Assembly: GCA_965202585.1 (NCBI GenBank)
Contig: OZ241834.1
Location: 39,866,001-39,930,000, forward strand
Length of the DNA: 64,000 bases
From: Thalia democratica
Taxonomy: Eukaryota
Reading direction: 5' to 3'
The notes beneath the pieces are model-generated. The model made no database searches and had not been told where the DNA came from. It was given only the letters and a program-made list of their open reading frames with translations. This document shows positions 1 to 64,000 of the stretch, one piece after another. Both the position numbers and the translations under genes were made by a program. Numbering within the stretch: position 1 is the first letter of the stretch; each line of letters opens with the position of its first letter.

Positions 1-3000
1 TGTCCATCTGGCTCGTCCTCTGCTGCAAGTTGTCCCTGCTCTTAGTTTTGCTGGGCCTTATGCACGGCTTGCTCGGGGCCTGGCTCGTTCTCTGACTGGG
101 TCTGCTTTGCACCTGAGACTGCCTCGTGTCCTGGTTCGGTCCGTTCTGAGACTGGCTTTGTCTGTAGCCCTGTTCTTCGAAGTTGTCAGGGTTCTGACTC
201 GGCCTGGCGTTGTTTTGTGATTGGCTCTGTCTGTACCCTGGTTCACTCGGCCGCGGGTTCTGCTGACTTTGACTCACATTCTGACTCTCCCTGTATCCTT
301 GCTGGTTCTGACTCGGTCTGACGCTTTGCGCTTCACTCTGTCTATTTCCAGAATAATCTTGCCGATAGTAATCATTATTTTGCTGACATTGGTAATCATC
401 TTGATCATACTGATCCTTATCTTGACACTGATTATTGTATTGATTTTGATAATCATCTTGGTACTGATCATTATCCTGACACTGATTATTGTCTTGATTT
501 TGATAACTATCTTGGTACTGATCATTATCCTGACACTGGTAATTGTCCTGATATTGGTCATTGTCCTGGTATTGGTCATTACCTTGGCAATTTTGTTGTT
601 TTTGGTACTGTTGTTGAGACTTACGTAGGTTCTTTTTACCGCCAGATCTTGCATATTCAATACAAGGATCAACTTTCCTCTGTTTCTTTTGATGTCCTTG
701 GCAACGACCATTGTCCTGATGTGGACCATTTTGACTCGGTCTTACATTCTGCTGATGGTTCTGGCTTGGCCTTGCACTTCCTGGTGTTTCACTCTGCCTA
801 CACCCTTGTTGACTTTGCCTCACACTTTGCGCTTGGCTAGGTCTTGTGTTTTGAGGGTTTTGAGTCTGTCTTCCTTGAGGACTTTCGCATGATCTTTCTT
901 GACTCTGACCTCTTGACTGTCCTCTTGACTGAGATCTTCCCTGACTTTGTCCTCTAGACTGAGATCTTCCTTGACTCTGGTTTCCAGAGTTATCTTGCCG
1001 GTAGTAATCATTATCTTGATGACATTGGTCGTCATCTTGATAATACTGGTCATTATCTTGACACTGACCTCTGGATTTAGATCTCCCCTGACTCTGGCCT
1101 CTGGACTGAGATCTTCCTTGTCTTACACTGGAAGGCGATTCACCTTCCCTGTAACCTTGTTCATTTTGATTACCACTTTGCGCTTGGCTGGGTCTTGTGT
1201 TCTGTTGTGGATTTTGACTTTGTCTTACATTCTGACTCTCCCTATATCCTTGCTGGTTCTGACTCTGCCTCACACTTTGTGCTTGACTGGGTCTTGTGTT
1301 TTGAGGGTTTTGACTTTGTCTTCCTTGAGGACTTTCGCTTGGTCTTCCTTGGCTCTGGCCTCTTGACTGAGATCTTCCCTGACTCTGACCTCTTGGTTGA
1401 CCTCTTGACTGAGACCTTCCTTGTCTCTCGTTCTGAGGCGACACACTCTCCCTATATCCTTGCTGGTTCTGACTCTCCCTATACCCTTGTTGGTTCTGAC
1501 TCTCCCTATATCCTTGCTGGTTCTGACTCTCCCTATATCCTTGCTGGTTTTGACTCGGTCTTACACTTTGCGCTTCACTCCGTCTATTTCCAGAGTTATC
1601 TTGCCGGTAGTAATCATTATCTTGATGACATTGGTCGTCATATTGATCATACTGGTCATTATCTTGACATTGATCATTGTCTTGGTAGTGGCCATCATTT
1701 TGATATTGATCATTGTCTTGGTACTGATAATTGTCCTGATGATACTGGCCATTACCTTGATACTCTTGTTGTTCTAGGCAATTTTGTTGATCTTGGTACT
1801 GTTGTTGTTGAGACTTACGTAGGTTCTTTTTACCGCCAGATCTTGCGTGTTCAATACAAGGATCAACTTTCCTCTGTTTCTTTTGATGTCCTTGGCTACG
1901 ACCATTGTCCTGATGTGGACCATTTTGACTCGGTCTTACATTCTGGCTCGGTCTTGCATTCTGCTGATGGTTCTGGCTTGGCCTGGCACTTCCTGGTGTT
2001 TCACTCTGCCTACACCCTTGTTGACTTTGCCTCACACTTTGTGCTTGGCTAGGTCTTGTGTTTTGAGGGTTTTGAGTCTGTCTTCCTTGAGGACTTTCGC
2101 ATGGTCTTCCTTGACTCTGACCTCTGGATTGTCCTCTGGACTGAGATCTTCCTTGTCTCTCATTCTGAGGCGATTCACTCTCCCTATATCCTTGCTGGTT
2201 ATGACTCTCCCTATATCCTTGCTGGTTCTGACTCTCCCTATATCCTTGCTGGTTCTGACTCGGTCTTACACTTTGCGCTTCACTCCGTCTATTTCCACAG
2301 TTATCTTGCCGGTAGTAATCATTATCTTGATGACATTGGTCGTCTTGATCATACTGGTCATTGTCTTGACACTGACCTCTGGATTTAGATCTTCCCTGAC
2401 TCTGGCCTCTGGACTGAGATCTTCCTTGTCTTACACTGGAAGGCGATTCACCTTCCCTGTAACCTTGTTCATTTTGATTACCACTTTGCGCTTGGCTGGG
2501 TCTTGTGTTCTGTTGTGGATTTTGACTTTGTCTTACATTCTGACTCTCCCTATATCCTTGCTGGTGTTGACTTTGCCTCACACTTTGAGCTTGGCTAGGT
2601 CTTACGCTTTGCGCTTCGCTATGTCTAACCCCAGATTGACTTTGCCGATGGTTACCCTCATCTTGGTACTGACTGTTTTGTTGACTTTGGTACTGGTCGT
2701 TACCTTGGCAATGATGTTCAGACTGATTTAGGTTCTGCTTAGACTTACTCTTAGATCTGGCGTATTCTGCACAATGTTTCACTGTGTTCTGTTTTTTTTG
2801 TTGTTTTTGACCTTGACCATTATTACCATTATTTTCTTGATGCTGACCATTTTCTTGATACTGGTTATTTTGACCCTGTTTTGCGTTTTGCGCTTCACAT
2901 TGTCTGTTGCTTTTTATATCTTCAATCTCCCTCATGTTCTTACTCGGTCTGGCATTCTGTTGTTGGTTTTGTCTGGTGTTCTGGCTTGGCCTGGCACTTC

Positions 3001-6000
3001 CTGGATTTTCACTCTGCCTACACCCTTGTTGACTTTGCCTCACACTTTGTGCTTGGCTAGGTCTTGTGTTTTGAGGGTTTTGAGTCTGTCTTCCTTGAGG
3101 ACTTTCGCATGGTCTTCCTTGACTCTGACCTCTTGACTGACCTCTGGACTGAGATCTTCCCTGACTCTGGTTTCCAGAGTTATCTTGCCGGTAGTAATCA
3201 TTATTTTGATGACATTGGTCGTCATCTTGATCATACTGATCATTATCTTGACATTGACCTCTGGATTTGGATCTTCCTTGACTCTGTCCTCTGGACTGAG
3301 ATCTTCCTTCTCTTACATTGGAAGGCGATTCACTTTCCCTGTAACCTTGTTCATTATTACTAACACTTTGCGCTTGACTGGGTCTTGTGTTTTGAGGGTT
3401 TTGACTCTGCCTGACTCCTTCAGGATTTTGACTTTGCCTGACCCCTTCAGGATTTTGACTTTGCCTGACCCCTTCAGGATTTTGACTTTGTCTTCCTTGG
3501 CTCTGTCCTCTTGACTTAGACCTACTTTGGCCTCTGGACTCGCTCCTGTCAACTTTTGTCTTAGACCTACTTTGGCTCTTGTCAACTTTGGACTGACTCT
3601 TTTTCTCTTTGTTGGTCTGGACGTAATGGTCACTGGAACCGGGACTCGATTCAAACTCGTCCCATTGGCTCACATCGTCGTCATGGTTATCGTTTACGTC
3701 GCTTCTTACGTCATCATTGTGCTGTCCATGATCATCATTGTGCTGCTGACTTGTGACGTCATCATTGTGTTGATGTTGTAGGTCTTGATTTGACTTCTTT
3801 CCTTTTGATCTCGCGTACTCTGCACAGTGGTTCGGCTTCTTCTGTCTCTTTTGCTGTTTGTTCTGATGAACACTTGATTCAGCACTTTGTGAACTTTCAA
3901 TGTTTTGTTGTTGATTTTGTTGATCATCATATTGAGGATTGCTTTGGTGCTTTTGACAATTTTTTTGCTGATTTCTTTGTTGATATTGACTATTTTTTTG
4001 CTGATACTGGTTGTTTTCGTGATGTTGACCATTATCTTGATAATGACTGTTACCTTGGTGATATTGGTCATTGTCTTGGAATTGATCAGCATCCTGATAT
4101 TGGTCATTTTCTTGGTAATGTTGTTGTTCTTGGTGTAGGTTTTGGTTAGATTTTCCATTAGACCTGGCATGTTGTGCACAAGGACTTGCTTTCTTCTGTT
4201 TTCTTTGTTGTTGTTGTTGGTATTGATCATCATTATTTTGACTATGACCATATTTATCTTGATATTGACCGTTATTATGATTATTTTGCCTATTATCTTG
4301 GTATTGATCGTTATTTGGCCTAGTTTGTTGACAATTACCGTTATTTTTGTTATGTTTACCATTATTTTGCTGATATTGGTCATTATTTTGTCTATATTGA
4401 CCATTACTTTGATGATATTGACCATTATTTTGTTCATAATTACCATTAGTTTGCCTATTTTGACCATTATTTTGATTACATGGACTATTATCTCGGTATT
4501 GGCCATTACTTTGTCTATTTTGACCGTTACTTTGATGATATTGACCATTATTTTGTTCATAATTACCATTAGTTTGCCTGTTTTGACCATTATTTTGATT
4601 ACATGGACTATTATCTTGGTATTGGCCATTATTTTTCCTGTTTTGACCGTTACTTTGATGATATTGACCATTATTTTGTTCATAATTACCATTAGTTTGC
4701 CTGTTTTGACCATTATTTTGATTACAAGGACTATTTTCATGGTATTGACCATTATTTTGCCTGTTTCGACCGTTACTTTGATGATATTGACCATTATTAT
4801 ACTCATAATTACCATTATTTTGCCTGTTTCGACCATTATTTTCATTACAAGGACTATTATCTTGGTATTGACCATTATTTTGCTGATGTTCTTGGTACTG
4901 CTCGTCACAATGTTGGTTGTCATAGTACTGTTGGTTGTCATGGTACTGTTGGTTGTCATGGTACTGCTGTTGAGACAGATCGTAACCCTGGTTATCGTCA
5001 CAGTTCATCTCATCTTGGTCGTCAAAACTTTCATCATCGAAACACCCCTGTTGCCCCCGGTTACCTGATCTCGACGACCCCTGGCCCTTCTGGTTCCTGC
5101 TCTTTGACCTCGCTCCGTTGTTGGGTTTCCTGCTCTTGCTCCTTGCTGGCGTCTTACCTCTACTCTTGTTCCTCGCTGGCGTCTTTCCTCTTTTAGGAGC
5201 TTTCTTCTTCTTGGACTGGGATCTTCCCCTCTGGACACTGTTGGATGATTTTTGTTGGGACTCATCGTTTTGTATTGTTCTTCGCTGCATGTCGATGAAA
5301 TACCTTTTAAACAAGTTGATTTAAACACCTCATGAGTGTAGCTTTATAAAACTCTGCTGCTCTTTGTTTGGTTGTGCGTTTTTTTTTATACATACTTCAA
5401 TGGTCTGATTTGTGGTCTGATGATCGAACTGGTATGTTCAACTCTTATGTTAAACTTGAGCTTACGGCATACGAAAGTCCAGGCTTCTGCACCGCAGACT
5501 TTCGCCGATGTTTTGTCCATTGATTTATGATCAAACTTTACATAACTTAAAAGTAAGCAGTTGTTGAACAAACAAACAAAAAAAATTTAGCTGTTAAAGT
5601 TTAACAAACTTTTCTGTTTCAAAAAGACAACATTGATGTTGTTGTTGAGTTATAGCACCAAAAAAAGTTATAGATACAAACATTTTAAAGTATAACAAAC
5701 TTATCAGTATTAATAATACAAGATTAATGTTGTTGTAGACTTGTAACAATAAATAAAAGATAAACATTAGTTTTTTATGAAATATAACAAACTTTTCAGT
5801 GTCAATGAGACAAGATTGATATTGTTGCTGAGTAGCTGCTGGAAACCTCATTTGATGTTGGGAATCTTTTGAGTAACATGAAGATTTCATTGGCATCTGA
5901 TTGAATCTTGTCTTTGCATCATTACCATCACTGTATTCTATTGCCATACTGTTGAGAAAATAATAGATATCAATGTAATTTATAACTGTATAAATAGTCA

Positions 6001-9000
6001 CAATACAGACTATACTATATAGTCATATTGCTACAATTGATAGGTATCTTTTTAAATAAGTATATTGAAACAAAATGTAATAGTTCAAAATCGCTGTGTT
6101 CTATTGTCATACATTTATGTTAAGATATTTAAAAAAAAGGTAAAATATAAATATCTAATAAATCACAACCACTATATTCTATTGCCATACTTAGAAAAAA
6201 GATATGATTGAAACAGAAAACAATATAACTTCATTCAATCGGTATTTCCTAATTTAATTCTGTTAAAGTTTATTTCTATTTAGAAACACAAATAAATTAA
6301 AAATCGGAAATAATATTTTATTGTCGTACTGTTAAAGTTTAAAAGTAATAACTTACTATATTTTATTATTTAAAAACTTTGTTAGACAGTCTTAATTTAC
6401 CAAAAATAAATTATTATATAGAACTTGAATTTACAACATTTTTACGGGTCAGAAAGTAGTTAATAGATTTATAAAATGTAATAAGGATTTACTTTTAGAT
6501 GTATCATAGTCATTTTATTTTTTTGTGCTTTATAACTAGTAAAAACTATAAGTTAGTTAGAAGAAAAACTTCAGTTTTAAGGGTGTAGTAAGAAATAATA
6601 ATTAGAAGTTTAGAACTAAACTGTAATTAAGCTATATTAGCATTACATTTATAAATATTACTATAATCAGCTCATAATCATTCGAGTCACTTAAAAAATA
6701 CAAAACAAAACTAAATTTAAGTGTTAGCAAGTTTTTGTAAGTGATGAAAATCATTTGGACAAAACCTAAATGTTGCTAATGTACTAAAGTTTTACATTTT
6801 CATTTTACAAACTTTGTTCTACTTTGATCAAAGTTTCAAAAAGTTGTACTTAAAAAAACAAATCTAAGTCTAGTAACATTAAAATCATAAGTAATACTAG
6901 TCATTTAAACTATTATAAATCAACACAAAAAGATCTTCTATTGGTTAAAAATATCAAAGACAGCATATAACTATGTTATGATAAGAAGACGAAAAAGTTA
7001 TAAAGCTGATGAAATTTTTTAGACATAATTTGTAAATCTCTTAGTTCTAAAGTTGTTAGAACTTAAAAATAGTGGTTGTATTGAAATCAAAAAGTTAGCA
7101 AAAATACGAAACATTATAAGCTATAACTACAAGTAAACATATTTTTTTAACCAACCTGATAACTTTTAACTCAGGTGATAATTTGTTCTGATTCCAGAAG
7201 TTCTGCAAATTTTCATTCTGATCATTGATTGGATGAAACAAGAAGTTTAATTGATCATGCGTGACGAATCTTGCGTATTCTGTCAACACCTCACCCTTAA
7301 CACAATGTCTGTATTCTAAAAAAATATTATTAATTTGAATATATGATTTACTTTTTACATAATTATTATTTACTCTTTACTAAATAACAGTAGACTGATT
7401 GAAGTTTTAACAAAAAGTAGTCTGTTTTATTTTTTTAGAATAATTTATGTATTGAAACTGTTTGTTGAAATAGTAAATAAAATATTGTTCAAATATTACG
7501 ACTTTAAGAATGAAGTTTATTTGTTTGAGTTTTGTCGATACACACTTACCGTCTACCTAATTGATTGTGTTTAAAATATTTTACTTTAGGCAAACTATCA
7601 TACATGAGTAAGCAAATAAATATTACTTTAATAATAAAATTAGATTGAGATGCATTATAAATTCTAAATAAGCAGATAAAAATCGATACAAGTTGTACAT
7701 CTAAACTCATTTGTAAAAAAAAAAAATATTGACTAAAAATATGTTAAAATAGACACCTTAAGGCTTAAATGTTCACATTTTAATAAATTAGAAGTTAATT
7801 AATTAATATTTTACTAAACTTTAAAGCTAAACGTTATGAAAAAGCTACCATAACAGTTATTGAATTTAAACACAAAACAAAAGTTTTTATTATAAGTTTT
7901 TAATTAAATATAGCAGCTTTATCTAAAAAGGTTGTTTATCCGACAACTTAGTTTAGATGTTTAAACGTCTCTATGATTTTACGATAATGCTTCGAAACTA
8001 CTTTTTGGTTTTTAAACTCGTATTGAAAATATTTTCAAGACTAAAAACAGATGCTATAACACCAACGAATTATTGTTTTAAACAAACAACTAACTGTTTC
8101 TTAACACTCCATACTTGGGTGTGAAATCATAACTATCTGGGGCTTCTACTTTGTAAGCGATAAGTGGGCATTGTTCGTTGCATTCACATTCCAACAAGAA
8201 GTTGAATTTCAAACTGTTTTTGTTACCAGGTTGCTTTGTCCATACTAATATGCTTTGGTGTTCGCTGTTTGGAAAAAATTGAGTATGAATTGCAAATATA
8301 TATTTTGATATACAATACTAAAAAATGTTTTTTGTGGATTATAAAATAAGTATATATACGCTTATATGAAAACCATCATTCATAATAGTTTTAAACGTGC
8401 TGACTATTACAAAATTAGCTTAAAAATTTCAATCTAATATTGAATAAATTTATGTGACAATTTTATGTGCTCTATATTAACCTGACAATTAACATAAAGC
8501 ATGCACTTTTATTTAGATGTTAAAGTTTAATAAGCAAAGTTTACATTAAAATTTACTCAAGTAGTGTGTTATAAAAGTAAATAAAATCATAATGATAAAA
8601 TTTTACAGTAATAAAAAAATCTGCATGTACTCAAACTTTTGTAATTGGTAGCAAATCAAATAATCTGGTGTTCACTGTACATAACTGCTCTTTAAATAAG
8701 TTTAGAAATTTTTTAAGTAAAAAACCAGAACAGACAATAATAATAAAATAAAAAGTATAACTTGCTTTTGTAAATTGATGTTAATTGGGTTTTTCAAACA
8801 AATAAATTATGGATATAATAGCATTAAGTTAAGCAAATAATTGAAAAGTATATACAATATTTACTTCAAAAAAGTAAAACATTTTAACTTTAAAAGCTTT
8901 TCTCTGAAATAAGCGTAATTATCTTACAAACAGTGTATTGTACACGAACTATTTTTTCGACTAACAAAGTTTCGCTTTATAAAAATCTAACAAGGAGTTA

Positions 9001-9251
9001 TTTACAAAAAACAATGGTTTTGATTTTTGACGACTTTGCTTGTCTTTTATTTAGAGCTCATAAGTTTATTACTATATTTTGTATATAAGCTTATTTCATA
9101 ACATATTTTGCTATTTTATGTACCAAAACTGTAATTAGCTAAATCTTTAAATCTTATATAAATTTATCAAAAAGTTTAAAGATATTAACTTAGATTTAAC
9201 TAACAAGTAATTGGTAGGACACCAGTCTGAACAACCTTCTTGATTTTCCAT
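1..9251 (-). CDS. Giant low-complexity repeat protein with N-terminal MSP/VAP-like Ig-fold domain; 6 exons, C-terminus beyond window edge (at least 1,995 aa)
   Basis: Minus-strand exons 9251-9205, 8264-8095, 7315-7156, 5948-5793, 5545-5396 and 5303-<1. All introns are GT-AG and all phases match. Translation begins MENQEGCSDWCPTNYFEHQSILVWTKQPGNKNSLKFNFLLECECNEQCPLIAYKVEAPDSYDFTPKYGVLRNKYRHCVKGEVLTEYARFVTHDQLNFLFHPINDQNENLQNFWNQNKLSPELKVISMAIEY. By eye this resembles the MSP pattern (VAP FKVKTT..Y.V.P..G, and the downstream W..). The domain call is inference and was not searched. Confidence 0.8.
2..5303 (-). CDS. Large exon of the repeat-protein gene, stop-free for 1,767 codons and open at the window edge
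   Basis: I read every triplet in this register from 5302 down to 2 and found no TAA/TAG/TGA. Product includes MQRRTIQNDESQQKSSNSVQRGRSQSKKKKAPKRGKTPARNKSRGKTPARSKSRKP..., QNNGQYQDNSPC repeats, SQGRSQSRGQ blocks and DQYDQDDDQC blocks. Confidence 0.92.
600..3500 (-). repeat. Higher-order coding repeats: about 1.0-1.2-kb modules with embedded 27-nt (9-aa) repeats NQQGYRESQ and NPEGVRQSQ
   Basis: A block starting ctgg(t/a)(g/t)tttcactctgcctacaccc occurs at 781, 1993 and 3001 (spacings 1212 and 1008, both multiples of 3). 27-nt units occur at about 1445-1545, 2178-2255 and 3405-3490. Confidence 0.85.
4380..4870 (-). repeat. Coding tandem repeat, 123-nt (41-aa) unit, about 4 copies (QNNGQYQDNSPCNQNNGQNRQTNGNYEQNNGQYHQSNGQNR)
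   Basis: The anchor cataattaccatt recurs at 4435, 4558, 4681 and 4804, exactly 123 nt apart. Confidence 0.9.
5600..5830 (-). repeat. Triplicated 91-92-bp unit containing an exon 3' end plus GTTTGT splice donor
   Basis: Three related copies on the minus strand (caacaa...caatcttgtc...actgaaaa|gtttgtta) with donors at 5792, 5700 and 5609. Confidence 0.75.
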
Positions 9252-10437
9252 TTTATTAAAACAATTTTAAAACACACGAACACAAAACAAACAGAAATTT
9301 GAAATCCAGTATGAAAATTGACAGAAGTTATTCAAGTCTAATTATTACGTTGCTAACATGTTGAAAATAATTTCGTTGTTAAGAAAAGTTTTTAACAATT
9401 TTTTGATATAATTTTTCTAGTTAGCTCTTTCAAAACACATAACTAGTTTTGTTATCATTTTTATACAAGTTTATCAGAAGACTTTATAGTTAGATAACTT
9501 AGTTAGAAATTAATCTACTTATTATATTAAATTTTTAAGTCAATTTCAATACATATTTATTCACTAGAACAGCATTTCTTTGTATGAAGTACGAAAAAAG
9601 TCTTTGTATCGAAATTTGAATATTAATGGAATATTTTAACTATTTTTCACCACAATATCTTTGAGTCGGCAGGCCATTAAAAGTCTTTAGCAGGCTAGAA
9701 TTATTATAAAAGTGTCCTAGGACTTAGCGTAACTTTAAGTAATTCTAGTAAAAAAACTAAGAAACTCTTAAAAAGCAGAATGACAGTAAAATAAATATTC
9801 AATATACACTATCTTGTACTAAGAATAAAGTTTAGACAAATTTTTTACTTATAAAAGTTTAATTAGCAGTTTTGGTTTTGTCAGTATCTTTAGACTATCT
9901 AAATTTAAAGATTTTGTCTATTGTTGATTTTATTTAATTAAACTGATCAGTTAGTTTCGTTTTTTAACATATTTAGTTTCACAATCAGATTTTTCGGCAA
10001 TTATAATTTTTTATTTGTATAACTTTAAATAATCATTAATTGGTTTTTAAATTTTTCTTGTTTTTACCTGAAAAACTATTTTGTTTATAATTGTCTACTG
10101 TTTGTTTTTCAAGATCAATATTAAAAAAGTTTTATAAAACTTTATATCAAACTTTTACAAAAAAAAACTGTAAGAGTTTGACTTTGAAAACATGTTTAAA
10201 AATGGTTTTACAATTAAATGTCTACTGATAAAAACACCATTTTGTGTTGTTCTTACTTTGTTGGAATATCTATTTGTCAAATTATCCCAAGCAAATTGCT
10301 TGTTTAAATCTGCTAATTTACATACCTACCTTTGTAAAGAACCATGTCAATTCTATTCGAAGACCTTACATAAACATCTTAAGTTGCCACACTTCAGGAA
10401 ATTTTTGTAAATTAGAAGGATTCATAAAAGTTTTCAA

Positions 10438-10704
10438 CCGTATCCATAAAATTAGATTCCGGCCAAATCTGAAACTTTTATTTAAAATAGAATCTGACTT
10501 GATCCGGATCTTGATTAAGATTATTATCCTGACGGATCCGGATTATATTTTTAAATTAGGATCCGGTTGGATCCGCATCTAAAAAGGTATTGTGCTCTTT
10601 TATAAAAAGAGTACTGGTAAATAACTTATTCGAATTGCTCCGGCCCGCAAAAGACAAAAATTTTCCGGATCCGGCTCGCTGATTAAAAACGTTGCTCACC
10701 CCAA
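10438..10704. mobile_element. GGATCC-rich non-autonomous DNA transposon remnant (hAT-like end)
   Basis: Several (cc)ggatcc(gg) palindromes in a GC-richer patch, ending in gttgctcacccc (reverse complement GGGGTGAGCAAC, TIR-like). The other end was not found. Confidence 0.45.
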
Positions 10705-12766
10705 GCATTGGTGAACAATTGTAAAAATTATTTTTCGTATAATGTGTGAAACATTTCAAATTTTCTACATCATCATTGTACTACACTACATCATGTCATT
10801 TACTTTTTATCTATAACTTTACAGTTAATTTGCCACTTTCAAGCATTGTAGATAAAGTTGTTTTTTAACGAGATTTAGCTTGAACGAGTCTGTAAAACTA
10901 CAACTTTATTAAATTAGTGCTTATTATTTACATCAATTAATGAAAATAAATCTTGATGTTATTTTTCAAACTATATTAAAATGAATAAAATAAAGTGTTA
11001 AAATACTGTTGAAATATTAAACTATTGGTTTATTTGTTGTAAATAAGTTTATAAAAAAGTTATATTCATATCAAAAAAGAGTTTCACCATGTGCGAAAAG
11101 TTTAACACTAAAACTTTTAATTAAATATATACTTATTTAATAATTGTTTTACAACTATTAAGAATTAAAACAGGTATTTACAACCTTAAAAAAACATATA
11201 GTAAAATACTCTTCCTAACTATGAAAACACATTCAATAGTATTTTTTATAGAAATCATATTAATGTTACGTGCAAGCTAGAAATTTTATAATAGATGGTG
11301 TATAAAAACAAAAAGCAAATTACATTAAAATTGTGGTTCAAAAGTTGATAAATATTTACTAATATAAACATAGAACAATTTGTTTAGAATTCACACTTCA
11401 TTAATAGTTTTTTAAGACATTAAGCTGATATTAAGAAGATATTTTATAACACAATTTAAATCTTTAGATATAGTTTATTGAATGAAAAAAAAATAAGGGG
11501 CTTAAAATACTTGGTACTAGGAACTGGTGCACGAAGAACCTTACGGTTATCGATTCGCACATCACGGGTACCTTTTAATGTCTTGTCCAGGAAATAATTA
11601 GAAATTGTTTAGGAAAACTATGTCTAGACTGCTGTTGATAGGAAAGAAAACAACTTATCTTGTAATAAATCCTACCGAATTTTAAATACAAATGAGCAGT
11701 AGTGCACCTCACGGATACCTTTTAACGTCTTGTCCAGGACAGCTATTCTTTAAGTAGTAAAAGTAACCTAAGGTGCAACGTTTTAAACAAGTTGTAAGTT
11801 GTTCGACATATTTAAGCAAAGAAATAAATAATAACAACTATAGGTGTTTCTGAAAAAAAATGTATAACGGTTTATACAGTTTAAAGGTAGAACTTTTTTT
11901 TAATAAACTGAACAAAATTTATAATATGAGTTTGCTTAAAGAATAAGCTTTAAGTTAGAAAAATTCGTCAACATAAAAATTACGTTTTATATATTACAAT
12001 GCAAGAACAAACTAAAATATTAAAAACTAATATACTTAAGAGGAATTTATTTACGCTTTAATAATAATGCTTTAAAACATCTTGAAAGAATTTAATAAAT
12101 ATTATTTCTCCTCTAGAAACTGAGATCTTTTTATTGTTTTTCGATAAATCAAAACATCTAATACTAATGAGGAGTCAGCTTTTAATTTAGGTCAATAGTT
12201 CATCAAGTTTAAAAACACAGTGTTGTTTGTTCAGTCAGTAGGGCGTTTGAACTTATTCCTGCGGACAGATATCCAAATATTCCCTGCTAGTTTCTTATTT
12301 TATACAAATTAAAATTACTTAACAATTGTGTTCTGATTTTGTTATTGTTTATTGAACGATAAAAAAAGCGCTCAAAAAGTTTGGTGTACAAAGGACCTTG
12401 TATTATGATTCATATACGTGTTTTTGTTTTTAATTATATGGTTATAGTAATCAAACCATAGTAGTTTTTTACTAAAACTTAATTTCAACAAACTACTAGA
12501 CAAACCCACAAAATTTATGTTTAAGACATGTTTAAATTTAACTATAACTATAAAAACTTTTAAATGCAAAATAAAAGTAGAATAAACTAAGACGAATGGA
12601 AAAAAACTAATTCTATTTTTGTAGCATATTTAGAACTTGTAATAGATTCTAACTAAATTTGAATTGAACTAAAACTGGTAATTTTGAAGTTTCACCTATA
12701 TGTCACAATGCGTTTGGTTTGAGTACACTGAAATAATTTTTTACTACTTGTTACATCGTTAAACAT

Positions 12767-12925
12767 TTCCATAGTGCAATGGATGGCGCGTTGGCCCTCT
12801 ACTTAATGGCATCCGGCTCGAATCCTCGTGGAGCTTTGTTTAATAGCTCGGTCGTAAGGTTTACGGCCCTGAATTGAGGTTCTGCTTTCTTTGAAGTCGT
12901 GTGGGTTCAAAACCACCTACTGCTA
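12767..12925 (+). mobile_element. tRNA-derived SINE-like element or tRNA pseudogene pair (first unit tRNA-Arg(TCT)-like)
   Basis: 12767-12833 follows a tRNA layout: ttccatagtgcaatggatggcgcgttgg, TCT anticodon position, ggctcgaatcc B-box at 12815-12825, gtggag. A second A-box-like tagctcggtcg lies at 12844-12854 and a B-box-like ggttcaaaacc at 12904-12914. Stems are degenerate, so this is not a functional tRNA. Confidence 0.6.
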
Positions 12926-15255
12926 TTTTCATATTACATGTTTTTATTTTAAAATAATAAATGATATCTAATTTTTATTTTGTTTTTTGGATGCTTCTTA
13001 AGGTTTTTAAAACTTCGTATCACTAAAAACAACTTAGTCGTTATTTTGAAAAGATTTTTTTTAATTTTTTAGTTTACTACTAATCTTTATTTATGATATA
13101 ACGTTGTTATCTAGTTTTTAAACTGTGAGCTACACATTTGTTTTAACTTGAAAATTACTGCTAAAAGGAATTAGTTTTTTTTTATCACAAAAGTGTTAAA
13201 AACCTTAGTAAATTTTTGACATTTCAACAAACTATTTAGCAGAAAAAACAAATTTAAAAACAATGCACCAGTGAAGATAGAGATATAATAATGGTGGTAA
13301 AGCCTTTTATAATCAAAATCTTAACTTTATAAACATTTGTTTGGGTTGCTAAGTAACAGTAGTACAATTTGTGCCTGAATAATCAGTATTTTACATTGAA
13401 TGTTGAACTATAATTTTAAAACTGAGTTGATTTTGTAATTGTTTTATTAATTAATTATTTAAAGGTTTATATATTTTTAGATTTGTAAGTACAGGAATTA
13501 AACAAACACTATTTAAAATAAGTTTCAAATACGTACTTAGACTAATTTAATGGGTTTTTTTAAGTTTTCTCATTTAAAGTATAATGTATCCACTAGTGGT
13601 CCTACTCTTCCCTTGGTTTTGTTGTTTAGATAAAGCAACAAGTTTTTAAACCACAAGATTGATATAATCCTATGCATTTTGTTATTATTAATATTAGCTT
13701 ATATTTTTCACTTTTTAACTTATAAAACTTAACATTTTATGAATATAAAACCTCTTATGTAAGTATTATAGCTTAAATTGGTAAAAATAAATGTTTTTTA
13801 GTTTGATGGCACACTAGGTCCATTAAACATAATTGTGGGTATTAATTTTATTACTTATGTTTATCAAAACAAATTGTTTGTGATCAATAAACTATGTTAG
13901 TAAAATATCATAAAGTGTAAAGCTGTATAAGGGGATCATAGACTTCTTATCACAGTGTAGTAAGAGTAAGTTTTACTTTACTTTGTATATGTGTTAGCCA
14001 TGGGCCTTGATCTTACAACATTCAACTCAGAGAGTTTTCAAAGCTGTTGTTAGGACCAATACACCATCATCCCACACTTATTGGGAGTGTTGTTATGTCA
14101 TAAATACTGAAAAGATTGACTTAAAGTTTAGTAAATGTTAAATACTGGTTTTTTTATACTAGGCATACAAATTTACATCAGTATAGGTGCAGTAACTTGC
14201 CATAAGGTTTTTTTTTAAGATACTTTTTGGTTAATTTAAAAATGAATATTAATGGTACTAGTAAAGTTATACATGATGTAACACACTTGCTTTTTCCTAA
14301 AAAACAATATTTTTGTAAAAAGTAGAGTTAGACTGGTGTTTTTGTCCATTAAAATATACTTCAATATATAACATATATAATATTAAAAATTAACTGAGAC
14401 TTAGCTTTTTTTTGTTTGTTTATTCTTATAAAAGGTTTAGTCAAAACTCTTAAACTATTTTTTATTAACTTATAAATTATTATTGTATTTATTAATAAAG
14501 TATTACCTTTTAATACTATAATATATACTGCACTGATATTGTTTTTAGAATTACTAGTATTGAAAAATTTCTACAGTTTTTTACTAATTTTCTAATTAGT
14601 TCTAATACTATTACTGCAACTATTGTTTTCTATTAAGTAAGATAATGTGCTTTAGTCATGTTAGCTAATAATTAAAAAAAGTATAATTAACATGAATAAG
14701 TAAAATTAGATCAAAGTTATTTTTAATCATTAAATGTTTGAATGGAAATGTAAAAAAAAGATGATAAACTGTTTTTATTTATTTTCAGTTTTAAAAAATT
14801 TTTCTTTAGATTTTGTAGTTATAGTAAACTTTTTGTCTATTATAATGATTAATTAGATATAACTTTTTAACTTTTAACCTGAATAGTAAGTTTATAAAAA
14901 AACAGGACTCAAAACAACTTTAAGTATAAAACTTATAAAAGTTTATAATGATTTTGTAAAAAGCTACATTTTGTAAGTAAGCTTGTCTAAAAGTTTTTTA
15001 TATAAAAATAAAGGATTTGTATTCATAATTGGTTGAACGCTTTTGTGCTTTTAATATATATAATTTTTTAATTTTAATATAATATATTAAAAAAAATAAT
15101 TGTTAGAATCTTTCATTTAAACAAGTAATATTTAACACATTTGTTTAAAATCAACTATTTATAAAACTTTGTTTATTATTACCACAATAAACTATTAAAC
15201 AAGTAATACTAAATATAACAAAATCATTAACAGTAATTTTAATAAGTTGCGTTGC

Positions 15256-18200
15256 ATGGCTGATGATTTGAGGAGTATATACAATTTGTGCAATCCAGAT
15301 TCCAATGATTGCATATTGACCTCTGTACTAGTTGAAAAGCTCCAGCAACAATTTGATCCAGATCACTTGTTGAAAATTCAGCAAACTATTGACCCAAGCA
15401 AGAAGGGACAAATAAATTACCAGGACTTCTGTGAGGCAATCACAAATCTTTCTTACCAAGAACAAAGGTTTGAAAAAATATAGTAAATAAAAAATGATTA
15501 CTTGTTTGTTTATGACACATTTAAATCATTTATAATAATCTTGTTTATTTTTGTGAATTTTTATGTTAATAAAGTTCTTATATTTAAATTTTTTACATTA
15601 TTGATAATATTTTTTAGTGACAACAAATCAATTTCCGATCAAGAGTATTCATACAACGAGTATGATGTCATAGAGGGTTCATCAGGAGAAGGATCCAAGG
15701 AAGACATGGAAAATTACCAGGCTTTAGGGGAGTCCCTGAACGCATTGTCCCCAATCAGGAACAGTTTAGGGGATTCACCTGATTATCAGCAACCCAATTC
15801 GAATGGCTTTCAAAGAAGAAACAACTCCATGAGAAAGTTTGTTGTTAGCATTGAAATTTTGTGTTGGATAATGACTATGGTATCTTAATAATTATTTAGA
15901 CTTTGGATTGTCACACACTGCAGCCTAGTCATAAACTCTGGCTAGTTAAAACGTAACTTAAAACAGTTTTCTAAGGCTGTATTTTTGCTTCAGAGAGTTG
16001 CAACCCTGTAGACTTTTTCAGGTAATAAATATAAGTTCACAATTTCCACACATTTAGACTAACTTTAAAAAAACTAAAGCCAACCCAGGCTAGTTTGAAT
16101 TTATTTTTTAGGTTATCTGATAAACTCTGGCTAGTTTTGATTTATTCCCTAAATCTAAAGCTAGTAGTTTTTATATCTTAAAAATTAACTTTTAATTATT
16201 AAAACCTTGTATCATTTTAAACTAGTAAAATTTTTCTTCTTTTTGTAATTTTTTTAAAGAGTTAATACTTTTCTAGTAGGTTGTTGATCTTACTATTTTT
16301 ATTTTTTGAACTCAGGCTAACTCAAGTTAGTTTTTGGTCATTTAGGTTTTTTTTTGCTTTAAAGATTAGCAAACCTGAGAGCTTTAATAAAGCTTGATGG
16401 ATTGATTATTGAATTTCTTTATAAGTGTTTTAATTGTTCTGTTTTTATATACAAATTTTGTTAAAATGTCTGTAAATAACTAGTTTGTTTATTTTTGATT
16501 ACTTAGGGGGTTTTATATAAAACACTTTTAAATAATCACTTTGTCTACCAGGTAGTGATTAGTTTAAAAAAAAAAGTTTTTTTACAAACATATATGTTAG
16601 TAAAGTTATGAAACTCTACACAACATTTATTGTTTTTTTTTTCAAAAGTTTATTTGGCAAGCTTAGTTTTGCTAAAGAGCCATTAGATCTTAAATAAAAA
16701 ATCTTATTAAGTTATAATTTTTTATTTCAAAGCAATCAGAAGCTCTTTGAGCAAAACTTTATTTGCCAAATAAATTTTTGAAAAAAAAGTTTTCTTTTCT
16801 AAAGTAGAGACCTTTACTTGTCTTTTCAACAACTAAACCTATAGTATATATTTTGTAAAAATAAAATTATTGACTAAAAAAAATCAAATCATATCTTTAT
16901 CAAATTAAAACAATCTTTTTGGTGTGCTCAATATTTATAGCATAACTACTTATAAACTTATTTAGTAGCTACTTTTCATCAAAATATTATCTACTCAACA
17001 AATATTTTACATAATTACAAGTTTTAAAGTTTAGTATTAAAAATAAACAACTTTAAATGTGGTCTAATTTCTTTATGTGTACAAGTATATTTATTTCATT
17101 ATTATAGTATCTGTTTGTTAAGTGTAAACAGTATGAAAAATTTTTATAAACAATATAGTGTATATTTTTCTTCCTAGATATGAATAATTAGTTATATGTT
17201 ATATTTTTTAGTCAAATGTTTAAACTTCTTTATATATAATATTATTAAAAATAATGGCACTTATCAGATTTTACTCTCTTATTATAATTGAATATTTATA
17301 ATGTAAATATTTTTCTGGATTAAAAAATTATTTACAATAGATATACACGGAGGTCTTACAATATAAGAAGGTGAGTTTAAAAACATTTAATTAAATATTT
17401 CACACTGTGTGCAGAATGTACTGTTTTTATTGGTGGTTTTACAAACTAATAAATACTTTTGGACTGAAGTTAATGTATGCTGCTTTTTTTGTAAAAATAC
17501 AATATCTCTACAAGGCTGGTATGTTAATTATTAATGGTGACTTCTACAAAAAATATTTAGTAAAAATAAATAAAGTTTGTAAAAACTGTAATTCTTGAAT
17601 AATTTATATATCGATGTTATTTAAGTAGTACATGTATTTCTAACTTCACTTAGTTTGTTTTATATTATTCACATTTTAATTTTACACTATTTGCAGTTAT
17701 TATTAATAAATAGGGTATTTATAACTTTTTAAAGGATGGTTTATTAATTAACTACTTTTATTTGGTGACTTTAAAACTTTCTCTACTTTAATTACCACTA
17801 TTAATTACTAGTAAAAACAGCAAATAACTTTTACAGGAACTGAATATTAAGTTATCTAATTAATTTTTGTAGCTTGTCTATAAAAATTCATTTGGCTATT
17901 TATTTTACATTCTGTTCACATTTAGAAGTATGCTGTTGTTAGAACCACAAAATGTGTTTGAATAAAATTATTTTACACAGTAATTTGATATTAATTACTG
18001 TTATACTTATGAACTTAAATAATTACATAGACCTTTAAGAATTTTCACTTACTTTTTCTTATGCACATTTCTTTATTACATTTTTGAGCATGTTTTTATG
18101 TTTGTTTATTTACTGCTGCATAAAAACTTTCTAAAAGATGTTTTTATCAACTTTTTGATTTATCATCTTTGATTGTTAATTTTTCTATCCGTTGTAATTA

Positions 18201-21200
18201 AATGTAAATTAAAATATTTTATGTTTTTTGTTATTAAACTTATTTAGTTAAGTTAAGAATTACTGTTAGAGTGAGATAGTTTTAAATTACAAAATTACAA
18301 AGCATAGTAAGTCTAAAAAAAATTTAGTTAAATTATTCAACTACCAAGTTTTAGTTTATTTATTGTTTGCAAATAAAACAATATGAATAAACTTTTATCT
18401 GAAATATAAGTAAACGTTTTGGTTTTCAAGTAAAAAAACCTTTAAAATAAAATATAATGTGCTCACTAAATAGCATTTTACAACTAATCACATATTATAA
18501 ATATCAATTATGTATACAGATCACATCGCAGAAACAGAAGTTGGAATCTTCCTCAACAATTAACAAGTGTCGATGATAATGCTTCAAATGTTTCTTCTGA
18601 AATTGATGATTTGAGTGAAAAAGTCGATATTCTTCAGGTTTGTTGCAATGAAAAATGAAAAAAATACATTATTTAATCTAAAGTTACAACTGCAATAAAT
18701 TAAAGTTATTTAATAAATTGTTGTAGGTAATATTATAATTGATTGTTTTTTTTTCTAATAAATTTATTAGTTTAGTTGATGAAACTTATTTGTAGCCAGA
18801 GTTATCAAGTAAAAAGTTTCTTATGGGGCAAATTGGTTTAAAAAGGTTGTACTAAAGAGTTAAAAATCAGTTGTTTAAAAATGTAGATGTTTGATAAGTG
18901 GAAATCATGTTTGATAAAAGTTTTTTTTTCAACAATTTATTTTTAACCCTCCAGTACAACCTACTCTAACCGATTCTTCCCACACAATATACTTTACTGG
19001 ATAAATCTGGCCACAAATAAGTTTTTTTTAAGCAAAGTAAAAATTTTTTCAATTTTCCCACTTTAGCATTGTGACCATAGTTGCCATATTCTTACATTTA
19101 TTGAATTATGATTATATCTTTTACTTTCAAATACTATAAACCATTAGAAAAATGTTACAACAACTTTATTCAAAACATCTTCTATGGTAATTTTATCATA
19201 TGACTCTTAGCTTGTAATTAGTATGACATCTATGCTTATTACAAACAGAATTAACAAAATAAAAATGTAAAAATCACGAATCGTGCTTGCCAGTTCAGTA
19301 AAAATAATATCTTGATTTATTCAAAACTACCAACCAAACTCATCTAAAACTTTTTAGTGAATTTTGTTGTTTGTGGTAATAATACCTAACTTCAAAAGTT
19401 TCATACGAAAGTATTAACAATAACTAGTTCATTGAGATACTTTTATAAACATAATATAATACATTTAATATTCAAAAAATTTTCTAGCTAATACTAATGG
19501 TTTTGTTTTACAATTATGTTATTGTTCCTCTGTATTTTTTGTAGTTAAGATGTTTATTTTTATTTTTTCTTGTTTTGCTTCTCTACAAACTATAAACTAT
19601 TGAAAATCTATTAATCTAAATCTAAAAATCGTTATACCTTATAATTATTTTTTTAAATGTTTTAATTGTATTAAGTATTTAAATTTTAACTTTGAAAAAG
19701 AAAAATAAAATTAACTTGATTGATAAAAAATAAGTTTTTTTTTGTCAGTTTTGCTCATATCAAGTATACAGAAGTATTTAAAACTTTTGTAATTGCTGTA
19801 AAAACTAAAATAAAAAATATTTAAGCAAATGTACTTTTTTAAAGTACTCAACATGTTTTTAAATAAAAAAATTTCAACTATGACTTTAAAAATAAATGTT
19901 ACTGAACCAACAACTTTTTAATAAATATTTTTGTAATCTTTCAGCTGTAAAAATTTACAATCAATTCTATCGATCATTAAAATTATCTACATCGTGGTTA
20001 AATGTTTTACATTTATCAGATAATATTTGTAGGTTTTATTATTTCTAATAGTAGTAAATATTTTTATTAGAATAGTCTGTTATTTGAAGCTTGTAATAAA
20101 ACAGTCATTCTTAACCTGGGGGTAAAATTTTAGCTTTACCAGGTAAATTTTATTTATTACAAGTTATGTAAATAAATGTATATTAGTTGTCTTTAATTTA
20201 TGAGTTTTTATTTGACTGAAACTAATTAAAATAGAATTTTACGATTTTGTATATTTAAGGCCATAGGGGAGGTGGAGGGTCCAACACTTTTTTTTACAAA
20301 AAAATACTTTGGCTTTTATATGAAAGCTTTAAGTACAAACTACAAGCCACTTGTTATAGAATTCAAAAATATCATTTAACAATTGAGATATTTTATTTTT
20401 TAGTAAAAAGTTTCCGATACAAACGTATTGATCTCAAATTTTTCAGGGTCAGTTTTCTTGGAAATTTTAAGATCACTAAAAATCTATCTCCTTTTTCATG
20501 TTTCTAGCAATTTTCTTTAAATTTTCGAAAAAAAATGTTACTTATGAATTTTAATAATTAGAAAAAAAAAATTATTGAAAAAATAAAATGTTTTTATATT
20601 TTTTTCAAAAAAAAAAATTAACTTCAACTTTTTTATATAATTCTAATTTTTTAAAACGATTAAAAGCGTCTTAAAGCTTAGAAAAGACTCTATAAAATAA
20701 GATCAACTTGTAAAAAAACATGGCTTACCCCCTCCCCCCTTGGTCTCAATAAAAAAATCTAGTTTCTTTCCTCAAAATCAAACGCTATTTTGTATATTTG
20801 GGAAAAACTTAGTAATAACCTTCCAAAAATGGGTAAATTTGGCAATAACTTTCAAAAAAGGGGTAAAACATAGATTAAGAAGCGCAGTTCTAAACTGATT
20901 GAAAGTTTATTTATAGTTAAACATTTGAAAATATGCACGACAAAACATACCAGTGTTACATAAATAAAGAGTTGAGTTAAGAACTGGGAAAGTATTTAGT
21001 ATTAAAAATCAAAGTGCTAGAGTTATACGAGAAGGAAAGGGTTATTGATTATTGTAAAGATGTAATTTATTTTTATGGGTTATAGTTAGTATTTATCCAT
21101 GCAACAATGTTTTGATTAAAATAAACCTGCAATATGAAGCTTGTTCTAAAGGTTTCCCTAAGGAGACGAAAAAGTAAATGGGTAATTATGTATTAAAGAG

Positions 21201-24200
21201 AAAAAAAATTATAACAGGATGCGTGACAGTTAATCACGTGATAATTAAATCATTTTATAATTTAACTAAAGTTTATAACTCAACAGAGCACAGTACTGAA
21301 GCTGACGGAGGACAAAACGCTGCAACAGAACCACCAATCGACACAGGAGGAGAGGAGAGGGTACGTGCGGAGGATCAACGAGTTGGAGGGGGAGGTGGAG
21401 GAGGTGAAACAGAAGATGGAGGAGGAGGTAAGTAGGGGGAAGAACAAGTTGGAGGCAACTGTTGAGAAAATGGAGAAGGAAAAGTTGTTGGAGTTGCAGG
21501 TTTGTATGACATATTTGTTGAAATTGTAAGCTTTCTTCTAATTGATTTTATATTTATAATAGTTTTATTAAAGATTTTAAAATTTTATTATCATTTAAAA
21601 ATTTTTTTAAAGTTGATAATAAATAAATAATACTTAAGTTCAATAAAAATATATAAGTAGAAACCAGTATTAGAGAACGTTTTAGAAATTTAAGTCGCAA
21701 CATGTATTACAGTACACTACCGCTTAAGTACGCAAATTGAACCCGACCAAAAAGTGCGTACTTAGCACGGGTAGTGCGTACTTTTTGACGATGTAGTATA
21801 ATATGAAATTTAGTTGTTTGTTTTCTTTCTTACAACTAGCCACAAAATAATTATGCCAAATAAACAAGTCATTTATTTTAATTAAAATTTAAAACATAAT
21901 TCTAATTTGCAAATTTTTTTAATAGATTTATAAATAATTTAGGCAAAAAAACTGGAATTTCTTGAAGTTCTAGTATAACATCCTTTACTTTGTCTTTCTG
22001 GATAAGTGCGTACTTAAGGCGTGATGCGTACCAAAAAAAGTGCGTACTTAAGCGGTAGTATACTGTAGTTGTAAAACAAGACACAATAATCATTTGTTTA
22101 CATTAAGTAGTTCTTATCAAATGATTCAAAAATACCTTATAAATTCTCATTACAAGTTGTTATAAAAACTCCTTCATTAAATTTTTAATCTTTAGCTTTT
22201 ACATATTTATAGAAGTTTTATATAAACCTTAATTGCATTCCAAACTTATTCTAGTTACAAATTTTAATAACAACTCCTTTAAACTTAATTTAAGCTTTTT
22301 ATGTTTCTGCTTTAACGTATTTAAATATGTTTTGTCTATAATGAATATTTAGTATAAAGTTTGTATCTGGCTTAGAATATTATTTACAACTTACATTAAA
22401 TTTTTTTGTTAGTATAAAACAAGTTCAATCAAATACGAAAAATTAAGTGAAATTTTTAATGATTTGTCTTAAAAAAGAAGAAAATGTTTGTAGTCTTTTA
22501 CTATTTGTAGTTCTAAAAGTGATTGTTATAAATAATAGTTTTTTAATGAGATTATAATTGATTTTATTTGTCTTGTTTTTCAACTTCAAAAGAAAGTCTA
22601 GAATTTTAACTTTAAACATTTTATTTATAATTTAAAGTTAGTAAAACTACATTCTTAGTTTGCTTGTTATGTAGTAAAAGTAAAAATTAAAACAAAATTT
22701 CTAAAACATATAGCTTAAAAATGCTTTATGAATATATAATGAAAAAAATTGTACGTTCTATTTCTGTGTAAAACTGATAAATAATAAATGAAAATATTTT
22801 AAAATACGCATTTAAACTGCTGTAAATTTTGCTTTTAAACAATTAAACAAATTCGGAGCACTTATGATAAAAGCTGCTGACAAAAAGCTTTTCAAATTAG
22901 AACAATTAGTCTTATATGTAGGGTAATTGAATTTTGACGTATGAGAATATATTACGTATGTTTGCTGAAAGATCCAAAAACTTTATGTGATTTAAATTTA
23001 TCAGTTTTAATTTAAATAAAGGTTATGTTTTAAACAATTTTTAACATACTTATAAAAATTAAAACTGAAAATAGTTTAGTTTATTTTAATTTAACACAAA
23101 ATAAGAAGTAAACCGTATAAAAGGCAACTGATATTTAGTAAATATTGCTGTTTTATTTAATACAAAGTTTTGTTCACTACTTTTAATTAAAAAAGATATT
23201 AAAATGTTATATGCTATTTTTTAAATCTACTTAAAATTGTTTTCACACATCATATAATTACTACTTTTAACACATATAATAATTTCATACTTACTTAAGA
23301 ACAACTTTTAATTATTTTTTTTGTCTAATTTTATTTGTGTACGTTTATATACATTAAATTTATATGTATTTTTTTCTAGAATGATATGTTTATAGCATTA
23401 AGTTAAAACCAAAATTAAAACCTATAACAACAAAAACAACTCTTAAAAATTTCACAGATTATAAATTTTATTTACATTTTTTTTATTGTTCGATTATCTT
23501 TGTTTTTTCTTCAAATACTTGTGTGTTAACGATTATATAAAGGCTTGTTCTCTTTAGGAGTTCTGTATATTTTTCTTAAAATTGATATACTAACAAAAGT
23601 TGAAACAATTAAACAGGTCCTACAAGGCCAAATAGACATGTTGAAGGCTGAAAAGGACAGAAATTCAAATGAAAACAAAGAACTAGTTGAAACTAGAAAA
23701 GAATTAAAAGAAGAAGTTAAAAGTTTAAGGAGAACAAATGAAGATTTCACCCAGCAATTAGTTGAAACTAATGAACAATACAGAAAGTTTGTTGAACTGT
23801 TTATTGAAATTAATTAAAATTTGGCACAGTTTTTCAAAATAGTTGTTTGTTTTTAATTGTTGTTTAAATGTTTGATATACAAATTAAAAAAATAACGGTG
23901 ACAACTTTTTAAAGTTAGAAGATTGAAAACAAAAACTCTACAAATAATTACAATGTATAATCAGCTGAGTAACTAAGTTTAGGTTTTCGTATCTTTATAA
24001 AAACTAGCATTTACCTATCAAAAAACAGTTATTTTTCTTATAAAAACCTCTGTTACTGTTATATAAATTTCGCTTCTAACAATTTTTATTATGTAGATTA
24101 TAAAAATTGAATGTCAGAGAATGAAACGTGTTTAATATTTCCTGTTTATATTTTTTATTATAAAATTCCAAACTTTATAAACATTATACAAAACAAAGTT

Positions 24201-27200
24201 AATTACTTTTTATAATAAATTTAAATTTAAGTAGTAAAGAAAAAACTGCTTACCAATACATATACAAAAATAGAAACCAAGTAATACAGCATTTGAAAAA
24301 TATTATCTAATTAAAAAAAAAAAACACAGTATAACACTTTTTTTAATTTATAGTTACAACCTTTTTGTTATGTTTAAATTTTAATTTCATTTTAAATTCT
24401 ATTTGCAGTTAATTAAGGGTAAAGGGGAGTCAAAAAAAATTTTTTTACAAAAAATATCATTGGCTCTTATATGAAAAGCTTTAGTAAAAACTACAAGCAA
24501 ATTTTTATACAATTAAAAAAAAATATTTATGTTTTGAGATATTGTTATTTTTGTAAAAGGTTTCGATACAAACGTATGATCTGCAAAGTTTACAGGGCCA
24601 ATTTTTTCGGAAATATTTAAAAGTTAATTTTAAAATTTATCACCTCCTTCATTTTTTGAGCTAGAGACCTCAAACTTTTAGGAAATGTTTCTTTTATGAA
24701 TTAAAAGACTTTGAATGTTGCTATTTTAAAAGTATTAAAAATTAAGAATTTTAGATAAAAAAACAAAAAAAATAGGTGGTTTTCTTTAATAGAATTTTTA
24801 TTTTTTTAAATTACAAAAATTTCTGCATTACATTTATTTTAAATTTAGTAGTGTACTTTCTGTGAAAATTTGAAGAGTACTGGTTAAAAAAAATTAAGGA
24901 GAAGATGAATTTTTAATGAAATACTTTTTATCCCCATTTTTAGCTTGCGCCTTCTATTAGGAACCTATTGAGCCCACCAATTTTGATCGCTTATATCTCA
25001 AAAGTTACTTTGATTTTTTTTAAGAGGTTAAAAATGTCTGATAGCTCAGATAAAACTTTACAAAATAAGATCAATTTGTAAAAATCAAGGTGGACTCCCC
25101 TATGGCCTATTTTGCCCTTTTTAATAACTCAACAGTCAATTAAATTTTTTTATAAACAAACATTAATACTATTAATTTTCTTAAGTTAAATAGAAGTTTA
25201 TAAGTTACAGCATTATGACATCAAGAAGGTCATCTATAATTCTTACTGTTACGTCATAATGCCATATGTTGCTAAAAATTTAACTGCAGCAAAACTAAAC
25301 TTTCATTACAAACCATAATAAAAGTGAATTGAATATCACGGAATTTGTTTAAAAATTACTCGTATTAGTAATTGAGTAGAAATAATATCAATCACAGCAA
25401 AAGTTGTAATAAATACCTTTCATACCTATAATTGTAAGTTCAAATTAATTTTTGTAAATATTTTTCAATTATAAATTTTAAATTTTATTAACAATACAAT
25501 GTTTCTATACAATACAAGCTTGAAACTAGTCAAACGAGATCTTTAGTTGAATAAAATCTGTAAAAATTTATTTAATAACATGTAGGAAGATAAATATTTT
25601 TCTTCAAATTTAAGTTTCAGTCACAACAATATTTTTAACTATGTGACTTGGATTTTTACAACTTTTATACTGCAGTATTTTGTAAAATATAAGTGTAAAT
25701 ATATTATCAAGCTTCGTGTGAATAAAACATTTAATGTAAGCAAAATTTATTACTTCAAGACAAAAAGTTAGACCCTAAAACACTTTGTTATGTTTTTTTA
25801 AATTCAACATTAAACCGTTGAATTTTAAAATGTTAGTACTTAAATATAATAATTTTCAATTTAAAACTAAATATCTTCGGATAAGTTCAGATAGTTATTA
25901 TTTGAACTTTTAAAATCACTTTAAGTATTTAAGCTTATACATACAAAGTTTTAAATAAGAAAGTTCATAGATGAAGAATATTATATATAAATTAAAAACA
26001 CCATAAAAAAAAGTTATCACCTAGTTCAATTGTGTAGTTTTAAATTTTTCAAACAAGTCCGTAGTCATGTTTTGCAACTTTTATTTAATAATGTTTGAAT
26101 ATTTTCAGATTGAGTCTACAGTTCGCTTTACAGCAGGACAAGCACCAATCAGAAGTTGACAAGTACAAGGAGGAAATACGTCACTTGTGCGCTGAAGCGG
26201 AACGTAACCATGTTGTCACGTCACAACAAGACGACAGTGACGTAGTAATGCAGCTCAGGAGCGAAGTGGAGTCGCTCAAGCGTGAAAACGAGCGGCTTCG
26301 ACGGGATAATGACGTCATAGGAAGCCAGCTAGCGGATAAAATGGCTGATTTTCAATCCGCCCTAGATCAGGTGGGAATGTGTTTAATACTCACAGCTAGC
26401 ATTGTATTGATAATCTATCATGACTAGATCACGTGACATTCGAAAATGTGTCACAAACGACCAAATTTGCTTTGTTGCTGGGAAGCTTCTACTATTACTA
26501 GTAGTATCTTGAGCTTGTCTAGTATGTTGAGTAACATTTATACTGATGGTATTTTAAGGGAACTGAAATTATTAAATGAATCTCTTCATGGCAAAATTAG
26601 TTTTAGCTATTTCAATTAATGCTTCAAAACAATAGAATCTCAGAAAATTTTTCAGTGTAATTCAATAGTCAAAGTTTGCATTTATTTTTCTGAACTAACT
26701 AACGATAACGTTAAAAACTTAGTTTTATACAATTTTATCTAACTAAAGTCTTGATTTGACATAAAATTCAGAAGAATCAATTACAAAGTTAGGGATCCAG
26801 AAAAAAAAAATTATGGACATATTGTTATCTTGATCAAAGTTTCTTCGCTTTAGCAATGCTAGGTTGTTTACAACAGTTTTTTTTACAAGGCCTTTAAAAA
26901 TTTGACAAATAAAAAATTAATGTAATCAAACACATAAAAGTAGCAAAACATTAGTTTTCACAAAAGCAATTTAAGTTGTACTCAATTTTTAAAAACTAGC
27001 TTCGTTTGTTAAAGAACAGTATTTTACAATAATTTTAAAGCACCTTTCTTATCTAAAGTTTAAATTAGAACAAAAAAGTTCTATTCTAAAAACTCCAAGA
27101 AAATCAGAAAAAACTTGAATAAATTTCCAAAAAACTAGTGGCCATCCTGATTTAGCTAACAAGGATTACAATAGTTTATAGTATTAATTTGAAAACATCA

Positions 27201-29401
27201 AAAAAGCACAAAAATAAATGAAAAATATTTGTGTGTGGGTTAGTTACTAACCATTTTTTTTTTTGATAAAAGTGTATATTTTCAAGTATTCACCAAATAA
27301 AATTATTTTCAACTTTGTTTAAATTTGTTTAAGGGCTTCCATAAGTTCGTAGAAAAAAATCAAAAAATATATATAGGTTTGAAACAAATTTACCCAGTGA
27401 TTAATTTCAAGTGTAATATGGTTATAACATTTGTTTTAGAATAACAGTAAACTACAAATAAACAAAGAGATCTCTTTTCTTCAAAAAGATAATAAGTAAA
27501 AACTTATACACTTGTACAGTTTTATAGAACATATTAGGTTGAAATTTGAGCTCCAAGTAAAAGTAAGAAGATATAGAGATTAACATGTGTTTCAAACAAA
27601 ATAAAACAGCTGAATAATACTTACTATCAATTTAAATAAGTTTGTTTAAAAAGTTTTGGGTTTTTTCATGATAAGTTTCATTTATTATAAGTTAAAATAA
27701 AACATAAATAGTTGCTTCTCAGTTCAAGATAAATGAATATTAACATAAAGGTATTAATAACTTAAAAAATAATTAGACTATCATACATGTTTCATAATAA
27801 TTACTTATATTTTCAAAATAAGTAAGCACAACAACAGATTTTAACTTTCTTATCAATTAAAACTTAGAGTCAATGTTGTTAAAATAAAAACAATTAAACT
27901 ATTTAGAAAAATGTATATATTCATAATTAAAATTTGTTTTTAAATACAATTCCTATGTCACCATAATGCTATATATATTTAACATAATCAAATAGTATTT
28001 AGATTTAGTTAAAACGTTCTGTGACTAAAGTTGAATATTAAAATAAGTTATCATTTTTTAATGTTAAAAGTTTGAAATAAGATTTCAATACTTCTCTTCA
28101 TATAATATTCTTATAAAAAATTTCATTATCAATAAAAGTGAATTTATTAAATAATAAAAACATTACTTAATTTATGATTTTAAGTAAACTTTTATAAGGT
28201 ATATTTTCAAAAGTAAATATTTACCTTTTATTTAGAATTATTTTATTAGTTTTTAGAAACATTTTCTACAAGTACAATCTATTTAGGTTTGATTATAACA
28301 AAGTAATTATATCAAGTCAAAATACTTCAAATAAAATATTACTTATAAAAATTAAATAAACCACCTATTTTAAAGTATGTATTCCTTTATTCCATCGTTT
28401 AAGATATGTTTTATTATTAAATGATATGCTTAAATTAGATTTTTTTATAAAAGTATACATAAAATATAAAAAATTAAAGCTTTAAATTCAAACATGAAAC
28501 TGAAATTTTCTGAGCAATAATAATGCAAAATATAGTTTTATAATTTAAATATATTTTGTTTCTACTAAAATTTTTGTGTATAAATACAAAATAAACTACT
28601 AGCATAATCTAGTTTGCAAGTTATAAATAGTTATTATGTCGTCATAAAGCTTTATGTAAATCTCCTTTTGCCAAGATGCATATGCTGACAGTCAAGTTTT
28701 TCCCTTATGAGAAATATAAACAAATAGTAATTCAATAGTGAAGTTAAATTTAACTGAATTCAATTTTTCATATGTTTCAGTAAATTTTACGTCAAGTTTT
28801 ACTATTTTTATGAAACTATTTTTCTTTTCTAGTAAATTTACTTAAAACATTTTATGTAAAAAAATTCAAATAAATTTTTGTAAAATTCTACTTGCTACAG
28901 TATGTTAATTAAATAAAATGAATAATGTTAATTTTCAAATATAATTTGTCACTAATAGTTAAAATTTGTATTTGATTTTAATTTATTTAATTAGGCACTC
29001 TTTATTCAGGCTTTAAAACAACAAAAAAAATTGAATTATCTCTGTAAGAGAATGTATTAATTTTTTTTGTCTAAATATAGACAGCAAGTATTATTGTTTA
29101 ATAACTTTTATTACAGTAATTTTTCATCTTTGGTTTTTGTTTCTAATTTTCATATAAATAGTTATTTGCGTGTCAGGTTAAGTTTTGATTGAAACTACTT
29201 TGCAAGCATGTTAAATTTTTTCAGGTTCCAGGTCTGAATCAGGAATCTCTGGCATCTGAGATGTCGGACGCGTCAAAAGACGAGTTGTTGGAAAGAATCA
29301 GGACGTTGGAAAGCAACAACGTCAAGTTGAACAAGTATGTTGAAAATTTGCTGCAAACTGTGCTGGAGAGAGACCCTACTTTGCTGGAAATAAAAAAGTA
29401 G
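15256..29401 (+). CDS. RAB11FIP3: Class II Rab11 family-interacting protein (FIP3/FIP4/nuclear fallout type), about 466 aa
   Basis: Exons 15256-15467, 15618-15836, 17341-17370 (micro-exon), 18520-18637, 21287-21499, 23617-23786, 26109-26370 and 29225-29401 total 1401 nt with consistent phases. N-terminal EF-hand-like region (DPSKKGQINYQDFCEAI), long coiled coil, and C-terminal FIP-RBD (SLASEMSDASKDELLERIRTLESNNVKLNKYVENLLQTVLERDPTLLEIKK), matching the FIP3 motif SLAAEI...L..YID.I...I.E..P.ILE.K. FIP3 versus FIP4 cannot be resolved. Confidence 0.9.
17341..17370 (+). CDS. 30-nt symmetric micro-exon of the Rab11-FIP gene (adds YTRRSYNIRR)
   Basis: tttacaatag|atatacacggaggtcttacaatataagaag|gtgagt. 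Phase 2-2, stop-free and in frame between exons 2 and 4. Confidence 0.65.
20102..20887. mobile_element. Degenerate hAT-like element interrupted by a TTAA-flanked MITE
   Basis: The left end cagtcattcttaacctggggg is roughly inverted by agattaagaagcgcag at the right. No target-site duplication recognised. Confidence 0.3.
20259..20746. mobile_element. TTAA-flanked fold-back MITE, copy in Rab11-FIP intron
   Basis: ttaa|ggccataggggag... to ...cctcccccttggtc. Shares internal motifs (aaaatctatctcct, aaataagatcaa) with the copies at 24417 and 46639. Confidence 0.6.
21710..22065. mobile_element. Tc1/mariner-type MITE, 356 bp
   Basis: TIRs CAGTACACTACCGCTTAAGTACGCA and TGCGTACTTAAGCGGTAGTATACTG, flanked by TA on both sides. 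Confidence 0.85.
24417..25107. mobile_element. TTAA-flanked fold-back MITE, second copy
   Basis: ttaa|gggtaaaggggagtc... to ...ggactcccctatggcc. Internal segments are similar to those at 20259 and 46639. Confidence 0.6.
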
Positions 29402-32400
29402 GCACACATCGTGGCACCCAAACCGAGCAATGTGGATGCCATAGCAACTGTATGGATGGTTTTGGGGACCATAGCAACCAAATACCTGATACAGGCATCC
29501 AAAATAACGATGCAAGCTTCGATTTTTGGTGGCTTTTCTGGGATATTTTTTTAGATGATATTTAAGTTATACATTTTGGTTGCTAAATAATTTAATAAAA
29601 GTTTATGGCCTTCAAATAAAAACCTGAAATTTGGCTAATTGTTCATCACTTTAATAAATGTATGGTTTAAGTTTTAAAAATAAATTAGTATTTTTATTTT
29701 TTTCATTCTATTTTATCATTCGTAAGATCTTACTAATTACTTCAAAAATTAATATTTCTTACAATTTATTTTTGCAATAGTTTCCGTACACTTTTATTAA
29801 TATGTACTATAATTTAATTCTTTTATTGTAAAAATTTTAAGCACCTTGCCTCTAAAAGAATAAAAGAAGCAATAAAAGCTTTTTAAAGTTATTAAATATT
29901 AACTAAAAAGTTACTAAAGAATTTTTTTCTATTCTAAAACTTATAAAACTCATTACTTAAACAAGTGTCAAAAATTTTAAAGCTAAATAAAAATTCAATA
30001 ATACAACTTTTAAAACAAAAAAGTACTTCTTTATTTTATCAGATAGTAAAAAGTACAAAATTCGTACTTATACGCACTGTAAGCTTACGTTAGTTTTTTT
30101 AAATCATTTAATTTTGATATATAAAACATTATGTATTTTTTAATATTCAGACGCCTGAATGAATAGTGCTTTCAATTTTTCATATAAAAATTTAATTCTG
30201 TGTTTCTGTACTTGCAGTTGAACTACTTTAAAAGCCTTCATATTATTATATAAGTTCATATTAAAAATATATATATATTCTAAATGAAATACATTTTATC
30301 TGCAGTTAATTAAATCTAGCGTACAATTTTTACAATTGAAACTAATTTAAAAATGGATTTTGTGATGAAATATAGTACTTAAATATTATTAAAAGAACCA
30401 ATATAATAGTTTAAATTAATTCAACAAACATTTTAAAGTAACATAATTAAATTCACAAAATTTAATTCGAGTTTTCTCTTCACATTTCGATCCATGTTCA
30501 ATTAAATCATTGTGACGTAATAATAGCTTTAGAAGCGATTTAAATATTGCTGAATTGAAGGCAGCATTTCAAAAGTGTTACTGATTGAATTATTACCTAG
30601 ATTTCGATAAAAAGGCATAAATTTAATCATTTTTACTTTTTGATTCGTGTTTTACGATTAAATTTAAATTTTCTTGATTAAATGATTGAACTTTTCAACT
30701 TGAAATTTGACTTTAATAGTTTTTGGATAAGTTTTAAATGATCATGTTATTTATTTTGGTTAGATTTGTTTTTGATGAAATTAATCTATTTTTTAAATTC
30801 ATTTTTATAAATAACAGTTACATGTTTCTAGATTTTAGTTTGTTCAAAATTGAATTCAAAAAAATAATACGTTTGAACTTGTTTAAACATAAGTTTTTAG
30901 ATTTTTTAAACTCTAAAGTCACATAAATATTCTAAAATAAATATAATTTTGTATACAAAGTAATTTTTTAAGATAAAATTCAATTACAATTTTTTTCACC
31001 ACATAAATTATATTTTATAATGTAATTACTGTATTTTGTAAACATGCAATTTCATACTTCATTGAGTTTAAAAAAGATTAAAATTTGAAACTTTAATTTT
31101 AATACAACTTCAAATTATTTTATTTCAAACATTCTTGTTAGCATTTCAACAAAATTAGATAACTTATCAATAATTGATTAAAAACTGCAAAAGAGAATTA
31201 TACTTCAGCGTTTGAGGCTTTCTAATGTGTAAAAAAAATTAAAAAAGCTACAAGTTTATTTTGAAAAAAAAAAATTAAGTTTTTTTAAACTAATAACAAA
31301 GTTCAATTTTTTTTTTCGTATTTGATAAATTTAAAAAAAGAGTTTTTCTTAAACTTCATTTTAATTATTTTAAAACGCTAATTAGTGGTTACATTAACTT
31401 TAAACACAAATTTTGCCTAAATATAAACAAATAGAAATACAAGTTTACAAGGTATAAAAATAGTAACTTTTCCGGAATTTAAATAAATTACATAACTTAC
31501 TATTTTCCTGCTTTAGGCTATGTTATAAATCAATTCATTACTTTTTGCTTTTCTTGGCTTGTTTTGTATTGGTATATGAGTATATGTCGATTTTATATTG
31601 TTTGTTTAAATTGTTTTTATTTTATTAAAAACCGTATGACTTTGAAAGATGTTTTGAATTGCCTTTAATATAAGTGTTTTCTTTTAAGTACTTAAGTTTT
31701 TACAAATAAGATTTGATTAAACACTTTATTCTTATAAAATTTAGTATAGTTTTGTAATATATTTAATTAAAATAAAACAAGTTTATCATTTTAAGCGATC
31801 TTTTTCACACTGTGTTACAAATTATATTAAAATTTTAATGTTTTTTTGGTGCTATAATTTTGAAAAACGTACTTAAAATAAGAATTTGTTGTTCATTGTT
31901 TTTAAAACCAGTTAATAAAATATAAATTGAACTTTATTTGGAGTTTTTTATTTACGTAAACTGTAAAATTATGACTGGAAAAGTAAAAAATAAGTTTTAT
32001 TGTTTAAATTAAGTCGTAAAAGTCATTTGTTTAGTTTTTTGTTATATTTCATTGATTTATTTATTTAACTTGGTAAAAACAAAAATTGTTTTCAAAAATA
32101 CGAAGATGTAGAAATTAAAGTCTTATTCAGTTAAATTATGGGTAATTAAATAAAATACAATTATAAATAGCTAAAAGTTATAGCTTAAAAAATCTATAAA
32201 GTTTACAGCTGTTAAACTAAAATTTAATTTAATATTTTTAATACAAATCTGTTTTATTTTCAAGGTTAAAATTTTTTAGTATTAAATTTAATTATTGAAG
32301 TTTTGCAACTTTTTTACACTATAACTTGATTATATGGTTACTCATACCTATTTCAATATCAGAAAACAATTTATATTTTCTTACATTTCTAAAACCACAT

Positions 32401-35400
32401 TTTAAGACGTTATTTATTTAATATCACAAAAGTCAAACAATAAGATACAAGTTGAATAAATCTAGATGTTATGTAAATAGAAAATTTAATCTTTTGTATA
32501 AGTTTGTTATTTCAAACTGGTTTTAAGATTACAGTTCAAATAAAGTAGGGATGTTTTCTCATAAATTGTAGTATGGAATAATGTTTTTGTTTCTTTAAGG
32601 TATTGTTAACTTTTTGTTTATTTAGAATCTTAAGTGATGGTAAGCAAATAAGTTTATATTGATTTAAGTTTGTTTTGTAATAAATGTTCGATTTAGTATG
32701 AACACAAAAGATAGTTTAAAATTTTTTAAGTATATAGGTTGAGTAAATTATTTTAGTCCAAGATTTCAAACTAATTAATTTTTAAAATAAAAGCGAAAAA
32801 AAAATTTTTAAACATAAAGTTTTTATAAAAGTATTTGTTTGTTGTTTCATCATATATTACTTAAACTTAAAAATTTCAATTATACAAAGCACAAACAAAT
32901 ATACATACTACTTCTAAAAATGTCTCTATAAATAACTTTTTATTTAATTAACATTTGCTTAATAAGGTTAACCTTTTTAAATTTTAGTAGCGTAAAGTAT
33001 TGAAAAATATGTTCAACTTAAATTTGTATATTTTGTAGAACATTTTTGTGGTTTGGTTGTAATAGTAGCTTAAAAATAAAATATTATGTACATTACAATA
33101 TTCAATTTATACATTGAGAATTAAAAAAAAACTTAATACTGTAAAATAGCATTTTTATATTAAATGATGTTTGTTAAATATTAAAATATTTGTTTATCTT
33201 TTTTATTTGTTTTATTACAACAAAGCGTATTTGTTTGCAGAATGAGTATTTATTTTTGCAAGTTCATAATAAACTTATTATTTTAAAAACTAAATGTTGT
33301 AGAAAACCTAATTGTATTTTTAACTTTTAAAATATAAACTTTATTTTAAATACAAATCATAGGTTTAGAAAAGCAACAAATATATAAATAATTAGTAACT
33401 GTAGAAATTAAACACAATTATTTTTTATTAATTTTTTTCAAAGAATTATTTTTATAATTTTAATGTTAATGAATGATTAAACCTCACCATACAATAAAAA
33501 GTTTATTTTTTAATTCTTTTTATGCTTTGTTAGAAATTAACAATCTTTGACCAACTGTAACAAACAAATATTTTTTTATACAATACCATATCCATCACTT
33601 GATGTTTACCAATTTAGCCTTTCTTATTTTATTATTATGTGATGTAACTATTGTACTTGGTTCAATGAAGCACAAAAAATTGTTTCATTTTTATGGTATA
33701 TGTTTATGCTCAAAATAAATAACTACAAAAACATAATCTATGCAACACCTGTTGTTTTTTAAGTTATAAGTATTATTTCTTTAACAACGTTCAGTAACAA
33801 TAAAAAGTAGTCATTCATAATAAAGGTTAATGCACCATAAATTATTTGGGTCAGTTATTTCAATAAAACCTTATTAAAAAATTGTTTTTATAAGCAAGTA
33901 ATAGTTACTAAAATTATTCAACAAAAAGTGATCAATCTAATTTATATGCAGTTAAATGATCTGAATAGAAAGATGATATTCAAAAAAATATATATTTGTT
34001 AATAACTTTAACGAATTATGTAGAGAGTTTAGTTTAACTCTGAAAATCAAACACAAAGCATATAAATACTTTTAAAAAATTTTAGAGCTTTTATTGAAAC
34101 ATTAATTAAAATAAATTTTAATGTTTCACTTTATGTGACAGCCTAAGTAAAAAACATATTTAGTCATTAACTTATTTTCTACGTTCTATCATTATTTAAA
34201 ATAGTCTCACTTTAAAACGTACAAATTAAAACCAGTCAAAGTGAGTTTACATAAATATAAACAAAAGTTTTGTACAATTAACATACATTAAGATAAAATT
34301 TCTTACAACAAAAATTGTTTCTTAATACAATAAACACAAGGTATAGAGTTAATTTTTATAGTTAGTAAAGTAAAAATCAAACACAAATGAAGTTTTCTCT
34401 AAGTATGATATTAATACTAGTTCTTTTAGCTAAGAAATTTTTTCTGTTAGATTCAGTATGAAATCATCTATTCAAGATTGTCTTAATGATTAATAGTCTG
34501 ACTTAAAGTAAGTTTTTGTAAAAAATTAGACCTTTGCTTAAGATAAATAAAAACTATGCTTCTAATTTTTTTTGATTTGAAGCAGCTTTGAAAGATGATT
34601 TTCAAAGGGTTTTACCTAATATAATTTAATTTTTTACTGACTTTAAAAATGAAAATAGCAACTAAAATAAAGAATAATAATGTAGTTTAGCTATAAAGAA
34701 CTCAAAAAGTAAGTTATTTCAAATCAGACTACTACAATATAATATACTTAAGTGTCAATCTTGACTTATAGCATAAAACAATTAGTAAAGAAAACCAAAA
34801 CTTCGCTATGAAACACTTTAAACAAATGTCGGTAGCTTTAAATTATATCTTAAAACTGTTACCTCTGTGACGTAATACTTTTAAAATAACAAACAAGGTC
34901 TCCTAAATATAGTAAATATTTTAGTATGCTCATTGATTCTAAACAAGCTGCTGTTTTGACAATCTTGAATTGTCAAAATGGCTCAAAGTATTTTCGATAG
35001 TTTTTCGATCTACTTACTGCTTAAATAAATGGTCTACGATGTTTACTTTTGTCAAAATACAGATGATAACTTTATGACGTTTCAATAAATATACAACAAT
35101 AGCAAGCTTTTGAAAAAAATGTAAGTCAAATTAAAACACTTGGGGTGGGTGGGAATGGTTACCTAATTCGAGCATCGATCATGATCACCAGATCAAACCC
35201 CCCATCGTCAATCCAGATTTCTCATCATAAATTCAAGTGTCTTCAGTTTAAAATAGAAGATATTTTAATAATAAATTATTTTAATATTGAAGTTTAGTTT
35301 TATGTAGATAGACTAACAACACTATTACTTTTTCAGTCAGTCTAGTTCTTGGGTCAAATTAACGTACCAAGAACAACTTGATATTAAATAAAAACTGACT

Positions 35401-38056
35401 TTTATTTAGTCGGCAACAAAAAGTTATATTTTGTGTTTAGTCGCTTATTACGTCATAGAAATATTTGCTAACAACGGAAGTTTTTTTTCTTTGTCATAAA
35501 GAGAATTTAGTTTAAAGTTAACATAAGAGATGAAGTTTTTATTAAGTTAAATTCTAAAACGTTAAATTTATATTTTTTAATTGTTTCAAACTAAAATCGG
35601 CTTTGGTTATTAAGTTATTAAACAACAAAACTAAACTCCGTTTCGAATAGTTATGCAAATCATATAACACTTTTAATTGTAAGAAGAATAAATGACTATT
35701 TTAAAGTTTTCAACTAGCTTTTTCTAAAAATACTCCTGTTCCGAACCCATCTTTTAATCAGTAAATATTTTAGAGATCTATTTTCATAAGTTTTAAATAT
35801 TTTTTCCAAGTTTATGTTTTAATTTTACTCTCGTTTGTGATTAATTACATTAAAGTATTAAAAACTTTCCAAACTTATTGAAATTTAGTTGTATTATTGT
35901 TTATTGAACGACAAAAAAAAAGAGCTAAAATCATTTGATCGAAAGACCTGGTGTACAAAAAATTTTTCTGTTATCGACATAATTTGAAAAAAGTTTAACG
36001 TCTTGCATGTTGTGTATAGAAAAAGCACTATAATTTTTTAATAAATTCTTCTAGTTCTTGGTTCAAACCTTTTCAAGCTAGAAAAATTTGCTCATAATAC
36101 AAACTGATTGTAATTTATTCAGTAACAAGCAGTCTTATTTTGTTTTTAAGTATTTTATTACGTCACAAAGATTTTATTTACCTACTTTTAGAATGTTAGG
36201 TTTCATCAACAACATTTTGTCCACAAAAACCAGCACAAACTAAACATTAGTATTACGCTATCCAATATTTACATATTTAGTATCTTAACTCATTTTTATT
36301 GTAAAAACTGGTTTTAATTTTAGAGTTATCTATCTTAAAATTGTGAAAAATATTTGAATGTAAATTAGAATAACCATTCAAAGGAAGGTTTTAATATTTG
36401 ACAATAAACTGCAATTTTTAAGACCTTTACTAATTTTTTTTTAAATTACTACTGTTTTATGTTAAGGTTTTAATCAGTAAATTTTTTAGTGATCATCTAG
36501 CTACTTTAACGAATGCTGTACACTTTCAATTCAAATGGCTTATCTATATTTACATCTTACTAAATATTTCTCGTTTCTGACTAGTTACTTTACAGTAATA
36601 AAATCAGCTTAGAATTATATTTATAATATACTTTTTGACAAATATGTTTGACTATCATCTATTAACTAACTAGGTTTACTTTACTTACAAGTAGCTCAAT
36701 GTAGTTACAAACTTATTCCTAAGTTATGAATAAAACACACTTTGAATAAATGCAATTTACTTTATTTTCAATAATAATTCTTAGTTCTGAAGAAAGAAAC
36801 TATTAAATCACGACAAAAATAAATTCTATAAAAAGTATTAACAATCGTAAAGTTATATAAAATACTAACATCAACTCCGCAATGTAGACGTTTTCTTGTT
36901 TCTCGAAACTAGTAAACAAAACGTCTTTCAAGTAAGTAAAACAACTAACTTTTTTACCGACTAAGCAACTAACGCGTATTTGAAAGACAAACGCAAATAT
37001 ATACGCATTGAAATGAAATCAACTCCAAAAAATAAAAAACTCTTTGTTTTTTAATACTGGAAGCACGTCACGAAAACTGCGAAAAACAGTTTACAACTAC
37101 CCCTTTAAATAAATTTATCGCGTGTATATTGCGACAATCTAATCGAAATAAAAAGTAATATCACCAACAAAGTGATTTTTTTCGGAGCTACCGGACATGC
37201 CTAACTGTATCCTTTGTCAGTTAATCCTACGTGCAAACTTAGGAACAAAGAAATACTTGTTAACATAATAGAATAAATAAATATTTTTATAGCAACAAAC
37301 AGCCATGCGGTGTTCAGTGGTTATTGGACTCACCGAATTGGCTAACTAAATTTTCTAAGTTATCTTAGATAAAATATTTGATCATTGTCTAGAAAAATTA
37401 GTTTTAATGATAACCTTAATTTAATTTTTGTAACTGAGGTTATTTCAAAACTTTTGCTAGAGAAAAGCTGAAAAAACTTGTAAAAAATATTTTTAAGCAA
37501 AAAATTACGTCGTGCTATAAGTTACTTTCAATTTCACCTTTTTTTTTTGTTTTACAACCTTACGTTGCCCACCCTAAGTCTTGCTGCTATAAAAAATCTA
37601 ACAACATTTTCTTTTAGTAAATTCATGTATACTTATATTGATATAAAAGTAATTTATGGTATTGTTTTTACTTTTAGGCATAAAAATGCATAATGAATGG
37701 TTTATTTCATATAATAGGCGATCGTATAGCTTTTATCAAGAAGCAATATAAACAGTAAAGTAAACTTCGTAGAAGAATTTGTTAAATTTAATTTGTTCAA
37801 ACAAGCATTTCTTTACCATTTATACATTTAACTTAAAAGTTTTAAACGTACAACATCACAGTTTTGATTTTACTTAATGGAATAATAAGTTTCATTCTAT
37901 TTAGATAAACAAAGTGCAGTTTATTAATTTGTTATATTTGAAAGTGTCGTAATTTTTTCCCATTGAAACCGGACAATAAATATAATACTTCATTTGCACA
38001 TTTATTATTATATGTCGAAGAAATTAAAAAACATTCAACTTTATTTTTTAATATAT

Positions 38057-38110
38057 GACTATTCCTGCCTGATGAGTCCTAATAAGGACGAAACCGGTCG
38101 TAGGATTGTC
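38057..38110 (+). ncRNA. Type I hammerhead ribozyme, copy 1 (GUC cleavage after 38099)
   Basis: Core CUGAUGA at 38069-38075; 5-bp stem II with AAUA loop; GAAA at 38090-38093; minimal stem III within palindrome ACCGGU; bulged stem I pairing gactattcctgc with gtaggattgtc. Confidence 0.9.
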
Positions 38111-38383
38111 TCGGATGCTGTTGTTGTTGATCTTGCGGTGAAGTTCATTGTTTATTATCGATTGCATAAAACATCTTAACTTCGTTGATGATGGCCGAAA
38201 TAAATACTGGCTAAAACTGATCAAACGAGCGTAGACTATAATCTCACAACAAGCTGACAATGTCTGAGACATTGGGCTGTGAATGATTTAGCTGTGTCAT
38301 TTTTTCAACTTTGCCCACAAACGGTCGCTTCAGTACTTCGTACTTAAGCCCGCTTGTTTAAGATCACAATAGCGGTTTCTCGC

Positions 38384-38437
38384 GACTATTCCTGCCTGAT
38401 GAGTCCTAATAAGGACGAAACCGGTTGTAGGATTGTC
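38384..38437 (+). ncRNA. Type I hammerhead ribozyme, copy 2 (GUU triplet, cleavage after 38426)
   Basis: Identical to copy 1 except C17 is U. Confidence 0.85.
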
Positions 38438-41400
38438 TCGGATGCTGTTGTTGTTGATCTTGCGGTGAAGTTCATTGTTTATTATCGATTGCATAAAACA
38501 TCTCAACTTCGTTGATGATGGCCGAAATAAATACTACTGGCTAATATAGTCAAGTCATACAAAAGTGCTTTTATGTATGTATAAATTTAATAAAATAATT
38601 TTACTTTTTGCAATGTAGAACTCGAATTTAGTTTTGTTTGATTATAAATATTGTACTAGACAAAGAAATTTAAAAGTGTTAGATTAAATTTTACCAGTAC
38701 AATCAGATGAAATATCTTAGCTGATGTGTTAGTTTTTCTCTTATTTAAATATGGTTTGGTAATTTACACATTTTAAGTTATACTTGTTATCATCATTTAG
38801 GTGAGATTCATAAAAAGTGTTACTTTAATATATTTACGGTACTTAACTGTTCAAAATTTAGGTTTAATTGTTTGCTAACTAAAGATCCTAGTGAAGTAAC
38901 TTCACTGGAATATAAATAAAAGCAAATTATACAGTAATCTTTCTTTATTCTACCAACATATGTTTCTGTGTATCATTCGTTACAACTAATAATTACGTCA
39001 CAATGTAAATGAGGTTATTTAAACTATTTAATTTGTATTTCAAAGAACATTAATTTAGTTTTTATATAATCTATTTTGAACAAAAATAAAACATTAACCA
39101 CTAGTTAAGAACAATAAAATTTGAATTAGTTGTCTTTCACATTAACGTGAGTTGTTTGTTTATATTATGTTTTGTTATATAATTTAGCTTACTTTACTTA
39201 TTTTAGACTTAATAATTACAAACATTATAGTTTTATAACAGTCGGATATAATATTAAGTATTTCACCTATTAATAACTATTATCTGTAGAAAATATCTTA
39301 TTTAATGAAAACATATATACACCTACTTTATTCTATGCTTCTATTCTCTCATTACAGTAATTATTTTTTTACAGAACCCAGTTGAAGTATGTTGATTCGT
39401 TGATACACAGAAACATATGTTGGTAGAATAAAGGTAGATTACTGTATAATTTGTTTTTTTACGGTACTTATAACTTTTAAATTTAAAAGAATTTTTTAGG
39501 CTAGTTCTCAGAACAATCTTTGTAGAAACCATTGCCGTTTGAAATAAATTTAGTTATATCATATTGAATTACGAGCCGATTGTTCTTATTAAAAATTTTA
39601 AGTTACTTAGTTTTACCATTTTTGAAAATAAGAATAGAACTGTAAGAAATGTTTTAATAAACTTTATGTCACTAATTACCAGTTAATTATAATAAATTTT
39701 AAGATAAATTGAAACTGGAGATACCCAAAAGAAGAAAACTATAATTTAAGAAATTCACTGTTTATTTTATATTTTAAGCGTTATCAATCACAAGTTAGTG
39801 GTGAAGTTCTAAATCATGTTCATCCTATAAAAAGTTTTATGGACAGTCTGATAATTACTTTACCAAGTCTATTTCAATCAACATTGTATTCACTTACGTC
39901 GGCTCTTTTTAATACTTAAGGAACAGGCTCTACTGACTTATTTTGTCATAAAATTTATGCCTTGCTTTTTATTTATTTAGATTTGAGGTGGATAACAATC
40001 AGCCTAAAAGCTTTTTTCGCTCACTGTGTCGAAGTTTATTAGTAAACTAAGCATTTTGAAATTTACGAATCTTTTAAAGATAGTAGTTATGTTTAACTGC
40101 CAAGCCCGCGATTACTCCTTAAATAGTTTTTCAAAGAAGTCGTGCCTAAAAACAGCCTCCTCTAAGTTGTATCTCATTATTATCTACAATTAGTCTTTAC
40201 AATAATTAGTTCATCTATCATTGTTGGACCATGCTGTGGAGGTCTTATATTAACTAGAAATGGAATATCTAAAGCAACCAGAGGGATTTAAATTGAACAA
40301 TACGGAGTACTTGATAAAAAACTCAGTGTAATTCAACTAAACTCCATGTTTAATATTCATTAAAATTATTTATATGTTGCATAATTTTTGACTAAGTTGT
40401 ACTGTTTTAACATGTGCATGGTTAACTGCTATTATGTAAGCACCGATTTATAAATTCCCCTGTTGATACTAACAGTACTAATTTGATTGCCTACTTTGGG
40501 TAGGTTTTCAGATAATAGCTTTCAGTTTTACTTTCAGTAAGTTTTTAAAACATACTAGCAAACAAGCTACTTTAAAATCGTGTTTTATAAGCAGGTAATC
40601 TTTATTAATTACATTTATTCGAATATAATTGGTATGTAAACCTCATTAAAAAGTACGTAAATACTTGTTTGCACCATGCATGAAAAGATATTACAAAAAA
40701 ATTAATTGAAGAATAATAAAATGCTAAAGTTAATACTCACAATGAAATTTTAAGGAAGCTTTCTTTTTTCAAATCAAATGTTTCCAATTTTAATTATAAC
40801 ACTAGATCTTTTGACCTTAATTAGCGATTTCATACCATTATTTTATTACTACAAATTTACATTAAATTATTAGGAGTGATTTAGCAAATCTACACTGATA
40901 AACGAAATTAATCTTTTATAAAAGAGTGACTTATGTTTAAATTCACTGGTAATTAGGATTAAACGTTTACTGTATTGTCCATATTTATAGAATTCAAGCT
41001 TTTGCAACTCCTGTTGCAAAACCAATAACATAGTATACGCCCAATAGTGTAGTCAATCTTTTGGTTTCACTTCATTATTCCCTTTTTTAGCACTTTTCTA
41101 GGGTCAAGACGTACAATCTTAGATTGCTCTAATTAATATCCTCCCAGACGTTTCTGATATTTAATTGCAAAATTTACATCTTTACTAAATCGAATCTTTC
41201 AAATCACAAACCTAACACTTAAAATTACTAGATGTCGTTTAAAGATAAATAACAGATATTAAAACTATTATACAACTGAATGTGCGTTACTCTGGCCTTA
41301 TTTTTTATATCGGTGGATAGGTTTTTTCAAATCGAAACATAAATGTTGTGTACAAATTTTAATTTACAGTTTTCATACTATTTTATTATTTGAAAAAGAC

Positions 41401-43039
41401 CACTAAATTTTAATTTACAAAATATTTTGACTTTTAGACTAGTATTCTTGCAACAATTCGATTTTTATAACGAATGCCTGAAGTTTACTTTATGTAAATT
41501 AAACCTAGTTTCTGAACGAAATTGGACTATCCTCGAGGTAGAGACAAGTATGTCATTACCACACACTCCAGGAAATTTCCAAGTTAGAAAAATCTTACTG
41601 GTTTTTAGATTTGTTCTGTTCAACTCCCGGCAGTTTTGATAGTATCTATATAGTCAGGATATTTTAAACATTCTTAAAATCTCAGGGTATATTTTATCTC
41701 TGTATTTAGCATGAGATTTAGTTAATCCCGTTTTGAAATATTGTGGAATAAGTTAATTTTATTCAATTACTTATTTTTTAAGCCTTGCGACTATTTCTTC
41801 CATATTCTTAAACTAAAATTAATTTTTTACTAAATAATAGAAATTTTAATTAAGGATTTATAAAACCTCGGGAAGTTTCGAGTCACTTTTTGACCCGAAG
41901 AGCGACAACCCTCTTACTAGAGAGCCCTTTTATCTCACGTATTTTATATCTTTGAAACCACAAACTTAACCATTATGAAACTAGTTAAGTTATAAATTTC
42001 TTTGGTTAGGATGACAGGTGTTATCTTTTAATACGAAAACATAGTGCTTTGTTTGTTTCAGAAATATTTATTGTTGCAACATTTACACTCTTAAATAAAG
42101 TGCCCGCAAATGCTTGAAAGACAAACTTTTTTACAACTGTTTAACTTTTAATTAAAAACCCTACAACAACAAATTTTACTTTCAACTTGCAAAGCACAAT
42201 TTAGCTTATAAACTTTTAAGTTAAACTTGATTAAACTTTAGCTCTTAGTAAACCTAATTGAGATGACTAAATGCTCCAAATATTGTCAACATTAATTTTT
42301 CAAATTAGTTAAATTTTGAATATTGTGCCTTATATATGTACAAATTCTTTTAGGTAAAAAATAAAAAGAATCTATCAAGGACAAAATTTGAAGAGCTTGC
42401 ATTAAGGCTATCAAATGTATCCTATTTTAAGCAAGATTTCTAGATAATATACCTTAAGTTAAATAAATAAAAAACACAGGCGACTAAATAAACAATGCAA
42501 AAAAAAAAACAATAACAACACGAGAATAAAAACAAGTTATTTACAGCAAGAAGCAATTGATGATATTTAAATAATCAATATTAGATAGTTGAATTTTCTA
42601 GCAAAAAATAATATTAAGTTTGTAAGTTTTATATCAATTTATAGACTGGTTAGTTAAGTCAACTGGGTATATTAGTTATTATTATAAATTGTTATAAGCC
42701 AGACTTAAATTTTTTAATTTATCTTTTTAATTGTAAATTTTTTATTTAGAACAATTATTCAAAGTTTAGTTTCTAAATATTATCATAGCTTTATTCAACA
42801 GATTGCTACTCTGCTAACAATGTTTTACCTGTAAGGATTCTCAGAGCTTAAAAGTAACAATAAAAAATAACATGATGCGTACAAATATGTAGTAGGATAA
42901 AATTAATAAGTAATCGAAAAATAAGAAGGTAATTAGTAATTATTCATTTAATTATGTACATAAATAAATCTATTGAAAAATAATTGAAAAAGTTTTTTTT
43001 TTAATTAACGATACTTAATAAAAAACAGAGTTAACACCA

Positions 43040-43660
43040 ATTCAGCCGAGTTTCATTTAAAACAAGATGGCAACAGAAGTACAGAAATCTCAAACAACAA
43101 CCCTGTCTAAATTCCCTATATCAAACAACATCGAATTCTAAAAAATTAAATGGCAAATGCTACTTAAAATTAACAACTCAGCACCAAGAAAGGCAGACAG
43201 TTGTTTTATTTGTAATCGAATGGACATTGCTGAAGCAGATAGAATTGTACCATTAAGCATAAAAAGGATTTAATTGTCATGTGCCCCCACTTAGATCTTC
43301 TTATTTTTTTATTCATCAACTACTTACATATTTTTGTACCTAATTCATGTATTTTTGCACTACCCATAAGTTTTTTATTTTTCATTAGTATATTTTTATT
43401 TATTATCATTTTATATTTTTGATTAATGTCTTTACAGTTTTTATCAAGTGTTATTAAGTTTTAAAAAACGTTTTTTAATTATTTTCTTATAGGTTTGTTT
43501 AGATATATCATTAAAATAATTAATTACTATTTATCTTTTTACTGCTTGATTACTTGTTTACTTGATCTTACAACATATTTGTTATTTCATTTTTATTGCT
43601 ACTTTTAAGCCTTGAAGATCCGTATAGGTGAAACATTGTTAGCTGAGTAATAGTCTGTTG
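43040..43660 (+). mobile_element. Decayed Penelope-like element 3' end (C-terminal part of GIY-YIG endonuclease, AT-rich 3' UTR, degenerate hammerhead)
   Basis: Broken translation TTLSKF..NNIEF*KIKWQMLLKINNSAPRKADSCFICNRMDIAEAD.../DLIVMCPHL resembles the PLE endonuclease C-terminus (W.IL, CxxC, CxH). Followed at 43611-43640 by cttgaagatccgtataggtgaaacattgtt. Confidence 0.6.
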
Positions 43661-45238
43661 AATTAATTTATGATAAATAAGCTCTCTGGTATTTTATATA
43701 GATTGAGCAATTAAATTCATATAGTTCTTTTACTTATGTGTTTCCCAGTAATGGTTGATTGAAATAGTTTCTACCATATAAGCTTCTGTTTATTTTTTTA
43801 TTTTGGAGCACTAACAGTTATTAATAGTTAATACGTAGTAGTAATTAAATAAAAAAAAAAGAGCAAGTAAGACATATAAGAAAATATCTGAAACAAATAA
43901 AACTTTACTGTTACATTTTTTATCCTACAGATTTGTATTACATCTTTTAAATTACTCTTAAGTTGATATAATACCTAATAAATACTGGTTAAAGTGAAAA
44001 AGTTGTTAAAAAAAACTATTCAAATAAAAATTAAGAGAAAGTTATTGCCATTACAATACGTCAAATTGTTATGAATTTTTTTTGTATAATTCCAAATCAA
44101 TTCATTTTTTATCTATGAGCTATATAACTACTTGTCAACCATAAGGTATATCATAAAATCTACATTAAATATTAAAAATATAAGCGAAATGATGTACATT
44201 TGTATAATTTTATTTATATTAGTATTAACAAAGATGACTACAAATAGTTTATAATTCTATACTTATGCAACCATTAACTATTGACAGAGTTTAATAGAAT
44301 AGAATAATTAATATTAACTATCTAATTAGTATTACTAAGTGTAAATAAAATATTAAGGTAATCACTGAATACATTTTTTATTTGGTATTATAACATTGTA
44401 AAATAATATATTGAGTTTTTACCGAAAGAAAGAAATATGGTAGATGCTTGATTTACAACATTAATGTTTTACTAAGCTCTGGTATACCTTATGGTTGCTA
44501 AAGTACTTAGAATAGCCCAGCACATAAACAAAAACAACTTAAAATTTTTAAAACAATTTTTTAATCTTTACTTAGTCCACATTAAAAAAAATCTGTTTGC
44601 AACAACCAAAATTAAATAGCTAACATATCAACATTTATCAAAGATATTTTTTTAATGTTCTTATAACATAAAAATATTAAATTAAATTAGATTACATTTA
44701 ATCTTACTTTAATTATTTCAGTTTTTCTTAATAACAGAAAAGCATAGCTTTAACTTCCAACTATTAGTAATAGTATATTTTTGAACTAGTTAAGAACTTT
44801 TTTTAGATAATACCCTTACAATTCTTAAATTTTAACTAAATACTACTAAAAAAATTATCAGAGCTTAATAGGAAAATTAAAATCTACAAGTTGGTTTTTA
44901 TTGAAAGACTTTAATCTTAGCTTTTAGGATACATCTATAACTTCAATAAAACTTAAATGATTCCTTATAAAGGTATACTTTTAAACTGAAAAGGAAAATG
45001 TAAACAAAAATCTGATTTTTTCTATATTTACTAACATGGAAGTTATATTTTTTAGAGTGCTTTATTTATGACTAAAATAAATATGCAAAACCAGAAGATA
45101 AAAACTAGATTTTCGTCTTACATTTTTCTAAATTGATAACAACAAGCTGTTTAAGTTTTAAGAAAACAATAATAGTTATTATGATTTAAAATTTTAAACA
45201 TTACTGACGATTAAATATACAATAAAATATACAATAAA

Positions 45239-46616
45239 ATACACAAGACACACAATTCAGTAAACTTAATATATTTCGAGCAATTCTCATCAGTAGACTA
45301 CAAAGCTTACAAGAGATAAGATTTACAAACTTATATAGTAACAAAGTAATCAAGAGAGTAATAAAAAGACAAAAGCAACTAGTAACAGTTGAAATCATTT
45401 AAACTTACTTACATTATAATTAAGCTGTAGTAAAACTATACATTAAAAAATGACAATAACACGCCTTATAAAGGTTTACGAAAATAAAGAAACAGTATAA
45501 TCAAAATATTTTTGCTTTCACAAAACAAGTTTTCTCAATAAAATACAAATAGCTTCTAGTTTAATGAAATTAAAAACATCACTACAATTAATTATCATTT
45601 TAAATCTATTTAGATTATAACTATTTGCACACGTTGAGTTATTATATAACAAATGTTCTGCAATAGACGAATGTTTTGAAGCTTTAAGAACTTTTACAGG
45701 TATATCATACTTCTTTTCTAAGTAGCAAAAATTCTCGACACTCTTGGGGACATGCTCTTTTGTCCTTTTTCTTACTTTCTTGTTGTCAATTTGATATAGC
45801 TTGCTTTACAACAACAGGTAAATTGGTAAATTACCATGCTTTTATTTAAGTTGGATATCGGATCTTTACCACCTGGTGTTATTGGTGGTTTTGACGTAAA
45901 GACAATTCTTGGGTTTAAATTAAATATTTTTATGCAGCAAAATAAAGGATTGTCTTTACGTCAAAACCACCAATAACACCAGGTGGTAAAGATCTGATAT
46001 CTAACTTAAATAAAAGCATGGTAATTTACCAATTTACCTGTTGTTGTAAAGCAAGCTATATCAAATTGACAACAAGAAAGTAAGAAAAAGGACAAAAGAG
46101 CATGTCCCCAAGAGTGTCGAGAATTTTTGCTACTTAGAAAAGAAGGATGATATACCTGTAAAAGTTCTTAAAGCTTCAAAACGTTCGTCTATTGCAGAAC
46201 ATTTGTTATATAATAACTCAACGTGTGCAAATAGTTATAATCTAAATAGATTTAAAATGATAATTAATTGTAGTGATGTTTTTAATTTCATTAAACTAGA
46301 AGCTATTTGTATTTTATTGAGAAAACTTGTTTTGTGAAAGCAAAAATATTTTGATTATACTGTTTCTTTATTTTCGTAAACCTTTATAAGGCGTGTTATT
46401 GTCATTTTTTAATGTATAGTTTTACTACAGCTTAATTATAATGTAAGTAAGTTTAAATGATTTCAACTGTTACTAGTTGCTTTTGTCTTTTTATTACTCT
46501 CTTGATTACTTTGTTACTATATAAGTTTGTAAATCTTATCTCTTGTAAGCTTTGTAGTCTACTGATGAGAATTGCTCGAAATATATTAAGTTTACTGAAT
46601 TGTGTGTCTTGTGTAT
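45239..46616. mobile_element. Palindromic Penelope-like insertion: two 668-bp tail-out 3' fragments (GIY-YIG pseudogene, 3' UTR, hammerhead-like motif) around a 42-bp spacer
   Basis: 45239-45906 is the reverse complement of 45949-46616, with 4 mismatches and no indels on line-by-line comparison. The right arm encodes KSMVIYQFTCCCKASYIKLTTR/RKRTKEHVPK...SSIAEHL...KLEAICILLRKLVL*KQKYFDYTVSLFS*. ctgatgagaattgctcgaaatatat lies at 46562-46586 and is mirrored in the left arm. Confidence 0.9.
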
Positions 46617-46638
46617 CTAATTGTATTTTATTATTTAA

Positions 46639-47318
46639 AGGCATAGGGGAGGGTAAACACCCCTTTTTGGTTTTTGATCTTATTTTACTTAGTTTTTACT
46701 AAACTACAAGATGCTTTTTACAGATTTTAAAAATTCAAAATAATTTTTGAGATATAGCTGGTCAAAGTCGGAGGCAACAATAGGATCCTTATGGGAGGCG
46801 CAAACTAAAACGGCTAATAACTAGAAATCACTAAAAATCTATCTCCTCCTACGCTTTTTAAGATAACTACCTCAAATTTTCAGGAAATATTCCTTGCTAT
46901 TTTTAGAAAATTCTGTTGGAACAGATTTTAAAAAAATTAAAAAACAAAAATTTTATAACAAAAAAAATAAAAAAAACTGTTTTTTATTTCTTTATTTTTT
47001 ATATAAATGTTTATTTTTTAATTTTTAAAAATTCTTTCCAACAGAATTTTCTAAATATATCAAGGAACATTTCCTGAAAATTTGAGGCAGTTATCTCAAA
47101 AAACGTAGGAGAAGATAGATTTTTAGTGAAATAGTCTATTTTTGCCGTTTTAGTTTGCGCCTCCCATAAGGAACCAATTGTTGCCTCCAACTTTGACCGG
47201 CTATATCTCAAAAATTTTTAAATTTTTTAAATCTGTAAAAAGCATTTTGTAGCTTAGTAAAAACTATATAAAATAAGATCAAAAATAAAAAAAGGGTGTT
47301 TACCCCCTCCCTATGCCC
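46639..47318. mobile_element. TTAA-flanked fold-back MITE (Kolobok- or piggyBac-like), 680 bp, long imperfect TIRs
   Basis: ttaa|aggcataggggagggtaaacaccc ... gggtgtttaccccctccctatgccc|ttaa. The two halves are imperfect reverse complements over about 300 bp. Confidence 0.85.
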
Positions 47319-48256
47319 TTAACTTCTTCAATATTTTTATTAAACATATTAGATGTAAAATTATAATCTGAGACCAATTTATACTATTGATTATTGTCAT
47401 AAAGTTGTAAGAAAAAAGTGGGTGGGTGATATCCAAATAACAACAAAATTTTCAACTTTTTTATCTGTTTAAATTGCATTACATAGTAAGAGGATGAAAC
47501 TTGAAAATTGTAAAGATAAACAGGTTTTATATGTAACACCCCCCTATTTTATTTCAAACTTTATTTGGCACACAAACATAAAAGCCACTGAGCTAATTTT
47601 ACATTTAAGAACAAATATATAAACCTCTGTGTCTTAACATTTTTTAAAATTTATCTCTTTACATATTTTTTTATTAACTCAATTGAGTATATAATTTTTG
47701 TTTAGACTGTCAGTAACCTTAAAAATATATCAACACAAAAATTTAAAATTTTAAGTACTAACTGTTAATCAACCAAAATAAATTGTAAGGGACCTTTTAA
47801 TATCAAATCTCAAATTTTAACATATTTTAAATTTTTTATAGGTTCTAAAACTTTGAAGGTTTCAATGGAGTGTACAACCACACTTGAAACCATTATTAAA
47901 TTGAACCTAAGCTAATATTAAATAATACTTAAAGCTACTCTACATAAAACTTATTCAAAATAAAACTAAAAAACATTGATATCTATCATTAAATTTAATA
48001 AATTCAATTTATTTACTTTTACTGGCAGTTGTTGGACAAATAAACATTTGTATTAAATTATCCATTAAATACTAATTAATAACTAATTTGTAATTTGTTA
48101 TAATATAAGTTAAATTTAATTTAAGTACATTTAATTAATTATTAGTTTATTTAATAGAACTAGCTTAACTTAAAATACAGTTACTAACTTATTTTAAAGT
48201 TAATGCTATTTTAAAGTAGCTTCTTGCTGTATAAATATCAAAAAGTAAAAATTATA

Positions 48257-50563
48257 CTATATTCTAATTAGCTGTGCACCCCTCCCACACTCCGTTGTTC
48301 CTTGGAGCCGAAAAGGACCACATCTGTGTACAATTTCCTGAAACATCTGCCTCCATGAAACTTCTGTGGAATGAAGTTGGCTTCTCCTTGCTCGCAGTTG
48401 TTCCAATTTCCTTGAGATCCACTGATTTAGCATTCCTAAGCGGTTCTGTTGTTAAAAATAAATGTTTGGAAAAAATTTTTGTAATAGAAAACTAACAAAA
48501 ACTACAAGAAACTGAATTGTCAAAAACTGTAACTCTAGTATTCGATCATCAACTTTTTTAAAGCAGCAGGCTGCACTATAAAGATAAAGTAATTTTAGTA
48601 TTTAACATAAAAGTTCTTTTTTAAACCAAAGTAGTGATAAAACAAGCAATAATTATAGAACTAGTAATTAACATTATTCAAAATAGAGCCAAATTGTAAG
48701 TTCTTACCCAATAAAAAACTTTTTTATTGTTTCAAAAAAGTCTGTTTAAAATACCTTTTGGGCCTGCAGATTTTTGCTTTTTAGACCACATTTGGCCATG
48801 GGCAAGTTTACCAACCCTAGCTTTAGTCTAATTAAAGAAACTTGTGTTTGTAGAAAATTAAAAATAGATACAAAAGTGTATGAGGGTCATAACCACAATA
48901 CAGACATTGATAAAGTAGCTTTAAATCTTGAAAAAAGTGAATTATTTCAAAATGACATTTTATAGAAAAAACTAAGTAAAGGCCATTAGAGGGGGCTCAA
49001 GATTTTTTACAAAAAATAACATCAGCTCTTGTTTGAAAGTTTAGCAGGGTTTCCCAAACTCTTTTTCATTAAGCCCCTTTGAAGAATTTAAAAAGCTATG
49101 GCCCCCTTTATCAAAAAATAAATGTTAAGTACACTTAAGACCTTATTTGTTCTGTTCTTTATCATCAACTCTAGATTATCTAGTTGACGTTTCAAATTTT
49201 ATGGCCTTACGGCCCCCTAAATTTATAAAAGGGAAGCCCTGGTCTATAAAGTTTTAAATTACCCTTAAATACGCATAAGTCCTTATTTAATTTCAGATTA
49301 TGTAGAATAAGTTTCAGGTTATGGCCTCATGGCCCACATTGCCCCTTTTGCAGCTTATGGCCACCTAAGTTTCTGAAATGGTTCCCATAGGAACCCCTGG
49401 TCTATGTACTCCAAGACAGGCTACAGTTAGAAAATTGTGAATACTTCATTGAAATATCTTTTATTTCTTAAAGTTATTTGATTTTGTAATTCTTGACACG
49501 TCATGGTCACAGTGGTAAATATTCTGCTAAGAACTTGGTATAAATTTAGTTGTGGCACCATAATAAAAAGTCTAAACAAAATCAAATTATTTAGACAGAT
49601 TACCAAGATTTAAAACAGATGGTTTTGATAACTCTTTATAGTTCTTTAAACATTGTTTTATTTCAAGAGGGAAGTCACGGTTTTTATTCCTAACAAATTG
49701 GTGCTAATTAAATGCTTCTTTTCAGTTACTAATAGCACAAAATACTATGTTAAATATAAAAGGAGCCGACCCAATAATAATATTTTAAGGGAACAAAATG
49801 TTATGAAACATTTTGAAAAACACTTCATATTTTAATTAAGTTCTTGACGATAGAATTAGGTAGGAGATCTGGTTGACCAAAAACACAACCTTAGATTAAT
49901 CACCTCGTTCTAAGACCAACCTTTAGTCTAAACTAAAAAGCAATAAAATATCAAAACTTAAGTATAATATTTTACATGTCAATCGGAATTAAAAATTTCA
50001 ACAGCCCATAACATTATCTGACTTACAAAACAAAAAGTTTTAAAAAATTTTAGATTAAATATTAATTAACATGTTACTACATACTATTTAAATAAATAGG
50101 TTAAAAACTCCTGGAATAAAATAACTAACTTATGTTAAATGTTTATCAAAGGATAACTACTGTTAATTATTTCCATTGTATAATTTAGTTTTATTTTTAA
50201 GTTAACTATTTTATCAAAAAAAAAAATTAACTTAACTGTGGCTTAACATGTAAATTTAATGTACTTTAAAATGTACTTTAACATGTACTTTTCATGATTA
50301 AATTACAAAAGACTAAGTTAATCTTTAAAAATATCAAAAATGGCATATAATTTTACATTTACCTAAAAAATAAGTAAAAATTAAAAGCACATTTAACAAC
50401 AATAAAATTAAATTATTACTGTTCAAAATTGTTACCATACATATTTTGTAGAAAACAAATAAACATACCCAAGCACCCTTCCACCTTGTATCATCACTAT
50501 GTCTGTTGTTGAGCAAAGGCTTTTGAGAATTGAACTTGAAGATTCAAAAATTTGAGAACTCAT
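48257..50563 (-). CDS. Small spliced gene of unknown function; three exons, two alternative open frames; 5' end uncertain
   Basis: Exons end at donor 50469|GTATGT, span 48827-48755 (AG/GT) and start at 48445. One frame reads NSQKPLLNNRHSDDTRWKGAWTKARVGKLAHGQMWSKKQKSAGPKEPLRNAKSVDLKEIGTTASKEKPTSFHRSFMEADVSGNCTQMWSFSAPRNNGVWEGCTAN* (stop ends 48264). The other starts at ATG 50563 and gives 118 aa (stop ends 48257). Confidence 0.65.
49045..49399. mobile_element. hAT-like MITE remnants (CAGGG...CCCTG ends)
   Basis: Left end cagggtttcccaaact at 49045; right-end-like gggaagccctg (ends 49241) and ggaacccctg (ends 49399), both followed by gtctat. TSD not matched. Confidence 0.5.
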
Positions 50564-53500
50564 TACCAAGAACACTTTTTAAAATTTTAAAGTTTTAAAG
50601 CAGGTCTTTTTAGCATCAGGTCTGACTTTTTAAAGTTGCAAATTACTATAGTTGGAATTTAATCTTTGTAGAACAAAACAAAAAACTTTACTTTGTTTTA
50701 AATTCTAACCATACCTTTAAAAAAATACAGTTAGTCTCGTTTACATATGCAAATGGTAAAAGTATTACCTATTACCCAGTTCTTAGAAAAGAAAAATAAC
50801 CGATAATTTTTTTTAGAATATTATTATCCAAAAAACCAATTATAAACTTTAATATATCATTCAATTCGATAGTTAAAATACCGATATTGACAGTATCGAT
50901 TAAATATTATCTTCTTGAAACTTCAAGAATTTTTATCCTCAAAAAATTTTGATAATTTATTTTACTATATCTTATATAACTCCACATTAATTTAATAATG
51001 TTTATTACTTTAAATGAAATTATAAGTGGTAGTAGAAGTAATTTTTATAGACTTAAAGACTTAATTTTAAGCAATACATTTTAATTAAAACTTTTTGTGG
51101 CGTAAAATCTTATAAACTGCAATATAAGTAGTGATACAATATAAAATGTTATTTTTTATTCATTTACTCACAAGTATTTTAAAAATAACTTTTTATATGT
51201 ATTTGTTTCTTTAAAATTCTAGAAATAACAAAAGTATTCTTTTAGAACTAAGTTTTCTCCTTTAAATCTTATCAGAGAGTCTTTTTATTTTTGAAGTAAA
51301 AAATTTCTTTAAAGTTATAAAAAAAATATCTTTACAAAGTATAGTAACACTAAATATAATAATATTTAAAGCTAACTTTACTTTTATCAAAAAAATAGTT
51401 TAAAGTTATATCAAAATTAATTTAAATCAAAGTTGCTACTTTAATAGCAGTTAAAATTATTTAATTCGTTCAAAAGGTTTTATAACCTAGTCTTAACTTA
51501 TCAAAACTAACGGATAATTTTAAAAAACTATTAAAAAAGTCATTTACAACTGGTAAATCTAAAATATATCAGTTTGTGGCTACTAATATCTAATGTATTA
51601 AAAAAATCGAAACAAAATGTTTTTGCTTTATTCAACAGAAGAATAAGGGACGTGAAATATCTTAAAGATTTGTTTTACATACATATCTATTTAATAAATA
51701 CTTGTATAAACAATAAAAAAGCTTTAAAAACTTGGTATTTTACATCCAAAAGACAAACACATTAGTAAAACTAACTCTACTACTTCTAATGCTTAAATAA
51801 TATAAAGACATACAATGAGCACACAATTTATATATAAGTTATCACATAAGAGTTTTAATTTTATTATTAATAATTTATAACGAAGTAAAAAAAAATTTAA
51901 AGTTTACTTTTAAACTTAGAGCAATATCAAGCATGTACTAAAACACGTTAATATTTAAAATACTCTACGGTAAATACTTATTTGTAGTTAAAACAATAAA
52001 ACAAGTATTAAAACTTTCTTTTGTTATTTTTGTTTTGTTTTACTACTGAAAACTATAGCACATTTTTAAACAAAAGCTTTTACAGTCATAAAATGTTGTG
52101 CTTATTTGTAAATGAAAAACATCTAAAACCAACAAAGCTTTTGTTTAAATAGCTATGATATAAATATGCTATAATAAATAAAAAATAAATCTTTTTATAT
52201 TTCTTTTGTAAAAGAAATATAAAACTATTAGGTTACCTGTTTTTAGTATTTTATTTTATATAATATAAGAAAAAGAATTTTTACGAACAAAAACTCGACT
52301 TTGTTATCTAGAAAACTAAAAAAGTTTTCAAAGTTTTGTAAAGATTTCCTCGTTATCATAAACGTTACCTTTAAATATAAAATTTATTAAAAAACTATAA
52401 TAGTAGTTGATTTTAAAGTTCATATTGGTTACAGATATTAATAAGAAACTTAATATCAAACACTTAACAAAAGTTTATTTGTTTTATGCTTTTGGGACAT
52501 TTAAAAAAACATAGATAAATGTCTTCTGTTTTTTAAGCATCACAAGCTAGTATCATGATCTTAAAAATTTAAAGTTCTTCTAATAAAAATCAAACAGATA
52601 ATTTAATCATCGTACAATAGATCCAATGTCAATTTGTATTTTCAACAAATATATTCTTAATATCTACTTAAGTTCTTGCTGCAGTCAAAGTTTTACATCT
52701 TTATCAATTTTAAACAAGTTAAACAAAATATAAGGTCAGAAACTTTCAAACTTTGTGGTACTGCGCACCTAACTTATACAAATACATTTACATTGTATTA
52801 AATGCTTATAAACAAATTTATGTTTTCAGTTGGAATTAAGTTTGTAGATATAAAAAAATAAATGAATACCTAAAAGTTTTAACTATTTCATTTAACTTTT
52901 GATTAAAAAATAGAAGTGTTTAATATTACAATGGGTGTAAACAAAGTATATTTTAAAAAATACTTAAAATAGTCTATAGAATTATTACTTTTACATTTTA
53001 GTATTTATTTTAACAAGACTTTTATCAGGTTTCATTTAAAACAAGCATAATTAAAATCCCTAAAGTAAAGACCAGTAAAAGTTAATGAGATTAACTAGTT
53101 ACTTAAAGTTTCAATTGCTAAAAACACTTCAGAAGGGTTTTTATTACGTCATAATACTTTTGTGCGTTTTTAAAGTACTTCTTTTGTGAAATGAACAAGT
53201 TTTGGTTCCTATAATTATATTACCAATTAACAAGTCGTTTCTCATAAAACTTATAAAAAAATTAAACTATTTTTAAGTTCTAAGATTTTTGAAAGTTTCT
53301 GCAACGATAAAATTAGTTTTAAACTTTCAATTTAACTTTTATTGGAATAATATATAAACATATAGCGAACTGTAATTATAAAAGTTTACATAACCCAGTT
53401 TATAAAAGTTATAAAATTCAAATGAAACACAAACTTTTCATTTAGACTTTATTAAGCTCGTTTAGATTTAATATTGTATTATTCTATACATATATCTACC

Positions 53501-54386
53501 ATACTTACTCACAAAGATTTTATATATAATATTAAAAAAATATTTATTTACTAAAACAGTTTTAATTAAGTTAACCCAAAAATTTTTTAAGTATAAAACA
53601 TAATGCAGTTTTCAAATGAGAAATTAACTTTTGAGTGTTCAATTAGCAAGCATGTATTTCATAAAAAATTTAATTTTTAAGGTTCGAAAACATACTTACA
53701 CATAAATGAAAATATGTTTTTATTAACAACAAACAGTTAAGGTATTAAAGGTATCTAGGCAGTAGTTCTAATGTAAATACGACTATTATATGGAATAATA
53801 CAAAAGCAAACATGCGTTTGGACAATCAAACAAAAACTTTTCCTTTTGTTTGGACAACTTTTGAGTGTTTTACAGCGAGTTTTTAACAAATTTCAATACA
53901 AATTTTGTTGCTGTTTTATTCTGTTTAAGATATGAGGTTTTATTCATTTTTAAAAATTTTCCTATTTAGAAAATTTCTTAAACTTTTAATTTTTTTTTAA
54001 TCATAGTTAAAAGGAATGTTTGAATATTTTATTTTTGAATCTAAAACAGTATTTAGTTGTATATTTTTGGTTGAAAAGTATATAAAAACTTAATTTGAAG
54101 TTATCATAAACACTTATGTTTAAAACATTTTAAATTGAATTAACTTAGTTTTGTTTTGTTAGTTAGCATTCGATTGTTTTATTCGAAACATAAAAATGAA
54201 ACAAAAAAGCAATTAAATATACATAAATACTAAAAAAAGTTGCAAATATTATTTTGTTAAATTATGTTTTTAAACAAAAATTTGTAATAGTTGTAAGTAA
54301 AAACCTTATGGTAGATAACCGATTTTTGTATACAGTTATTAGTTTTTAGTAACTAACTTAAAAACAGCTCATATTTTTTTTATAAA

Positions 54387-57300
54387 ATGATAATTCCAGA
54401 ATCTTTAAACGAATTTGAAGATGAAAATATAAGAAACAAAGAAGAAAAGGTTAGTTTAATTTTAAATTTAACAGTATGAAATATTACTTTTTGATTTTGT
54501 TAATAATCTTTAGATTTATTTAAGCACTGACGAGGTCTTTGACCGAAACTTAGTTTGTAAAATAAACTGTTTAAAGAATAAATATATAAAATATTAACTT
54601 ATTTTTACCCTCATGTGCTTTCTTTTCGTATGAATTTTTTTTTAAATCTTGCACTAAAAATCAACTAGTTTGTAATTTCAAATACATAACAGTTTGCGAT
54701 GCGTTAAACTGTATTTTGTAAACAAAAACTCTTTTTTACATCGGTCGCGAAACGGAGCTAAGAAACAACTTCAGAAAAGAATTTAAGTTTTAAATCCCGA
54801 GCGAGTATATGTATTGATTTATCGCGAAATAGCGGAGAATCGTCGAAGTTTTAGAATAAGCACTAATGAGAGATGTTTTAATCGAATTTTGTCAATAAAC
54901 ATATGTGAAACTGTAAACTCTGGGGTTTTGAGTTGAAATTAATCATTCATATAACAACGATAGTTTTTTAGCCCATAATGCACTTTTTAAACTTAACTTT
55001 CAAAAATAACTTGCAGTAATAAACTAAAAAGTATGCTTAAAGTTTTTGAAGAGACAATGAAATTATATTATAAGATTGATTCTCAGAAAACTTAGTTTGC
55101 TGAAATTTTTGATTAAAAAATAAAAAAAAATGTTGAGCACTTGAATCTACTTGAATATAATTGTGTTGTGTTTTTTTATGTGGTATGTAAACCTTTGAAA
55201 AATATTTCTACAAGCTAAACATAAATTTTGTATAACTCTATATATAATAAAGTTAGACTTACTTTTTATTCTTTGGAAATAATGTAAAAAATTATTCTAA
55301 ACATTTTTTAAAGCAATGTCTTATGTATACCAGTATTTTAATGATCTGCAAAATTTATGAAGGTTGAAATTAGACAAATACTAAAAAATAACTTTTTTTC
55401 ATAGAATATATTAACCGACGAGCTTGCACATTTAGAAAATAAATTATCAACTTTAGAACAAAAAGACCTTCTTCAAGTAAGTAAAACATTATAATGTAAC
55501 TTATAAAAATAACTAATTGGTTGTTCAATTTAAGCTGTACTAGAAACATTTGGAGTCAAAATTCTAAAATTTCATTTAAATTACCGTATTGTTATAGTTA
55601 AACATAAGCTAACGAGATTAAAATCAATAAACTTTATATAACTTTAAAAAAGTCTAAACTAGTTACGAAAAAACAAAATAAAATTTTAAAAGTGTTTAAA
55701 TTGTTATGTTTTGTAGCTCACATAATAAATACCTACGGACGTTAATTGAAAAAATACATCTTTATCAAGTTAAAGTAAAAACAAAACAAAAATTAAGTTT
55801 GATCAAATTTTACAGAAAATATTGTTCAAACTATTACTAATATTTTTAATAGGAATTACTAAGCACTGGAAACAGATTGGACGATTTGTATCGTGCTTGC
55901 AAGTCGTCAACGTACAAGTTAAAAGACGATTATGACGTCATAACTAAAAAGGCGAAGGTTGTCGGAGTTCTCCACGAATTATATTACAATTCACTTGTTG
56001 GTAAGAAAAATTATGAGGAGGATAGAGACAATTTCTTTAAAGTTTGTTTGTTTTAATTATTTGCGGAAAAGTAGCATTAGTTTATTGTTCGTTTGTTGAG
56101 AGCTCACAAATTCGATATTTTTATAAATATCTTCACACAAGGTACTTAATTATCTATGCATATTTAAACTTGAGATATTTTTTAGATTTACAGTAACCTC
56201 TCGGATCTTTACGCACTCGTGACGTTACGCACTCTCGTTTAGTTACGCATTTCAGAATTCTATAAAATTCAGAAAATAAAATTTTAATTTTTTTATAATA
56301 ATGTACAAATTAGGTTAAATGTATATTTTTAAACTAAAATATGTTTATGAATGCTAACACACCTCTCTATATCTTTAGACTTTGTAAATTTATGTTCCTT
56401 GACTAATTGATAAACATTTAGTTATACCTCAGTATATCAGAAGTTTTGTTAACAATAAGAGATTAAATCAAAATTCTGAAATAAACATGACTGTGTTAAA
56501 TAATAAAAGTATAATGAATTAATGAGAGTTTAAAACACAAAGAAATAATACAGCAGTCTTGCCCTATATATTAATAAACACCATTTTATAATTGTAAAGA
56601 AATACTTAATTATAAATTGAATTTGCTAAGTAGAATAGAATATAAATGTCACATATAAATAAAAATAATTTCTTCTTATTATTAAAATAGTAAAATTATT
56701 TCTACTCGTTTTATTATTTTATATAAATTCAAATCAAATCCTTTTTTTTAGTATATGTATAGTTTTATCTGTTGTTTTCATATTTATAAGAAAATAGATA
56801 GATAGTTAAAAGTGCCCAGTCTGCTTTTAACTAGAAGCAATATTAAAAAACAGCCATTATAGTGAGTATATTTGGTACCTCTCGTTTCTTTACGATCTCT
56901 CATATCTTTACGCACTTTTTCTGTGGACACAATGTGCGTAAATAAGCGAGAGGTTACTGTACAGTAACTTTATCATTTATGTGGTTGAAGTATTTTTCCA
57001 AAATGTTTATTTACTTTTATAGTATGTTGTAAAAAAAGAAAGCTTTAATAAAACCAAATTCAGTAACAGTTTACGCATGAAAATATTTTATGATTATAAA
57101 CCTTTTAGTGCTTAGTAAGTTTTTAAACTTATGAATAGATGTTTTAACAGTTTTGATAAATTTTACTACAATAGTAAAAGAAACGAATTTTTCAAAAAAT
57201 AGTTGTAAACTTTACCGATTATTAGCACACAAAAATGTTATTTTTGTTGTAAACTATTTTAAACATTATTCTAACTTTTATATATATTCACAGCAAGAGA

Positions 57301-60300
57301 AGGAATTAGAACAAATGAGAAAAGATTTTGTTGAAAATTCTCAATCCTATGCCTTCGATAATTCACAATATGTAGAATATAATCAAAGATTTAGTAAGGA
57401 ACGAGAAAAAAATATAAAACATTTAATGGAAGATGTTGAATTATTAAAAATAAAAAATAAGAAACTGAAAGAGCAAGCTAATAAAGATAAACATGAAGTT
57501 TGTTTTTGTACTTATTTTAATAAATTTGTATTTTTCTACATATTTATATTAATTAAATTTTTAATTTAGTTCTAGTTCAAATATTTATTTTACTTTTTTG
57601 GACATTTTCATAGTAAACTCTGTTTAAACTTAATTTATAAAAAAATCCATTAAAATTTAACTTGTTAACAAATTATTTAAATAAACTTAAAATAGTATTA
57701 TATTTTAAGGTCATTATTTAAAAAAATAACTTATTTGTGTATATAAGTGCTTATACATTAATAATTAATTAACAAAGTTAAATTTTAAAACTTAATATTT
57801 TCATATACTTCAAATTATATTTCAAATATTAAAAGGATTAGATTAAATACCAACATACAAAGTAATTTAATAATATTCCTGACAAACTTTTGGCTTATTT
57901 ATATACAATGTAGTTTTTTGTTTAAGCTTTTTATCAATTCGTTATATGATATTATGGTGTTTTCATACTTGGTTGAAAAAGTATTGGAATTATATCAAAT
58001 ACTTTTGTTTTAATATAAAGGTTTTTAAGTATCAAAAAACTTAAAAGTAAAATTGTCTTAAATTTAGGGATGTAAAAATAATAAAGTTAACCGAAGATTG
58101 ACTAGATTTTTATTTAATAAATCGATCCAAAATTTGTTGAATGAAAATGTCATAAATGAAAATGTTGATTATTAGCGGAGAGTAGCAAGCAGACAAAGAC
58201 GATTTTTGACATTTAATAATAATACAGTAGTTTTATTTGTAAAGATTAAAACTTCAAAAAGAAAAGAGTATATCTAGGTATGAAATAGATACGAACAAAT
58301 ATATTAAAAACACAAGGAGCCTTTAATCTATAAAAAATTTACTTATTAAATTTAAGATATTATATATAACTGAAATTAGGAAAAGCCAAACTTTTTGAAT
58401 ACTTATACCAAAGTTTACTAAGTTCAGAGCTAAAAACTAATAAAAAAACATCTTAATAATGGGAACTTATTTCACGGGTTTTAAATAGCAAACTAGTATA
58501 TATTTCATAAGTAAGATTTTTTGTCAAACTTTTATATTCAAAATACAAGTTTTTTGGTTTATACGAAGTTGTATAGATCCAATTTTTCATAAAATTTATA
58601 ATTACTTATTTAAGCTTCTAAGATTTTTAATTTAATAAGCTCTAGTTTATTTATGACAAATTTGAAATAAAATTTTAACATATTTAAGCTAGTTTCGTAT
58701 CAAACTCAATACTATGAGCAAAAACGAAAAATAGAAAATTTAGAAGAAATAAACAAAAATTTGAATCAAAAAATAGAAAACTTGGAAAAAGTCTTCGAAG
58801 AGGAAAAAATTGAAAAAGAAAAACTCATTTGTGATATAAACATTTTAAATGGTAAAATTTATATAAACTAATTATTTCTTATCTAGAAGTGTTTTGTGAT
58901 TAATTACAAACGTATATCACCATATGGCATATTTGAATTATATCAATTTCAGGCGAAAATAAAGAATTGCAAAATAAATTTCACAAATCTTCAGAGAATA
59001 TTAAGGTGGCTCAAAATAAAATTAAAGAAATTTTAATGCAAATTGAAAAGATAACTAAAGAAAAAGAAAATTTAAAAGAAAGGTTTGCATTTGTTAATTA
59101 ACTAAATTTAAAAATTTTTACAACCATATAATACGCGTTAATTTTTTTGTGCTTTTATGTATACTTTTACAGATAAAGATTAACCTTTTGTTTAGGAATT
59201 AGTTAACTAAAAATAACTTGGTATTCACCATTCAAATTAAAGAAAGCCTAAAAAAACTTTTTAGAGCTCAAACATTATGTCTTTTTTTTAATTTATAAAG
59301 TTATTAAACAAAGTATTTTACGAAATTAAATACATAACTTTCATAACTAAGAAAAATCAATTTAGCTTAAATAGAGCAATTTTCTTTTGTGGAACTTTCT
59401 GCCAAATATTTGTTTAACTTTCCACATGAATAAGCAACTACCAACAAAAAAAAGTTGTGTTAAATTTTATGTTTATTGTGATAACATAGTTAATGTAAAC
59501 TCACTGAAAAAAAAAAAATACGTTTACAATATGTTGTAATGGTTAAAAAGTTTATATAATTTGTACAGTATTATACCTTTTAATTTTATTAAAGGTTTAA
59601 AAAAATATCAGTATTATTGACTTTACAAGTCTTTATTTCTATACCTTATAAAACATTTGAAATTTCTTTTATAGTTTGTACATACATATTATACCATAAT
59701 TATTTAATTTTATTTACTTTGAGTTCATCAAAGCTCTAATGAAAACTAATAGAGAAATTTACAGGTTTATGAAAAAAGCTATGAACGGTATATAGGTTTT
59801 TATAAGTAATTCTGATAACCTCATCTTATCATTGAAACAATTTTATTTAAAGGTGGTCTTATATTTTATATATGTTATGTATATATCCACAAACAAAACA
59901 TAAATTGATTTATTTGAAACCCAAAGTAGATTATCTTCACTCTGCGAATATTTTAAGCTCGAATTTAGGGAAAAGTTTGCTTTATAAAAACACAAAATAT
60001 TTTGTATATTCTGCGAGCGTTTAAAAGACAAACTAAATATTCGAACTAATAAATTATTCAGTGATGCGGCGGTCTGGTTTCCATAGCAACGTTTTGTTTA
60101 TGCCGATTAAAAAGATGTTTTGTTTATTTTAGCTTCAAGACACGTATCAAACAAATGACGATAGTAATAAACATTAAACATTTTGTATACGTGGTTTTGT
60201 GGTAAGCGGACATGAATTAATAAAAGCAAATAAGATTTTTCAAAGATATAAATAAAATAAAGTTTTACTTTTTAAAAACAATGTTTTCATGTATACAACT

Positions 60301-63223
60301 CATTTTTATTGACTTTTATTATGTTTTCAAATAAACAAGTGATATAAGTACTCCTGTGTTTTTAATGAGAGCACTTAAAGTTTAATTACGCAGTAATTAC
60401 TATATTACTGCAATAAATTGTAACGACCAAAAAAACACATTTGTACTTAAATTCAATTGCTATTAAGTCTTAAAAATTCTTTTAAAGACTTTCAAAACAT
60501 AAAAACAAAATACAAATTAAACTGTTTACTGCTAAAAATACTTAATATTACCTAATAAATACTTTTAATGGTTTGCTTACGAACTAACCTGTAAAATTTG
60601 TGTAAAATTTTGATAATTTAAGAAACAACAAGCAAGCATTTTATTTTGACAAACATAAAAACAAGTTCAGCAAATTTAAAAATAAAAACTCAACTTTACA
60701 GCTTCTAGCTTTAAACTAACAAAGTCAGCATTTATTATTATTAAAAAAAATTGTTAACAATATATTTTGTAAAGCCATTTTATTGTTATTTCAATCTACG
60801 GATATTACTCTTTTGTTAAGTTTTGAAGTCATTTGCCTTGTTAAAACTATTGAATATATCTAAATAAAATTTCAGTGTTTATCAAGATTTATAAAACAAA
60901 CTTTGAATTTCAAAGAATGCTTATATAAAACAATTTTTTGTCCTATAAGACTCTTTAGTTAAAATAAATCTCAGGAAATTAAAAGAAACATATACGAAGA
61001 CAATTATTATCTCTTTTAAGAACTCTATTATAACAAGCCAAAAGTATGAAGCGAATTTAAAATGCTTATTTAACTTTTTCAACAAACTTCACAGATGCGA
61101 CCGTTTTGAACTTTATACCGTGGAATTAGAAAAAGAGATTGAGAAATCTAGACAACAACAACTTATAAAAGCTGAAGAAAATAAAAAAGCAACTGAAGAA
61201 CTTATACAAGAAATAAAGTTGACAAAAGAAAAAATGAACAAGTTGCAGAAAGTAAATTATTCTACAATGTTAAGAAATCAACAACTACATGAAAAGTATG
61301 TTTTCGTTTTAGTGTTAATTTAATATTATTTATATTTTGCGCTTTTCTAGCGTTTTTAGTCACTTTTGTCGATTTACTAGTAAAAATCTAAACCATAATA
61401 AAAAAAGTTAGATTTGTACAAACTGTTATACTACAATTTATCAATTTTTTTTCAAAATAGTTGTTTTTTGATTCGACCAATTGTGTTTATGTAAAATAAT
61501 CTAACATTACAAATGTAGAAAACGTTATAAACAAGTTATGGATATAAAATATATTTTATCGTATTTTTTGATGTACACAAATAAAAGCGAGTTTATGCAT
61601 GTTAGCAAAAAATTCAATTCAGTGTTTTCATTATTTTTAATATAATAAGAAAAATTATAAAGAAAAACACATCAATTTTAAGAGTTTTAAACAAAAAGTT
61701 TATGCCTTGAAGTATTTCACTTCAACATTTTATGTTCATATTCGACAAATAAAATTCAAATTAAAGTTCGACAATCGTTCTACAAAGTAATAAAAAAACA
61801 ATTATTATCAAATTGAATTTGTTTCACTTGATCTCAAGCGTGAATAATTTTGTATTTTACCAACAAACCTAAAAGACCTACTTAATATTTGTCTATACTT
61901 GAATAAACTCAAATTTAAAACATTTATTTCTTGTAATTTGTTGTAAAACATGTGATTACAAATTTATTTTATGTTGTATTCATCTGCTATTCTAAACTAT
62001 AAATAAAAGTTTAAATTTTGAACTTATTAATACGTTTTACATCGAATTTAAAACCTTACAGTGTATTTTATAACTTTGTCTAAAGTTTCCATCAAACCTG
62101 TATTATTTAAATCTTTTAAAATATGTTATTTTAGTAGTCTGAATTAAAAATATTTTAATTCAAGTTTTTTTAGAATGACTTTTTGTGTCAATCAAGTTAT
62201 ATGTCCAGACAAACAAAATTAAGTAAAAGTAATATATTAACGTAATCTAATTGTTTTTTATAGAGATTTAATTAAATTAGAACAAAAAATAATCAAGTGT
62301 TTTAAGTTTTAGCGGGCTATTTCAAAACCGTTATAAATGATTAAAAAAAAGTTTTAAATATGGTGAAAATAATATAAAGAAATTTTTTAAACACGTTTTT
62401 TAAGCACAAAACAAATGAGCTAGTTATTTTTGTTTATAAATGTAAACTTTTACTTATAAAAAAGAAAAAGTTTAAAACTAAAGTAAGAAACTAATTCAGT
62501 TGCGTTTTCAGTTTGATGCTCATGCAAAATTTAAAAATATACAAAAGTTTTGAAACGTATCAAAGATAAATTAAATAAATTTATTGATTTTATCAAAAAA
62601 TTTAAGGCTCAAAAAAGCGAATTTCGAATTAGAAGGAATGAAAAACTTTAAAGCAAACTGTTTGGTCGGAACTGAAAAAATTAAAAAAAGAAATGTCCAT
62701 CTGAAACAAGAAAAACTACATCTCATACATGAGGTATTATTACGTCACAAAGCAAAACTATTGAATTTACCCGCCAAAAGTTGATACTACGAATATTTGC
62801 TAATAATCTTGACTTTCAATGACTCATCCCAACTAAATTAATTATCTTTTGCCATTTTGATTAAATTATTTTGTCACTTTAATTAAATTAGTTATATCTC
62901 AAGGGATCTATTGCGGTCGATCAAAGATGTTAAGCTGACATTTTTATAACAATATTTCCGACGCTCTTAAGTTTTAACTAGCTCATAATTTTTAAATTTT
63001 CTTTAAGTAAGTTATTCGATATATTGTCTTACTTAAACTAAAGTTAAAGAAATTAACAAGTATAAATAAAATTAAAAATCAGTACAAAAATTTATAAAGC
63101 TTTATTTAAAAATTTTAGGTAGTCGAAATGAAACATGACTTTTTGGAAGACAGAAAAAGAATTCTAAGTGCAGGAAAAATAAACACAAGACTAAGAAAGG
63201 AAAATGACGATTTAAAAGAAAAG
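54387..63223 (+). CDS. Long coiled-coil protein of unknown family; at least 9 exons, 3' end unresolved
   Basis: Exons 54387-54449, 55405-55476, 55853-56041 (alternative donor at 55957), 57294-57497, 58689-58851, 58953-59082, 61095-61295, 62607-62733 and 63119-63223. All phases are compatible and the product is E/K/Q/L-rich heptad-like. The first exon is the least certain. Confidence 0.75.
54515..54566 (+). ncRNA. Solitary minimal type I hammerhead ribozyme in intron 1 of the coiled-coil gene
   Basis: CUGACGA at 54527-54533; stem II GGUC-UUU-GACC; GAAAC-UUA-GUU with cleavage after 54555; stem I of 3 bp, an internal loop, then a perfect 7 bp (tttattt/aaataaa). Confidence 0.75.
56191..56959. 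mobile_element. Tc1/mariner (pogo/Tigger-like) MITE, 769 bp
   Basis: TIRs CAGTAACCTCTCG and CGAGAGGTTACTG with TA on both flanks; internal tttacgca repeats. Confidence 0.8.
60077..60090. promoter_or_regulatory. RFX X-box motif GTTTCCATAGCAAC
   Basis: Matches the X-box consensus GTNNCC-AT-RGNAAC and lies in a small CpG-containing patch (gtgatgcggcggtct) in an intron. Function is inferred only. Confidence 0.45.
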
Positions 63224-64000
63224 GTAAATTTATTTTGTTGTAATTTTACATACACTTTTTTTTTGTTGTTGTAAGTTTTAAATCATTGTACAGCCTTCAA
63301 AAATAGATCATTTAAATTTGAAAAAGTTGTAATACAAATAGACAATGTAATATTTTATTATGAATTTTGTGCTGTTAAAACATTAGTGCAAGAAACAAAA
63401 AAAAACAACAAAGAATAGTGCAAAGTTCAGCATATGTTTCATACAAACACCTGTGACTAAATCAAAATCTGTATATAAAAAAGTTTTTTGTATTAAAAGT
63501 AAAAAAAAAATTAAACAAAAATGTTTACTGAACTTAGACGCACAATACAAAGAATACACAATGACGTGTTTATTAAAATAAACAAAAGTTATATCCATAA
63601 ATGGAAAAGAGAAAAAAAGTTGCGGGGTTCCAATTACCTCAAAACATCACGCAAAATTCTCAGGTGAAATTATTGAGAAATGGGCTCCAAAAAACTTTCT
63701 AAAAATAGAAAGTCTGAAGCACTGTTGTTTCTCCCCATTAAAAATCTTGCAACAATAGAAAGTGAATTGATGCTTGAGACAAATTCGTTTGGTCTCGACA
63801 ATTTGTTTTTTTCAATTCTTTTTGTTTGGAAAGCAAACAAGAAAACAAAACAAATTTTGTATTTTCTGCGTTAGACGTGATTAATTGTTAGACTTTTCAA
63901 TGATAAATTGTTGAATGTTCTTCTTACTTGAATATATTACTAAATGACTAATTAAATACTTTATTTGAAATTTTGTTTAAATGAGAATATTTCTTTTTAA

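Follow-up and report, generated by a model that had tools for sequence, protein, structure and literature searches.

Evidence for a salp gene that very probably joins a divergent MSP-type head to a giant disordered repeat tail

The beginning of the window, by which we mean the whole 64,000-nucleotide stretch of Thalia democratica DNA that was analysed, is best explained by a single gene on the minus strand, which would encode a divergent MSP-type head, a linker and a giant disordered repeat tail, would continue into onward exons and would function through its multivalent tail. We put the probability of this reading at about 0.7. It draws on the coding signature of a giant stop-free frame, on splice sites conserved among four paralogs, and on a profile-to-profile match between the spliced head and known MSP domains.

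The giant frame and the tail it encodes

One frame of the minus strand is free of stops from position 2 to position 5320 of the window (1,773 codons), a length over which base composition predicts about 102 stops, and the longest open frame in 200 shuffles was 192 codons. Its end was located in neighbouring DNA (L013), where the frame extends for 224 bases past the window edge to a stop at window coordinates -226 to -224, giving 1,848 codons in total. An earlier reading of the same DNA from its letters (the sequence-only reading) had held that the true frame is stop-free in the window and hidden from the track of open reading frames, and this was borne out, the frame being absent from the list because the ORF tool does not report frames that extend past the end of the sequence it is given. 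The giant exon (exon 5, minus strand, 1-5303 and onward beyond the window to about -206) follows the acceptor ttaaaag/G at 5305-5304 (slashes in splice sites mark the exon boundary), and its first codons, YFID, precede the first ATG (5290-5288).

This frame is coding and under purifying selection. Every tandem-repeat period detected in the giant exon by Tandem Repeats Finder is a multiple of 3, and the internal duplicates within the tail are likewise offset by multiples of three. Duplicated tail segments have a dN/dS of 0.13-0.38 when compared in the giant frame, whereas either of the remaining frames gives 0.95 or more, and mismatches between the duplicates fall mostly in third positions (27, 23 and 71 at codon positions 1, 2 and 3, respectively). 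Exons 2-5 have 11 listed variants that distinguish individuals or haplotypes, and 10 of these are synonymous third-position changes; by exon, those listed are synonymous in 2 of 2 cases in exon 2, 2 of 2 in exon 3 and 4 of 4 in exon 5, and of the three in exon 4 two are synonymous and one replaces S by L. The length difference between individuals in the giant exon is 30 bases and in frame. The G+C content of the giant frame is about 45%, compared with 23% in its surroundings, and that of the other exons is likewise raised.

The tail comprises about 1,840 residues, of which Q makes up 22.7%, N 12.2%, S 11.9%, R 8.9%, G 7.5% and D 6.4%, while I, L, V, F, M and W together account for only 3.7%. 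As read from the translation, it opens with a basic K/R/S-rich stretch (KKKKAPKRGK...) that is followed by an acidic D/E patch (5042-5224, minus strand); model residues 201-300 have a net charge of +11, and the basic stretch is a putative nuclear-import signal. An array of a 123-base (41-residue) N/G/Q/Y-rich repeat, found by Tandem Repeats Finder and in the translation, occupies 4374-4883 (minus strand) with 4.1 copies that are 93% alike. Motif search and self-comparison of the tail also revealed five "hinge" modules of the form (Q)KKQ(R)K..C.(E/Q)(Y/H)ARS.GK (620-4220, minus strand), whose Cys codons begin at window 4180, 3826, 2773, 1858 and 664, and between which lie super-repeats of D/Q/N/Y blocks, RSQSRGQSQGR blocks and QNPQNTRPSQAQSVRQSQ blocks. 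The whole giant exon matched no family in Pfam, and the giant ORF used as query in a word-index protein search gave no match. The architecture previously proposed for this locus, a small N-terminal MSP/VAP-like head with a long disordered repeat tail, is supported, the tail being rich in Q, N, S and R and about 1,840 residues long.

Head exons, paralogs and the junction with the tail

Four upstream exons on the minus strand (9251-9205, 8264-8095, 7315-7156 and 5948-5793) have GT-AG ends and are all in phase. Exon 1 (9205-9251) contains the start codon and the first 15 residues and ends in a conserved WCP..Y motif at a phase-2 donor (TT/GTTAGT); an in-frame stop lies 5 codons upstream of the ATG with no AG in between, and the paralogs on contigs C8, C7 and C6 likewise have a short exon that contains an ATG and a W(C/H)P..(Y/F) motif and ends at a phase-2 donor. 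Exon 2 (8095-8264; acceptor ...aaacag/C, donor A/GTTAGT, phase 1) encodes the first MSP-like half, including LIAYKVEAPDSYDFTPKYGVL, matches the paralogs with E values from 2e-6 to 0.05, and has acceptor and donor positions and phases that are identical across the four paralogs. The second MSP-like half (...CVKGEVL...LNFLFHPI...NLQNFWNQNK...KVI) is encoded by exon 3 (7156-7315; acceptor tttttttag/AA, donor AG/GTTGGT, phase 2), and exon 4 (5793-5948; acceptor ctcaacag/T, donor AA/GTTTGT, phase 2) supplies the last domain strand and a conserved linker with the motif (V/I)(P)VE(F/Y)SD..AK.RF..MP.KS ... C.IDT.K. The exon-4 donor is the point at which paralog similarity and raised G+C both stop. The sequence-only reading had five upstream exons spliced in phase. 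In-phase splicing holds, at canonical GT-AG sites, but comparison supports four exons: exon 2 is joined straight to exon 3, in phase, in each of the four paralogs, and the additional exon placed between them was therefore rejected. The read-through sequence beyond exon 4 (5792-5597) is hydrophobic, but a VAP-like tail anchor there was also rejected, as this sequence has intron-like G+C, lies beyond the conserved donor and is not kept in C8, C7 or C6.

The window gene and the paralogs on C8, C7 and C6 constitute a four-member salp family in which all intron positions and phases of exons 1-4 are common and the spliced heads are open in all four members. The C8 exon-4 donor (AA/GTTTGA) falls at the same codon as that of the window gene, and in both genes the exon that comes after exon 4 opens, in phase, with the homologous sequence ag/N TAT TTC (ATC) GAC, which in C8 is ag/A TAT TTC GAC (YFD, compared with YFID in the window). 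A 67-codon bridging exon without an ATG then connects the C8 head to a 2,164-residue tail exon, and the open model of 2,864 residues has canonical splice sites throughout. In C7 and C6 a hydrophilic tail lies directly within exon 4. Because the splice sites are conserved and a paralog (C8) has the same layout, we infer that head and tail of the window gene are on one transcript.

The tail of the window gene is of a Q/N/S/R type and that on contig C8 of a T/S/R/N type, with no detectable shared sequence between them, while the heads and the downstream K-rich parts of the two genes are related. Pfam searches with the C8 tail and C-terminus gave no meaningful match, and no copy of the C8 C-terminal 81 residues was found near the window. 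An ortholog of C7 is present in ocean-metagenome contigs, where its exons are free of indels, its splice sites are kept and dN/dS is 0.40. A HMMER search of 1.84 billion proteins with an exon-2 profile recovered only two ORF fragments from salps, which are related to the C7 and C6 paralogs, together with two bacterial repeat proteins that were dismissed as spurious. The giant exon, the window head and the C8 head had no match in the two protein libraries searched, which also contained no transcript-derived protein of the family, and JGI metagenome contigs searched with the tail start and exon 2 gave no usable match, a match of just 14 residues (L035) being disregarded. Members of the family were found in salp DNA only.

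Intron 4 (5304-5792, minus strand, 489 bases) contains a high-copy element of about 110 bases (5405-5520), with 1,904 first-look candidates genome-wide and 40 scored copies that are 86-91% identical, as well as a partial duplicate of the 3' end of exon 4 (5606-5656). Read depth over 5308-5615 is roughly 1,000 times that of the flanks, and individuals differ by one-base indels at 5318 and 5382, as would be expected of non-coding sequence. Three public runs are available at the locus, none of them on record as RNA, and as their coverage is the same over introns and exons they are DNA; apparent joints in the run reads over the window are repeat artefacts with sides of 20-30 bases. Exon-like islands of G+C at 9639-14122 were considered and set aside, since they have no usable frames and resemble repeats or sequence derived from tRNA; positions 1-12000 gave no match when scanned for tRNAs and Rfam families.

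Comparison of the head with MSP-type domains

The head is very probably a divergent MSP-type (VAP-like) domain of about 125 residues, as the sequence-only reading had proposed, and it is profile-to-profile comparison that bears this out. Aligned by hhalign with a VAP-plus-salp MSP profile, the spliced head gave a probability of 78% (P 1.7e-5, 74 columns, score 36.8), whereas 150 column shuffles scored 12.0 ± 2.3 (maximum 19.0) and the reversed control 14.4, which places the head about 11 standard deviations above the shuffles. The aligned columns begin with the FK strand and reach the FW motif close to the end of the domain, keeping the right order and crossing the exon junction. When a profile built from the four spliced paralog heads was searched against 644 reading frames, its top three matches outside the family were the genome's three PF00635-passing frames (E 6.5e-6, 0.0067 and 0.029), and the next non-family match had an E of about 1. 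L002, a contiguous MSP frame that passes the Pfam cut-off, aligns across the exon 2/3 junction.

The gathering cut-off of PF00635 (Motile_Sperm), whose PapD-like fold is a seven-stranded Ig-like beta sandwich, is 25.9 bits and the Pfam queries were single exons, that is, domain halves only; none of the single head exons had a Pfam match of any kind at E up to 10, and a six-frame PF00635 scan of the whole genome found no match in the window and a weak one in the C6 paralog (17.1 bits). Against PDB sequences, exon 2, exon 3 and the profile built on exon 2 gave chance-level matches or none, and a language-model atlas search returned low-scoring Ig-like clusters (fn3, RIMBP2 Ig), not MSP, for exon 2 and no match for exon 3. 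The AlphaFold2 model of exon 2 alone, which covers half a domain and is of low confidence (pLDDT 54), is all-beta with four strands, and these we take to sit where VAP strands a, c, d1 and d2 lie.

MSP domains are found in ER-anchored receptors of FFAT motifs, VAP-A/B and MOSPD1-3 (PMC8306308, PMC6030701), in which the residues critical for FFAT binding are K94/M96 in VAP-A and R404/L406 in MOSPD2 (PMC6030701). In hhalign and HMMER alignments, which here join distant sequences, the positions of VAP-A K94/M96 are occupied by Q and N in the window protein and by K/N, T/V and K/K in the paralogs, and as aligned the window head does not retain the FFAT-binding residues of VAP. The earlier observation that the FFAT-binding KTT motif is replaced in AYKVEAPDSY was correct, KVKTTAP having become KVE-AP. 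As in VAP-A and VAP-B, the MSP-type domain begins within about 15 residues of the N-terminus without a signal peptide, and it runs from a core (F/Y)K(V)..AP..Y...P..G(V/I)(I/L) to (F/V/M)W near the domain end. VAP, however, has a coiled coil and a C-terminal membrane anchor where the window model has no hydrophobic segment, and a tail of about 100 residues where that of the window protein has more than 1,800 disordered ones. No membrane segment was found in the 2,020- and 2,416-residue models, the maximum 19-residue Kyte-Doolittle mean being 0.43, within the head; this applies to the modelled parts, the predicted 3' end of the window gene being provisional. The C8 paralog model ends in hydrophilic basic sequence.

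The nearest detectable relative of the head is L002 on contig C5 (E 6.5e-6, 70 profile positions), which we take from its DRFLI and FW motifs to be of the MOSPD2 type. The two have IAYK, D(K/R)(I/F) and L..FW..K in common, but L002 keeps KTNAP and has Arg and Leu at the two FFAT-critical positions, and the window protein keeps neither. MOSPD2 carries a CRAL-TRIO domain and a membrane anchor (PMC6030701), both of which are missing from the modelled parts of the window family. Used as query in the word-index protein search, L002 recovered one salp fragment only.

MSP domains also form the sperm cytoskeleton of nematodes, whose major sperm proteins are cytosolic, about 127 residues long, and have no membrane anchor and no FFAT role. 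They belong to the same domain superfamily as the head, the likeness being at the level of the general MSP profile, but each is a bare domain that polymerises into filaments, whereas the domain makes up less than 7% of the window protein. In its layout of a head followed by a giant repeat exon, the window gene is analogous to the S100 fused-type proteins of mammalian epidermis (filaggrin, hornerin and trichohyalin), in which small exons encode a small folded N-terminal head and a single giant exon encodes the tail, made of S/G/Q/R-rich tandem repeats that stay in frame, evolve fast and are wholly different from one paralog to the next. This is analogy only, in a different lineage and without homology, as the window head is MSP-like and not an S100 EF-hand; Pfam found no S100 EF-hand pair in the head exons, and the head aligns with MSP instead.

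Extent of the gene, rival explanations and meaning

The stop of the giant exon is preceded, at a distance of 6 codons, by a donor (CAG/GTATAA), from which the predicted splice joins -206 to -540 beyond the window, and another four junctions keep the phase. Onward splicing is thus most likely, into four or more additional exons that are hydrophilic and K/E/S-rich, with the C-terminus probably outside the giant exon. The gene model has 1,945 codons inside the window, and the predicted protein would have 2,020 residues were the giant exon read to its stop, as against a minimum of 2,416 with onward splicing; Pfam searches with the downstream exons gave no meaningful match. The protein of at least 1,995 residues proposed previously was therefore of the right size, although its exon list was not exactly right, and the suggested search of adjoining DNA for a C-terminus or anchor yielded a stop and no hydrophobic segment, while the C-terminus itself probably lies beyond the giant exon.

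The link between head and tail would be lost if the locus held separate genes in a conserved row, that is, a short MSP-like protein encoded by exons 1-4, ending by read-through or in a small exon, and an independent giant low-complexity gene whose start codon would be the ATG at 5290-5288 and which might be the downstream member of a trans-spliced operon. Tunicates use both spliced-leader trans-splicing and operons. Such an arrangement is favoured by the in-frame ATG 13 bases after the acceptor at 5304 (four codons in), by the ACCATGG context 17 codons after the acceptor of the C8 giant exon and by the public runs at the locus being DNA, and a duplicated gene block would fit the unrelated tails of two genes whose heads and K-rich parts are related. 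We nevertheless consider it unlikely, since the exon-4 donor is conserved and the paralogs, if unspliced there, would acquire unrelated hydrophobic ends of AT-rich or simple-repeat sequence, and since YF(I)D is conserved between the window and C8 after the acceptor and upstream of the window ATG. The C8 bridging exon lacks an ATG, although it is open and its two ends are both in phase, the C7 and C6 tails are inside exon 4, and the gap between exon 4 and the giant exon is only 489 bases, part of which is repeat insertion.

The identity of the head would have to be revised if it were an Ig-like beta sandwich that resembles MSP by convergence on the short motif (F/Y)K.E.P..Y...P..G, which would account for the failure of any single exon to reach PF00635, for the genome-wide scan missing the window, for PDB sequence searches without a meaningful match, for the fn3 and RIMBP2 Ig clusters recovered with exon 2, and for an hhalign probability of 78% rather than above 95%. 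Convergence is quite improbable given that the match extends beyond one motif, with 74 columns in the right order across an exon junction, that all three PF00635-passing frames are the top three non-family matches, that the score is so far above the shuffles and that C6 has a weak direct match to PF00635 (17 bits). Least of all do we expect the giant frame to be an expanded, untranslated, non-coding minisatellite that lacks stops by chance. The sequence is indeed highly repetitive, other frames on both strands are open for up to 432 codons, and searches found no homolog and no Pfam family, but many different repeat families share a single frame, it is only in this frame that the changes separating duplicates or alleles are mainly synonymous, the 30-base length difference is in frame, and the G+C content differs sharply from that of the surroundings.

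In the single-gene reading that we prefer, exons 1-4 (9251-5793) would encode an N-terminal domain of some 125 residues, related to the MSP domain, which in VAP, MOSPD and nematode sperm proteins is an Ig-like sandwich, and a short conserved linker, without a signal peptide, and exon 4 would be spliced in phase into the giant exon that starts at 5303. As the residues that grip FFAT motifs appear to be lost, the head probably binds itself or some other partner. The tail, strongly hydrophilic, repeat-built and predicted to be unable to fold alone, alternates between blocks that are basic and RS/RG-like, acidic and of D/Q/Y type, or Q/N-rich, and has conserved cysteines; from general knowledge it probably serves as a multivalent spacer or as a cytoplasmic or nuclear matrix that forms a condensate or gel. 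On the same grounds the protein would be a cytosolic scaffold with a multivalent tail. More tentatively, the salp family might combine an MSP-type head without FFAT binding with interchangeable giant tails, an independently invented filaggrin-like design that would form a cytoplasmic or nuclear gel or condensate in a specialised tissue, with the head docking or polymerising; we regard this as possible rather than probable.

The window gene is a lineage-specific variant of the known MSP domain family, and it carries a warning for annotation, as the whole gene was missed by ORF-based gene calling. If the reading is true, a soluble MSP-like head that lacks the FFAT-binding residues and bears a disordered stretch of about 2,000 residues or more, kept by purifying selection, would widen the uses of the fold. 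The occurrence of the same head with unrelated giant tails in paralogs would then be a natural experiment in which it can be asked what such a tail conserves, be it composition, charge pattern or cysteines rather than sequence.

The giant open reading frame

The assembly that holds the window amounts to 802 Mb. Within the window, G+C content is ~23% in non-coding DNA vs. 42–48% over the first 5.3 kb, the minus strand of which has a strong excess of A over T. Here, 1,773 codons run without a stop on the minus strand (window 2–5320), where ~102 stops would be expected from base composition; the other five frames of the region contain between 21 and 226 stops, and the longest open frame in 200 shuffles was 192 codons. 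The sequence-only reading was correct that this frame is real, and it is missing from the ORF list because the ORF tool leaves out any frame that continues past the end of the source. Once the adjoining DNA (L013) is included, the stop lies at −226 to −224 (negative numbers continue the window numbering downstream on the minus strand), extending the frame to 1,848 codons.

The tandem repeats of the frame have periods divisible by three in all 22 Tandem Repeats Finder rows (18, 21, 27, 30, 33, 36, 42, 54, and 123), and its large internal duplications have offsets that are all multiples of three. Between duplicated segments, dN/dS is 0.13–0.38 in the coding frame vs. 0.95–3.9 when the same strand is read in either shifted frame, and mismatches at codon positions 1/2/3 number 27/23/71. 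The allelic or individual variants listed inside the giant exon, from DNA contigs of three public runs, are all synonymous and at the third position (4/4). In run X3, one contig departs from the reference by 30 bases, a multiple of three, within 5076–5319. This stretch contains a 30-base tandem repeat at 5133–5191, and the difference would mean that repeat number varies in frame from one individual to another. The missing stops, the periods and offsets divisible by three, the dN/dS values, the third-position bias, and the synonymous variants therefore show that the giant frame is translated and under purifying selection, rather than an accidental open minisatellite.

Head exons, gene family, and a probable MSP-type domain

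Upstream of the giant frame, G+C islands coincide with open minus-strand pieces. Exon 1 (9251–9205) has an ATG and the donor TT/GTTAGT (phase 2), and three exons with AG acceptors follow: exon 2 (8264–8095; donor A/GTTAGT, phase 1), exon 3 (7315–7156; AG/GTTGGT, phase 2), and exon 4 (5948–5793; AA/GTTTGT, phase 2). When exons 2 and 3 were used to search the genome, three paralogs sharing this exon order turned up, on contigs C8, C7, and C6. All four genes have identical intron codon positions and phases, an open spliced head, and a short first exon that combines an ATG with the motif 'W(C/H)P..(Y/F)'. Five upstream exons had been claimed, of which four are supported; the fifth is not, because exon 2 joins exon 3 directly in every one of the four genes. 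Among the variants listed in exons 2–4, 6/7 are synonymous and one is S>L. An exhaustive protein search with an exon-2 profile matched only two ORF fragments, both from ocean metagenomes and related to the C7 and C6 paralogs. A 4-kb ocean-metagenome contig that shares ~89–92% identity with the C7 gene retains every splice site; its indels fall in introns, with none in exons 1–3 or in the initial 150 bases of exon 4, and dN/dS is 0.40. The window gene, whose existence is well supported, and its paralogs are a real, conserved, multi-exon gene family.

Salp nuclear DNA was found in marine metagenome assemblies (ENA contigs L031–L034 and L030) at 89–92% identity to the C7 paralog and ~79% to the C6 paralog, levels at which these contigs can stand in for another species or population in selection tests. 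In the C7 exon 4 tail, 113 bases (G000:C7:15016211-15016323), not a multiple of three, are absent from the metagenome ortholog; either C7 exon 4 ends before its open frame does or the C7 tail is decaying. Elsewhere in the window, G+C-richer islands at 12701–12954 and other places in 9639–14122 were rejected as exons, having no usable reading frames and in one case translating to 'GGFEPTR', typical of tRNA-derived sequence; they are probably further SINE-like repeats. On the plus strand, 15199–15885 holds two open stretches of a putative separate gene, one bearing an EF-hand-like DPSKKGQINYQDFCEAI.

Pfam searches with single head exons and PDB sequence searches with exon 2, exon 3, and the exon-2 profile gave no match, and a genome-wide six-frame scan with PF00635 (MSP), in which the C6 paralog scored 17 bits, gave none in the window; these tests covered half-domains only. 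A profile built from the four spliced heads was searched against 644 reading frames, and its best three non-family matches were exactly the three frames of the genome that pass the Pfam MSP cut-off, namely L002 (E 6.5e-6, 70 positions aligned, spanning the exon 2/3 junction), L003 (E 0.0067), and the salp VAP, L001 (E 0.029); the next-best frame had an E of about 1. With hhalign, the head matched VAP domains alone with P 1.1e-3 over 75 columns, and VAPs plus L002 and L003 with a probability of 78%, P 1.7e-5, and a score of 36.8, vs. 12.0 ± 2.3 (maximum 19.0) for 150 column shuffles and 14.4 for the reversed alignment. The predicted structure of exon 2 alone has four strands, at low confidence (pLDDT 54). 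The profile match and the hhalign score support the proposal of an MSP/VAP-like head, which is very probably a divergent MSP-type domain.

The proposed replacement of the KTT motif is also seen in the head-MSP alignments, where 'KVKTTAP' becomes 'KVE-AP'. In the same alignments, Q and N occupy the positions of VAP-A K94 and M96, which FFAT binding requires (PMC6030701). Since both the KTT and the K94/M96 positions are replaced, canonical FFAT binding by the head would be unlikely. Among accepted MSP sequences, the closest relative of the family is L002 (G000:C5:34260577-34263792), a contiguous MSP reading frame above the Pfam cut-off (39.8 bits) with the motifs 'DRFLIL' and 'AFWRKK'. It may be the salp MOSPD2.

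The proposed link between head and tail

The window gene and C8 have the exon-4 donor, AA/GTTTG(T/A), in common and at the same codon. Both the similarity between paralogs and the raised G+C stop there, because of which exon 4 is predicted not to be the last exon. An acceptor at 5305–5304 matches the phase of this donor and is directly followed by TAT TTC ATC GAC ('YFID'), ahead of the first ATG; the C8 exon after exon 4 likewise opens in phase, with ag/A TAT TTC GAC ('YFD'). This C8 exon (202 bases, without an ATG, T/S-rich, and tail-like in make-up) joins in phase a 6,494-base exon, in which coding-like sequence begins 17 codons ahead of the first ATG and whose consensus donor, AA/GTAAGT, matches the phase of a K-rich last exon. 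The resulting seven-exon model (G000:C8:2995757-3007430; loci L028, L022, and L023) encodes 2,864 residues, and all of its splice sites are canonical. In C7 and C6, the hydrophilic tail lies within exon 4 itself, and the window gene has an intron 4 of just 489 bases, including an inserted repeat with ~1,900 candidate copies. Counting against a single gene are an ATG that the giant exon carries four codons in, the good start context found in C8, and the trans-splicing and operons that tunicates have. On this comparative evidence, we put the probability that head and tail would form a single gene at about 80–85%, and their predicted fusion is moderately well supported.

The intron-4 insertion, a short interspersed repeat (~110 bases, 5405–5520, minus strand), has a read depth ~1,000x that of its flanks, 1,904 first-look candidates in the genome, and 86–91% identity among 40 scored copies, some of them head to head. 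It carries a tRNA B-box-like GTTCGATC and was unrecognised by ARAGORN and Rfam. The same intron holds, at 5606–5656, 140 bases downstream of exon 4, a ~50-base partial copy of the exon 4 3′ end including the donor ('...CCLFETEKF/gttaaa' vs. '...SCLIDTEKF/gttata' in exon 4); no acceptor precedes it, which makes it a pseudo-exon or, possibly, an alternative donor.

Tail, 3′ end, and possible role

The tail is rich in Q (22.7%), N (12.2%), S (11.9%), R (8.9%), G (7.5%), D (6.4%), and Y (5.0%), with only 3.7% I/L/V/F/M/W, a net charge of +40, and 43 cysteines, several within recurring repeat motifs. At its start lie a basic stretch of K, R, and S and an acidic patch, after which come 41-residue N/G/Q/Y repeats and then super-repeats. 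Each super-repeat begins with a basic 'hinge' module (five copies) that carries a conserved 'C.(E/Q)(Y/H)ARS', and continues with D/Q/N/Y, 'RSQSRGQSQGR', and QNPQNTRPSQAQSVRQSQ blocks. Pfam and protein searches found no family or homolog for the tail, and the T/S/R/N/D/Y-rich C8 tail has no similarity to it.

Six codons ahead of the stop of the giant exon, a donor (CAG/GTATAA, −206/−207) leads into an in-phase chain of canonical sites through four predicted hydrophilic, K/E/S-rich minus-strand exons outside the window (−540 to −705, −1129 to −1303, −1891 to −2563, and −2955 to −3147), extending the model to at least 2,416 residues without a stop. The similarity of these exons to the C8 K-rich exon is weak but collinear. 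The latter ends in a non-repetitive, basic C-terminus, of which the rest of the genome holds no copy. A VAP-like membrane anchor is not seen in the modelled part of the window protein (at least 2,416 residues), because it has no hydrophobic segment; the maximum 19-residue hydropathy, 0.43, lies inside the head.

The window protein would be soluble, with a small beta-sandwich head, protein-binding or self-associating, and a multivalent, disordered tail of great length. No feature of the gene points to sperm in particular. Its design, a folded head and one giant repeat exon, parallels by analogy only that of S100 fused-type proteins in mammalian skin. Speculatively, its role would most likely be that of a scaffold, a spacer, or a condensate or gel former. 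The window gene and its paralogs probably form a family of divergent MSP-domain proteins whose architecture is unusual.
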